Below, piece after piece: positions 1 through 45,467 of a stretch of DNA of 45,467 nt. A program made the translations under genes and the position numbers. Origin of the DNA: Mageeibacillus sp. UBA5438 (GTDB taxonomy: Bacteria; Bacillota; Clostridia; Saccharofermentanales; DTU023); the NCBI GenBank assembly GCA_002427535.1, contig DIRK01000043.1, positions 1-45,467 on the forward strand, written 5' to 3'. Positions within the stretch are counted from its first letter, which is position 1. Every line of letters starts with the position of its first letter. The notes under the pieces were generated by a model. It saw only the letters and a program-made list of their open reading frames with translations, searched no databases and was not told the origin of the DNA.

Positions 1-22
1 GGGTTGACTTCTTATAGCTGGT

Positions 23-724
23 CTAGCCATCCAGGGCTTTATCGATGATCAGGTGCGTTAAGAGCGTTTGCTTTTCTTGAAGCGCAGTATCCATGATCGT
101 AATCTCTCCTAAGTCTAAACCCTCCGGCGAATATGAATTGAATAGACGATACTCAAAACCATCCAGAATGAACATTTGCTCGATCCAGTGCTTTGTGGCG
201 GAAGAAGATTCCAAAACACTTATACCAATCCCCCGGTATTGGAGATCGCCATCATTGCTGGGGCTACTGCCTGTCTCAGGCTCTGCCACCACACTGCCAT
301 CCATTTTTTTACCTAAGAGGGAAGCGTTTCCGTAGACATAATAACCAAGTTTTTTTGACAGAAGATCTCTACCGTCAAGTTTTAAATAATACTGAACCTC
401 TTCGTATCCCAGATTGTCTAAATCAGTAAGGACCAGATTTTCTTCGCCGGAAAGCGCTTTTTCAAGCGCTCCAAAAGATGTTAGCTTTTTTTCAAACGCC
501 GGGTAACGGGGCCATCTTAGATAAACAAAGATGGCCACAGCGATGAGGAAAAAAAGTAATACGACAAGGACAATACGAGTTATATTTCGTGGTTTTTTCT
601 TTTGTTTGTATGCCGAATCGTTCCCATAATGCTCCTCCAATCCGATCATCGATCTTCTTTGTTTTCTGGATATCAAATGGCTCTTTGGGAATTGCGTTTT
701 TGGATGAATTTCTGCGCGTCGCAT
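23..724 (-). CDS. hypothetical single-pass membrane protein
   Basis: 233-aa ORF. Basic N-terminus, one hydrophobic helix (IVLVVLLFFLIAVAIFVYL), then a ~160-aa soluble region with no motif I recognise. The true start may be the internal Met at 649. Confidence 0.5.
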   Translation of the reverse strand: MRRAEIHPKTQFPKSHLISRKQRRSMIGLEEHYGNDSAYKQKKKPRNITRIVLVVLLFFLIAVAIFVYLRWPRYPAFEKKLTSFGALEKALSGEENLVLTDLDNLGYEEVQYYLKLDGRDLLSKKLGYYVYGNASLLGKKMDGSVVAEPETGSSPSNDGDLQYRGIGISVLESSSATKHWIEQMFILDGFEYRLFNSYSPEGLDLGEITIMDTALQEKQTLLTHLIIDKALDG

Positions 725-882
725 TCTCTGCTAGTTCACACGGATGGCCTCAGCCTTCCTAATATCAGCTTAGCATGTTCACATATAATATATAAATAAT
801 TCATAAATTGCTTCAATTGTTGAAAGTAGTACGATGGGTTAAGGAGGCGCTTTATGACAGACAGAGACGATTTTGCCCTCAC

Positions 883-1563
883 TTGAATCGACTTACCTCC
901 CAGGAGGCATCTGCTTATGAAGACTTTATAGCGCTCTACACAAAGATGACCTATGCCTATGTGTATGGAATCCTTGGGAATAAAGAAGACGCGGAAGATG
1001 TCGTTCAGGAAGTATTTTTAAAGCTCTACATGTTGGATAAAGAGCAATTTCCAAGCCGAGGTGAAAAATCGTGGTACTACAAGTTCTGCACAAACCTTGC
1101 CCGTGACTACCAGAGGAAAAATAGATTTACAGAAAACCTCGATGAACATATACCCTTTCTTACGGTAGACCATGAAAACATTCAGGCGATTGAGTCCAAA
1201 AGCGCCTACTTTAGCGCGGTGTCGGGACTATCTGAAATCGATAGAAATATTGTGGGTCTGAAAATAGTGGCCGGATTAAAGCACCGTGAAATCGCAAAAA
1301 TACTGGGGAAACCCGAAGGCACCATACGATGGCGCTATATGCGAGCCATCCATTCACTCAGGATCATTTTAGGATCAATGGCGGTGGCCGTCATGTCCTG
1401 GGTGGCACTCTTAACAATGCCGCCACGTGCCACGGTACTCTCCGAACCTGTCCCCCAGGCAAGATTCTTATCCGTGGTTCTCTTTGGCCTCATGGCTTTG
1501 TCAGTCGGTATTATTATCTACCTGTCAGTGGGGTTCACGAGAAGAAAATCCGAGAAACGATAA
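883..1563 (+). CDS. ECF-type sigma-70 family sigma factor with a C-terminal two-TM extension
   Basis: Region 2 (NKEDAEDVVQEVFLKLY) and region 4 HTH (LKHREIAKILGKPEGTIRWRYMRAIHSL) are followed directly by two hydrophobic helices (MAVAVMSWVALLTM; FLSVVLFGLMALSVGIIIYLSVGF). The ORF is open from 808. I favour the TTG at 883, which overlaps the stop of an SD-driven mini-ORF; 808 or 946 are alternative starts. Confidence 0.7.
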   Translation: MNRLTSQEASAYEDFIALYTKMTYAYVYGILGNKEDAEDVVQEVFLKLYMLDKEQFPSRGEKSWYYKFCTNLARDYQRKNRFTENLDEHIPFLTVDHENIQAIESKSAYFSAVSGLSEIDRNIVGLKIVAGLKHREIAKILGKPEGTIRWRYMRAIHSLRIILGSMAVAVMSWVALLTMPPRATVLSEPVPQARFLSVVLFGLMALSVGIIIYLSVGFTRRKSEKR

Positions 1564-1657
1564 TTAGTCCAACAAATAGACCCCTCCGCTGCGTCTTATT
1601 AATAGAGGTATGACTCGAGAACGAAAGACGCTAAAAAGCAAGGTCCGGAGGAGGCTT

Positions 1658-2116
1658 ATGTCAAAATCAAAATGCTCCCGCAATTCTCTCATCGCACTGA
1701 TCGCCGTGCTCCTATTGATCGCAATCTTTGGACTCACCATGCTGACGAAGCGGTCCCCGGTCTATTCCGATTTTCTTGAAGGTGAAGATGTCTCAATTGA
1801 GTACCAATATATCGATTACATGGGCATCCACCATGCGGGGACTGTCGTTGAACGCGCGAAAGTCCAAAACCTTGCGGGCATCTTGAAACGCATTCAAGCT
1901 AGCGACCCTGAACGCATTAGAAAGATTGAGGAACGATCGGGCGCCATTACTTTTATGTTTATTGTGAAGAGCGGAAATGAAAAGCTTCGCTATTCGCTTA
2001 ATGGTCACTATTTGGCGGTAGGAAAAAGGGGGTTATTGAAATCCTATACGATTTACGAACTGCATCAAGAGAACGCCGAGGAATTGATTGCCTTTATGCG
2101 AACAGTGTTTGATTGA
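1658..2116 (+). CDS. hypothetical membrane-anchored protein
   Basis: ATG at 1658 is preceded by GGAGGAGG. N-terminal TM anchor (LIALIAVLLLIAIFGLTML) followed by a ~110-aa soluble domain of unknown function. Confidence 0.55.
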   Translation: MSKSKCSRNSLIALIAVLLLIAIFGLTMLTKRSPVYSDFLEGEDVSIEYQYIDYMGIHHAGTVVERAKVQNLAGILKRIQASDPERIRKIEERSGAITFMFIVKSGNEKLRYSLNGHYLAVGKRGLLKSYTIYELHQENAEELIAFMRTVFD

Positions 2117-2157
2117 GCCTGTTTCTTCCCGCAAACGGATTGGTAATACCGCCTTTA

Positions 2158-2508
2158 TCAGTCGTCAAAAATGGCGTCGTACATCTCCAGTTCATCCACC
2201 CAAGCGTCCACTTCTTTGTACCTATTTTGTTTGACCTGTTGGCGACCCAACTTGCGATAATCTTTGCGCCTCGCCTTTCGCTTGATCTTTTTGAGCTTGT
2301 GAAAAGCTTTGGGGACAAGATGCGCTTCGTAGTCGTAAAAATCCAGGACAATCGCGATGGTTTTTTGCGAAGCATAAAGGGGCACGACGACAGGATCACC
2401 TACCCGAATACTGAGGTCACGCACACGGAAAATCGCTGTCTGCTGAATCGACGGAAAAAGCACACGGGCGTAGCGGACCCAATTACCTTGATAGGCGTGG
2501 TTGGACAT
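2158..2508 (-). CDS. hypothetical protein
   Basis: ORF open to 2523. The ATG at 2508 has a GAAGGA SD about 8 nt upstream. Basic K/R-rich middle region and acidic C-terminus; no recognisable motif. Confidence 0.45.
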   Translation of the reverse strand: MSNHAYQGNWVRYARVLFPSIQQTAIFRVRDLSIRVGDPVVVPLYASQKTIAIVLDFYDYEAHLVPKAFHKLKKIKRKARRKDYRKLGRQQVKQNRYKEVDAWVDELEMYDAIFDD

Positions 2509-2523
2509 ATTTTGTTCCTTCAC

Positions 2524-2832
2524 TTAATAGGCAAAACGCGTATTTTTTACTTTCCATTTTTCCAACGAAATCTGTACCCAAAAAAGATAGATGCCGAATG
2601 TGATGATGCTCAACAAAAGCCACTTGATCCAATGCCCGAATAAACTCAACGCCCTGCCATGAAACTGGAGCCTTCGTCCTTCAATGACCGTATGGTTTAC
2701 TTGCCAGCCGTATACCACACAAAGGGCCCAGGGGTAACAAATGCCGAAGGTTAAGGTCGTGACAAGAAAACCCAAGATACGCCAGCCGATGAGCTGCGCC
2801 AGGCCGCCATCAAAATAAGATTCCATATACAT
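2524..2832 (-). CDS. small DUF898/YjgN-like membrane protein
   Basis: 102 aa with two copies of the hydrophobic T-F-G-I-x-Y-x-W signature (TFGICYPWA, TFGIYLFWV) typical of DUF898 repeats. Its stop abuts the next ORF. Confidence 0.5.
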   Translation of the reverse strand: MYMESYFDGGLAQLIGWRILGFLVTTLTFGICYPWALCVVYGWQVNHTVIEGRRLQFHGRALSLFGHWIKWLLLSIITFGIYLFWVQISLEKWKVKNTRFAY

Positions 2833-2861
2833 ACTGAACCTCCCCCAAAAAGCGTAATCGC

Positions 2862-3377
2862 TTACATTGATTCTAACAGGACCTTTTCAATCTCACCCAC
2901 GTACAAAGAATGGTAACCGCAGCCATCCATGTACCAGGTAGGCAGAATAGAAGAATCGATAAAACCCTCGGGGAGGAGGGGATGCTGGCTGAGTTTTTTA
3001 CAGACAAGCACCGTATCCGCCTCAAGAAAGAAGGGGACCCCTTGATCCTCACAAAGGGTAAAGCCGACATTTTTTATCTTGTTCTCATCCCGGCCCGAGA
3101 CGCTGCCTAAATATTCGAGCTTATCCTGATACTGTTTTCTAAAAAAACACAAGGAAAAATGATCCGCCGCGTCAATGAAGGTTTTGGTAAAACGGGCCTC
3201 TTTCACAAAAATGAAAGCGGCCCGCCTATTCCAAAGCACCCCCATGCCGCCCCAGGAGGCGGTCATGGTGTTGACTTGGTCGCCCTTTTTAGCCGTGATG
3301 AGCATCCAATCCTGCCCGATGGCTTCAAAAGGATCGATCTTCAGTGCTTCGATGTCAATGGATGTAAATGACTTCAT
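2862..3377 (-). CDS. flavin reductase-like (FMN-binding split-barrel) protein
   Basis: The stretch QDWMLITAKKGDQVNTMTASWGGMGVLWNRRAAFIFV resembles the flavin reductase-like domain family. The ATG at 3377 lies 4 nt after the upstream stop. Confidence 0.6.
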   Translation of the reverse strand: MKSFTSIDIEALKIDPFEAIGQDWMLITAKKGDQVNTMTASWGGMGVLWNRRAAFIFVKEARFTKTFIDAADHFSLCFFRKQYQDKLEYLGSVSGRDENKIKNVGFTLCEDQGVPFFLEADTVLVCKKLSQHPLLPEGFIDSSILPTWYMDGCGYHSLYVGEIEKVLLESM

Positions 3378-3381
3378 TGCT

Positions 3382-3900
3382 TTATATAAAGAACGCGCGG
3401 TCTTCTTTACGGGGTGCTGCCTCGGGCGCTTCATTCGGATAGCCCAAAATGCAGTGGCCAACCCCCTCATAGTCACCCGTGATTCCGAGATCTTTCAAGA
3501 TCTCTTTGCCGCGCTCTGACTCAAACTCTTCTTTGGCGCGGTGGACCCAGCAGCTTCCCACGTTAAGCGAGGACGCCGCTAACATCAGGTTGCCCATGAT
3601 GAGGCTTCCGTCACAAGGCGGATTGCCATCCTTTTCACCCAACACAACCAGCACCACCGGCGCGCCGTAGAAAGGATCGTGCCCTTCGTCCTTGCCCGCG
3701 ATCAGGCGGTTCATCTCTGACAATTCGTCTCGGAGCGCTTTATCCGTCACGGCAAGAATAATGCTCTTTTGCCAGCCGTTTGAACTGGCCGCATAAAGAC
3801 CCGCCTCAACGATCTGTTCGATGACTTCTTTCGGGAGCATCTCAGGCTTATAATTTCTAATCGCTCTTCTTTTCTTAATGGCTTCTAAAACTTCGTTCAC
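3382..3900 (-). CDS. nitroreductase family protein
   Basis: N-terminal signature KKRRAIRNYKPEMLPKEVIEQIVEAGLYAASSNGWQ. GTG at 3900 is preceded by GGGAGGA with 9-nt spacing. The ORF-track TTG at 3918 would include the SD itself. Confidence 0.8.
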   Translation of the reverse strand: MNEVLEAIKKRRAIRNYKPEMLPKEVIEQIVEAGLYAASSNGWQKSIILAVTDKALRDELSEMNRLIAGKDEGHDPFYGAPVVLVVLGEKDGNPPCDGSLIMGNLMLAASSLNVGSCWVHRAKEEFESERGKEILKDLGITGDYEGVGHCILGYPNEAPEAAPRKEDRAFFI

Positions 3901-3966
3901 GCTTCTTTTTCCTCCCAATCAAATTTTTAACCACTTCATTTTAATACAAACATGAACCGCGGAAAA

Positions 3967-4440
3967 TTATTTTGTTTTTTTGCAGCCTTGACAGTCACCG
4001 GGACGTTCCCCAGTATTCACAAAATACATGAAGCGGTGAAGGAAGCTGACATCCTCATCCGGACAACCCCGAATAAATTCCACAATGCGCAACAAGCGCT
4101 CCCTTGTCTCAGGTGACAGCTGGTGCTCCATGCGGCAGGCATCCTGCTCTGCGATTGAAGCATCCAGTCCCAACACCTCGTGCAGAAACGCGTACATAAG
4201 TTGGTGGCGCTCGTAGACGTCTTCGGCCACCTTTCGGCCCTTTTTTGTCAGCTCAATATGACCGTATTTTTCTTGTTCGACAAGACCCTTTTCCGACAAT
4301 GTTTTCACCGCCGAGACCACCGAAGGCATCTTGACATCGAGCGCGTGCGCCACATCCTTCACTCTTGCGATTTTTCGCTCGCGGTCAATCACGAGCAAAG
4401 CTTCCAAATAGTCTTCTTCTGACTGTGTGTACTGATTCAA
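3967..4440 (-). CDS. DtxR/MntR-family metal-dependent transcriptional repressor
   Basis: Winged-helix N-terminus (EDYLEALLVI..ARVKDVAHALDVKMPSVVSAVKTLSEKGLV) and dimerisation/metal domain (RHQLMYAFLHEVLG..AEQDACRMEHQLS). It is the last gene of the feo operon. Confidence 0.85.
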   Translation of the reverse strand: MNQYTQSEEDYLEALLVIDRERKIARVKDVAHALDVKMPSVVSAVKTLSEKGLVEQEKYGHIELTKKGRKVAEDVYERHQLMYAFLHEVLGLDASIAEQDACRMEHQLSPETRERLLRIVEFIRGCPDEDVSFLHRFMYFVNTGERPGDCQGCKKTK

Positions 4441-4450
4441 GACATGCCTC

Positions 4451-4714
4451 CTATCGTTGTGCTAAGTAGTCTTTGCCCTTTTGAGAAATCTGAAAGATTT
4501 TCACGATTTCCTTCTGGCAGCTTTTGATAAACGGACAATTTGAACAGGCGACGACACAGTCGGCCCCTGCCTCTTCTTCTAGGATGAAGCCCATACGGAT
4601 CAACTGAGAGATGCCGTCATCGACCAGCGTATCCTCAATATTTAGCTCCCTTGAAATATGAGAACGTGAGATCTTGCGATCCCTCTCGATAATCATTAAA
4701 ATATCTTTTAGCAT
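4451..4714 (-). CDS. FeoC-like winged-helix protein with Cys cluster
   Basis: 87 aa. MLKDILMIIERDRKISRSHISRELNI.. HTH plus CVVACSNCPFIKSC, located immediately downstream of feoB. Confidence 0.7.
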   Translation of the reverse strand: MLKDILMIIERDRKISRSHISRELNIEDTLVDDGISQLIRMGFILEEEAGADCVVACSNCPFIKSCQKEIVKIFQISQKGKDYLAQR

Positions 4715-4728
4715 GACAACGTCCCCCT

Positions 4729-6748
4729 TTAACTAAAGCCCAAAAGTGACCCGATCTGGAAAATCGCCACCGCAAACAACCAGCCGATTGCAAAGGTATA
4801 AAGCGCGAGAAAAAGCGTCCACCCAATAGAGTTAGTCTCCTTTTTCACCGTGCCCAACACCGCCGCGCAAGGCGTGTAAAGGAGCGTCATCACCATGTAG
4901 GAAAGCGCGGTCAATGAAGTAAAATTCTGCTGCAAAGCATTCACCAGCATTGAGCCCTCCTCCACATACTGCCCAGCGTAAAGCATGCCCAGCGTGCCGA
5001 CGACCGCCTCCTTAGCGGGGAGGCCCGCAAAGAGCGCCACTGCCTCCTGCCAAACGCCAAAGCCGGCATAGCGGAAGATGGGGGCGATGAAGGTCCCAAT
5101 CTGTCCCAGGATACTGTGCTGACTGTATGGTTCCACAGAACCCGGCAGAACCGCCAGTACCCATACGAGCGTCACGACCGCAAAGACAGTTGTTCCCGCA
5201 CGCTTCAAAAATCCGTAGACGTTATCCCACATATTGCGCAAAACATTTTTAGCGCCCGGCGTCCGGTAGGGAGGAAGCTCCATGATGAAATAGGACGACT
5301 CCCCCTTGAACAAGGTTTTGCTGAACAATTTGGCCATCAGCATCGCGATTAAGATGCCGAGAAAATAAAGTGAGAATAAAACAATGCCGCCGTGCTCCGG
5401 AAAGAAAGCGGCAATAAAAACAGAGTAAATCGGCAGTTTAGCCCCGCAGGACATGAAAGGATTGATCAGGGTCGTGATCATGCGATCTTTTTTATTATCT
5501 AAGGTTCTCGCCGACATGATACCCGGTACATTGCAGCCAAAGCCGATGATCATGGAGACAAAGGCCTTCCCCTGAAGACCGAATTTGCGCATCAGGTCAT
5601 CCCAGATATAGGCGGCGCGCGCCATATATCCGCTGTCCTCCAAAAAGCCAAGAAGCAAATAAAGCACCGTGATGACCGGCACAAACTCCACCACCGCGCC
5701 CACCCCGTTGATCACCCCGTCCGCCATAAAAGAAATAAGCCAGGCGGGCGCTGACACAAGGGTCAAAAAGCGCTCAAGCCATCCCCCAAACAGCTCCACG
5801 AAGGAGGCGACCGCCCCGCCCAAAAGGTCCTCCCCGATCACAAAGGTCAGTTGGAACACCACAAACATAATGGCGGCGAAAATCGGGATTCCAAAAAATT
5901 TATTGGTCACGAACTTGTCAATCGTATCGCTCAGGGTGATCTTTTGGATTTCCGGCCTGGATACGGTCCCTTTTGCAATCTCATGGGTCAGACGGTAGCG
6001 CGTGTCAATAATTTCCAATTCAAAATTGTCACTTGAATGGTAGCGTGTGAAATTTCGAATTTCTGTTCTTGCTTTTTCACTTAGATCAGATTCGAGAAGT
6101 GATTCAATCAATGCCTGGTCGCCCTCCACCACCTTTAAGGCGACCCAGCGAAGTGGGAAGGGGAGCTGTTCTTCTTTTAAGAATTCTTCAACATGTTCAA
6201 TATGGTGTTCAATGGCCTCGTCGTAGCGAAGTGGGTTTTTCACCACTTCACCTTCGTTTAAGACAAAGACGGCCCTACGGATCAGATCTTCAAGCCCCGT
6301 CCCCTTGGTCGCGACCGTCGGGACAACCGAGATGCCCAATTTCTTGGAAAGCGCCTCGATGTCAAATAGGATATCTTTTTTTTCAGCCTCATCCACCATG
6401 TTGAGCGCAATGACCACCTTTTGACCCATCTCAAGCAACTGGGTGGTCAAGTAGAGATTGCGCTCAAAATTATTGGCGTCCACCACGTCAATAATGACTT
6501 CTGCTTCCTCACTCAAAATGAAATTTCTTGCGATGACCTCATCTTCTGAAAATGCGCCTAAACTGTAAGTACCGGGAAGATCGACGACATGGTATTCTTC
6601 GCCTTCAAATTCAAAAAAACCCTCCTTTTTTTCCACCGTCACCCCCGGCCAGTTGCCGACATAGTGATTGGCGCCCGTGAGCGCATTAAAAAAAAGAGGT
6701 TTTGCCACTGTTGGGGTTTCCGACAAGTGCGATCGTGCCCTTACGCAT
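4729..6748 (-). pseudogene. feoB: ferrous iron transporter FeoB, reading frame interrupted in an A8/T8 homopolymer
   Basis: The ATG at 6748 encodes MRKGTIALVGNPNSGKTSFF and then hits TAA at 6686-6688. The rest of FeoB (..LFFNALTGANHYVGNWPGVTVEKKEG.. plus the permease domain) continues in the +1 frame as ORF 4729-6726. The frames are joined across the 8-A run at 6688-6695. Confidence 0.9.
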
Positions 6749-6980
6749 GCCCGTTGTCCTCGATGTCAAGATTGATCTTTCCGGCTAAACCGCGACCTAA
6801 TGCCACCTTGTTGCCGGCCAAGCAGACGATCACGGGGCCCGCGTCATTTTTCACGACGGTCACAGGAGCGCCCGTGTTAAGCCCCATTTCATAGAGTCTT
6901 CTTGTGGCCGATTTCCCCGCGTCAATGAGCTTGACTTTACCGGTGTCACCGCGTTTTAGCATTAAAAGGTTTTTCAGCAT
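6741..6980 (-). CDS. feoA: FeoA family protein
   Basis: 79 aa SH3-like FeoA signature (LKRGDTGKVKLIDAG..RRLYEMGLNTGAPVTVV). Its stop overlaps the feoB ATG (ATGCGTAA). Confidence 0.9.
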   Translation of the reverse strand: MLKNLLMLKRGDTGKVKLIDAGKSATRRLYEMGLNTGAPVTVVKNDAGPVIVCLAGNKVALGRGLAGKINLDIEDNGHA

Positions 6981-7011
6981 AAGGGGCAGTCTCCTTTAAG
7001 GACTTCTAATA

Positions 7012-7031
7012 AAGTTAGGGCTTTCTAACTT
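7012..7031. promoter_or_regulatory. palindromic operator candidate (AAGTTAG-N6-CTAACTT) just downstream of the feoA -10
   Basis: Perfect 7-bp inverted repeat with TTAG/CTAA half-sites reminiscent of DtxR/IdeR-type boxes. It sits between the -10 and the feoA SD. Confidence 0.5.
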
Positions 7032-7036
7032 ACATG

Positions 7037-7065
7037 ATCATATGCCTTTTTGAAGGCGCTGTCAA
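7037..7065 (-). promoter_or_regulatory. sigma-A type promoter of the feoA operon
   Basis: On the minus strand: TTGACA (7065-7060), 17-nt spacer, TATGAT (7042-7037). It lies about 57 nt upstream of the feoA ATG. Confidence 0.6.
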
Positions 7066-7135
7066 TGCCATAAAAACGTGTCTTTTGTGCTAGATTAAAA
7101 CTCATCGTACAAAACAAAAAGAGAGAGAAACAATT

Positions 7136-7813
7136 GTGATTCCCTATACCCTAATCCGCGCTAAAAGGAAAACTGTTTGCTTGAAAATGGTCGAAGGAAA
7201 GCTCGAAGTGCGAGCGCCTCACCATGTGCCCATCTCTTTTATTGAGGATCTTATTCGTGAAAAGGACGGATGGATCCGAGAACATTTAGAAAACTTTAAG
7301 GCGCTCCAACAGACACGAGCGTCCCATACACTCAACTACGGCGACACGATCTCCTATATGGGGACGCCCTATACCATTGAGCCGCGTTTTGGCGCGTATA
7401 TCGGCTGGGATCTCGATTTGCATCTGTTCTATGTCCCCAGTGATTTGAACAGCGAACAAATCAGGCAAGCCATCATCCAGATCTTACGCAGTCTGGGGCA
7501 GGTGAGCATGACTCTAAAAGCCATCGACTGGTCCATTAAAATGGGCGTAAAATTCAATCAGGTCAAAATAACAGGCGCCCAAACACGCTGGGGAAGTTGC
7601 TCCTCATTAGGAAATTTGAACTTTTCCTGGCGGCTGCTCCTAGCCGATGAAGCCCTCATCGACTACATCGTCGTGCACGAATTGGCACACTTAAAAGAAA
7701 TGAACCATCAGGAGGGCTTTTGGGCGATTGTGAAAGACGTTATGCCTGACTATCAGGTGAGGGAAGCGCAATTAAAGCGCTTTCGTGCGACAATAGATCA
7801 AGAAGGCTGGTAG
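7136..7813 (+). CDS. YgjP-like (DUF45/M48-family) metal-dependent hydrolase
   Basis: C-terminal signature RWGSCSS.GNLNFSWRLL....IDYIVVHELAHLKEMNH (HExxH). GTG start. Confidence 0.8.
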   Translation: MIPYTLIRAKRKTVCLKMVEGKLEVRAPHHVPISFIEDLIREKDGWIREHLENFKALQQTRASHTLNYGDTISYMGTPYTIEPRFGAYIGWDLDLHLFYVPSDLNSEQIRQAIIQILRSLGQVSMTLKAIDWSIKMGVKFNQVKITGAQTRWGSCSSLGNLNFSWRLLLADEALIDYIVVHELAHLKEMNHQEGFWAIVKDVMPDYQVREAQLKRFRATIDQEGW

Positions 7814-7829
7814 ATCAAGGAGGTGTTCC

Positions 7830-9200
7830 ATGCTCGGTGCCATTGTCGGAGATATTGTCGGTTCACGTTTTGAATCTAATCCGCATAAATCAAAAGACTT
7901 CGAGCTGTTCACAGACGAATGTCGTTTCACCGACGACAGTGTCATGACGCTTGCGGTTGCCAGGGCTGTGCTCGAGGCCAAGTCCTATTTTCCCGAAATC
8001 GACATTTTGAATGTGGCCGATTTTCAGGAAGCCTTGGCCGATCTTGCCGAAGCATCCATGCAGGAACTGGGACGTAACTATCCCGATGTCGGCTACGGCG
8101 AAATGTTCCGGCGGTGGATCATGAGCGATCATCCTTATCCTTACCAAAGCTACGGCAACGGAGGGGCCATGCGCGTCAGCCCTATCGCGTATCTCGGCTA
8201 TAACGAATGGGAAGCCGTCCAAATGGCCGAGACGGTCACGGAACTCACCCACAACCACGAAGAGAGCCTCCGGGCCGCGGACGCTGTCACCGTCGCCGTT
8301 GCCATGGCGTTGCGGGGCGCGACCCGGCGCGAGATCAAAGAACAGATGGTCATCCAGTACCACCCCTTGGATTTCAAGATCGACGACATCCGGGAAGGCT
8401 ATACCTTGAGTGTCAGAAGCAGCGAGTCGGTCCCTCAGGCGATCCAGTGTTTTCTTGAATCAACCTCCTTTGAGGACGCCATCCGAAACGCCGTGTCATT
8501 AGGCGGGGACAGTGACACCCTGGCCTCGATCGCCGGCGCAATCGCGGGCGCCTACTACGGTGTACCGCCCTTGATTCGAAAGAAAGCCTTAAGCTACTTA
8601 GATGAAACCCTTTTAGCCATTGTGAAGGCCTGGGAGGAAATATTTCCACCTAAGGGAGAAGCCTTTCAAGTCCTGACTAAATACCTAGGGAAAATGGACT
8701 CCTGCGAAGGCAAGGCGCGCGAACAGATGCTAAGCGATATGACAGAAGAGCTGTCTCATTTTCCCGAACAGCTAAGGCAATGGCTGCGTCGGCTAAAAGA
8801 CCTCGACTGGCAGCCGCATCACAGAACCTTCCTATCTTTGAAACTGAAGAGCACCCTTGCCCTGGGAGACCAAGAGTATATCCGTGAGCTCCGGTTCACA
8901 GATCAGGGGATGACGCTTGAAAAGGATTGTTTCGGGGATAAACAGAACCCGGACTGTCAACCGATCCATTACAGTCTTAAAGAAGCGCAGTTATTTCAAG
9001 AACATCTCCTAGCGCTCCACATCGAGTATTGGAGTCCGTATTATAATGGGCGGGCAATAGACGGCAGAACCTGGACACTTGATGTGTACTATTCCGATGG
9101 CTTTCGGGCGCAATACCAAGGTGTGAGCGCTTATCCTGAGAATTGGAACGATTTGCTTCGACTGCTTCAGGTTAAGTTTAATGAAGAGGACGATTATTAA
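7830..9200 (+). CDS. ADP-ribosylglycohydrolase family protein with an unknown ~180-aa C-terminal domain
   Basis: ARH motifs are present: GAIVGDIVGSRFE, FTDDSVMTLAVA, YGNGGAMRVSPIAY and LGGDSDTLASIAGAIAGAYYG within aa 1-275. I do not recognise the domain spanning aa 276-456. Confidence 0.8.
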   Translation: MLGAIVGDIVGSRFESNPHKSKDFELFTDECRFTDDSVMTLAVARAVLEAKSYFPEIDILNVADFQEALADLAEASMQELGRNYPDVGYGEMFRRWIMSDHPYPYQSYGNGGAMRVSPIAYLGYNEWEAVQMAETVTELTHNHEESLRAADAVTVAVAMALRGATRREIKEQMVIQYHPLDFKIDDIREGYTLSVRSSESVPQAIQCFLESTSFEDAIRNAVSLGGDSDTLASIAGAIAGAYYGVPPLIRKKALSYLDETLLAIVKAWEEIFPPKGEAFQVLTKYLGKMDSCEGKAREQMLSDMTEELSHFPEQLRQWLRRLKDLDWQPHHRTFLSLKLKSTLALGDQEYIRELRFTDQGMTLEKDCFGDKQNPDCQPIHYSLKEAQLFQEHLLALHIEYWSPYYNGRAIDGRTWTLDVYYSDGFRAQYQGVSAYPENWNDLLRLLQVKFNEEDDY

Positions 9201-9544
9201 TGGCAAAGTATGAGCGCGCCCTTGTGGGCGATTTTAATCATTTTTTAGATCATTTGCACCAAAGCATCACGCGGGGGAGCCTCTCCGCGTCTTACGAAGA
9301 CGGAAGTGATTTTTACAGAGGGGGTGTCCGCGTTGCCTTTCGCGTTTACGAGCGTTACAGCTGGTTTGGAAGTAATCGCGTCAGCCTGGCCGTCACCCTC
9401 GTCGGAGAGGGTGCGAACCTCCAGGTGTCCGCCATAACGGCGGGCGGAAGTCAGGCGGTGTTATTCAAAATTAACACCTTCGGTGAAAGCGCTTTCCTCG
9501 ATCGCTTCATCGATTCGGTGGAGCGCTATATCAATAGACGATGA
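9200..9544 (+). CDS. small DUF6054-like hypothetical protein
   Basis: 114 aa. The ATG overlaps the upstream stop (TAATG). The assignment rests on remembered family similarity only (YERYSWFGSNRVSLAVTL..SAITAGGSQAVLFKINTFGE). Confidence 0.55.
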   Translation: MAKYERALVGDFNHFLDHLHQSITRGSLSASYEDGSDFYRGGVRVAFRVYERYSWFGSNRVSLAVTLVGEGANLQVSAITAGGSQAVLFKINTFGESAFLDRFIDSVERYINRR

Positions 9545-9575
9545 ACGCCGTGGGCGATTGTTCACAGTTTGTTTG

Positions 9576-9605
9576 TTGACCCCGTCACGTGAGGACCTGT
9601 AATAT
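9576..9605 (+). promoter_or_regulatory. candidate sigma-A promoter for the acyl-CoA ligase gene
   Basis: TTGACC, 18-nt spacer (containing the palindrome TCACGTGA), TAATAT. It lies about 40 nt upstream of the ATG at 9646. Confidence 0.45.
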
Positions 9606-9645
9606 ATCCGAATAGCAAGAAATAGATGTGTAGGAGGTCGGCTCG

Positions 9646-11427
9646 ATGAGTCAGAATATTTACAAATACCCTCTCGATGAGGTGCGCGAGATCCGAGATC
9701 TTCGCGATATGCTCGAACAAAGTGAAAAATTGTACGGCGACAAAGCGGCCTACATGATCAAGGACCCGATTGCCGCAAGGCAGATCGCGCCTCGATCCGA
9801 GGAAGCTCTGAACCTGAAAATCGATCACAAAAGACCGTACAAAACCGTGAGCTACAAACAGTACGCTCAAGATGTCAGAGCTTTGGGAACTGCCTTGAAA
9901 AACAGGGGCGTCAATGAGAAGAGCCGCGTCGCCATCTTGGCGGAGACGCGTTATGAATGGTATGTCACCTACATGGCCGTGGTGAACGGCCTTGCCGTCG
10001 TGGTGCCGCTTGACAAAGAACAGCCACCCAATGAGATTGTGAACCTCGTGAACAGCGCTGAAGTCGATGTCCTTTTCTTCTCGCAAAGTAAAAAAGAGGC
10101 GGTCGACAGCATCCGGGGCGAGATCCCGAGCGTTCAACATTATGTCGGCTTTGATGTCCCGGAAGAAGGCGAGAGCGATGTTTACTTCTGGGATCTTTTG
10201 GCAGAAGGAGAAAAGCAGCGTGAAGCAGGCGATCTTTCTTACGACACGCTCCCCATCGACCCCCAAGCCATGCAGATCCTGCTTTTTACCTCAGGCACCA
10301 CCTCGACGCCCAAAGCCGTCATGTTAAGTCACAAGAACATCTGCAAGAACCTGATGGGCATGTGCCAAATGGTCTACATCGGACCGGACGACGTGTTCTT
10401 GTCGGTGTTGCCCTTGCACCACACCTATCAGTGTACCTGCGGATATCTGTGCCAACTGTACCGCGGCTGTACCGTGGCGGTCTGCGAGGGACTGCGCTAC
10501 ATCGTGCCCAATATGCAAGAGGCCAAACCGACCATGGTCTTGGTGGTCCCCCTCATGATGGAAGCCTTCCATCGCGGGATCATGAAGAAGGTCAAAAGCG
10601 ACGCGAAACTCGAAAAGAAATTCATGTTCGGCATGAAGCTGACCCGCGGACTTCGTAAAGTGGGCATCGATCTTAGAAGAAAAATCTTTGATTCCGTCCA
10701 CGAAAACTTCGGCGGCAACCTTCGGATGCTCATCGCCGGAGGTGCAGCCATTGCACCTGAACTTTTAAAAGACATGCAGGATCTGGGATTCAACTGCCTG
10801 CAAGGCTACGGTCTGACCGAATGCGCGCCTATCCTGGCCTTAAACCGCACCCACCATTACAACAACCGTTCGGCGGGTTTGGCGCTTCCGGGCGTGGACA
10901 TCAAGATCCTGGATCCCGACGAAAACGGCATCGGTGAAATTGCGGGACGCGGCGACAATGTCATGCTCGGTTACTACAAAAATGAAAAGGCCACAAAAGA
11001 CGTCATTGACGAAGACGGCTTCTTCCACACCGGTGACTACGGCTACTTGGATAAGGACCAATTCGTCATCATCACGGGGCGCAAGGCCAACATAATCGTT
11101 ACCAAGAACGGCAAGAACGTCTTCCCAGAAGAAATTGAATTTCTCCTGACTCAGCACCCCCTGATCGCGGAAGCCGTTGTGTCGGGGCAGGCAAGAAAAG
11201 ACGGGGACACCCTGATCCACGCGGAAATTTTCCCTGACCGTGACAGCGTTGACGAGGATCCCGGGTTGAAGGGACTGCTGCTCACGGATGCGCGCGTCAA
11301 AGAAAAAGTGAACGCCGTTGTAAAGGAAGTCAATCAGGGCCTAGTCCACTACAAAACAGTACGCACCATTTCTCTGCGTGACACGGAATTTCCGAAAACC
11401 ACCGCGAAAAAGATTATTCGCCACTGA
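9646..11427 (+). CDS. AMP-dependent synthetase / long-chain-fatty-acid--CoA ligase
   Basis: AMP-binding motif LFTSGTTSTPKAVMLSHKN, plus GYGLTE and TGDYGYLDKDQFVIITGRKANIIV. AGGAGG SD precedes the ATG. Confidence 0.85.
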   Translation: MSQNIYKYPLDEVREIRDLRDMLEQSEKLYGDKAAYMIKDPIAARQIAPRSEEALNLKIDHKRPYKTVSYKQYAQDVRALGTALKNRGVNEKSRVAILAETRYEWYVTYMAVVNGLAVVVPLDKEQPPNEIVNLVNSAEVDVLFFSQSKKEAVDSIRGEIPSVQHYVGFDVPEEGESDVYFWDLLAEGEKQREAGDLSYDTLPIDPQAMQILLFTSGTTSTPKAVMLSHKNICKNLMGMCQMVYIGPDDVFLSVLPLHHTYQCTCGYLCQLYRGCTVAVCEGLRYIVPNMQEAKPTMVLVVPLMMEAFHRGIMKKVKSDAKLEKKFMFGMKLTRGLRKVGIDLRRKIFDSVHENFGGNLRMLIAGGAAIAPELLKDMQDLGFNCLQGYGLTECAPILALNRTHHYNNRSAGLALPGVDIKILDPDENGIGEIAGRGDNVMLGYYKNEKATKDVIDEDGFFHTGDYGYLDKDQFVIITGRKANIIVTKNGKNVFPEEIEFLLTQHPLIAEAVVSGQARKDGDTLIHAEIFPDRDSVDEDPGLKGLLLTDARVKEKVNAVVKEVNQGLVHYKTVRTISLRDTEFPKTTAKKIIRH

Positions 11428-11452
11428 TCTGAATTTGAACCATGAAGAAGTG

Positions 11453-11490
11453 AAAAACCCCCGCTCATTTGAAAGCGAGGGTTTTCATTT
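11453..11490. terminator. bidirectional intrinsic terminator between convergent genes
   Basis: AAAAA-CCCCCGC-loop-GCGAGGG-TTTTCATTTT. A 7-bp GC stem (one C.A mismatch) is flanked by an A run and a T run, located between the acyl-CoA ligase and glnS stops. Confidence 0.6.
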
Positions 11491-13230
11491 TTACGGTTTA
11501 TAGGAATCCTTGAGCGGCACCGATCGGTTGAACACAAGGTGATCTTCACGATTATCTTGGCTGTCATGGATAAAATAGCCAAGGCGCATGAACTGGTAAC
11601 CGACTAAAGAGCGGTCATCCAAAAGCCAAGGCTCAACAAATGCCTGAATCGCTTGAAGCGAATCAGGGTTCAACAGCTCATGGTAATCGCCCTCGTCTTC
11701 ATCAGGCGCTTCCACGGTAAACAGGTGATCATACAGGCGGACTTCAGCGGGGATCGCTGTTTCTTCATCAAGCCAGTGAATCGTCCCGCGTACTTTTTGG
11801 CCCTCGCGCGCCGTACCGCCCTTGGTTTCAGGATCGTACTCTGCCAATACCTCAATGACATTGCCCGCTTCATCCTTCTTACAGCCGGTGCAGTGGACAA
11901 TGTAGGCACCGCGCAGACGCACGTGGTTTCCGGGATAGAGCCTATGGTATTTTTTCGGGGGATCTTCCTCAAAATCCTCACGTTCAATCAAGAGATGACG
12001 TGAGAATGTAATGTCATGCGTACCGGCATCCTCCTGGCCGGGGAGATTCGCGACGGTAAAGCGCTCCTCTTGGCCCTCCGGATAGTTGGTAATCGTGAGT
12101 TTCACAGGATCAAGCACCGCCATCGCACGCGGCGCGCGCTCGTTCAGATCTTCCCTTAAGCAGTGTTCAAGGAAGCGGATATCGACCATGCTCGGAACTT
12201 TTGAGACGCCGTTCCTTTCGGTGAAGTCACGGATAGCACGGGGCGTATAGCCTCTTCGCCTAAGCCCGCAAAGCGTCGGCAATCGGGGATCGTCCCAGCC
12301 GTCGACAAGGCCTTCTTCGACCAAGCTTCGAAGCTTTCTTTTACTCATGACCGTGTAACTGATGTCAAGGCGCGCAAACTCGATCTGACGAGGTTTCGCA
12401 GGGAGCGTCACATGGCTGACCACCCAGTCATAAAGCGGGCGATGATCCTCAAATTCTAAAGAGCATAATGAATGCGTGATGCCTTCTAACGCGTCATTGA
12501 TGGGGTGGGCAAAATCGTACATGGGGTAGATGCACCAGTCGTCTCCCGTTCTGTGATGGTGCGAAAACTGGATGCGGTAGATGACAGGGTCGCGCAGATT
12601 CATATTGCCCGATTCCATGTCAATCTTTGCCCGGAGCGTATAGCGACCTTCCGGGAACTCGCCTTGGCGCATACGGCGGAAAAGGTCGAGACTTTCTTCT
12701 TTCGGCCGATCTCGCCAGGGGCTGTTTTTGCCCGGCGTTGTCAAAGTACCGCGGTATTCTCTTACTTCCTCCGCGGTCTGTTCGCAGACAAAGGCAAAGC
12801 CCTTTTCAATCAATTCCTCCGCGCCCTCATAGATCTCTTCGAAAAAATCGGAGGCGTGGAAAAAACGCTCCTCCCAGTCATAACCGAGCCAGTGAATATC
12901 GTCCTTGATGGCGCGTACAAAGGCCTCATCTTCTTTGACGGGATTCGTATCGTCCATGCGGAGATTGCACAGCCCGTTGAAGATCTTGGCCATGCCAAAG
13001 TCAATGACAATGGCTTTTGCGTGACCGATGTGAAGAAAGCCGTTGGGTTCGGGTGGAAAGCGTGTGTGGACAGACAGTCCATCGTAACGGCCACCGGGAC
13101 CCATGTCCTCCTCGATCATGTCGCGTATGAAATGGTTGATTTCGTTATCGGTGGTGACCTCTTCTTCAGGGGTGACACCGTATACCACACCGGGTATGCG
13201 CGTGTTTTTGTCTTCTCTATCGTGATTCAT
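11491..13230 (-). CDS. glnS: glutamine--tRNA ligase
   Basis: Class I HIGH (PEPNGFLHIGHAKA) and KMSKS-like (VMSKRKL) motifs. 579 aa with GlnRS-type C-terminal anticodon-binding beta-barrels. Confidence 0.9.
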   Translation of the reverse strand: MNHDREDKNTRIPGVVYGVTPEEEVTTDNEINHFIRDMIEEDMGPGGRYDGLSVHTRFPPEPNGFLHIGHAKAIVIDFGMAKIFNGLCNLRMDDTNPVKEDEAFVRAIKDDIHWLGYDWEERFFHASDFFEEIYEGAEELIEKGFAFVCEQTAEEVREYRGTLTTPGKNSPWRDRPKEESLDLFRRMRQGEFPEGRYTLRAKIDMESGNMNLRDPVIYRIQFSHHHRTGDDWCIYPMYDFAHPINDALEGITHSLCSLEFEDHRPLYDWVVSHVTLPAKPRQIEFARLDISYTVMSKRKLRSLVEEGLVDGWDDPRLPTLCGLRRRGYTPRAIRDFTERNGVSKVPSMVDIRFLEHCLREDLNERAPRAMAVLDPVKLTITNYPEGQEERFTVANLPGQEDAGTHDITFSRHLLIEREDFEEDPPKKYHRLYPGNHVRLRGAYIVHCTGCKKDEAGNVIEVLAEYDPETKGGTAREGQKVRGTIHWLDEETAIPAEVRLYDHLFTVEAPDEDEGDYHELLNPDSLQAIQAFVEPWLLDDRSLVGYQFMRLGYFIHDSQDNREDHLVFNRSVPLKDSYKP

Positions 13231-13233
13231 GCA

Positions 13234-14691
13234 TTAAGCCTCTCTTAAATATTGAATGGCTCGATCAAGGCGTGACAATGATTCCGCTTGACCCAGTATG
13301 ACCGCTGTTTCGACGGCGCCTCCGGGGGTTACCTGTTGGGCGGCAAGTCCCGCTCGCAAAGCACCCATGACAAGCCCTTTTTTCAACCCCAATTGTTCTC
13401 CTGCTTCTTCCAACGTTTGCAAGAGGACCGTATCGGTCCAGCCCTCCACCTTCGAAAGAAATGGGATAAGCGCGGTTAAAATTCCTTCGGCCTTTTCGGC
13501 GTCGAGTTTTGCGCGTTTATTGAAAAATAGTTCGCGAGACAAGGGCAGGCGCTGGGTCAAAAACGAGATCATCGCTTCGATATCGGAGAGTTTCGTCACG
13601 CGAGGCTGTAGGACATGCGCCAGCATATCGAGGTCGTAAGCCTGATCCCCGAAAGCCTTGTCCGTGATGGCTTTGATTTTGTCGCGCCATTCATGAAAAG
13701 GCATGGCCCGGATATACTGCTCATTCATCCAATTCAATTTATCGTAGGAGAAAACCGCCGGTGCCTTGTTGATGCCCTCGACATGAAAAAGTTCCTCGAG
13801 CTCTTTTAAAGAGAAGATCTCGCGCGTCTCATCCCCCGGTGCCCAGCCCAAAAAGGCGATCATGTTGACAATGGCCTCCGCGAGGTAGCCGTCCGCCACA
13901 AGATCGTCAAAGCTTGTCGAGCCGTGGCGCTTGGAAAGTTTCTTCCCGTCCTCGCCAATAATGAGCGGCAAGTGTACAAAATGAGGGATCGGCCAGCCGA
14001 AAGCCTCATATAAAAGACAGTATTTAGGAGTGGAGGAGAGGTATTCAGAGCCTCTCACGATATGGGTGATCTCCATCAGGTGATCGTCGACCACGTTGGC
14101 AAAATTATAGGTCGGATAGCCATCCGACTTTAAAAGAATCTGGTCTTCCAGCTCTTTATTTTGTACGGTGATGGTCCCGTAGACGTCGTCGGTGAAAGAA
14201 GTCTCGCCTGTCATCGGCATTTTTTGCCGGATGACGTAAGACTCTCCGGCGTCGATGCGAAGCTTCGCTTTTTCAGGATCGATGTTCCGGCAGCGCCGGT
14301 CGTAGCCAAACGCGATCGGCCCCTCATCTTCCACAGAGTTTTCCTCTCTTGTGGAAGGGCAAAAGCAGGGATAGGCATGTCTCTTGTGAACGAGTTCATC
14401 GGCGTACTGCCCGTATAAAGGGAGACGCTCGCTTTGGGTATAGGGTCCGTGCGGTCCCCCGATATCCGGCCCTTCATCGTGATTCAATCCGCAGCGTTTC
14501 AATGTGCGGTAAATCACCTCCACCGCGCCCTCGACATAACGCTCGCGATCCGTGTCTTCAATACGAAGAATAAAGGCGCCGCCCTTCGCTTTGGCGATCA
14601 GGTATTCGTACAGTGCCGAACGAAGGTTGCCGATATGCATGATGCCCGTCGGGCTGGGCGCAAAACGTGTTTTTACAAGATTATTGGTCAT
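13234..14691 (-). CDS. gltX: glutamate--tRNA ligase
   Basis: RFAPSPTGIMHIGNLRSALY (HIGH) and KLSKRHG (KMSKS). 485 aa. Its stop lies 3 nt before the glnS ATG. Confidence 0.92.
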   Translation of the reverse strand: MTNNLVKTRFAPSPTGIMHIGNLRSALYEYLIAKAKGGAFILRIEDTDRERYVEGAVEVIYRTLKRCGLNHDEGPDIGGPHGPYTQSERLPLYGQYADELVHKRHAYPCFCPSTREENSVEDEGPIAFGYDRRCRNIDPEKAKLRIDAGESYVIRQKMPMTGETSFTDDVYGTITVQNKELEDQILLKSDGYPTYNFANVVDDHLMEITHIVRGSEYLSSTPKYCLLYEAFGWPIPHFVHLPLIIGEDGKKLSKRHGSTSFDDLVADGYLAEAIVNMIAFLGWAPGDETREIFSLKELEELFHVEGINKAPAVFSYDKLNWMNEQYIRAMPFHEWRDKIKAITDKAFGDQAYDLDMLAHVLQPRVTKLSDIEAMISFLTQRLPLSRELFFNKRAKLDAEKAEGILTALIPFLSKVEGWTDTVLLQTLEEAGEQLGLKKGLVMGALRAGLAAQQVTPGGAVETAVILGQAESLSRLDRAIQYLREA

Positions 14692-14787
14692 CGATCATAT
14701 CCCTGGATAAAATATTCTTGAACAGCAATCCTGATGATATCATAGAAGCGCAATGATCCTATACAAAATGAGGTTAAATCACTATCA

Positions 14788-15645
14788 ATGTTTGGGTATG
14801 TCAGAATTGAAAAGCCGGATTTGCTGATTCGGGACTTTACCATCTATAAGTCCGTTTACTGTGGTCTGTGCAAGGCCATCGGCCGGCGCGCGGGACAGAT
14901 CCCGCGCGGGGCGGTGACTTATGACATGACCTTTCTTACCCTCTTATTGATGGCGCTATCTGTCGAAGATCCGGGGCTCGACCATGAATCCTGCATTTTG
15001 AATCCTTTTAAAAAGAAACCTGTCATAAAATCGCATCCGATCCTTGACTACACCGCGGATATGTCTTCTCTTCTTGCCTACTATTCGGCCAAAGATGACG
15101 CCCAGGATGACAGGCCCATTAAAGGGCGCGCAATGGCGGCGCTTTTCTCCCGATCCGCCCGACGTGCCCGGCGCCTCTACCCGGAGCTTTCAAAAACGAT
15201 TGCCGATGAACTTACAAGATTGAATGCGATGGAGCCTTATGAAAGCCCCGAAAGGCTTGCCGCCACTTTTGGATTAATCTTGGAAGCACTAATGCGACAA
15301 GGGATTGAGCTGCTCAATCGACACGATGAACCATTTTTTGTGTACGCAGATTTGCTTGAGACGGCTGCCAACGCGCTTGGTCAATGGGTGTATTTGTTAG
15401 ATGCTGTGGACGACCTTGAAGAAGATAAAAGGAAAAAGAATCACAATCCCTTCCTTCGGATGGAACAAGATGAGGCCATGACCCTTGCCAGAACATTGCT
15501 CATCGAACGGGAAGAAACAATCGACCGGCATCTTAGCCTGATTGACTACGAACGCTTCGGCGCGATCGTGTATAATATTGTGACGATAGGTCTGCCCGCC
15601 ACCCGAGAGCGTATTCTCTTGGGGGAAAAACTCCCCGCACTCTAG
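14788..15645 (+). CDS. DUF5685-like hypothetical protein
   Basis: N-terminus MFGYVRIEKPDLLIRDFTIYKSVYCGLCKAIG matches my memory of the DUF5685 family. No enzymatic motif recognised. Confidence 0.55.
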   Translation: MFGYVRIEKPDLLIRDFTIYKSVYCGLCKAIGRRAGQIPRGAVTYDMTFLTLLLMALSVEDPGLDHESCILNPFKKKPVIKSHPILDYTADMSSLLAYYSAKDDAQDDRPIKGRAMAALFSRSARRARRLYPELSKTIADELTRLNAMEPYESPERLAATFGLILEALMRQGIELLNRHDEPFFVYADLLETAANALGQWVYLLDAVDDLEEDKRKKNHNPFLRMEQDEAMTLARTLLIEREETIDRHLSLIDYERFGAIVYNIVTIGLPATRERILLGEKLPAL

Positions 15646-15674
15646 GCGGTCACAAGAAGGAAGGCTTTAAGACA

Positions 15675-16040
15675 ATGAATGGTAACCCATACGAAGTGCT
15701 CGGTGTTCCTTACGGCGCATCGCCTGAGGTGGTCCGCGAGGCCTATCTTGAACTCGTACGAAGATACCATCCCGATCAGTATGAAGATCCCGGCGCGAAA
15801 GAAATGGCCGAGGCCAAAATTCGCGAAATTAACGCGGCCTACGACGCGATTACCTTAGGTAATCAACAGCAGTCAGCCGAGCAAAGACCGCCCTACGGCG
15901 CACCTTTCGGGACCCAGAACCAATCGCCTTATTACCGCTCTTCTCGGGGCGGCTCATCCTGTTGTGAAACTTTGACCTGCCTGTGCTGTGCCGACTCATG
16001 CTGTGAATGCATGGGCGGAGATCTCTGCGTGTGTTGCTGA
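15675..16040 (+). CDS. J-domain protein with a C-terminal cysteine string
   Basis: J domain with HPD (NPYEVLGV...YLELVRRYHPDQ...INAAYDAI), a Q/P/G/Y-rich linker, and the tail CCETLTCLCCADSCCECMGGDLCVCC. Confidence 0.85.
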   Translation: MNGNPYEVLGVPYGASPEVVREAYLELVRRYHPDQYEDPGAKEMAEAKIREINAAYDAITLGNQQQSAEQRPPYGAPFGTQNQSPYYRSSRGGSSCCETLTCLCCADSCCECMGGDLCVCC

Positions 16041-16081
16041 CACCGCGATCCCCTTCCGCTAGAGTCGCTACGGGCGCGCTT

Positions 16082-16570
16082 ATGAGCGCACTTTGCTGGC
16101 TGTTAATTGCGGCCTCGGGAGTCCTCCCGACAGGCCGGTTTTTTGTGTTGACGCTCGCGTCCTTTGTCATCTTAATCGCCTGCCATGAGTTGGGCCTTGG
16201 GGGTGCGTTGTTGGTGTACTTGGCCTCTTCTGTTTTGAGCTTTCTTTGGCCCGGCCTATTCATCGCGGTTATTTTTGTCTCAAGTTTTGGCGCACTGCCC
16301 CTTTTGATCGTATGGCTCCGAGGAAAAATGAAACCTTGGGCCGCAAGGCTCATCGTGCACGCCCTCATGTCCATTTTGATGCTATCGCTCTTATGGGGAG
16401 TGGGTGTGGGGGTCTTATTGCGCATAAAATGGGAAATTTCGGGAACGATCTTGATCGGAATTATATTTTTTTTATTGCAAATTTTTCTTGTGATTTATAT
16501 GTACGCGCTCCAAATGCTCGAACGGCTCTATTTTGAGCGCATGGCGCCCTGGTTGCACAGGAGGCCTTGA
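16082..16570 (+). CDS. polytopic membrane protein, unknown function
   Basis: 4-5 predicted TM helices. The ORF is open from 16007. Alternative starts GTG 16031 / TTG 16034 overlap the J-protein stop. Confidence 0.55.
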   Translation: MSALCWLLIAASGVLPTGRFFVLTLASFVILIACHELGLGGALLVYLASSVLSFLWPGLFIAVIFVSSFGALPLLIVWLRGKMKPWAARLIVHALMSILMLSLLWGVGVGVLLRIKWEISGTILIGIIFFLLQIFLVIYMYALQMLERLYFERMAPWLHRRP

Positions 16571-16572
16571 TT

Positions 16573-18069
16573 CTACTTTCTGTTTCTTTTGAAGTTTTTG
16601 TCTCCGAACAAAATCGCGCGCGCCGCCTGCGCGTTGAGTTCAATGCGTTGCAGCCTTATCCAGTAGCGAAGACTGATCATTTCACGGATGACCATCACAA
16701 GGAGCGCCATGATTAAAATAAGCGACAGCCCCGCGATCGTGTAGGCAAGGTTGGGGTTTCTTGTCATCAGGATGAGTCCGCGGCTAATCAGGCCGTTGTC
16801 CGCCAAAATATCGCGGTCTGAGCCAACGCGCACGCGTATGCGGATATCATTTTTCAAGGTGAAGACCACCTGCCCTGTCATGGTGTTTTTTTGTAACGGA
16901 ATAGGGTAGGGCGCGTTTCCTAAATAGTCCAATGTCTGTTCTAAGAAATGGTCACTTTGAGGGTGGATGTAATCGACGGAGTCAAGGTAAATAAGGTCAA
17001 ATAATTCGCCGTTTTCGGCCTTCTCCGGGGCCCCCGGGTATTTCTCACCCGCGCGCGTCAAAGGTGACTTAGTGTAAAAATCATCCAGGTCGCTGTAGAG
17101 CTGTAAAGTAGGAGTGGTAATGCCGGCCTGCCGGAGGTTAACGGCAACCGTCATGACGGGGAGCCCGCCGGGTGAAGTCCCCACACAGCACAGGAGCGAA
17201 TAGCGATCGGACAGGTGCAAGAACACATAGTTCATCCGATTCTCAGATAATGTCATAAAGTGCGCGGCCGGTGACCGCATGGCGACAATCTGCTGAGTGT
17301 TTTTGCTTGCGATCTGAATCAATTCCTCCGATACAGACAAAAGCGCCTTCGAGCGCACATTGCTGTGAAGCGCGGTCAAGAGGCGCTGGAGATCACGAAG
17401 TGTCGTGCGGGCGGTTTGTGTATGCTCTTCGGATTCCGGCAGCACCAAAGGCTCGGGATCTTCCTCTTTGCTGTATTCATCGTAGCGCTCAATCGCCAGA
17501 AGAATCGCCTCCGGTACTTCTGATTCGCGCTCGGTGCGCGCGATGTCAACTTGGAAAAATTCCGTCTGAGTCATCCCCAAAACTTGGGCCGCGTTTTGCA
17601 TCTCCAAAAGGAAGTCCTCGGAGGTGCCTGACACGTGTTCCGCAATCGCGATCGCGGCGGCATCCGAGTTGTCAAAAAGCATTTTCAAAAGCAAAAAGCG
17701 AAGCGGCAGTTTATCGTCGACAAGGAGAGGCACACGATCTTCAGCGCCCTCGCGGGCGTCAATCCACTCGACCGTCCGTGAGATCACAATGAGTTCGTCC
17801 TGGGGGATGCGTTCGGTCGCAAGGTAGAGGGTCATGAGTCGGGCGACCCCGGGGATCTCCAAAACAACATCACTATTTTTTGAGTAAAGCTCCGACTGGT
17901 GAAGGGTGCCAGTGGATAAGACCGCCGGCAGGCGCGTCCGAGGATCAAAACCCTCACTCATGGAAAGGGCCGAAACGTCAGCAGGAATAAAGCAGAACGC
18001 CATGAATAAAAGCGCGGTAATGACGATCGCTGTGATGTTAGAAAACCTCATTTTTCGATCCTGCTTCAT
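16573..18069 (-). CDS. D-alanyl-D-alanine carboxypeptidase (S11) homologue with degenerate active-site motifs, membrane-anchored at both ends
   Basis: PBP5-like blocks are recognisable, but SxxK reads GVAR (..PGVARLMTLYLA) and SGND reads DNSD (LFDNSDAAAIAIAEHV). N-terminal signal anchor and C-terminal TM are present. Start chosen at Met 18069. Confidence 0.6.
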   Translation of the reverse strand: MKQDRKMRFSNITAIVITALLFMAFCFIPADVSALSMSEGFDPRTRLPAVLSTGTLHQSELYSKNSDVVLEIPGVARLMTLYLATERIPQDELIVISRTVEWIDAREGAEDRVPLLVDDKLPLRFLLLKMLFDNSDAAAIAIAEHVSGTSEDFLLEMQNAAQVLGMTQTEFFQVDIARTERESEVPEAILLAIERYDEYSKEEDPEPLVLPESEEHTQTARTTLRDLQRLLTALHSNVRSKALLSVSEELIQIASKNTQQIVAMRSPAAHFMTLSENRMNYVFLHLSDRYSLLCCVGTSPGGLPVMTVAVNLRQAGITTPTLQLYSDLDDFYTKSPLTRAGEKYPGAPEKAENGELFDLIYLDSVDYIHPQSDHFLEQTLDYLGNAPYPIPLQKNTMTGQVVFTLKNDIRIRVRVGSDRDILADNGLISRGLILMTRNPNLAYTIAGLSLILIMALLVMVIREMISLRYWIRLQRIELNAQAARAILFGDKNFKRNRK

Positions 18070-18177
18070 GGGTGAATCATAACATAAAGGATGGCTCAAG
18101 CCGACGGCCGGCCAGAGGGCCTGTGGTATAATCACGAGGGAAAAGGGCGTGACAAAACGCCTTTTGGAGGAAGATAA

Positions 18178-19524
18178 GTGACCCGGAAACATGTGTGTAA
18201 ACACCGTAACAATCCCTCGACTAAAGCGGCACCCCGCCTGATCTGGGTCGTCGTTGCCGCTTTGTTTTTACTGTCGTCGCTTACAGCCTGCTCGTCTTTT
18301 GGAAAAAAAGAAGAGGTGACAGGCATCGCTCAGTATGGTGATGAAGGCGCCCTTTTTGCGCGCCAGCTCGCACAACGCTTCCCCCAGCGCTACCCCTATT
18401 CAGACGAGGAGTCGGGTGCGGCACAAATGATCGCCGAAGAACTTCGAAGCTATGGTTATGAACCTGAGATCCAACACTTTTCTGTGACGGACGAAGAGGG
18501 GGTAAGGCGAAATTCCGCGAATGTGATCGCCCATCTTTCGGGGAAAGGCTTTCAGCTGTCGGACAAAATCACAGACGAAGATCGGGATAAATGGCCTGAA
18601 AGCCAAAAGGGTTTGATCATGATCCTCGGCGCTCACTATGATACGCCGGAATTTGCGTTAGCTGAAACGGAAGAAGTAGACGAAGAAACGGAAAACGACT
18701 TCAAATGGCCCGAGGGCATTCACAACAACGCTTCAGGGGTCGCAGCCGTACTCACGGCCGCGCGCGTGATGCGCCTAGAAGCGCCGGGCTACGACGTCAT
18801 CTTTGTGTTCTTTGGCGCCGGAACGGATGAATACCAAGGCGCGCGACACTATATGGCTTCGCTTTCTTCTGAGGAACGAAAGCAAGTCGAAGTCATGGTC
18901 AACATCGGCCCGATCTATGCGGGTGACAAAGTGTATGCGCACGCGGGGCAAAATTCAGTGCGCGGCGGTGAATACAAGGATTATCAGAAAAGACGAAAAC
19001 TGTATCAAGTGACAGACATCTTTTTTGATAATCAGATGAATACGAAAAATCGCTATGCGATTTATACAAATCAGGCCTCTTTCCTCGTCCCCACGGACTC
19101 AGGAGGGACGGCGGTCTTTCGGGAGTGGACCACGAAGCTTTCCGATCACACGCCCTTTGATCGGGCCGGTATCCCCATCGTGTTCTTTGAATCCGGCGAA
19201 TACCGTGTCAAGTCAGTGGACGAGGTGATGATTGAAAGCCGAAATCCCTACTTCCAGGAGACAGGGGGCTTGATTTCGAAGACGCGCTTTGATCGGATCG
19301 ATCTTTTAGAAAATCTCTTCCGCGAGATGGACGAGCAGCAGGCGCGTCAGACCATTCCGATTATTGACGGGGGAGAAGAAGAGCCGCTTGAAACAGAAGA
19401 AGGCGATGAGGGAGAAACACAAAAAATAGTGCCCCGGCTGACCCTTCGGATCAACAATACGGCCTTTGTGCTGGTTCAACTGGCCCGCAAAGGACCGCTC
19501 AATTACGATTTTTCCGAATCGTGA
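18178..19524 (+). CDS. M28-family peptidase-like lipoprotein
   Basis: GTG after GGAGGA. Lipobox LSSLTAC. M28 blocks GAHYDTP, HNNASGVAAVL and SDHTPF are present; the usual bridging Asp in DNxSG reads Asn. Confidence 0.65.
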   Translation: MTRKHVCKHRNNPSTKAAPRLIWVVVAALFLLSSLTACSSFGKKEEVTGIAQYGDEGALFARQLAQRFPQRYPYSDEESGAAQMIAEELRSYGYEPEIQHFSVTDEEGVRRNSANVIAHLSGKGFQLSDKITDEDRDKWPESQKGLIMILGAHYDTPEFALAETEEVDEETENDFKWPEGIHNNASGVAAVLTAARVMRLEAPGYDVIFVFFGAGTDEYQGARHYMASLSSEERKQVEVMVNIGPIYAGDKVYAHAGQNSVRGGEYKDYQKRRKLYQVTDIFFDNQMNTKNRYAIYTNQASFLVPTDSGGTAVFREWTTKLSDHTPFDRAGIPIVFFESGEYRVKSVDEVMIESRNPYFQETGGLISKTRFDRIDLLENLFREMDEQQARQTIPIIDGGEEEPLETEEGDEGETQKIVPRLTLRINNTAFVLVQLARKGPLNYDFSES

Positions 19525-19546
19525 TTCAATAGAAAAGAGGATATCG

Positions 19547-20029
19547 ATGAAAATTGTGATGCTGGCAACCGATATATTAGGCATGTCAGCCGCATTGTTC
19601 TGGGGACTTGTCCTGATCGTGACGGCCGTCGCTGAGTTGGCCACATTAAATCTTGTCTCGGTGTGGTTTTCCATCGCCGCGCTCGTCGCCATGATCGCGG
19701 CTTTCTTGGGCGCCTCCCTTGTCCTGCAGTTTGTATTATTCATACTGCTCTCCGTGATCGGTTTTTTTGTGTTTGTTTTTGTCGTTCGACCCAAACTGGA
19801 TAAAAGGGCGATCACCGCGACCAATGCCGACCGCATCGTCGGAAAAGAAGGCGTTGTGGTCGACACGATCTGTTCCACCACAGGAAGCGGTCTCATCAAG
19901 GTGTCCGGACAAACCTGGAGCGCTCGATTAGAGGATGAGGGCCGCCTTGAAGAGGGGACTGCGATTCGCGTCAAGGAAATCCGAGGCGTGAAAGCAATTG
20001 TCGAAGCCATCGACAAAGAAAGTAGGTAA
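19547..20029 (+). CDS. NfeD family membrane protein
   Basis: Three N-terminal TM helices plus a C-terminal OB-fold segment (GKEGVVVDTI...GLIKVSGQTWSARLE..GTAIRVKEIRGVKAIVE). Located immediately upstream of the SPFH gene. Confidence 0.8.
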   Translation: MKIVMLATDILGMSAALFWGLVLIVTAVAELATLNLVSVWFSIAALVAMIAAFLGASLVLQFVLFILLSVIGFFVFVFVVRPKLDKRAITATNADRIVGKEGVVVDTICSTTGSGLIKVSGQTWSARLEDEGRLEEGTAIRVKEIRGVKAIVEAIDKESR

Positions 20030-20998
20030 ATGATGTTTTTATTCACAACAATCGCCGCACTGCCGGCAGGTACATTTGGTTTTATCTTTTTAGGGGTAGT
20101 CGCGCTATTGATCTTGATTTTATTCATACGCAATATCCGCGTCGTGCCTCAGGCGACCGCCTTTGTGATCGAGCGTCTAGGCACTTACCGTGTCACCTGG
20201 CAGACCGGTATTCACGCCAAGATGCCCTTTATCGACCGCATTGAAAGGCGTATTTCGTTGAAAGAGCGCGTGTTCGATTTCCCGCCACAGGCCGTCATCA
20301 CACGCGATAACGTCACCATGCAAATCGACACGGTGGTCTTTTTCCAGATTGTTGACCCGGTGCTTTACTGCTACGGCATTGAAAATCCCATCATGGCGAT
20401 TGAGAATCTGTCGGCGACCACTTTGCGTAACCTCATCGGCGACCTTGAACTCGACGAAACCTTAACCTCAAGAGACGTCATTAACACGAGCATGCGCCTG
20501 ACCCTCGACGAGGCGACGGATCCCTGGGGCATTCGCGTTAACCGCGTGGAATTGAAGAACATTATCCCGCCCCGCGAGATCCAGACGGCCATGGAACGCC
20601 AGATGAAGGCGGAGCGTGAAAAACGCGAGAATATCCTGATCTCAGAGGGTAAAAAAGAAGCGCTGATCCGCGTCGCCGAAGGTGAAAAAGAAGCGGCGAT
20701 CCTGCGCGCGGACGCTAAAAAAGAGCAGGCCATCCGCGAGGCGCAGGGTAAATCGGAAGCGATTCTCATGCTCCAGGAAGCCACCGCACGCGGGTTACAG
20801 ATGATCAAGGATGTCAAGGCGGATGAGGCCCTGATCGCGTTAAGAAGCCTTGAGACCATGGCAACCGTTGCGGACGGCCGCGCCACCAAGATCATCATTC
20901 CGTCCAATATGCAATCGCTCGCCGGCTTGGCCGTGTCCTTCAAGGAACTGCTGTCGGACTCGAACATTGACACTGAACAAAAGAATGAGAAGGAATAA
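20030..20998 (+). CDS. SPFH/stomatin-like (band 7) protein
   Basis: RVVPQATAFVIERLGTYRVTWQTGIHAKMPFIDRI...TRDNVTMQIDTVVFFQIVDP, with a coiled-coil C-terminus. The ATG abuts the NfeD stop. Confidence 0.88.
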   Translation: MMFLFTTIAALPAGTFGFIFLGVVALLILILFIRNIRVVPQATAFVIERLGTYRVTWQTGIHAKMPFIDRIERRISLKERVFDFPPQAVITRDNVTMQIDTVVFFQIVDPVLYCYGIENPIMAIENLSATTLRNLIGDLELDETLTSRDVINTSMRLTLDEATDPWGIRVNRVELKNIIPPREIQTAMERQMKAEREKRENILISEGKKEALIRVAEGEKEAAILRADAKKEQAIREAQGKSEAILMLQEATARGLQMIKDVKADEALIALRSLETMATVADGRATKIIIPSNMQSLAGLAVSFKELLSDSNIDTEQKNEKE

Positions 20999-22163
20999 CA
21001 GATCCGTTTCGGCGCTTTACGTTCATGTTCCTTTTTGTTCAGGGAAATGTTTTTACTGTGATTTTTACTCGATCGCCGGTCCCAAGGAAGACACGATCCG
21101 AGGCTGGCATCGAGGCGTATTAAAAGAATTGACGCGGCTTGATGACGAATCGTTCGCAAACGATGTCGTCATCAAGCCGCTTCAAACCATTTATTTGGGC
21201 GGCGGGACGCCTTCCTTTGTCCCGCCCTCCATGATTCTTTCCATCCTGGGACACGCCCGTGTTCTTTTTTCATTCGCCGATGACTGTGACATCACCCTTG
21301 AGGCGAATCCCGAATCAATTCGTCAAGAAGCACTCTTACGCTGGCGTGAAGCCGGGATTAACCGCATCAGTTTTGGCCTGCAGTCATCCTCCGATAAGCT
21401 ACTTCGACTCATCGGCAGGAGGCACACGGCCAAAGACGCACAGCACGCGATCCTATCGGCCGAAAGCGCCGGCTTTTCCCATATAGCCGTCGACCTCATA
21501 ACGGGACTTCCCGATCAGACAATAAAAGACGTCAAGGAGAGCTTGGATTTTATCGCCGAGCTTCCCATTGACCATCTGTCTTCTTACGCCCTTGACATTG
21601 TCCCCGGTACGCCTTTTCACGCCATGTGGGAAGAAGAACCCGAACGTTTCCCCTCGGACGAAGAAGAAAGACAGATGACCCAACAGGTCATCTCCCGGAT
21701 GAATGATTTGGGATTCTCGCATTATGAGATCAGCAATTTTGCCAAACCGGGCGCCGAATCGCGCCATAACCTATGCTATTGGAGGGGCGAATCGTATCTT
21801 GGCGCAGGTCCCTCAGCGGCTTCTTTCATGGCGGGGATAAGGCGTAAAAATCCACCCTCCGTGACAGAATGGCTCCAACAGGTGGACACGCCGGATCTTG
21901 GGCCTTATTCAGATCGTACCATCGAAGAGATCATCGATGAACAGGCCGCAAGAATCGAGACCATGATCTTAGGCCTCCGCCTTATGGAGGGCGTCTCCTT
22001 CGATCGCTTCTATCAGCGCCACGGGGTTCACATGAATGAGCTCTTCGGTGACATTTTTCAAAAACTGGAACAACAGGGATTGATCAAGAGGGATAAAAGG
22101 GGCGTTCGCCTGAGCGAAAAGGGCCTTGATTTTGCCGACGCTGTCGTCCGAGAGTTCCTCTGA
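20985..22163 (+). CDS. hemW: radical SAM heme chaperone HemW (coproporphyrinogen III oxidase-like)
   Basis: ALYVHVPFCSGKCFYCDF (CxxxCxxC), GGGTPS and HemN-C-like domain. The ATG at 20985 overlaps the SPFH gene by 14 nt. The upstream 45 aa of the ORF-track call are just the overlap frame. Confidence 0.85.
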   Translation: MRRNNRSVSALYVHVPFCSGKCFYCDFYSIAGPKEDTIRGWHRGVLKELTRLDDESFANDVVIKPLQTIYLGGGTPSFVPPSMILSILGHARVLFSFADDCDITLEANPESIRQEALLRWREAGINRISFGLQSSSDKLLRLIGRRHTAKDAQHAILSAESAGFSHIAVDLITGLPDQTIKDVKESLDFIAELPIDHLSSYALDIVPGTPFHAMWEEEPERFPSDEEERQMTQQVISRMNDLGFSHYEISNFAKPGAESRHNLCYWRGESYLGAGPSAASFMAGIRRKNPPSVTEWLQQVDTPDLGPYSDRTIEEIIDEQAARIETMILGLRLMEGVSFDRFYQRHGVHMNELFGDIFQKLEQQGLIKRDKRGVRLSEKGLDFADAVVREFL

Positions 22164-22227
22164 TTGCCCTTATTCGTATTATTCGCATAAACTTCACAAG
22201 CTTGTCACACCCGACACATTCCATCGA

Positions 22228-22256
22228 TTGACAGAGCTTTATCAGGGTGATAAAGT
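22228..22256 (+). promoter_or_regulatory. sigma-A promoter of the hrcA operon
   Basis: TTGACA, 17 nt, TAAAGT, located immediately upstream of the CIRCE element. Confidence 0.65.
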
Positions 22257-22260
22257 CTTA

Positions 22261-22287
22261 TTAGCACTCGAGGCGGTCGAGTGCTAA
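22261..22287 (+). promoter_or_regulatory. CIRCE operator (HrcA binding site)
   Basis: TTAGCACTC-N9-GAGTGCTAA, a perfect match to the CIRCE consensus, 22 nt upstream of the hrcA ATG. Confidence 0.95.
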
Positions 22288-22309
22288 CTCTTGGAAAGGG
22301 ACGGATCTT

Positions 22310-23476
22310 ATGGACGATCGGAAACGACAAATTTTAAAAGCCATCGTCGATGATTACGTTGAGACGGCTGAACCGGTCGGTTCGAAGTCGCTTGTGACGC
22401 GCCATAAGCTCGGGTTTTCGTCCGCGACGATCCGTCATGAAATGGCAGAGTTGGAGGAGATGGGTTACTTAGAAAAACCGCATACCTCCGCCGGCCGCAT
22501 GCCCTCCGATAAAGGCTATCGCGCCTACGTGGACAATATGATGTCCCTGCCTGAGATCTCAAGTGACGATGCTTCTGCCATCCGGCAGTACCTTGCCAAT
22601 AACCTCGATGAAGCCAGAGCGCTCATTGAACGGGCGGCGGAATATTTGGCGGGAAAAACAGACTACCTGTCGGTGGCCTTGTCACCGAAATATTCGGATT
22701 CGAGTCTTGAGCAGATCAAGATCATGATGATCGAGCCGGGGCGTGCGATTGTCGTGCTGGTGCTTTCCGCCGGCGTAGTGCATGACCGACTGATCCGAAT
22801 CCCTTCGATGCTCGATGAAGCGCAGCTTGACGGCATCGCGCGCGCGGTGGAACGCTGTTTGGTCGGCAAGAAGCTTGACGATATCACGCTTGTCACCGTC
22901 TCGTCAGTCGCCGATGAAATCGGCCTTCCGGAGGCACTTGTCAACCAGGTGTTGTTCGAGGCCTATGTTGCCATCAAACAGACCGAAAAAATTGAAGTCT
23001 ATATGGATGGCAAACACCGTCTTCTCAAGCATCCTGAGTTTCGGGATGTGGAACGCGCGAACCGTTTTTACAATGCGGTCCATGAGGAGCATATGGTGGC
23101 CGGTTACATGATGGATATGAAAGAAGAGATGGAAGAGGAGATCGCACAAAATTGCGACTTTGATCTCGACTGTGTCGAGGAACTGCAAAAAGCCGATAGA
23201 GGCCTTTCTTTACCCGAGACACATCCGTCGTACATGGTGCGTATCGGCCAGGAAATTGCGCTTTCAGGGATGGAGGATATGTCCTTTATTACGACCACCT
23301 ACCGTATCGGCAAAAAGATCAGCGGGCAAATCGGCGTGATCGGTCCGAAGAGAATGCAATACGGCACTATTATTTCGCAAATCAGTTTCGTCAATAAGGC
23401 ATTAGGCGAGGCCGTCGGCCGGCAATATGCCCGAAACGGTGAAGAAAAAAGAAAACAGAGGGAGCACGATGAGTAA
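22310..23476 (+). CDS. hrcA: heat-inducible transcription repressor HrcA
   Basis: N-terminal MDDRKRQILKAIVDDYVETAEPVGSKSL wHTH and IGVIGPKRMQY near the C-terminus. First gene of the hrcA-grpE-dnaK-dnaJ order. Confidence 0.93.
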   Translation: MDDRKRQILKAIVDDYVETAEPVGSKSLVTRHKLGFSSATIRHEMAELEEMGYLEKPHTSAGRMPSDKGYRAYVDNMMSLPEISSDDASAIRQYLANNLDEARALIERAAEYLAGKTDYLSVALSPKYSDSSLEQIKIMMIEPGRAIVVLVLSAGVVHDRLIRIPSMLDEAQLDGIARAVERCLVGKKLDDITLVTVSSVADEIGLPEALVNQVLFEAYVAIKQTEKIEVYMDGKHRLLKHPEFRDVERANRFYNAVHEEHMVAGYMMDMKEEMEEEIAQNCDFDLDCVEELQKADRGLSLPETHPSYMVRIGQEIALSGMEDMSFITTTYRIGKKISGQIGVIGPKRMQYGTIISQISFVNKALGEAVGRQYARNGEEKRKQREHDE

Positions 23477-23987
23477 ACGCGAGGACACAGAAAAAAACAA
23501 AGAGGCCCAAGAGGAGATCATTTTAACCGAAGAGAATCTCGACATGGACCTCGACGATGCGTTCAGGGATCTGAACGACCGCTACCTTAGGGTATGTGCG
23601 GATTACGATAATTTCAGAAGGCGTTCACGCCTTGACCGCGCTCAAGGCTATGAAGAGGGCGTCATTGATACGATCCGCCAGCTGATTCCCGTGTTCGAGA
23701 GTGTTGACAGCGCGGTGAAGACTTTGTCCGACCTTGAAATGGAAGAATCGAAAGAATTTGCCAAAGGCGTCCATCTGATCGCTGAGCAAATCAAAGAAGC
23801 GCTCGAGCGAATCGGTGTCAGTGAGATTGAAGGGGAGGGGGCTCACTTTGACCCGCAATTTCACCAGGCCGTGATGCATGAAGAAGATGACAGCCACCCG
23901 GACAATACCGTGACGGAGGTCTTTCAAAAAGGCTATACAAAAGGAGATCGCGTGATCCGTCACAGTATGGTCAAGGTCGTGAACTAG
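23469..23987 (+). CDS. grpE: nucleotide exchange factor GrpE
   Basis: RVCADYDNFRRR motif and C-terminal beta domain (FDPQFHQAVMHEE...GYTKGDRVIRHSMVKV). The ATG at 23469 overlaps the hrcA stop (ATGAGTAA). Confidence 0.9.
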   Translation: MSKREDTEKNKEAQEEIILTEENLDMDLDDAFRDLNDRYLRVCADYDNFRRRSRLDRAQGYEEGVIDTIRQLIPVFESVDSAVKTLSDLEMEESKEFAKGVHLIAEQIKEALERIGVSEIEGEGAHFDPQFHQAVMHEEDDSHPDNTVTEVFQKGYTKGDRVIRHSMVKVVN

Positions 23988-24047
23988 CGGCCCAAATAAA
24001 TTAGGTAATGACACACTTTACATATTTAGGAAACGAGGAAACATAAA

Positions 24048-25880
24048 ATGGGAAAAATTATTGGTATTGATTTAGGCACAACCAACTCAGTCGTATCGGT
24101 GATGGAAGGCGGCGAGCCGGTCGTCATTCCGAACGCCGAAGGCAGTCGCACCACACCGTCGGTGGTCGCGTTCACGAACACAGGCGAACGCCTTGTGGGG
24201 CAGATCGCAAAAAACCAAGCACAAAAGAACCCCGACCGCACCGTCTTGTCGATTAAACGTGAGATGGGCACCGATCATAAAATCAACATCGACGGTAAAA
24301 CCTTTACGCCGCCTGAGATCTCCGCCATGATCTTGCAAAAACTAAAGCATGACGCGGAAAGCTATCTGGGTGAAACCGTGACGCAGGCGGTGGTCACTGT
24401 ACCGGCCTACTTTTCTGACTCACAACGTCAGGCGACAAAAGACGCAGGCCGTATCGCGGGCCTGACCGTGGATCGTATCATCAACGAGCCGACCGCGGCG
24501 TCCTTGGCCTACGGCCTTGACAAGGAGCACGATCAGAAAATCGTCATCTTTGACTTGGGCGGCGGCACCTTTGACGTGTCGATCCTTGAGATCGGCGACG
24601 GCGTGTTTGAAGTGAAATCGACTTCAGGCAACACGCGCCTTGGCGGCGATGACTTTGACAGCAAGATCGTCGACTGGATGGTCCAGACGATGAAGCAAGA
24701 GCAGGGCGTCGACCTGTCAGGCGATCGTTTGGCCATGCAGCGTCTTCGCGAAGCGGCCGAAAAGGCCAAGGTGGAATTGTCAAACGTATTGACGGCCTCC
24801 ATTAACCTGCCCTTTATTACGGCCGACCAGGATGGTCCGAAACACTTGGATCTGTCCTTAACACGTGCGAAGTTTGACGATATGACAGCGGACCTCGTTG
24901 AAAAGACCAAGGGTCCCCTCACCGCGGCGATGAACGACGCGGGGTTGAAACCGGCGGACATCGACAAGATTTTGCTGGTCGGCGGTTCCACGAGAATCCC
25001 GGCTGTGCAGGAGATGGTGCGCAGTTACTTTGGCAAAGACCCCTTCAAGGGCATTAACCCTGACGAATGTGTCGCGATGGGCGCCGCCATTCAGGGCGGT
25101 ATCCTGGCCGGTGACATCGACGATATGATCCTGATTGACGTGACCCCCCTCACACTCGGTATTGAGACCCTGGGTGGTGTCATGACACGCATGATCGACC
25201 GTAACACCCGGATCCCGACGAGCAAGAAAAAAGTCTTCTCAACGGCGGCCGACGGCCAGACTCAGGTGGAAGTTCATGTGTTGCAGGGCGAACGTGAGAT
25301 GGCAGCCGGCAATAAGTCGCTTGGGCGTTTCATCTTGGATGGCATCGCTCCGGCACCGCGCGGAATCCCGCAGATTGAGGTCAGCTTTGACATCGACGCC
25401 AACGGTATCGTGAACGTCTCAGCGATTGACAAGGGCACGAACCGTGAGCAGCATATCACGATTACAGCCTCCTCCAATCTATCCGACGCGGACATCGATC
25501 AGGCGGTGAAGGACGCGGAGCGTTTCGCGGAAGAAGACCGCAAGAAGAAGGACGAAGTCGACACCAAAAACCGCGCCGAGACGACCATTTATGAGACTGA
25601 AAAACTCATGAAAGAGTCGGGCGACAAGTTTGAAGAACCCGACAAGCAGGCGATTGAGGAGCATCTGTCCAAGCTGCGTGACAGCCACGACAGAGGCGAT
25701 CTGGACGCGATGAAGTCTGACATGGAGGCCTTGAGCCAAGCGGTCTACAAGGCATCCGAGGCCATGTATAAAAAGACTCAGGAACAGGCGCAAGAAGAGC
25801 AGGCCCCCCACCAGGAGCCTCCGGCGGAGCCTGGTACCTATGAGGCCGACTTTAAAGATGTCGGTGGTGATCAGGAATAA
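24048..25880 (+). CDS. dnaK: molecular chaperone DnaK (Hsp70)
   Basis: [24 protein letters not shown] and [14 protein letters not shown] motifs; 610 aa. Confidence 0.98.
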
Positions 25881-25908
25881 TTGTTCCGACATCGACATAA
25901 AGGACGAC

Positions 25909-25940
25909 GGGAGCGGGCTTCTTTTGTTATGCCCGCTCCC
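25909..25940 (+). other. perfect 10-bp GC-rich hairpin between dnaK and dnaJ
   Basis: GGGAGCGGGC - 12-nt loop - GCCCGCTCCC with no following U tract. It may be a partial terminator or an mRNA processing/stability element. Confidence 0.5.
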
Positions 25941-25994
25941 TATTATCAAGTGTTAAGATAGGAACGGTTGTTTTTTAGAACCAGGGAGGATCAA

Positions 25995-27149
25995 GTGGCG
26001 ACAGAACGCGACTATTACGAAATATTGGGTGTGCCCCGGGATGCCGATGCTAATACGATCAAAAAGGCATTTTGGAAGCTTGCGAAAAAGTATCATCCGG
26101 ATGTGAATCCAGACGACAAGGACGCGGAGGCGAAGTTCAAAGAAGCGAACGAGGCCTACGAGGTCTTGTCGGATGAAGAAAAACGCGCTAACTACGATCA
26201 ATTCGGTCACGCGGGCGTGGATGACTCATTCAACGGCGGAGCGGCAGCCTACAATATCAACCTCGACGATCTGTTCTCGACTCTGTTTGGAAGTTTCGGC
26301 GGCTTTGGCGGCTTTGGCGGTCAACAGACGGCGCGTCGTCGGACCGGTCCTACGCGAGGCGCCAACCTTCGCTATCGTATGAACTTGGATTTCATGGAGG
26401 CAGCCTTCGGGGTCGAACGTGAAATTTCGATCAAGAAGGCCGACCGTTGCCAGACCTGCGGCGGCAAAGGGACCGCGGACGGCTCTGACCCTTCGATCTG
26501 CCCCGTCTGTGACGGCACAGGGCAGGAATATGCCCAACAACAGACACTTTTTGGACAGGTCATGACGACCCGCAGCTGTTCCAGATGCGGCGGCACAGGG
26601 CATGTCATCGACAACCCCTGCGCCACCTGTCACGGCGAAGGAACGGTCATGCGCGATAAGAAGCTCTTGGTCAACGTACCGGCCGGCATTAACGAAGGTG
26701 AGATGCTCACCTTGCGCGGCGAAGGTGAGCCGGGGCGAAACGGCGGCCCCTACGGTGACCTTTATATCCAAATCTTTATCCGGCCGCACCCTGTGTTTAC
26801 ACGCGAAGGTAACAGGACCTTCACCGAATTACCCGTCACATACGCCCAGGCCGCATTAGGCGCTGAGGTTGAAGTGCCGACGATTGACGGCCCCGTGATG
26901 CATAAGCTGCGTGAGGGAACACAACCCGGCGAGATTTATACACTCCGCGGGAAGGGGATCCCCTATATCGGACGGCCGACTGCCCGGGGTGACCATCAGT
27001 TCCGCGTCCTGATTGAGGTGCCGAGAAACCTTTCTACCGAACAAAGAGAGATGCTGCGGCAATTTGACGACAGCACCACGGATCAGAATTACGAAAAACG
27101 CGGCAGCTTCTTTGAGAAGGTAAAAAGTGCTTTTGCCTCGCGCAGGTAA
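25995..27149 (+). CDS. dnaJ: molecular chaperone DnaJ
   Basis: GTG after GGGAGGA. J domain (RDYYEILGV...KYHPD), G/F region, and four CxxCxGxG zinc-finger repeats. Confidence 0.95.
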
Positions 27150-27156
27150 CTAATCG

Positions 27157-28110
27157 ATGGGCGCATGGGTTGTCATCGATCTTGAGTGGAACTCGGCCGC
27201 GCGCGGGGTTAAAGTCGATCCCGCACTGGCCGAAAAAATGATGTTCGAGATTATTGAAATCGGTGCCGTCCGCTTAGACGATCAGCTTCAAATCGCTGAG
27301 CGCTTTGAACGCCGTGTCAAACCCACTCTGTATAAAAGAATTCAGCACCATATCGCTCGGGTCACCAATCGCACACAGCAAAGCCTCCAGCATGGCGTGT
27401 CTTTTGAGCAGGCCTTTGGCGATCTTCTGTCTTTTAGCGGTCCCAACCCCGTATTTTGCAGCTGGGGGACCTCGGACGCTGAGGTGATGCTTGCAAACGT
27501 CCGCTTTCATAAGATTACGCCTGAACCCCTATTCAAGGGGTTAAATGTGCAGGCTGTTTTCTCAAATCTTGCTGAGGGGACCAGTCGCGGCAACCAGCGC
27601 TCCATTGAATACGCGCTCGATTTTCTACGGTTAAAAAAAGATCTTCCCTTCCATGAGGCGCTGTCCGACGCGGAATATGCCGCGCTTATTTTGCAAAGAG
27701 TCGTGGATCAGGAATGTAAAGAGGAAGAGGGAGAATCCGTCGACTCTCTTTTAAAACCCTATATTTTTGATCCTTTTTTGAACAGTCAAACAGATGAGCG
27801 CATTGAGTTGCAAAAAAAAGAAAACGTCTTAGACTACCTCGATGGACGTTCCTACGCCTGTCCTGCCTGCGGCCGGGAATTCAAAGGGCAATGGACGGAG
27901 ATAAAGCCGGATAAGAGCTGGTTTTCAAAAGGCATTTGTCCTCTCCACGGTGTCATTGAGATGACGGCGAAGCGCGCGAGGCGCACCAAAAAACCACAGA
28001 TCCAACTCCGTATAAGAATCCCTCGGGGCCCCTTGGTAGAGCCTATCCCCGAGACAGCTGAATCGGAACCGTTCATCTGGATCGATCCTGAAGCCCCTGT
28101 TCGAGAATAG
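27157..28110 (+). CDS. DEDDh 3'-5' exonuclease domain protein with a C-terminal zinc ribbon
   Basis: Exo I VIDLEWN, Exo II CSWGTSDAEVM, Exo III HEALSDAEYAALI. C-terminal CPAC...CPLH. Confidence 0.7.
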   Translation: MGAWVVIDLEWNSAARGVKVDPALAEKMMFEIIEIGAVRLDDQLQIAERFERRVKPTLYKRIQHHIARVTNRTQQSLQHGVSFEQAFGDLLSFSGPNPVFCSWGTSDAEVMLANVRFHKITPEPLFKGLNVQAVFSNLAEGTSRGNQRSIEYALDFLRLKKDLPFHEALSDAEYAALILQRVVDQECKEEEGESVDSLLKPYIFDPFLNSQTDERIELQKKENVLDYLDGRSYACPACGREFKGQWTEIKPDKSWFSKGICPLHGVIEMTAKRARRTKKPQIQLRIRIPRGPLVEPIPETAESEPFIWIDPEAPVRE

Positions 28111-28181
28111 ATAAGAATCTGTAACCTTTCCACACCCTTGTCGTCTTAGAGATTGAGGACTTAAGGGGAAAGGAATTCAGT

Positions 28182-29459
28182 ATGAAAAAAGTCATTTCAC
28201 TAGGGTTGGCCCTATCGCTATGGTTGCTATCAATGACAGGCTGTGGGGGGGGCATTTCAAAACCGGTGCCGGCAGACGCTTTTGTCCTTGCAGAACCGGA
28301 CACTCCGTTAAAGGACGTCGCTCCCTATGATCTTTCCTCTGATTTTCGCGAGGCACTTTGGCGTTTTGCGAGTAAAACGGCAGGTGCCGCGCTCGAAAAT
28401 GACAAGGAGAAAAACGCGCTTTATTCACCGGTAAGTCTTTATTTTTCGCTTGCGATGTTGAGTGAGGGGGCCAAGGGTGAGACGAAAGAAGCGCTTGAAA
28501 ACTTTTTGGAACTTGACGACCCCGAGAACCTTGCCTCTGACATGCAGCGCCTTTACTCGATGATGACGGGCGAGCATGAATATTCAGAAGAACGTCTCGC
28601 CAATGCCGTTTGGTTCGATCAGGGGCTGATCAATACCCAAGGATCGGCGATCGAACAAAGCTGGCTCGATCAACTGTCAGGTCACTATTACGCCTCTGTG
28701 TTTGCTTCTGACTTTACCGATCCCGACACGGCAACAAAGATGAGTCAATGGGTGGAAGATGAGACAAAGGGCAAGATTCGTCCCGAAATCGATCTTGCGG
28801 ATCCCTTGTTGCAACTCGTCCTCATGAATACAATTTATTACTACGCCGGTTGGGCGACGCCTTTTTCGCCGGATAAGACCATGACGGATTTGTTTACCAA
28901 TTCGGAGGGAAAAACGATCAAGCTGCCTTTCATGCAGGGTGTTTTTTCATTCACAAGCGCGATCGTTGATCCTCGTTTCACGGCGGTAAGCCTACCGCTT
29001 TCTAACGGTTCGATTCAACTGATCTTGCCCGAAGAAAATTTAGAGCCTGAGGATTTACTGATCGATCCGGATTTTATCAGCGATTTCAGATCGCGTGAAT
29101 GGGAGAGCTGCGAAGCACACCTTTCGATCCCCAAATTTGAGAGCCAACACAAGATCGACATCCTAAAGGCCATGGAGGATCTAGGCTTAGCTGACATTGT
29201 CCAAGACAACCCCGACTTTTCCGCCATGATCCACGTGCCCGATCAACCGACGTTCGTGGGCGCCATCACGCAGGAGACCTACATTGCCTTCAATGAAAAG
29301 GGCATTGAGGCCGCGGCATACACCGAGATTAGACTCGTGGGCGCCGGACCGGGCGTGCCTGAAGTTTTAGAGCTGGCCTTTGACAGACCCTACATTTATG
29401 TCATCTCGGATCAGGCAGGTGTACCGCTGTTTATCGGAATAGTCAGAAACCCAAAATAA
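28182..29459 (+). CDS. serpin family lipoprotein (copy 1)
   Basis: Signal peptide plus lipobox-like LSMTGC. Serpin blocks YSPVSLYFSLAML and LVLMNTIYYYAGW; hinge EKGIEAAAYTE; FDRPYIYVI..PLFIGIVRNP. Confidence 0.88.
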   Translation: MKKVISLGLALSLWLLSMTGCGGGISKPVPADAFVLAEPDTPLKDVAPYDLSSDFREALWRFASKTAGAALENDKEKNALYSPVSLYFSLAMLSEGAKGETKEALENFLELDDPENLASDMQRLYSMMTGEHEYSEERLANAVWFDQGLINTQGSAIEQSWLDQLSGHYYASVFASDFTDPDTATKMSQWVEDETKGKIRPEIDLADPLLQLVLMNTIYYYAGWATPFSPDKTMTDLFTNSEGKTIKLPFMQGVFSFTSAIVDPRFTAVSLPLSNGSIQLILPEENLEPEDLLIDPDFISDFRSREWESCEAHLSIPKFESQHKIDILKAMEDLGLADIVQDNPDFSAMIHVPDQPTFVGAITQETYIAFNEKGIEAAAYTEIRLVGAGPGVPEVLELAFDRPYIYVISDQAGVPLFIGIVRNPK

Positions 29460-29473
29460 GGGAGGAATGTCAT

Positions 29474-30739
29474 ATGAAAAAAACCTTGACTTTATTGATC
29501 GCCCTGTTACTTGTCTTGAGTACACTTATCGGATGCGCAAATAGCCAATCCAACAACGGGGTGAGTGCTTTGGCTTCACCGGGCGAAGCGGTAAAGGATG
29601 TATCTTACGGCGATGTGTCACAAAGCTTTCGCCGTTCACTCTGGGACTTTGCGGGTAAGACCTCTGCATCCGTTCTGTCGGGAGAACGGGATAAAAATTC
29701 ACTTTACTCGCCCATGAGCCTCTACTATGCCTTGGCCATGCTGGAAGCGGGAGCCGCGGGTCAAACAAAAACGGATCTGCAAGACTTCTTGTCCATGACG
29801 GAAGCATTAGATACGAGTCGGAACTTAAGAACGCTCTATGCCCTCATGACGAAGGAAGAAGAGGGGATCCAAGAGCAGATCGCAAACGCGCTTTGGATAC
29901 GCCAGGACCTTGTCGGTGAGGGTGGTAAAAAAATCAAACAGGATTGGCTGGATCAATTGAAGAATGAATTTTACGCCTCGGCCTTTGCCGTCGATTTCCA
30001 AGATCCCAAAACAGCGCCCAAGATGAGCGAATGGGTGGCGGAACAAACGCGGGGGAAGATCAAGCCCGAGATTGACTTGAATGACCCGCTGCTCCTTTTA
30101 GTGCTCATGAACACCGTGTATTTTAAAGCCAATTGGGATACGGCTTTCGATCCCGCTCACACGGTCAAGGACGTGTTCCATGGAATGGATCTGGATATCT
30201 CGGATGTGCCCTATCTGCAGGGCGCCTTTATGAGCCAGGCACTTTTAGACGATCACTACACCGCCGCAAGACTGTCCTTGACAGAGGGCAGTATCCGCTT
30301 TGTTTTGCCCGAAGAGGGGATGGATCCGGAGGATTTATTGAAGGATCCGCATCTTTTAACCGATCTTTTTGAGAGAGAATGGAAAAATGTATCGCTCAAC
30401 ATCGCGCTGCCGAAGTTTTCTTACAAGACGAAAGTGGACCTCTTAAAAGAGATGGAAGCGATCGGGTTGACAGAGATTGTAACAGTATCGCCCGATTTTT
30501 CGAACATGTTGACGACGGATGCTGAGGTGAGCGCTATCTCACAGGAAACCTTCATCGCCTTGGATGAGAAGGGCGTGGAGGCCGCGGCTTATACCGAAAT
30601 CCAGATACGGGAAACCGGGATGTTAGAACCGCCCGAACAATTGACATTAGAGCTTAACCGGCCCTTCCTCTATGTCATCTCGGATGGGGCGGGGGCGCCG
30701 CTTTTTGTTGGAATTGTGAGAAATCCGCTCGCGGATTAA
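29474..30739 (+). CDS. serpin family lipoprotein (copy 2)
   Basis: Lipobox LIGC. Same serpin blocks (YSPMSLYYALAML; hinge EKGVEAAAYTE; NRPFLYVISD..PLFVGIVRNP). Paralogue of the upstream gene. Confidence 0.88.
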   Translation: MKKTLTLLIALLLVLSTLIGCANSQSNNGVSALASPGEAVKDVSYGDVSQSFRRSLWDFAGKTSASVLSGERDKNSLYSPMSLYYALAMLEAGAAGQTKTDLQDFLSMTEALDTSRNLRTLYALMTKEEEGIQEQIANALWIRQDLVGEGGKKIKQDWLDQLKNEFYASAFAVDFQDPKTAPKMSEWVAEQTRGKIKPEIDLNDPLLLLVLMNTVYFKANWDTAFDPAHTVKDVFHGMDLDISDVPYLQGAFMSQALLDDHYTAARLSLTEGSIRFVLPEEGMDPEDLLKDPHLLTDLFEREWKNVSLNIALPKFSYKTKVDLLKEMEAIGLTEIVTVSPDFSNMLTTDAEVSAISQETFIALDEKGVEAAAYTEIQIRETGMLEPPEQLTLELNRPFLYVISDGAGAPLFVGIVRNPLAD

Positions 30740-30765
30740 AGGAGCGCTCGTGATAGAATCTCGTC

Positions 30766-31326
30766 ATGATGGATGACGCAATTTTAGATCTCTATTTTGA
30801 GCGATCGGAAGAGGCGCTTGCCGCCACGATGGAAAAGTACGGCACGTTGTTAAGGAGCCTTTCATGGAACATTCTGGGAAATGAAGAGGATGTCGAAGAA
30901 TGCATGAGCGATACCTACATGGCGGCGTGGGAGACGATTCCGCCTGAACGCCCCGAGTACTTTAAAGCGTACCTGTGCAAGATCGTTCGCAATTTCTCAC
31001 TCGATCGTGTGAGAAGGAAAACAAGAGAAAAGCGCGGAGGGGGTCAAGTCCCGCTCATCTTGGATGAATTGACAGAAGTCCTGCCCTCCGATGAAGATAC
31101 CAACCGTTTTGTGGAACGAAAGGAATTTTCAGAGGCTATAAGCGATTACCTGCGCTCACAGCCCGCTAGAAGAAGAAAAATCTTCTTACAGCGATACTAT
31201 TACGCCTCTCCGATCCGAGCGATCGCACAGGAGGAAAATACTACAGAAGGGGCCGTAAAGGTGCTGTTGCACCGGATGCGGCGTGAATTGAAACAATTTT
31301 TAATCAATGAGGGATATGGTGAATAA
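30766..31326 (+). CDS. ECF sigma-70 family sigma factor
   Basis: Region 2 (NEEDVEECMSDTYMAAWETIP) and region 4 (RRRKIFLQRYYYASPIRAIAQEENTTEGAVKVLLHRMRREL). Confidence 0.85.
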   Translation: MMDDAILDLYFERSEEALAATMEKYGTLLRSLSWNILGNEEDVEECMSDTYMAAWETIPPERPEYFKAYLCKIVRNFSLDRVRRKTREKRGGGQVPLILDELTEVLPSDEDTNRFVERKEFSEAISDYLRSQPARRRKIFLQRYYYASPIRAIAQEENTTEGAVKVLLHRMRRELKQFLINEGYGE

Positions 31327-32026
31327 CAAAGATACAAAATTGCATCAACTTTTTGACAGCTTGTCATCCATAGACGGCGATCTTTTGGCGGATGTCTCCC
31401 CGGCGAAACCTTCGCCCCCCATTCAACGAAAAAGATGGACGCGCTGGCAGCGCTATGCGACGGTCGCGGCCGCCTTACTGGTCGTTGTCGCAGGCGGGAT
31501 GATTGGGCATTTGTTTTTGAAAGGGTCGATAAACATGACCCGAGAGGGCGCCGCCCCCATGGACTACGAGTCAGCCGCAGAACGAGGGCGTGACACACAA
31601 TTTGGCGGAACAGCGGGTACCCAGACGAACGTCTTGGGTGAGGGGTCCCAAAGCTATGATTCAATCGATCAGCTCGTCTACGATTCGCCTTTTATTTTCC
31701 AAGGAGTATTGCTTTGGACAGAAGAAATAGAAGACGGCGATGAATGGTACTGGGAAGGCTACACGGTGACACAATCCTTTAAAGGAGTCGAAAAGAACGA
31801 ACAACTACGGATCCGGGGACTTCTGGGACAAGAAAAAAAGGAAGGTTCTGAATACCTTGTTTTTGCCAATGACGGACAGATGAGCTTCGAAATTTTGAGT
31901 GATAAAAGCCTCGACTTGTCATCTGTCAGCGATCCAAGCCTACTTTCTTGGCTCGTTCGGGATCGATTCGACGACGATTATGCGCATCTCATCGAGACAT
32001 CCTTGGCTTCAATCGAAGATCCGTAA
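31307..32026 (+). CDS. putative anti-sigma factor (single-pass membrane protein)
   Basis: Overlaps the sigma gene by 20 nt. Short cytoplasmic N-terminus, one TM (YATVAAALLVVVAGGMIGHLFL), and a ~170-aa extracytoplasmic domain. The assignment is by position and topology only; no zinc anti-sigma motif was seen. Confidence 0.5.
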   Translation: MRDMVNNKDTKLHQLFDSLSSIDGDLLADVSPAKPSPPIQRKRWTRWQRYATVAAALLVVVAGGMIGHLFLKGSINMTREGAAPMDYESAAERGRDTQFGGTAGTQTNVLGEGSQSYDSIDQLVYDSPFIFQGVLLWTEEIEDGDEWYWEGYTVTQSFKGVEKNEQLRIRGLLGQEKKEGSEYLVFANDGQMSFEILSDKSLDLSSVSDPSLLSWLVRDRFDDDYAHLIETSLASIEDP

Positions 32027-32052
32027 GCTCCGTCACAAGTCGCGATCTTTCG

Positions 32053-32081
32053 TTGACTTATGAACGCTTGGGATGTACACT
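32053..32081 (+). promoter_or_regulatory. candidate promoter for the riboswitch-led operon
   Basis: TTGACT, 17 nt, TACACT, about 20 nt upstream of the riboswitch P1 region. Confidence 0.45.
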
Positions 32082-32094
32082 TGGAAGTGACAAT

Positions 32095-32270
32095 TGAAAC
32101 ACGACCGTGTGAAGGGAAACAGGTGCAAATCCTGTGCGGTGCCGCCGCTGTAATCTGAGTGTTTCTCCCAAGGCAAAAGCCGGCCACTGAAGTATCGGGA
32201 AGGCGGGAAGAAACAAAAGGGATAAAACCTTTAGCTCATAAGCCAGAAGACCTGCCGGTTGTGTGGACGT
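32095..32270 (+). promoter_or_regulatory. cobalamin (B12) riboswitch aptamer
   Basis: All hallmark blocks appear in order: GGGAAacaGGTGcaAATCCtgtGCgGtgCCGCCGCTGTAA, GCCACTG, GGGAAGGC, and the B12 box AGCCAGAAGACCTGCC (32241-32256). Closing helix is CACGACCG (32100-32107) / CGGTTGTG (32256-32263). Confidence 0.9.
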
Positions 32271-32330
32271 AACGGAACAACGGTTTATTGTGCGTTACGG
32301 ATCAGGGTGCAATGCTTCGGTAAATACGGA

Positions 32331-32366
32331 CCGCGGATCTGCTAAAAGCAGATTCGCGGTTTTTTT
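32331..32366 (+). terminator. intrinsic terminator (riboswitch expression platform)
   Basis: CCGCGGATCTGC-TAAAA-GCAGATTCGCGG (12-bp stem, one G.U pair) followed by T7. It ends 57 nt before the first ATG of the operon. Confidence 0.85.
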
Positions 32367-32423
32367 GTGCCCCTCCGAAAGCCGGACTGTTCCAATTTCT
32401 TGAAATAAGAAAGGGAGCACAAC

Positions 32424-33908
32424 ATGAAACAAAAAAGAACCACGAAAAACACGATCGTCACGATCCTGGCCACCCTGCTGATCTTGACCGCATTCTGGCC
32501 CCAAGTAAAAGTCCTGGCGGCGGGAGCCTCCGATTGGACCTCCTATCGCGGAGCGCCGGATAATAATGCGGTCGTTGTCTTCGAAGAACCCATCGGACTT
32601 GCGGACGAACGGGTTTGGTCGAACATGGTGGGCGATCTCGGAGAATGGGGCACGAACAGCAAGTCAAGCTTCCTTCTCATCGATGAACGCCTCTACTTTG
32701 CAAGCGAAGATCAACTGTACCAACTGGATCGTGCGGGCCATGTGGTCGGCCAGATGACTTTAAGCGGCATGGTCGGATACACCGCGATTCCCGTGTATAA
32801 CGAATGGATCATCATCCCGCTTGACGGGGGTGCCTTAGAAGCCGTCGACCCAAAGACCATGACAAGCCAATGGGTGTCTTTGAGTCCGGCCGCGGAAGGT
32901 GAATACCTGCAAAATGGAAACGCGCTCCAAGTCGCGGACGGTGTCGTCTATTCATTAACACAGTTGCTCGATGAAAACTGGATGTCTGTGAAAGGCACCA
33001 TCCAGGCCGTGGACCTTCTGTCAGGTGAAAGCCTGTGGATAAGAGAAGATATTGCGATTGATTCGGAAGCGGGCTACAACCTAACGGGCGCTTTTGTCTT
33101 AGGCGACAAGCTGTTGGTCGTGGGCGAAAAAGGTGAAATGGTCATGCTTGACAAGAGGACAGGCGAGACCGTCGCGACTGAGTCTATTGGAGCGAAAGTG
33201 AAGTCATTGTTGGTACAAGACGGGGATCTTTTGTACTTCACGACCTTTGACGGGAGGCTTTTGGCCTATGAAGTCAAGGGTCAGGTAATGACGAAAAGAA
33301 AAGACATTGCCTTCTCTGTGAAATCCAACTCAACACCCGTCATCTATGAGGGCAAAGCTTATGTCGGAGGTCTTTTGGAATACGCCGACTGGGAAACGGG
33401 GACGCCTGCTGTGGGTATCTTCGCCGTCATTGATCTTGAAACGGAAGAAGTCGTGGAACGCTATGAAACAGAAGGTGAAGTCCAATCCTCCCCACTCCTT
33501 ATGGCCGGCACGGATGCTATTTATGTCTATTTCACCGTGAACAATGAAGTGGGAGCTCTTTACGCCTACGACAAAGAAGCGATCACCGAGGTTTATGTGC
33601 CTGAAGAAGAATCCCGGCAATATTCCATGTTCAGTCCCGTAGCAGACGAACAAGGAACGGTTTACTATGCCAATGACTCAGGCTATGTCTTCGCGCTCCA
33701 ATCGCTCTTTGCGGAAGAACCGGTCGAAACTGAACCGGCACCGACAGACCCCGCGGTCGAACAAGAGCCCACGGTTACTTCACCCGAACGCAATGAGGCA
33801 ATAGAGAAGGGATCGCCCAAATGGCCTTTAGCCGCTGGGATTGCGGTCGCGGTGATCCTTGTGAATGTGATTATCTGGCGTATCGTGCTCAGGTTAAGGA
33901 AAAAATAA
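32424..33908 (+). CDS. secreted PQQ-like/BamB-like beta-propeller repeat protein with a C-terminal membrane anchor
   Basis: Signal peptide (..VKVLAAGA). W..YRG.PDNN entry motif and repeated hydrophobic-G-D/G blade-like segments. P/E/T-rich stalk (EPVETEPAPTDPAVEQEPTVTSPE), then TM (WPLAAGIAVAVILVNVIIW) and RLRKK tail. Confidence 0.7.
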   Translation: MKQKRTTKNTIVTILATLLILTAFWPQVKVLAAGASDWTSYRGAPDNNAVVVFEEPIGLADERVWSNMVGDLGEWGTNSKSSFLLIDERLYFASEDQLYQLDRAGHVVGQMTLSGMVGYTAIPVYNEWIIIPLDGGALEAVDPKTMTSQWVSLSPAAEGEYLQNGNALQVADGVVYSLTQLLDENWMSVKGTIQAVDLLSGESLWIREDIAIDSEAGYNLTGAFVLGDKLLVVGEKGEMVMLDKRTGETVATESIGAKVKSLLVQDGDLLYFTTFDGRLLAYEVKGQVMTKRKDIAFSVKSNSTPVIYEGKAYVGGLLEYADWETGTPAVGIFAVIDLETEEVVERYETEGEVQSSPLLMAGTDAIYVYFTVNNEVGALYAYDKEAITEVYVPEEESRQYSMFSPVADEQGTVYYANDSGYVFALQSLFAEEPVETEPAPTDPAVEQEPTVTSPERNEAIEKGSPKWPLAAGIAVAVILVNVIIWRIVLRLRKK

Positions 33909-33912
33909 GCAG

Positions 33913-34428
33913 ATGAAAAAGATGGAACCCTTCATGAAAAAGATTGCGGTGATCGCGCTTATTTTGTTGCTTTTCTTCCCGGGCGCCTGCGCCCGGGAAG
34001 AAGCAGTATTAAAACCGGATGACGCGATCACGATCGCTGTCACAGTCGACTGTGTCTCCATCTTAAACAACTCGAATGTGTCGCAAAAGGGCCGCGATTT
34101 GCTGGACCTCTTGATTGAAAAAGATTTGAGCGATCAAAAGGGCTTGATGTTTCGGGGTGATGTCAACATCGCCCCCGCCCAGTCCGCCTTTCACGCACTC
34201 CAAAATACGGGGCTGGAGCTGCGCTACCGAGAAAGCGCCTTTGGCCCCTTCGTGCACTCGATATCCGGGCTGGGGGACAAGGACGCAGGGCCGCTTTCAG
34301 GCTGGGTGTACTTAGTGAATGGCGAAGCGCCTGACGTCAGCTCCGGATTATTTAAATTAGAAGACGGTGACATACTTCATTGGCGTTTCACCGTGGAAGA
34401 GACGGATCTCTTCTTAGATTTGCCATGA
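33913..34428 (+). CDS. DUF4430 domain exported protein (transcobalamin-like fold family)
   Basis: Signal peptide ending FPGAC (possible lipobox). C-terminal block LSGWVYLVNGEAPDVSSGLFKLEDGDILHWRF is typical of DUF4430. The alternative start is 33934. Confidence 0.65.
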   Translation: MKKMEPFMKKIAVIALILLLFFPGACAREEAVLKPDDAITIAVTVDCVSILNNSNVSQKGRDLLDLLIEKDLSDQKGLMFRGDVNIAPAQSAFHALQNTGLELRYRESAFGPFVHSISGLGDKDAGPLSGWVYLVNGEAPDVSSGLFKLEDGDILHWRFTVEETDLFLDLP

Positions 34429-35366
34429 TGATGAAAAAGCATCATCCGGGCGTTGTGCTCTTTTATTACGGCTCAGTCCTCGTTTTGACTATGGCGACGC
34501 GGCATCCGGCGGTGACCCTCTTGTCTTTTTTGTTTTCATTAATCCTGCGATTTCGGATGGAAGAAACAAGAAAAGTCGGACACTCCCTTTTCTATCTGTT
34601 GCCCATGATCTTGATGATCACGGTCTTGAACGGACTGTACAGCGACCGCGGCATGACCCTGCTCTTTTCGTGGGGGCCCGTCAACCTGTCCGTGGAGGGC
34701 ATTTTGTACGGACTCATTTCGGGGATTTCACTGTCCGCAGTCATCTTGTGGTTTCAAAACTACCACGACACGATGGAGAGCGGGCGATTCCTGGCTGTGT
34801 TAGGAAAACGCCTGCCCGTGATCAGCATGATGGTGTCCATGATCTTTCGCGCCATCCCGGATACGCTCGAACAGGGGCGGGAAATCGAGCAAAGCCGTCG
34901 GGCGCTTACAGGGGAGCGTCGTGGGAAATTCCAACTCAAACACGGGGTCACGCTTTTAACCATCCTCATGGGTTGGAGCATGGAAAACGCCATTGAAACA
35001 GCCGACGCCATGAAGGCAAAAGCCTATCTGTCTGATAAGCGGATACCGTACGCCGGGATTCGCCGCTCTTTACGTGACCTCCTGCCGCTCCTGTTGACCT
35101 TGGGTTCAGGTGCCTTGGTCCTTGGGGGCATATTTATAGGCGGCGCGGGCTTTTTGTATTATCCCTTCATGCAAATCCCCCAAAGGGCCGAAAGAGGGTT
35201 CTTCCTTTGGCTTACGGGGAGCACGTTACTCTTCTTGCTTCCTTTATTCTTAGACGGCTTGGATTGGGCCTTGGGGCAGCTTCGACGCCAATTGCTCCGA
35301 GAAGTCTCACCCGATCCTTTCGTATTGCAGCTGTTGCCCCATGATTTAAAGGCAGGTGTTGAATGA
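34425..35366 (+). CDS. ECF transporter transmembrane (T) component, CbiQ/EcfT family
   Basis: The ATG overlaps the upstream stop (ATGA). Polytopic membrane protein with cytoplasmic coupling-helix-like segments (EQSRRALTGERRG; ETADAMKAKAY). It sits directly upstream of the fused ATPase. Confidence 0.7.
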   Translation: MMMKKHHPGVVLFYYGSVLVLTMATRHPAVTLLSFLFSLILRFRMEETRKVGHSLFYLLPMILMITVLNGLYSDRGMTLLFSWGPVNLSVEGILYGLISGISLSAVILWFQNYHDTMESGRFLAVLGKRLPVISMMVSMIFRAIPDTLEQGREIEQSRRALTGERRGKFQLKHGVTLLTILMGWSMENAIETADAMKAKAYLSDKRIPYAGIRRSLRDLLPLLLTLGSGALVLGGIFIGGAGFLYYPFMQIPQRAERGFFLWLTGSTLLFLLPLFLDGLDWALGQLRRQLLREVSPDPFVLQLLPHDLKAGVE

Positions 35367-36964
35367 TGAGTCAGAGTCAGAATAATCTTTTGAAAGTCGA
35401 AGGGCTTTCCTTTACCTATCCCGGTATGGAGGAAGAGGCGCTCATCGACCTCTCCTTTGAAGTAGAAAAGGGCAGTTTCACCCTGTTATGCGGGCCTACA
35501 GGGAGCGGAAAAACAACTCTCTTACGTGCCTTAAAAGAGGAACTTCGCCCGACGGGAGACTACCTCGGTCACATCTTGGCGCCCCCCACCATCGCCTTTG
35601 TACTGCAGGACCCCTCAAACCAGATCGTCATGGATAGGGTCTGGCATGAATTGGCCTTTGGTTTGGAAAATATGGGGTTATCCGGGAAGGTCATTGAACG
35701 GCGGATCGCAGAGACCGCGCATTTTTTTGGCATCGAGCACTGGATCAACCGCCCCATCTCTGAACTCTCCGGGGGGGAGAAACAGATTTTGAACCTTGCC
35801 TCCTCGCTCATTTTGAATCCTTCGCTCATTATTTTGGACGAGCCTACGGCAAGACTTGATCCGGTCGCTGTCACGCGCTTTTTATCGCTTTTGGAGAAAA
35901 TCCATCAGGAGATCGGGACCACCATTCTCTTGTCGGAGCACCGCATGGCGGATGTTCTCCCATTAGTCAACCAGGTGCTGTATTTAGAGGAGGGACATCT
36001 TCTTTATGACGGGGAGCCCCGAGCGTTTGCAAGCTTCCTCTTGGAAGGGCAGAACCCTTTTGCGAAATCGCTGCCGGCTGCGACCAAGATCGTGGATTGG
36101 GCGGAGGCGGCTACGGGACAAAGGCGTTCCCTGCCGGCTCTTTCAGTCCCTGAAGCGCGTAAAAGACTGAATGGGCTCGATCTGGTACTTATGACAGAAC
36201 GACCGGATGAGATTGCCTTCACAGAAGCAGACGCAATTTTGAAGGCGAAAGCCCTGTCCTATCGCTATAAGAGCGATCTCCCGTTCGTTTTGGAAGACCT
36301 CTCCCTTCATCTTTTGGAGCAGTCGATCCACGCGGTGTTGGGCGGGAACGGTAGCGGGAAATCCACCCTGCTTTATCTTATGAGCCGCGTGAAGTCGCCT
36401 AATTCCGGGAAACTTTTCATCGAGGAAGAAAAGCGTGTCGGACTTCTGACACAAAACGCGAAAGCGTTGTTTTCAAAAGAGCACCTCAAAGATGAATTGA
36501 TGGAGCTTCATCAATTAGGGCAGTACGGGGAAGAAGAGGTGGAGAAGATCGCCGGCGCTCTGTCACTGCTGCCGCTCCTTTCCCGCCATCCTTACGATCT
36601 GTCAGGCGGGGAAATGCAAAAGGCGGCGCTCGCTAAACTGTTATTGCTGTCCCCGGACATTCTCCTTTTAGATGAACCTGACAGGGGACTTGATGCCGCG
36701 GGCAAAGAAGAAGTCATCACCCTGCTTCGTAAGCTCCGATCGGAAGGAAAGACCATTCTTTTTGTGTCGCACGATTTGAATTTCACGGCCCGCGTGGCAG
36801 ACCGTGTTTCCTTGCTCTTTAACGGCCAGATCGTGGTCACCGAAAACAGTCGCTCTTTTTTCAGCGAGAACAATTTCTATACTACGGATGTGGCGAGGGT
36901 CACAAGAGGGATCCTCCCCGGTCTTGTCGCTTTGGAGGATCTTGATGCGAAACGATTCGATTAA
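35363..36964 (+). CDS. fused ECF/ABC ATPase (two nucleotide-binding domains, EcfA-EcfA')
   Basis: Two full sets of motifs: Walker A GPTGSGKTT / GGNGSGKST, signature LSGGEKQ / LSGGEMQ, Walker B IILDEPT / LLLDEPD. ATGA overlap with the T component. Confidence 0.9.
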   Translation: MMSQSQNNLLKVEGLSFTYPGMEEEALIDLSFEVEKGSFTLLCGPTGSGKTTLLRALKEELRPTGDYLGHILAPPTIAFVLQDPSNQIVMDRVWHELAFGLENMGLSGKVIERRIAETAHFFGIEHWINRPISELSGGEKQILNLASSLILNPSLIILDEPTARLDPVAVTRFLSLLEKIHQEIGTTILLSEHRMADVLPLVNQVLYLEEGHLLYDGEPRAFASFLLEGQNPFAKSLPAATKIVDWAEAATGQRRSLPALSVPEARKRLNGLDLVLMTERPDEIAFTEADAILKAKALSYRYKSDLPFVLEDLSLHLLEQSIHAVLGGNGSGKSTLLYLMSRVKSPNSGKLFIEEEKRVGLLTQNAKALFSKEHLKDELMELHQLGQYGEEEVEKIAGALSLLPLLSRHPYDLSGGEMQKAALAKLLLLSPDILLLDEPDRGLDAAGKEEVITLLRKLRSEGKTILFVSHDLNFTARVADRVSLLFNGQIVVTENSRSFFSENNFYTTDVARVTRGILPGLVALEDLDAKRFD

Positions 36965-37673
36965 AAAGAAGCTATCGCATCTTGCGGAGTGGGCGACGAT
37001 TTTACTCGTAGTGCTTGTGCTGTTTTTAAGCGCGCTGTTTCGTATTCGACAGGCGGCACTTTTGACCCTTTTGACCGCTTTTCTGGCGAGTGTCCCGTTC
37101 TTTTTGCATTTCGAGCGTCAGCGACCGCGCCCGCGAGACATCATGCCGATCGTAGTCATGGCGACGATTGCCACGGTGGGCAATTTACTTTTTGGCCCTA
37201 TCCCGAGTTTTAAGCCTGTCGGGGCGATCGTGATTGTGACGGGTATTTCCTTTGGCCGCCAAAGCGGTTATGTGACTGGGGCACTTGCGGCCTTTTCGTC
37301 CAACTTGCTTTTTGGACAGGGGGCCTGGACACCTTGGCAGATGTTCGGTTGGGGGCTGGTGGGCTATCTTGCGGGGGTGTTCGAGGAAAAAGGATGGTTT
37401 CGCCGACCCGCTATGGTCTATATTTACGCATTCTTATCCGGATTTCTTTTTGGTTTTCTGCTCGATACCTGGCATATCATCGGTTTTGTGCAGCCTGTGA
37501 CCTGGCAGAACGCATTGTTGGCCTACGGCGCGGGGCTTCCGATGAACGCGACGCTCGCGGTGGCCACCGTTTTATTTTTGATTCCTGTGTTGCGGCCTTG
37601 GACCATGAAACTGGAACGCGTGAAACGGAAATTCGGATTATTGGACGATCGTCAAGAACTGTCACCTATGTGA
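36945..37673 (+). CDS. ECF transporter substrate-specific (S) component, predicted corrinoid-specific
   Basis: ATG at 36945 after GGAGGA, overlapping the ATPase gene by 20 nt. About 6 TM helices; the GQGAWTPWQMFGWGLVG block is typical of ECF S components. Substrate is inferred only from the B12 riboswitch. Confidence 0.65.
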   Translation: MRNDSIKKKLSHLAEWATILLVVLVLFLSALFRIRQAALLTLLTAFLASVPFFLHFERQRPRPRDIMPIVVMATIATVGNLLFGPIPSFKPVGAIVIVTGISFGRQSGYVTGALAAFSSNLLFGQGAWTPWQMFGWGLVGYLAGVFEEKGWFRRPAMVYIYAFLSGFLFGFLLDTWHIIGFVQPVTWQNALLAYGAGLPMNATLAVATVLFLIPVLRPWTMKLERVKRKFGLLDDRQELSPM

Positions 37674-37701
37674 CGAGTCAATCGTTACGGAATGCGAGAT
37701 T

Positions 37702-37730
37702 TTGACGAGGCTCGTGTAGAATTTTACATA
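37702..37730 (+). promoter_or_regulatory. candidate promoter of the gcv operon
   Basis: TTGACG, 17 nt, TACATA, about 77 nt upstream of the gcvT ATG. Confidence 0.4.
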
Positions 37731-37806
37731 AGCCGAAAGGCGTCATTCGTGTTACCATAGGTGGGGCTAATTGGCCTTACACATATACCGAGGGGAGGAG
37801 TTTCGG

Positions 37807-38919
37807 ATGAAAAAAACACCTTTGTACGATCGGCACGTCGCGCTTGGTGCGCGCATGGTTGAGTATGCCGGCTGGAACATGCCCGTTCAATATGAGGGCG
37901 TTCGTGATGAAGTGCTGGCGGTCAGAGAGGCTACGGGTATTTTCGATGTATCCCATATGGGTGAGATTCGCGTGAAGGGTGAAGGAGCCGGTGAATTTTT
38001 GGACTGGCTTTTGACACGCCGTGTGACCGGCAAAAAACCGGACCAGATTACCTACGCAATACTGAGCGCCGCAGATGGCGGCACGGTCGACGACCTTTTG
38101 AGCTACACAATGGGTGAGGAAGATTACATGCTCGTTGTCAACGCCGCCAACAAAGACAAAGACCTTGTCCATATGAATGAGAGTCTGGTGGCTTATAAAG
38201 AGGCCTATCCCGACCGCAAAGCTGACGTCGAGGTGATCGATGAATCTGACCTCTACGGGCAGATTGCCGTGCAGGGACCGGGAAGCCTTGACTGCATCCT
38301 GGAAGTAGCCGATGCCTTGGAGCTCACAGAAGAAGAGCGCGAAGAGCTTAGAGGCTTGAAGCGTTTTCGCCAGATGTTTGTGCCCGTCAAAGGAGAATCG
38401 CGCGATCTCATTATCTCCCGGACAGGTTACACCGGTGAAAATGGCTATGAATTTTATATCCCCATCGCAAAGACTGAGCATTATTGGAATATCTTTATCG
38501 ACGCCGAAGTGGTCCCCTGTGGCCTCGGCGCGCGCGATACTTTGCGCCTTGAGGCGGGCATGCCGCTTTACGGGCATGAAATGTCCTCTGAAATCAGCGC
38601 GCTTGAAGGCGGTATGAGCTTCTTTGTCGACCTTCAGCATGAATTCCAGGGCAGCGTGATGAAAGATAAGGTGACGCGCCGTCAAATCGCGCTTGAAAGC
38701 GATACGCGCGCCATTCCGCGCGACGGCTATGAAGTCTATGTGGAAGGCGTCAAAGCGGGCGTGATCACCTCAGGGACGTTCTCGCCGGTATTAGAAAAAG
38801 GAATCGCCTTTGCATTAGTCGATATTGACACACCGGAGGTTTCTCATGTTGAGGTACAGGTCAGAAAAAATCTGCAACCCTTTACCGTTGTGAAAGCGCC
38901 CTTTGTGGCAGGGAAATAA
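37807..38919 (+). CDS. gcvT: glycine cleavage system aminomethyltransferase GcvT
   Basis: MKKTPLYDRHVALGARMVEYAGWNMPVQY.., GIFDVSHMG and RDTLRLEAGMPLYGHE. ATG at 37807 after GAGGGGAGGAG. Confidence 0.93.
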   Translation: MKKTPLYDRHVALGARMVEYAGWNMPVQYEGVRDEVLAVREATGIFDVSHMGEIRVKGEGAGEFLDWLLTRRVTGKKPDQITYAILSAADGGTVDDLLSYTMGEEDYMLVVNAANKDKDLVHMNESLVAYKEAYPDRKADVEVIDESDLYGQIAVQGPGSLDCILEVADALELTEEEREELRGLKRFRQMFVPVKGESRDLIISRTGYTGENGYEFYIPIAKTEHYWNIFIDAEVVPCGLGARDTLRLEAGMPLYGHEMSSEISALEGGMSFFVDLQHEFQGSVMKDKVTRRQIALESDTRAIPRDGYEVYVEGVKAGVITSGTFSPVLEKGIAFALVDIDTPEVSHVEVQVRKNLQPFTVVKAPFVAGK

Positions 38920-38959
38920 TATAAAAAGCTATTAATAAAATTTGGGAAGGAATGAAAGA

Positions 38960-39340
38960 ATGAATCAAGAATTGAAGTTTTCAAAAACACACGAATGGGT
39001 CAAGGTGGAAGGCAATATCGCCACCATCGGTCTGACTGACTTTGCGCAGGAACAGCTGGGTGACATCGTTTACGCGGAACCCGAGCCGGAAGGCACCGTC
39101 GTCGAACTCGAAGGTATTATAGGCACCGTCGAGTCGGTGAAAGCGGCGTCTGACCTCTATGCGCCCGTAAGCGGCGAGATTGTCGAAGCCAATGTTGAGA
39201 TTGAAGATGAGCCCGAAATGATCAACCGGGCACCCTGGGAGACATGGTTTGTGAAAATTGAGATGGACGACCTGTCACAGCTTGATGTGTTGCTCGACCA
39301 AGACGCATACGATGAGTTCTGCAAGGAGGAACAGGCATGA
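38960..39340 (+). CDS. gcvH: glycine cleavage system protein H
   Basis: KFSKTHEWVKVEG and lipoyl-lysine block VESVKAASDLYAPVSGE. ATG at 38960 after GGAAGGA. Confidence 0.93.
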   Translation: MNQELKFSKTHEWVKVEGNIATIGLTDFAQEQLGDIVYAEPEPEGTVVELEGIIGTVESVKAASDLYAPVSGEIVEANVEIEDEPEMINRAPWETWFVKIEMDDLSQLDVLLDQDAYDEFCKEEQA

Positions 39341-40686
39341 TCGGATACCTCCCTATGGACCGGGAAGAACGCCGCGAAATGTTGGCGTCGGTGGGAGTCG
39401 ATCTTGATCAGTTGTTCGCCATGATTCCTGCGTGCGATTGTGTCCGGGTGGATAATTACCAGGCACTCGCAAAAGACGGGATGAGTGAGATGGAGGTCGT
39501 TGACCACATCAAGAAACTTGCGGCCAAAAACAAAAACGGTGAAGACTATGACAGCTATCTTGGGGCCGGTTACTACGACCATTACCAGCCCGCGGCTGTC
39601 CACCACCTGATCAGCCGGTCTGAATTTTTAACGTCTTACACGCCTTACCAGGCAGAGATTTCTCAAGGAACCTTACAGGCCATTTTTGAATGGCAAAGCT
39701 ATATCACGCGTCTCACGGGACTTCCCGTCTCAAACGCCTCTCTATATGACGCGTCCTCCGGCGCGGCCGAAGCGATGCTTTTGGCCTGCCGTGACAAACG
39801 TCGTTACAAAGTGTTCGTATCCGAAGGTGTGCATCCCGATACGATGGAGACCATCAAAACTTACCTGCATGCGGCGGACATTGAAGTCGTGACGGGTGCA
39901 TTGGACGAACACGGGCAGACCAGCGTCTTTCCCGAGGAAAAAGGTGAATACGCCGGCTTCCTCGTCCAGAGTCCGAACTTTTACGGCGTGGTCGAAGATC
40001 TCGACCTGCTCGTCCAAAAAGCGCACGAAGTCGATGCCTTGGCCGCTGTCTCACAGGATCCTGTGAGTCTTGCGATTTTGAAGCGTCCCGGCGACGCGGG
40101 CGTCGACATCGCGGTCGGTGAAGCACAGTCCCTGGGACTTCCCCTGTCCTTCGGCGGCCCGGGCGCCGGCTATATGGCCGTCACAGAGCGCCTGATGCGC
40201 AAGATGCCCGGACGTATCTGCGGTGCCACCGTCGATCGTGAGGGCAGGACGAGCTACGTCTTGACCATCCAGGCAAGGGAACAACATATCCGAAGAGAGC
40301 GCGCGACCTCCAATATCTGCACCAGCCAGGCACTCATGGCGACCGCCGCGACCATCTGGTTGGCCCTCCAGGGCAGCGCGGGACTTCTCGATGTCGCAGA
40401 ACAGTCGGCGGCCAAAGCCATGTACCTTGAAAAGAAGCTTGTGGACAGCGGCTGTTTCAAACGCGTGTATGACGCGCCGTACTTCCGCGAATTCCTCGTG
40501 GAAGCCAAGGCGGGCGTTGATTTGAAAAAAGTCAACGAACAGTTGCTTGACGAAGGTGTCATCGGCGGTCTTGTCCTCGATCAAAACAGGATGCTCATCG
40601 CCGTCACAGAGAAGAAGACAAAAGAACAACTCGACTGCTTCGCGGACAAGCTCATCGCGCTTTGCGGTGGACAGGAAGGGAGATAG
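39337..40686 (+). CDS. gcvPA: glycine dehydrogenase (decarboxylating) subunit 1
   Basis: FLTSYTPYQAEISQGTLQAIFEWQ signature. ATGA overlap with gcvH. Confidence 0.92.
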   Translation: MIGYLPMDREERREMLASVGVDLDQLFAMIPACDCVRVDNYQALAKDGMSEMEVVDHIKKLAAKNKNGEDYDSYLGAGYYDHYQPAAVHHLISRSEFLTSYTPYQAEISQGTLQAIFEWQSYITRLTGLPVSNASLYDASSGAAEAMLLACRDKRRYKVFVSEGVHPDTMETIKTYLHAADIEVVTGALDEHGQTSVFPEEKGEYAGFLVQSPNFYGVVEDLDLLVQKAHEVDALAAVSQDPVSLAILKRPGDAGVDIAVGEAQSLGLPLSFGGPGAGYMAVTERLMRKMPGRICGATVDREGRTSYVLTIQAREQHIRRERATSNICTSQALMATAATIWLALQGSAGLLDVAEQSAAKAMYLEKKLVDSGCFKRVYDAPYFREFLVEAKAGVDLKKVNEQLLDEGVIGGLVLDQNRMLIAVTEKKTKEQLDCFADKLIALCGGQEGR

Positions 40687-40688
40687 TC

Positions 40689-42143
40689 ATGCCGAAATGT
40701 AAACACACCCCCTTAATTTTTGAAATAGCCACCAAGGGTGAGGCGAGCCGCTATATTAGGCCGCTTGATATCCCCAAGCCGGATTTCTCAGAATGGTTTG
40801 GCAAGGCCTATCGCGCTGAAAAGCCCAATATCCCCGATGTGGACGAAATTTCTGTGGTTCGCCATTACTCCAATATGTCGAACAAAAACTACCACGTCGA
40901 GATGGGTCCGTATCCTTTGGGCTCCTGCACGATGAAATATAACCCGAAGGTTAACGAGGATGTGGCGGCGCTTACAGGCTTTGCCGCAACGCATCCCCTG
41001 CAGCCCGACAGCACCGTCCAAGGTAACCTTGAGCTCCTCTACCGTCTGGAAGAGCTGCTCAATGATGTCACGGGTATGGATGCTTACACATTCCAGCCGG
41101 CGGCGGGCGCACACGGTGAATTGGCAGGCTTGTTGCTCATCAAGGCGTACCACGAGGATCGCGGCGATACCAAGCGTAATGTCATGATCATCCCGGACGC
41201 AGCGCACGGCACCAACCCCGCCACCGCGGCAATGGTCGGTTACAAGGTGCGCGAAGTCAAATCGAATGAGCACGGCATGATTGACCTCGAAGCCTTTGAA
41301 AAGGCGATGGGCGATGATGTGGCAGGCCTTATGCTGACCAACCCCAACACCCTCGGGATCTATGAGGAAAATATCGAAAAGATCACGAGAATGGTGCACG
41401 ACGCGGGCGGTCTTTGCTACTACGACGGCGCGAATATCAACGCGATCCTGATGCACGCAAGGCCGGGCGACATGGGCTTTGACTGTGTCCACCTGAACGT
41501 TCACAAGAGCTTTTCAACGCCTCACGGCGGCGGCGGCCCGGGCGCGGGTCCGGTTGGCTGTAAAGCCCACCTTGAGCCCTATCTGCCAAGACCGGTGGTG
41601 AGAAAAGAAGAAGACGGCTATAAGCTTGACTATGACCGCCCCAAATCATTTGGGAAGGTGAGAAGCTTCATCGGTTCATTCTCAGTGCTGGTGAAAACCT
41701 ACGCCTACATTCTGAGGAACGGCGCTGACGGGCTGCATCAGGCGGCCGAGGGCGCGGTGGCGAACTCGACCTATCTGCGCGAGCGGCTCAAAGGTGCGTA
41801 CCGCATTCCTTACGACACGCCGACGATGCATGAATTTGTCATGACCGGTGAGTGGCAGAAAGAGAAATTCGACTGCAACACCCTTGACATTGTCAAGCGC
41901 CTGATTGATTACGGCTTTCATCCGCCGACCATCTACTTCCCGCTCATTGTACCTGAGGCCATGATGCTGGAACCGACGGAGACGGAGACCTGGCGCGATC
42001 TCGAACAGCTAGCGGATGCCTTCTTGAGTATCGCGAAAGAAGCCGAGACTAATCCTGAATTGTTGAAAAATGCTCCGCACGATACCCCTATCGCGCGCCC
42101 CGACGAAACGCGGGCTGCGCGTGAGCCCGTGTTGGCGGGTTAG
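40689..42143 (+). CDS. gcvPB: glycine dehydrogenase (decarboxylating) subunit 2
   Basis: PLP-lysine block HLNVHKSFSTPHGGGGPGAGPVG. The ATG at 40689 lies 2 nt after the gcvPA stop. Confidence 0.92.
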   Translation: MPKCKHTPLIFEIATKGEASRYIRPLDIPKPDFSEWFGKAYRAEKPNIPDVDEISVVRHYSNMSNKNYHVEMGPYPLGSCTMKYNPKVNEDVAALTGFAATHPLQPDSTVQGNLELLYRLEELLNDVTGMDAYTFQPAAGAHGELAGLLLIKAYHEDRGDTKRNVMIIPDAAHGTNPATAAMVGYKVREVKSNEHGMIDLEAFEKAMGDDVAGLMLTNPNTLGIYEENIEKITRMVHDAGGLCYYDGANINAILMHARPGDMGFDCVHLNVHKSFSTPHGGGGPGAGPVGCKAHLEPYLPRPVVRKEEDGYKLDYDRPKSFGKVRSFIGSFSVLVKTYAYILRNGADGLHQAAEGAVANSTYLRERLKGAYRIPYDTPTMHEFVMTGEWQKEKFDCNTLDIVKRLIDYGFHPPTIYFPLIVPEAMMLEPTETETWRDLEQLADAFLSIAKEAETNPELLKNAPHDTPIARPDETRAAREPVLAG

Positions 42144-42164
42144 CAATTTTCACTAAAAGATGAG

Positions 42165-42196
42165 ACAACGGCCGGAAAATTTCCGGCCGTTGTTGT
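42165..42196 (+). terminator. terminator-like hairpin after gcvPB
   Basis: ACAACGGCCGGAA-AAT-TTCCGGCCGTTGT (13-bp arms) followed by only a weak T-rich tail (TGTTGT). Confidence 0.55.
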
Positions 42197-42218
42197 AAGA
42201 GCCATACAGCATCGTTTG

Positions 42219-42227
42219 TGATAGTAT
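42219..42227 (+). promoter_or_regulatory. extended -10 promoter candidate for gap
   Basis: TGaTAGTAT about 80 nt upstream of the gap ATG. No good -35 element. Confidence 0.35.
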
Positions 42228-42305
42228 GGCTTGCGGTGAGGATTCACCTTTTAAACTGACAAAAAGTGGGGAACGCCCACTTAACCAAGAAAGGAAATAG
42301 ATTAT

Positions 42306-43388
42306 ATGGCCATAAAAGTAGCAATTAATGGATTTGGCCGCATCGGACGCCTTGTTTTTAGGGGAATGGTCGAGCGAGGACTCCTCGGCGAGGAAGTCGA
42401 TTTGGTCGCGATCGTGGACATAAACACGAAGGCTGATTACTTTGTGTATCAACTGACCTACGACTCCGCGCAGCATCGTTGGGATCGTGATCTGACAACT
42501 GAAAAATCAAGCCCCGAAACGGAAGAAAACGATGTCATCGTCATCGACGGTAAACACCGCGTACAATGCGTGCTCGCGGGCGCGACCCCGGCGGATCTCG
42601 ACTGGAAGTCTCTGGGTGTCGATTATGTTGTCGACTGCTCCGGCATATTCAATGATTATGATAAGGCCATCGGGCATGTTAATGCCGGCGCGAAAAAAGT
42701 GCTGCTTTCCGCCCCGGGCAAAGGACCGGTGAAGACGCTTGTCTTGGGTGTAAACGAACAGGAATACAATCCTAGAGAAGACCTGGTCGTATCCAATGCG
42801 TCCTGCACCACGAACTGCCTGGCGCCCATCGTCCATGTCCTCTTAAAAGAAGGGCTTGAGATCGAAAAAGGCCTGATGACAACGATTCACGCCTACACAG
42901 CTTCTCAGCATGTGACTGACTCAAACTCTTTGAAGAGCTGGCGTCTCGGAAGAAGCGCCGCGGTTAATATCATTCCGACGACCACGGGTGCCGCAAAAGC
43001 GGTCGGCGAAGTGCTGCCCGCGGTCAAGGGCATCTTGACCGGCATGGCCTTCCGTGTACCGACGCTGACGGGTTCCGTCATTGACCTTACAGTGCTTTTA
43101 AAGAAAGATACATCGATCGAGGAGATCGACGCCCTGATGAAAAAGGCGTCTGAAACATACCTGAAGGGTCTCCTGAAGTACACCAAGGATCCCATCGTGT
43201 CGACGGATGTCATCCATGATGACCACTCTTCCGTCTATGATTCTTCGGCGACGCTTTCGAATAACCTTAAGGACGAAAAGCGGTTCTTCAAGCTCGTGTC
43301 CTGGTATGACAACGAGTGGGGCTATGCGGGGCGCACGATTGACATGTTACTTTATATGGCAAAAGAAGACGAAAAAGCCGGCGTTTAA
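42306..43388 (+). CDS. gap: type I glyceraldehyde-3-phosphate dehydrogenase
   Basis: INGFGRIGR Rossmann start and catalytic SNASCTTNCLAP; WYDNEWGY near the C-terminus. 360 aa. Confidence 0.93.
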   Translation: MAIKVAINGFGRIGRLVFRGMVERGLLGEEVDLVAIVDINTKADYFVYQLTYDSAQHRWDRDLTTEKSSPETEENDVIVIDGKHRVQCVLAGATPADLDWKSLGVDYVVDCSGIFNDYDKAIGHVNAGAKKVLLSAPGKGPVKTLVLGVNEQEYNPREDLVVSNASCTTNCLAPIVHVLLKEGLEIEKGLMTTIHAYTASQHVTDSNSLKSWRLGRSAAVNIIPTTTGAAKAVGEVLPAVKGILTGMAFRVPTLTGSVIDLTVLLKKDTSIEEIDALMKKASETYLKGLLKYTKDPIVSTDVIHDDHSSVYDSSATLSNNLKDEKRFFKLVSWYDNEWGYAGRTIDMLLYMAKEDEKAGV

Positions 43389-43422
43389 TCGGCATGTCGT
43401 CGCATCTCGGGTTTTGAAATCA

Positions 43423-43457
43423 AAAACGCCCCCTCCGTACGCCGGCGGGGGCGTTTT
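43423..43457 (+). terminator. intrinsic terminator after gap
   Basis: AAAACGCCCCC - 13-nt loop - GGGGGCGTTTT. Confidence 0.8.
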
Positions 43458-43469
43458 AGTCTTATGACA

Positions 43470-43498
43470 TTTACAAAGAGGATGCTTGTCACTACAAT
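43470..43498 (+). promoter_or_regulatory. candidate sigma-A promoter of the atp operon
   Basis: TTTACA, 17 nt, TACAAT, ending 18 nt upstream of the GTG at 43517. Confidence 0.55.
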
Positions 43499-43516
43499 AG
43501 GGCTAGTAGAAGAGAG

Positions 43517-44338
43517 GTGTGTTCCATTTTTGACAAGTTTTTATCTTCGCTTTGGGAGCATCTTCGACCGGGTGGCCGAGACATCGGTGAGTCGATTCGA
43601 GCGGCCATTAATTTTGCCCCACAGTTTTATTTAAAGATAGGGCGCTTCACAATCCCTGTGACAGGCGCCATGATTTCACTTATCGCAAGTGTGATCTTGC
43701 TCACGATCTTGGCCTTTTGGCTTAGACGCGGATTAAAAAAATACGAGATAACAGGCAAACAGGCGCTCACAGAAAAACTCTATTTTGCGGTCATAAGCCT
43801 CGGGGTCAGTTCGGGGCTAAAACGTGATCAGGCGGAGACCGTTCTGCCCTGGACGCTTGGCATTGGCCTTTATATTTTCACAAGCAATGTGGTCGCCATC
43901 GCGGAAATGTCCGCTTCGGCCGTGAATCCCGCCGTGCCCGTGTCGCTTGCGCTTTACACCCTCGTGTTCGTCATCGCGATGGGCATTCATCTTGTGGGGA
44001 TCAAGGGTTTTGGTCATTCACTCATCGATCCCATGCCGGGCTTATTGCCTTTTAACATCCTCGACTACATGATCAAGCCGGTCTCTTTGGCCTTGCGTCT
44101 ATTTGGCAATGTCTTTGGCGCCTTCATTCTCATCGCGGTCCTCCGCACGATTATGCCTCTTATCTTGCCCAGCCTGTTCGGGCTTTGGTTTGACGTGGCG
44201 GATGCGTTGATTCAGGCCCTCATATTTGTGTATCTTACGACGAGCTACTTAGGCGAAGTCGTTGAAAAAGCGGACAATACAGCGGAGCGCCTCGCTTCGA
44301 AAAAAGAACAATCAGAACAACAGAAAGTAAAGGTGTAG
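43517..44338 (+). CDS. atpB: F0F1 ATP synthase subunit a
   Basis: Polytopic membrane protein with the conserved Arg block (PVSLALRLFGNVFGAFIL), located upstream of the c and b subunit genes. GTG start is uncertain. Confidence 0.85.
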   Translation: MCSIFDKFLSSLWEHLRPGGRDIGESIRAAINFAPQFYLKIGRFTIPVTGAMISLIASVILLTILAFWLRRGLKKYEITGKQALTEKLYFAVISLGVSSGLKRDQAETVLPWTLGIGLYIFTSNVVAIAEMSASAVNPAVPVSLALYTLVFVIAMGIHLVGIKGFGHSLIDPMPGLLPFNILDYMIKPVSLALRLFGNVFGAFILIAVLRTIMPLILPSLFGLWFDVADALIQALIFVYLTTSYLGEVVEKADNTAERLASKKEQSEQQKVKV

Positions 44339-44340
44339 AC

Positions 44341-44568
44341 ATGGATAAAGCATTAATCGCGCTTGCTTCAGCCCTTGCAATCGGTGTCGTGGCAGCGGTC
44401 GCGGCGTTTGGAATCAGCAGAGCCGCAAGTAAGGCATTTGAATCGATGGCCAAACAGCCGGAGGCGGGCGGTAGAATTCAAACCTCGCTTATCACGGCGA
44501 TTGTATTTATTGAAACCTGCGTGATTTTCGCGCTCGTGGTCGCGCTTCTTCTTGTCTTTGTGTTTTAA
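44341..44568 (+). CDS. atpE: F0F1 ATP synthase subunit c
   Basis: 75-aa hairpin proteolipid. Loop AKQPE; ion-binding Glu in helix 2 (VFIETCVIF). Confidence 0.9.
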   Translation: MDKALIALASALAIGVVAAVAAFGISRAASKAFESMAKQPEAGGRIQTSLITAIVFIETCVIFALVVALLLVFVF

Positions 44569-44582
44569 GAAAGGACGAACAG

Positions 44583-45119
44583 ATGATCAACGTCATCGCC
44601 GAAAAGTCCGTCGATTTCACTTCGCCTGAAGTTCTGGCAGGTTACGCCGCAACTGCAATTGTCGCGGTTGTCGGTTTGTTGTTGACGATTTTTATTTTGA
44701 AGAAAGTCCTGTTCAAGCCCCTAAAGAAGATCATGGACGAACGGCAACGTGAAATAGATGAGGCGGTCGAACAAAACAACCGTCAGTCGGAGGCACTGGC
44801 TGAGCGTGAAAGCAAGATGAAACGGCTGGAGGACGAGCAGCAAGAAGCGCTCGATCAAAAGCGCCGCGAGCTCGAGACGCGCTTGGCGCAAAAAGAAGCG
44901 GAGATCTTGGCCCGAGCAGAAGAAGAGGCACAAACGAAGCTCAACGAAGCGGATCGCCAAATAGAACACAGACAAAAAGGCGAAGAAGAACGCGTGTACC
45001 AGGAAGCGGTTGACCTTGCCATTTCGGCCATGAGTCAACTGTACGACCGAGAACTGTCAAACGAGGAAGCCTTGGCATTGGAGCGTTCCATCGGAAAAGA
45101 GGGATCCCTTGAAGCCTGA
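44583..45119 (+). CDS. atpF: F0F1 ATP synthase subunit b
   Basis: N-terminal TM, then LFKPLKKIMDERQREIDEA.. and a long charged coiled coil. 178 aa. Confidence 0.88.
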   Translation: MINVIAEKSVDFTSPEVLAGYAATAIVAVVGLLLTIFILKKVLFKPLKKIMDERQREIDEAVEQNNRQSEALAERESKMKRLEDEQQEALDQKRRELETRLAQKEAEILARAEEEAQTKLNEADRQIEHRQKGEEERVYQEAVDLAISAMSQLYDRELSNEEALALERSIGKEGSLEA

Positions 45120-45467
45120 AACGGCACAGCGTGAGATATGGCGCCTTGTCCGTGAGGATCTCTTGCAAAAAAAAGAGGTCAAAGCTTGGGATGCCTACCA
45201 AAAGCTACTGCCAAAAGGAAGCGGGACAGTGCTTTCCACGGCAGACGGCATTGCCGTCGTATCGGGGATACACCATGCTATGTACGGAGAAGTTATCCGC
45301 TTTTCGGGCGGTCAGTACGGCATCGCCATGAACCTTGAAAAGGAAACGACCGGTGTCGTTTTAATAAGCGGCGAGCGATTAAAATCTGGTGATGACTGTT
45401 TCAGCACCGGGACAACCGTCCGCATGCCGACCGGGGACGCGGTGATCGGGCGCGTGTTGACGCCCTT
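45109..45467 (+). CDS. atpA: F0F1 ATP synthase subunit alpha (5' part, runs off the window)
   Basis: My own translation of the frame starting at TTG 45109 gives ..GSGTVLSTADGIAVVSGIHHAMYGEVIRFSGGQYGIAMNLEKETTGVVLISGERLKSGDDCFSTGTTVRMPTGDAVIGRVLTP. This is the canonical AtpA N-terminal beta-barrel. It is not in the ORF track because there is no stop inside the window. The start codon is uncertain. Confidence 0.85.
   Translation, partial: MKPETAQREIWRLVREDLLQKKEVKAWDAYQKLLPKGSGTVLSTADGIAVVSGIHHAMYGEVIRFSGGQYGIAMNLEKETTGVVLISGERLKSGDDCFSTGTTVRMPTGDAVIGRVLTP

Follow-up and report, generated by a model that had tools for sequence, protein, structure and literature searches.

What does a five-gene operon located behind a cobalamin riboswitch import, and what do its two extracytoplasmic proteins contribute? 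This question is raised by contig DIRK01000043.1 of Mageeibacillus sp. UBA5438, a Gram-positive-type (monoderm) Clostridia bacterium, whose whole 45 kb stretch was analyzed (hereafter the window). A sequence-only reading had proposed two corrinoid-scavenging receptors feeding an ECF importer; its observation of a riboswitch, a terminator and five ORFs is confirmed, and its interpretation as a whole is partly supported. We conclude that the operon probably encodes a B12-repressed, dedicated CbrT-type ECF corrinoid importer together with two extracytoplasmic capture proteins.

Operon structure and riboswitch leader

The following features were assigned.

32053..32081, + strand: sigma-70-like promoter candidate, TTGACT-17 nt-TACACT (consensus scan)
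32089..32273, + strand: cobalamin riboswitch aptamer, class I, AdoCbl-type (RF00174, whole model 1-189)
32328..32369, + strand: intrinsic terminator, riboswitch expression platform (stem-loop and T run)
32424..33908, + strand: propeller gene, 494 aa (PQQ_2, AF2 model, Foldseek)
33913..34428, + strand: DUF4430/transcobalamin-like SLBB lipoprotein, 171 aa (PF14478, AF2 model)
34425..35366, + strand: EcfT, T component, 313 aa (family profile against EcfT)
35363..36964, + strand: fused EcfA-EcfA' double ATPase, 533 aa (two ABC_tran domains)
36945..37673, + strand: CbrT-like S component, 242 aa (CbrT profile match)

The five genes form a translationally coupled operon preceded by a cobalamin riboswitch and a strong terminator. 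A gap of 4 nt separates the propeller gene from the DUF4430 gene, while the DUF4430/T and T/double ATPase junctions are ATGA overlaps and the ATPase and S genes overlap by 20 nt; the ORFs and these overlaps are as described before. Ribosome-binding motifs are located 8 nt upstream of the propeller start (GGGAG) and 7 nt upstream of the S component start (GGAGG).

In an Rfam search of the 45 kb window, RF00174 was the sole match; it scored 77.3 bits (gathering score 31.5; E 1.8e-17) and covered the full model, in agreement with the complete riboswitch claimed earlier. The terminator, previously given as a 12-bp stem plus T7, is real, but its stem is stronger than described, with 16 pairs, eight of them G-C, closing a 3-nt loop at 32328-32362, followed by TTTTTTT. 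The leader from 32240 to 32375 has a folding energy of -53.3 kcal/mol (z = -3.7 against shuffles). The promoter candidate, 8 nt upstream of the aptamer, agrees with the consensus at 9/12 positions, which is weak evidence given that six sigma-70-like sites were observed in the scanned region versus 4.2 expected by chance.

As no antiterminator was identified, the OFF logic proposed here follows the pattern of other cobalamin riboswitches of class I. At high intracellular concentrations, adenosylcobalamin would be bound by the riboswitch, the 16-bp terminator would form and transcription would end short of the propeller gene; under B12 scarcity, the whole coupled set of five genes would be expressed.

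The DUF4430 lipoprotein

The second gene encodes a protein with a probable lipobox (...FFPGAC) and a match to PF14478 (42.2 bits, cut-off 23.8; E 1e-10). Its AF2 model (pLDDT 88.6) displays a helix-then-hairpin, the defining trait of the transcobalamin-like SLBB clade (PMC1796856). All 19 PDB matches of the model at E <= 1e-3 are beta-domains of transcobalamin, haptocorrin or intrinsic factor, or the DUF4430 structure 3U7Z; they include 5NP4, in which the human beta-domain on its own carries cyanocobalamin. Thus, the suggested relationship to a cobalamin-binding fold is upheld. It rests on Pfam family membership and fold, as the family's sequence profiles did not reach transcobalamin in the PDB. 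An SGW.Y.VNG...DGD motif is invariant throughout the family. Most likely, the lipoprotein binds corrinoid directly.

The propeller protein and its relatives

The propeller protein comprises an N-terminal signal sequence, an 8-bladed PQQ_2/BamB-like ectodomain, an acidic Pro/Glu linker, a C-terminal membrane anchor and a basic tail. Its PQQ_2 match lies above the Pfam cut-off (E 3.3e-20), and the AF2 model (pLDDT 75.6) contains approximately 31 strands, with helices at both termini. Best Foldseek matches are BamB, YxaL and PQQ dehydrogenases. The nearest folds are a scaffold (BamB) and enzymes (PQQ dehydrogenases) rather than ligand carriers, which counts against our main reading. BtuG, to which the protein had been compared, was absent from its sequence matches and from the top 50 fold matches; given the 8-bladed BamB/YxaL/PQQ-type fold, the comparison is an analogy only. 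Corrinoid binding by the propeller is an unproven candidate property.

Gene order and riboswitch linkage are conserved among relatives, as the synteny check proposed earlier bears out. The order propeller, DUF4430, T, double ATPase, S was found in 34 loci, down to approximately 27% propeller identity; at L087, the DUF4430 gene stands last instead, behind the S gene. The five-gene set is present in many Gram-positive-type contigs. Domain fusions also speak for a joint role: many relatives have one to four DUF4430 domains fused to the propeller, and 22/54 of the closest propeller representatives at 50% identity contain DUF4430 domains in the same chain, while others bear the Gram-positive surface modules LPXTG, CWB2, dockerin and Big_2. 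In 55 of the 69 assessable loci (25/28 clusters at 70% identity), a cobalamin riboswitch immediately precedes the propeller gene; none was found in the other 14. It is retained before a propeller that stands alone (L004) and before a lone DUF4430-propeller fusion (L018). Beyond the window, RF00174-type elements precede the propeller in 20 loci, including orthologous operons. RF01689 reaches its gathering score in seven loci, and the same class-II core was detected in 34 by a custom model, which was built from six sequences and most of whose calls are below Rfam's threshold; the class-II element at L054, for example, scores 31.3 bits in Rfam (E 1.7e-5). This tight linkage of the propeller family to B12 riboswitches is the fresh and testable point of our analysis.

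It is possible, though somewhat unlikely, that the propeller binds no ligand and serves as a tether to the cell wall or a polysaccharide, as a scaffold, or as an assembly platform positioning DUF4430 proteins at the surface, while importer and DUF4430 protein would still handle corrinoid. BamB and YxaL, its nearest folds, are protein-interaction scaffolds, and Burroughs et al. proposed that extra domains on SLBB proteins, explicitly including the beta-propeller, are surface tethers (PMC1796856). In fusions, the propeller accompanies Ig-like, dockerin, CWB2 and LPXTG modules. Further, L059 holds both a propeller-DUF4430 fusion and a complete alpha-toroid plus DUF4430 pair; hence, to regard the propeller as just the absent half of a transcobalamin would be too simple. 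On the other hand, the window propeller is anchored in the membrane by itself and requires no additional tether, and its approximately 45 invariant or nearly invariant positions (orthologues down to 28% identity) exceed the needs of a generic spacer. Moreover, a riboswitch-controlled propeller persists alone at L004, with no DUF4430 or ECF gene nearby.

The ECF importer and its substrate

Pfam searches returned the anticipated PQQ_2, DUF4430 and ABC_tran domains, but CbiQ fell just under its cut-off of 25 for the T component (21.9 bits, E 1.5e-4), and the S component matched weakly (ECF-ribofla_trS 3e-3, ECF_trnsprt 1e-2). Both weak calls were rescued by family profiles, since these match EcfT and CbrT. 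For the T component, the profile match is to L. delbrueckii EcfT (5D3M_D) at E 9.6e-16, a subunit that is also part of the ECF-CbrT entry 6FNP; CbiQ itself is matched by 7/10 T orthologues (best 1e-10). As a single sequence, the S component matches, at E 6.6e-5, chain 6FNP_A of the ECF-CbrT structure, which is 182 aa long and labelled 'Membrane protein'. With the family profile, the value improves to 5.9e-12 and the next S component follows at 0.84, which leaves CbrT, a proven component of Cbl/Cbi transport (PMC5997447), as the only solved S component with a significant match. S-component Pfam models are matched by all nine S orthologues. The double ATPase matches ECF_ATPase_2 (5e-83), ECF_ATPase_1 (6e-79) and the cbiO subfamily (5e-67), and its best PDB match is CbiO (E 3.5e-34). 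Accordingly, the EcfT-like and S identities stand, as does the proposal of a dedicated (group I) ECF importer, now with a CbrT relative as S component.

Haem or another tetrapyrrole is a very improbable substrate. The case for it comes from Lactobacillus sakei lsa1836-1840, a related ECF-like system reported to aid haem uptake, where haem was modelled in a groove between two transcobalamin-like proteins (bioRxiv 10.1101/864751); in addition, reviewers of the SLBB paper cautioned that ligands may range beyond B12 (PMC1796856). However, the window operon and most of its relatives are located behind cobalamin riboswitches of two classes, and the S component is related to CbrT. B12-related neighbors occur elsewhere, namely a BtuR/CobO adenosyltransferase coupled with a propeller protein (L049) and B12-dependent aminomutase genes adjoining a DUF4430-ECF operon (L088), whereas neither a gene nor a regulator related to haem is linked to the module here. 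A CbiMNQO-like ECF transporter for cobalt is scarcely conceivable: T and A components match the CbiQ and cbiO families and cobalt ECF transporters are also controlled by B12 riboswitches, e.g., in C. difficile (PMC11477304), but these models recognise ECF T and A subunits in general, CbiM and CbiN are absent, the match of the S component is to CbrT and not to any S component for metals, and a transcobalamin-like accessory protein would be senseless for a metal ion.

For the corrinoid importer, we propose that EcfT, the fused A-A' ATPase and the CbrT-family S component form the dedicated (group I) transporter, in which the S component would move corrinoid across the membrane. The C-terminally anchored 8-bladed propeller may cooperate with the DUF4430 lipoprotein as a capture layer outside the membrane, either as a second binding surface or as a platform which would hold the DUF4430 protein and pass ligand to the S component.

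Comparison with known systems

The concept is not new and offers less novelty than the earlier reading implied. Predictions already existed both for CbrUVT (Rodionov) and for transcobalamin-like SLBB proteins that occur with CbiO/CbiQ, among them a propeller fusion (Burroughs 2007). What is fresh is the link between the propeller family and B12 riboswitches.

ECF-CbrT of Lactobacillus delbrueckii (PDB 6FNP) is a proven ECF-type vitamin B12/cobinamide importer (PMC5997447). It shares homologous S (E 5.9e-12) and EcfT (E 9.6e-16) subunits, ECF-type ATPases and the expected substrates Cbl and Cbi with the window system, at an identity of approximately 25–30% over the aligned core. The window S component has an additional N-terminal region of approximately 60 aa, and its operon is riboswitch-controlled, of the dedicated group I type with fused A-A', and includes two extracytoplasmic accessory proteins, whereas L. 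delbrueckii uses a shared group II module and, as characterised, has no such proteins. CbrUVT, the established predicted dedicated ECF transporter for cobalamin or precursors (Rodionov and co-workers; PMC6593275, PMC8123684), has the same architecture, with duplicated ATPase, T and CbrT-type S in one B12-linked operon; its published definition, as far as the literature examined goes, is without an accessory propeller.

Extracellular SLBB (DUF4430) proteins of Gram-positives were predicted to scavenge B12 (Burroughs, Balaji, Iyer, Aravind 2007, PMC1796856), and one Clostridium SLBB protein is fused to a beta-propeller and encoded with CbiO/CbiQ (PMC1796856). Domain, CbiO-like ATPase and CbiQ-like membrane partners and predicted role are the same; a second paralogous SLBB protein is frequent in those operons. 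In contrast, the 2007 prediction was made without riboswitch evidence and viewed the propeller as a probable tether, while the window propeller is a separate membrane-anchored product of a riboswitch-linked family.

An ECF operon of L. sakei with split transcobalamin-like proteins was studied experimentally, for haem (bioRxiv 10.1101/864751). The five genes of Lsa1836-1840 likewise encode S, fused A-A', T and two exported accessories, one of them transcobalamin beta-like (DUF4430-type). The second, however, is an alpha/alpha-toroid (transcobalamin alpha-like) and not a propeller, the claimed substrate is haem, and the word 'riboswitch' appears nowhere in the paper (bioRxiv 10.1101/864751).

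BtuG, BtuH, BtuJ and BtuK of Bacteroides are surface lipoproteins (PMC6143338, PMC10404256, PMC13616437), which resemble the window system in logic, as capture proteins of a B12 locus feed a membrane transporter. Some of them are beta-propellers or, as in BtuGH, propellers joined to a second B12-binding domain, but no homology to the window propeller is detectable. The 7-bladed BtuG and BtuK are held at the outer membrane by a lipid anchor and dock on BtuB, which is TonB-dependent; the window propeller is 8-bladed, BamB/PQQ-like, located at the cytoplasmic membrane and paired with an ECF transporter.

Compared with mammalian transcobalamin, intrinsic factor and haptocorrin, sequence similarity of the window DUF4430 protein is too low for HMM searches of the PDB to detect, the protein is lipid-anchored whereas the carriers are soluble, and the window operon is without an alpha-toroid. 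Nevertheless, the window protein shares the fold of the carriers' beta-domain, and other loci pair an alpha-toroid gene with a DUF4430 gene, equivalent to a split two-domain carrier.

A cobalamin riboswitch and a terminator precede five closely spaced genes

The module starts with a cobalamin riboswitch (RF00174), which matches the full model (positions 1-189) with 77.3 bits at a gathering score of 31.5 (E-value 1.8e-17) and is the sole Rfam match in the whole 45 kb window. The complete riboswitch proposed from the sequence alone thereby passed the Rfam check. A terminator is located 55 nt 3′ of the aptamer and 55 nt 5′ of the first start codon; its run of seven T had been described correctly, but its stem is longer than the 12 bp assumed and comprises 16 pairs. 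The terminator is a predicted expression platform able to turn off the downstream genes. The leader folds with −53.3 kcal/mol (z = −3.7 versus shuffled versions). The five genes are on the same strand. A gap of 4 nt lies between the first two, the next two junctions are ATGA overlaps and the last two genes overlap by 20 nt, in agreement with the overlaps claimed before; Shine-Dalgarno sequences were found 5′ of the first and the last start codon of the module.

Features of the module in the window
32053-32081, +, sigma-70-like promoter candidate (weak match)
32089-32273, +, cobalamin riboswitch RF00174
32328-32362, +, terminator (16-pair hairpin, then seven T)
32424-33908, +, ORF 1, propeller
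33913-34428, +, ORF 2, DUF4430 protein
34425-35366, +, ORF 3, T component
35363-36964, +, ORF 4, fused double ATPase
36945-37673, +, ORF 5, S component

The region around the module is ordinary chromosomal, with feoB, gltX, glnS, hrcA through dnaK and dnaJ, tandem serpins and an ECF sigma factor on one side, and gcvT-H-PA-PB, the gap gene and ATP synthase genes on the other. No cob/cbi genes are present within the 45 kb window. The serpin genes (28182-29459 and 29474-30739; Pfam Serpin, 3e-67 and 2e-67) include a second copy with a lipoprotein-like signal sequence, and a serpin fragment is also found 5′ of the orthologous module in locus L004. The ECF-type sigma factor gene (30766-31326) overlaps a gene for a 239-aa protein (31307-32026) with one hydrophobic segment and no Pfam match, which sits where an anti-sigma factor would; this pair is directly 5′ of the riboswitch promoter candidate. 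Another sigma-70-family gene is located at 808-1563.

The last three genes encode a CbrT-type ECF transporter

In protein 4, two ECF ATPases are fused into one chain (ECF_ATPase models, 5e-83 and 6e-79). The T component as a single sequence showed a weak CbiQ match in Pfam and no match in PDB, and a profile of its ten orthologues matched EcfT of L. delbrueckii in PDB (E-value 9.6e-16). The S component alone matched 6FNP_A, the 182-aa chain of the ECF-CbrT structure (E-value 6.6e-5). With the family profile the E-value was 5.9e-12, the next S component, 4HZU_S, being at 0.84, and the protein is thus homologous to the CbrT family to the exclusion of other S components; ECF S-component models were matched by all of its orthologues (9/9). 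T component, two ATPase domains and S component are encoded in one operon by overlapping genes (34425-37673), which is the group I arrangement, and the EcfT, ECF_ATPase and CbrT matches uphold the dedicated importer that had been suggested. That ECF-CbrT imports cobalamin and cobinamide has been proven by experiment (PMC5997447).

The DUF4430 protein shares the fold of transcobalamin beta-domains

Protein 2 (171 aa, lipoprotein-type signal) matches DUF4430 (PF14478) with 42.2 bits, above the gathering cut-off of 23.8. Its AF2 model (pLDDT 88.6) shows a beta-grasp fold in which the helix (92-97) is followed by an extra beta-hairpin (103-108/111-117), as in the transcobalamin beta-domain. Foldseek ranks 1-19 were all B12-carrier beta-domains or 3U7Z, an uncharacterised DUF4430 structure (E-values 1.7e-6 to 7.6e-4). 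The carriers were transcobalamin, haptocorrin and intrinsic factor, with no others at E ≤ 1e-3, and included the isolated human beta-domain with bound cyanocobalamin (5NP4). The DUF4430 sequence profiles A5 and A6 did not reach transcobalamin in PDB (sole match 3U7Z, E-value 0.17), so that the link is based on Pfam and the fold, which agree with the relationship to a cobalamin-binding fold stated in the sequence-only reading. In the literature searched, we found no report of measured B12 binding for any bacterial DUF4430 protein. Identity with Bacteroides BtuH was rejected, as the BtuH domain is treated as its own family, mainly of Bacteroidota (PMC13616437); the BtuH paper was not among the full-text literature matches for DUF4430.

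The DUF4430 proteins of the window clade (window 33913-34428) carry a helical insert of ~20 aa (NSNVSQKGRDLLDLLIEKDL...; residues about 50-72) between the first strand and the core. In alignment A5, distant family members have no such insert.

The propeller is predicted to be a membrane-anchored ectodomain

Among the family models tested, protein 1 (494 aa) passes only the generic PQQ_2 repeat (Pfam, 3e-20). In its AlphaFold model (pLDDT 75.6), an N-terminal hydrophobic helix and ~31 strands are followed by an acidic linker, which is disordered, and the C-terminal transmembrane helix carries a basic tail, so that the modelled protein is an ectodomain anchored to the cytoplasmic membrane. Its Foldseek neighbours are eight-bladed propellers, namely BamB (TM 0.74), YxaL, the designed ‘Cake’ proteins (Cake8, TM 0.81) and PQQ dehydrogenases. 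Approximately 45 positions are invariant or near-invariant.

Three assignments to known propeller families were rejected. For BamB, TIGR03300 reached 47.8 bits at a cut-off of 285.2 and PRK11138 32 at 423; for PQQ-dependent dehydrogenases, TIGR03075 reached 16 bits at a cut-off of 480. BtuG, to which the propeller had been likened, was absent from the 13 phmmer matches at E ≤ 1 and the top 50 Foldseek matches; the alignment is with eight-bladed folds and the window contains no BtuB gene. Membership in the BtuG family is thus refuted, and the likeness is a functional analogy at most.

Gene order is conserved and the accessory proteins are frequently fused

Word-indexed homologue searches with single queries yielded only 9 proteins for the propeller and 4 for the DUF4430 protein, and exhaustive representative and profile searches were needed. 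The exhaustive search detected 1469 representative propeller relatives, 159 of them at E ≤ 1e-30 and many giant and multidomain. Six loci were recovered from the genome scan and eighty from the metagenome scan. A 90%-identical locus belongs to a Clostridia MAG obtained from an anaerobic membrane bioreactor. Mageeibacillus, Clostridiales and Clostridiaceae are the labels of loci at greater distance, and some relatives derive from human-gut metagenomes. Conservation of the gene order had been proposed as a check, and the order propeller-DUF4430-T-double ATPase-S is indeed conserved, being found in 34 loci down to about 27% propeller identity (tblastn and HMM maps), and 6 further loci are truncated after T.

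In 22/54 of the closest propeller representatives, the same chain also contains DUF4430 domains, one to four in number. Modules that typify Gram-positive surfaces (Ig-like, Listeria-Bacteroides repeat, dockerin, CWB2 or LPXTG) are present in others. In the loci examined, a separate second DUF4430 gene almost always lies 3′ of [DUF4430]n-propeller genes. Where propeller or DUF4430 genes stand alone (L018, L023, L033, L024), no BtuFCD-type transporter was found 3′ of them; the genes there are unrelated or without known identity.

Other loci deviate in gene order, among them L087, L088 and L089, which surround unrelated DUF4430 proteins. L087 has the rearranged order propeller-T-double ATPase-S-DUF4430, and its 322-aa protein was ruled out as a toroid. 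In L088 and L089, a gene for an alpha/alpha-toroid (prenyltransferase-like) is followed by DUF4430, T and an ATPase-S fusion; this toroid-DUF4430 arrangement is a split transcobalamin beside an ECF importer, and L088 adjoins genes for B12-dependent aminomutases. A 1441-aa propeller-DUF4430 fusion together with a toroid and DUF4430 pair is encoded in a single riboswitch-led operon in L059. Because both types coexist there, we rejected the rule that the propeller generally stands in for a missing transcobalamin alpha-toroid.

Loci with split transcobalamin followed by T and an ATPase-S fusion
L088, 5414-10659
L089, 5946-11047
L059, 7599-13668

The propeller family is linked to two classes of cobalamin riboswitches

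RF00174 is present in each of the four genome loci whose upstream DNA was long enough. Covariance models (R1 and R2) replaced nhmmer with the class I alignment, to which class II elements and L088 had been invisible. The class I model, built from ten RF00174-type elements, detected an element in 20 loci in addition to the window, in every case just 5′ and on the same strand; the element of L088 scored 58 bits. Class II elements (RF01689) at or above the Rfam gathering score precede DUF4430-propeller genes directly in seven further loci. With a class II model built from six RF01689 elements, the core GGGAAU..GGGUGAGAAUCCC..GCUGUACCAGCAACCGUAA was found in 34 loci, 40-140 nt 5′ of an open frame, although this model derives from few, related sequences and its scores could be raised by conservation of the leader. 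The core conserved in the model is the one shared by the seed elements called RF01689 by Rfam, and the model also recovers RF00174 aptamers at the same place with low score. Most class-II-like copies fall below the Rfam gathering score for RF01689, e.g., that of L054 with 31.3 bits at a cut-off of 36.5 (E-value 1.7e-5 in a small search). These near-threshold elements suggest that Rfam thresholds may miss a cobalamin riboswitch lineage.

Examples of AdoCbl-II-like cores just 5′ of giant [DUF4430]n-propeller genes
L054, 4359-4469
L044, 4372-4447
L021, 8488-8565

Altogether, a cobalamin riboswitch lies 5′ of the propeller gene in 55 of the 69 loci with assessable upstream sequence and is absent in 14. 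Because of the metagenomic origin of the loci, with many near-duplicates among them, we also counted clusters at 70% propeller identity: at least one member has a riboswitch in 25 of 28 assessable clusters, and every assessable member in 22. The synteny of propeller and DUF4430 genes with B12 riboswitches in relatives, a further point of the sequence-only reading, is thus confirmed.

The linkage is kept without nearby ECF genes in L004, L018 and many human-gut loci. L004 (1351-3127) consists of riboswitch and propeller only, with the same flanks as its relatives (serpin-like ... gcvT), and is without the DUF4430 and three ECF genes that its close relatives L006, L011 and L027 have; L018 holds a lone riboswitch-linked DUF4430-propeller fusion. 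In L049 (6896-13286), a class-II-like riboswitch lies 5′ of the gene for a propeller protein of 1504 aa, after which come ApbE and BtuR/CobO, the ATP:corrinoid adenosyltransferase; no ECF genes were seen in this stretch.

Despite ample upstream DNA, neither Rfam nor our two models detected a cobalamin riboswitch in L037, L047, L055, L077 and L079. These five are [DUF4430]n-propeller, DUF4430 and ECF loci (e.g., L047 6683-15920), and ABC ATPase-containing genes lie 5′ of these modules in L047 and L055. No cobalamin riboswitch was detectable in the propeller-DUF4430-ECF locus L083 either; it contains a raiA RNA motif (RF03072, 16704-16958, 175.9 bits) about 0.9 kb 3′ of the ECF S gene.

Proposed function of the module

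The regulatory RNA, operon structure, homologies, synteny, fusions and riboswitch linkage observed here can be combined with established knowledge. Uptake and biosynthesis genes are turned OFF by class I cobalamin riboswitches (PMC11477304), the substrate-binding S component of an ECF transporter topples across the membrane, powered by the T-A-A′ module (PMC5997447), and the transcobalamin beta-domain makes direct contacts to B12 (PMC1796856) and crystallises in isolation with bound cyanocobalamin (PDB 5NP4; PMC5599065). Together, they lead us to propose that the module would act as a B12-repressed, CbrT-type corrinoid importer, in which the DUF4430 lipoprotein would form a surface capture layer together with the anchored propeller. 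The operon very likely encodes a corrinoid ECF importer regulated by B12, and the DUF4430 protein probably binds corrinoid. Direct binding by the propeller, as opposed to a platform role, is less likely than not.

That the propeller might serve as a scaffold or tether, as Burroughs et al. saw it, fits both its fold neighbours and L059, where a propeller fusion accompanies a full toroid and DUF4430 pair. Haem, the substrate claimed for a related L. sakei operon, is unlikely here because of the cobalamin riboswitches and the B12-related neighbour genes. A cobalt transporter is excluded, as CbiMNQO uses CbiM (and CbiN) for substrate capture, whereas none of the five module proteins has a CbiM or CbiN domain and the S component is CbrT-type.

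Returning to the corrinoid importer, its capture layer could be a bipartite receptor of DUF4430 and a second, independently evolved and monoderm-specific class of corrinoid-binding propellers, a counterpart of BtuG/BtuH by convergence. DUF4430 might be fused or separate, and the receptor might feed ECF-CbrT, or other transporters where ECF genes are not adjacent. We regard this joint reading as speculative and rather improbable.

Comparison with known systems

Extracellular capture of scarce corrinoids by Gram-positives is an open question to which the module speaks; a 2026 review of the Bacteroides relay calls such roles in Firmicutes ‘entirely uncharacterized’ (PMC13616437). The operon and its relatives offer a compact test system with a single riboswitch, a single importer of the CbrT type and two small ectodomains. 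B12 binding by the DUF4430 protein would confirm the 2007 prediction, with animal transcobalamins descended from bacterial B12 scavengers; if the propeller binds B12 as well, it would represent a new B12-binding fold class convergent with BtuG.

The ECF core is of the CbrT/CbrUVT kind (PMC5997447, PMC6593275, PMC8123684), and the accessory DUF4430 protein is a member of the transcobalamin-like SLBB clade (PMC1796856), of which a relative has been studied experimentally only in L. sakei, for haem. A 2007 study had already described operons of such SLBB proteins with CbiO/CbiQ, a second paralogue and, occasionally, a fusion to a beta-propeller, and had predicted a B12-scavenging role (PMC1796856). 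The novelty claimed from the sequence alone therefore holds in part: the module is real and conserved but was largely anticipated by comparative genomics. What is new is that the propeller family is itself a member of the B12 regulon, across two riboswitch classes and many lineages; no paper linking PQQ-type propellers to cobalamin riboswitches was found in the literature searched. BtuG of Bacteroides is seven-bladed, lipid-anchored at the outer membrane and a partner of BtuB (PMC13616437), whereas the window propeller aligns with eight-bladed folds and has a predicted anchor in the cytoplasmic membrane.
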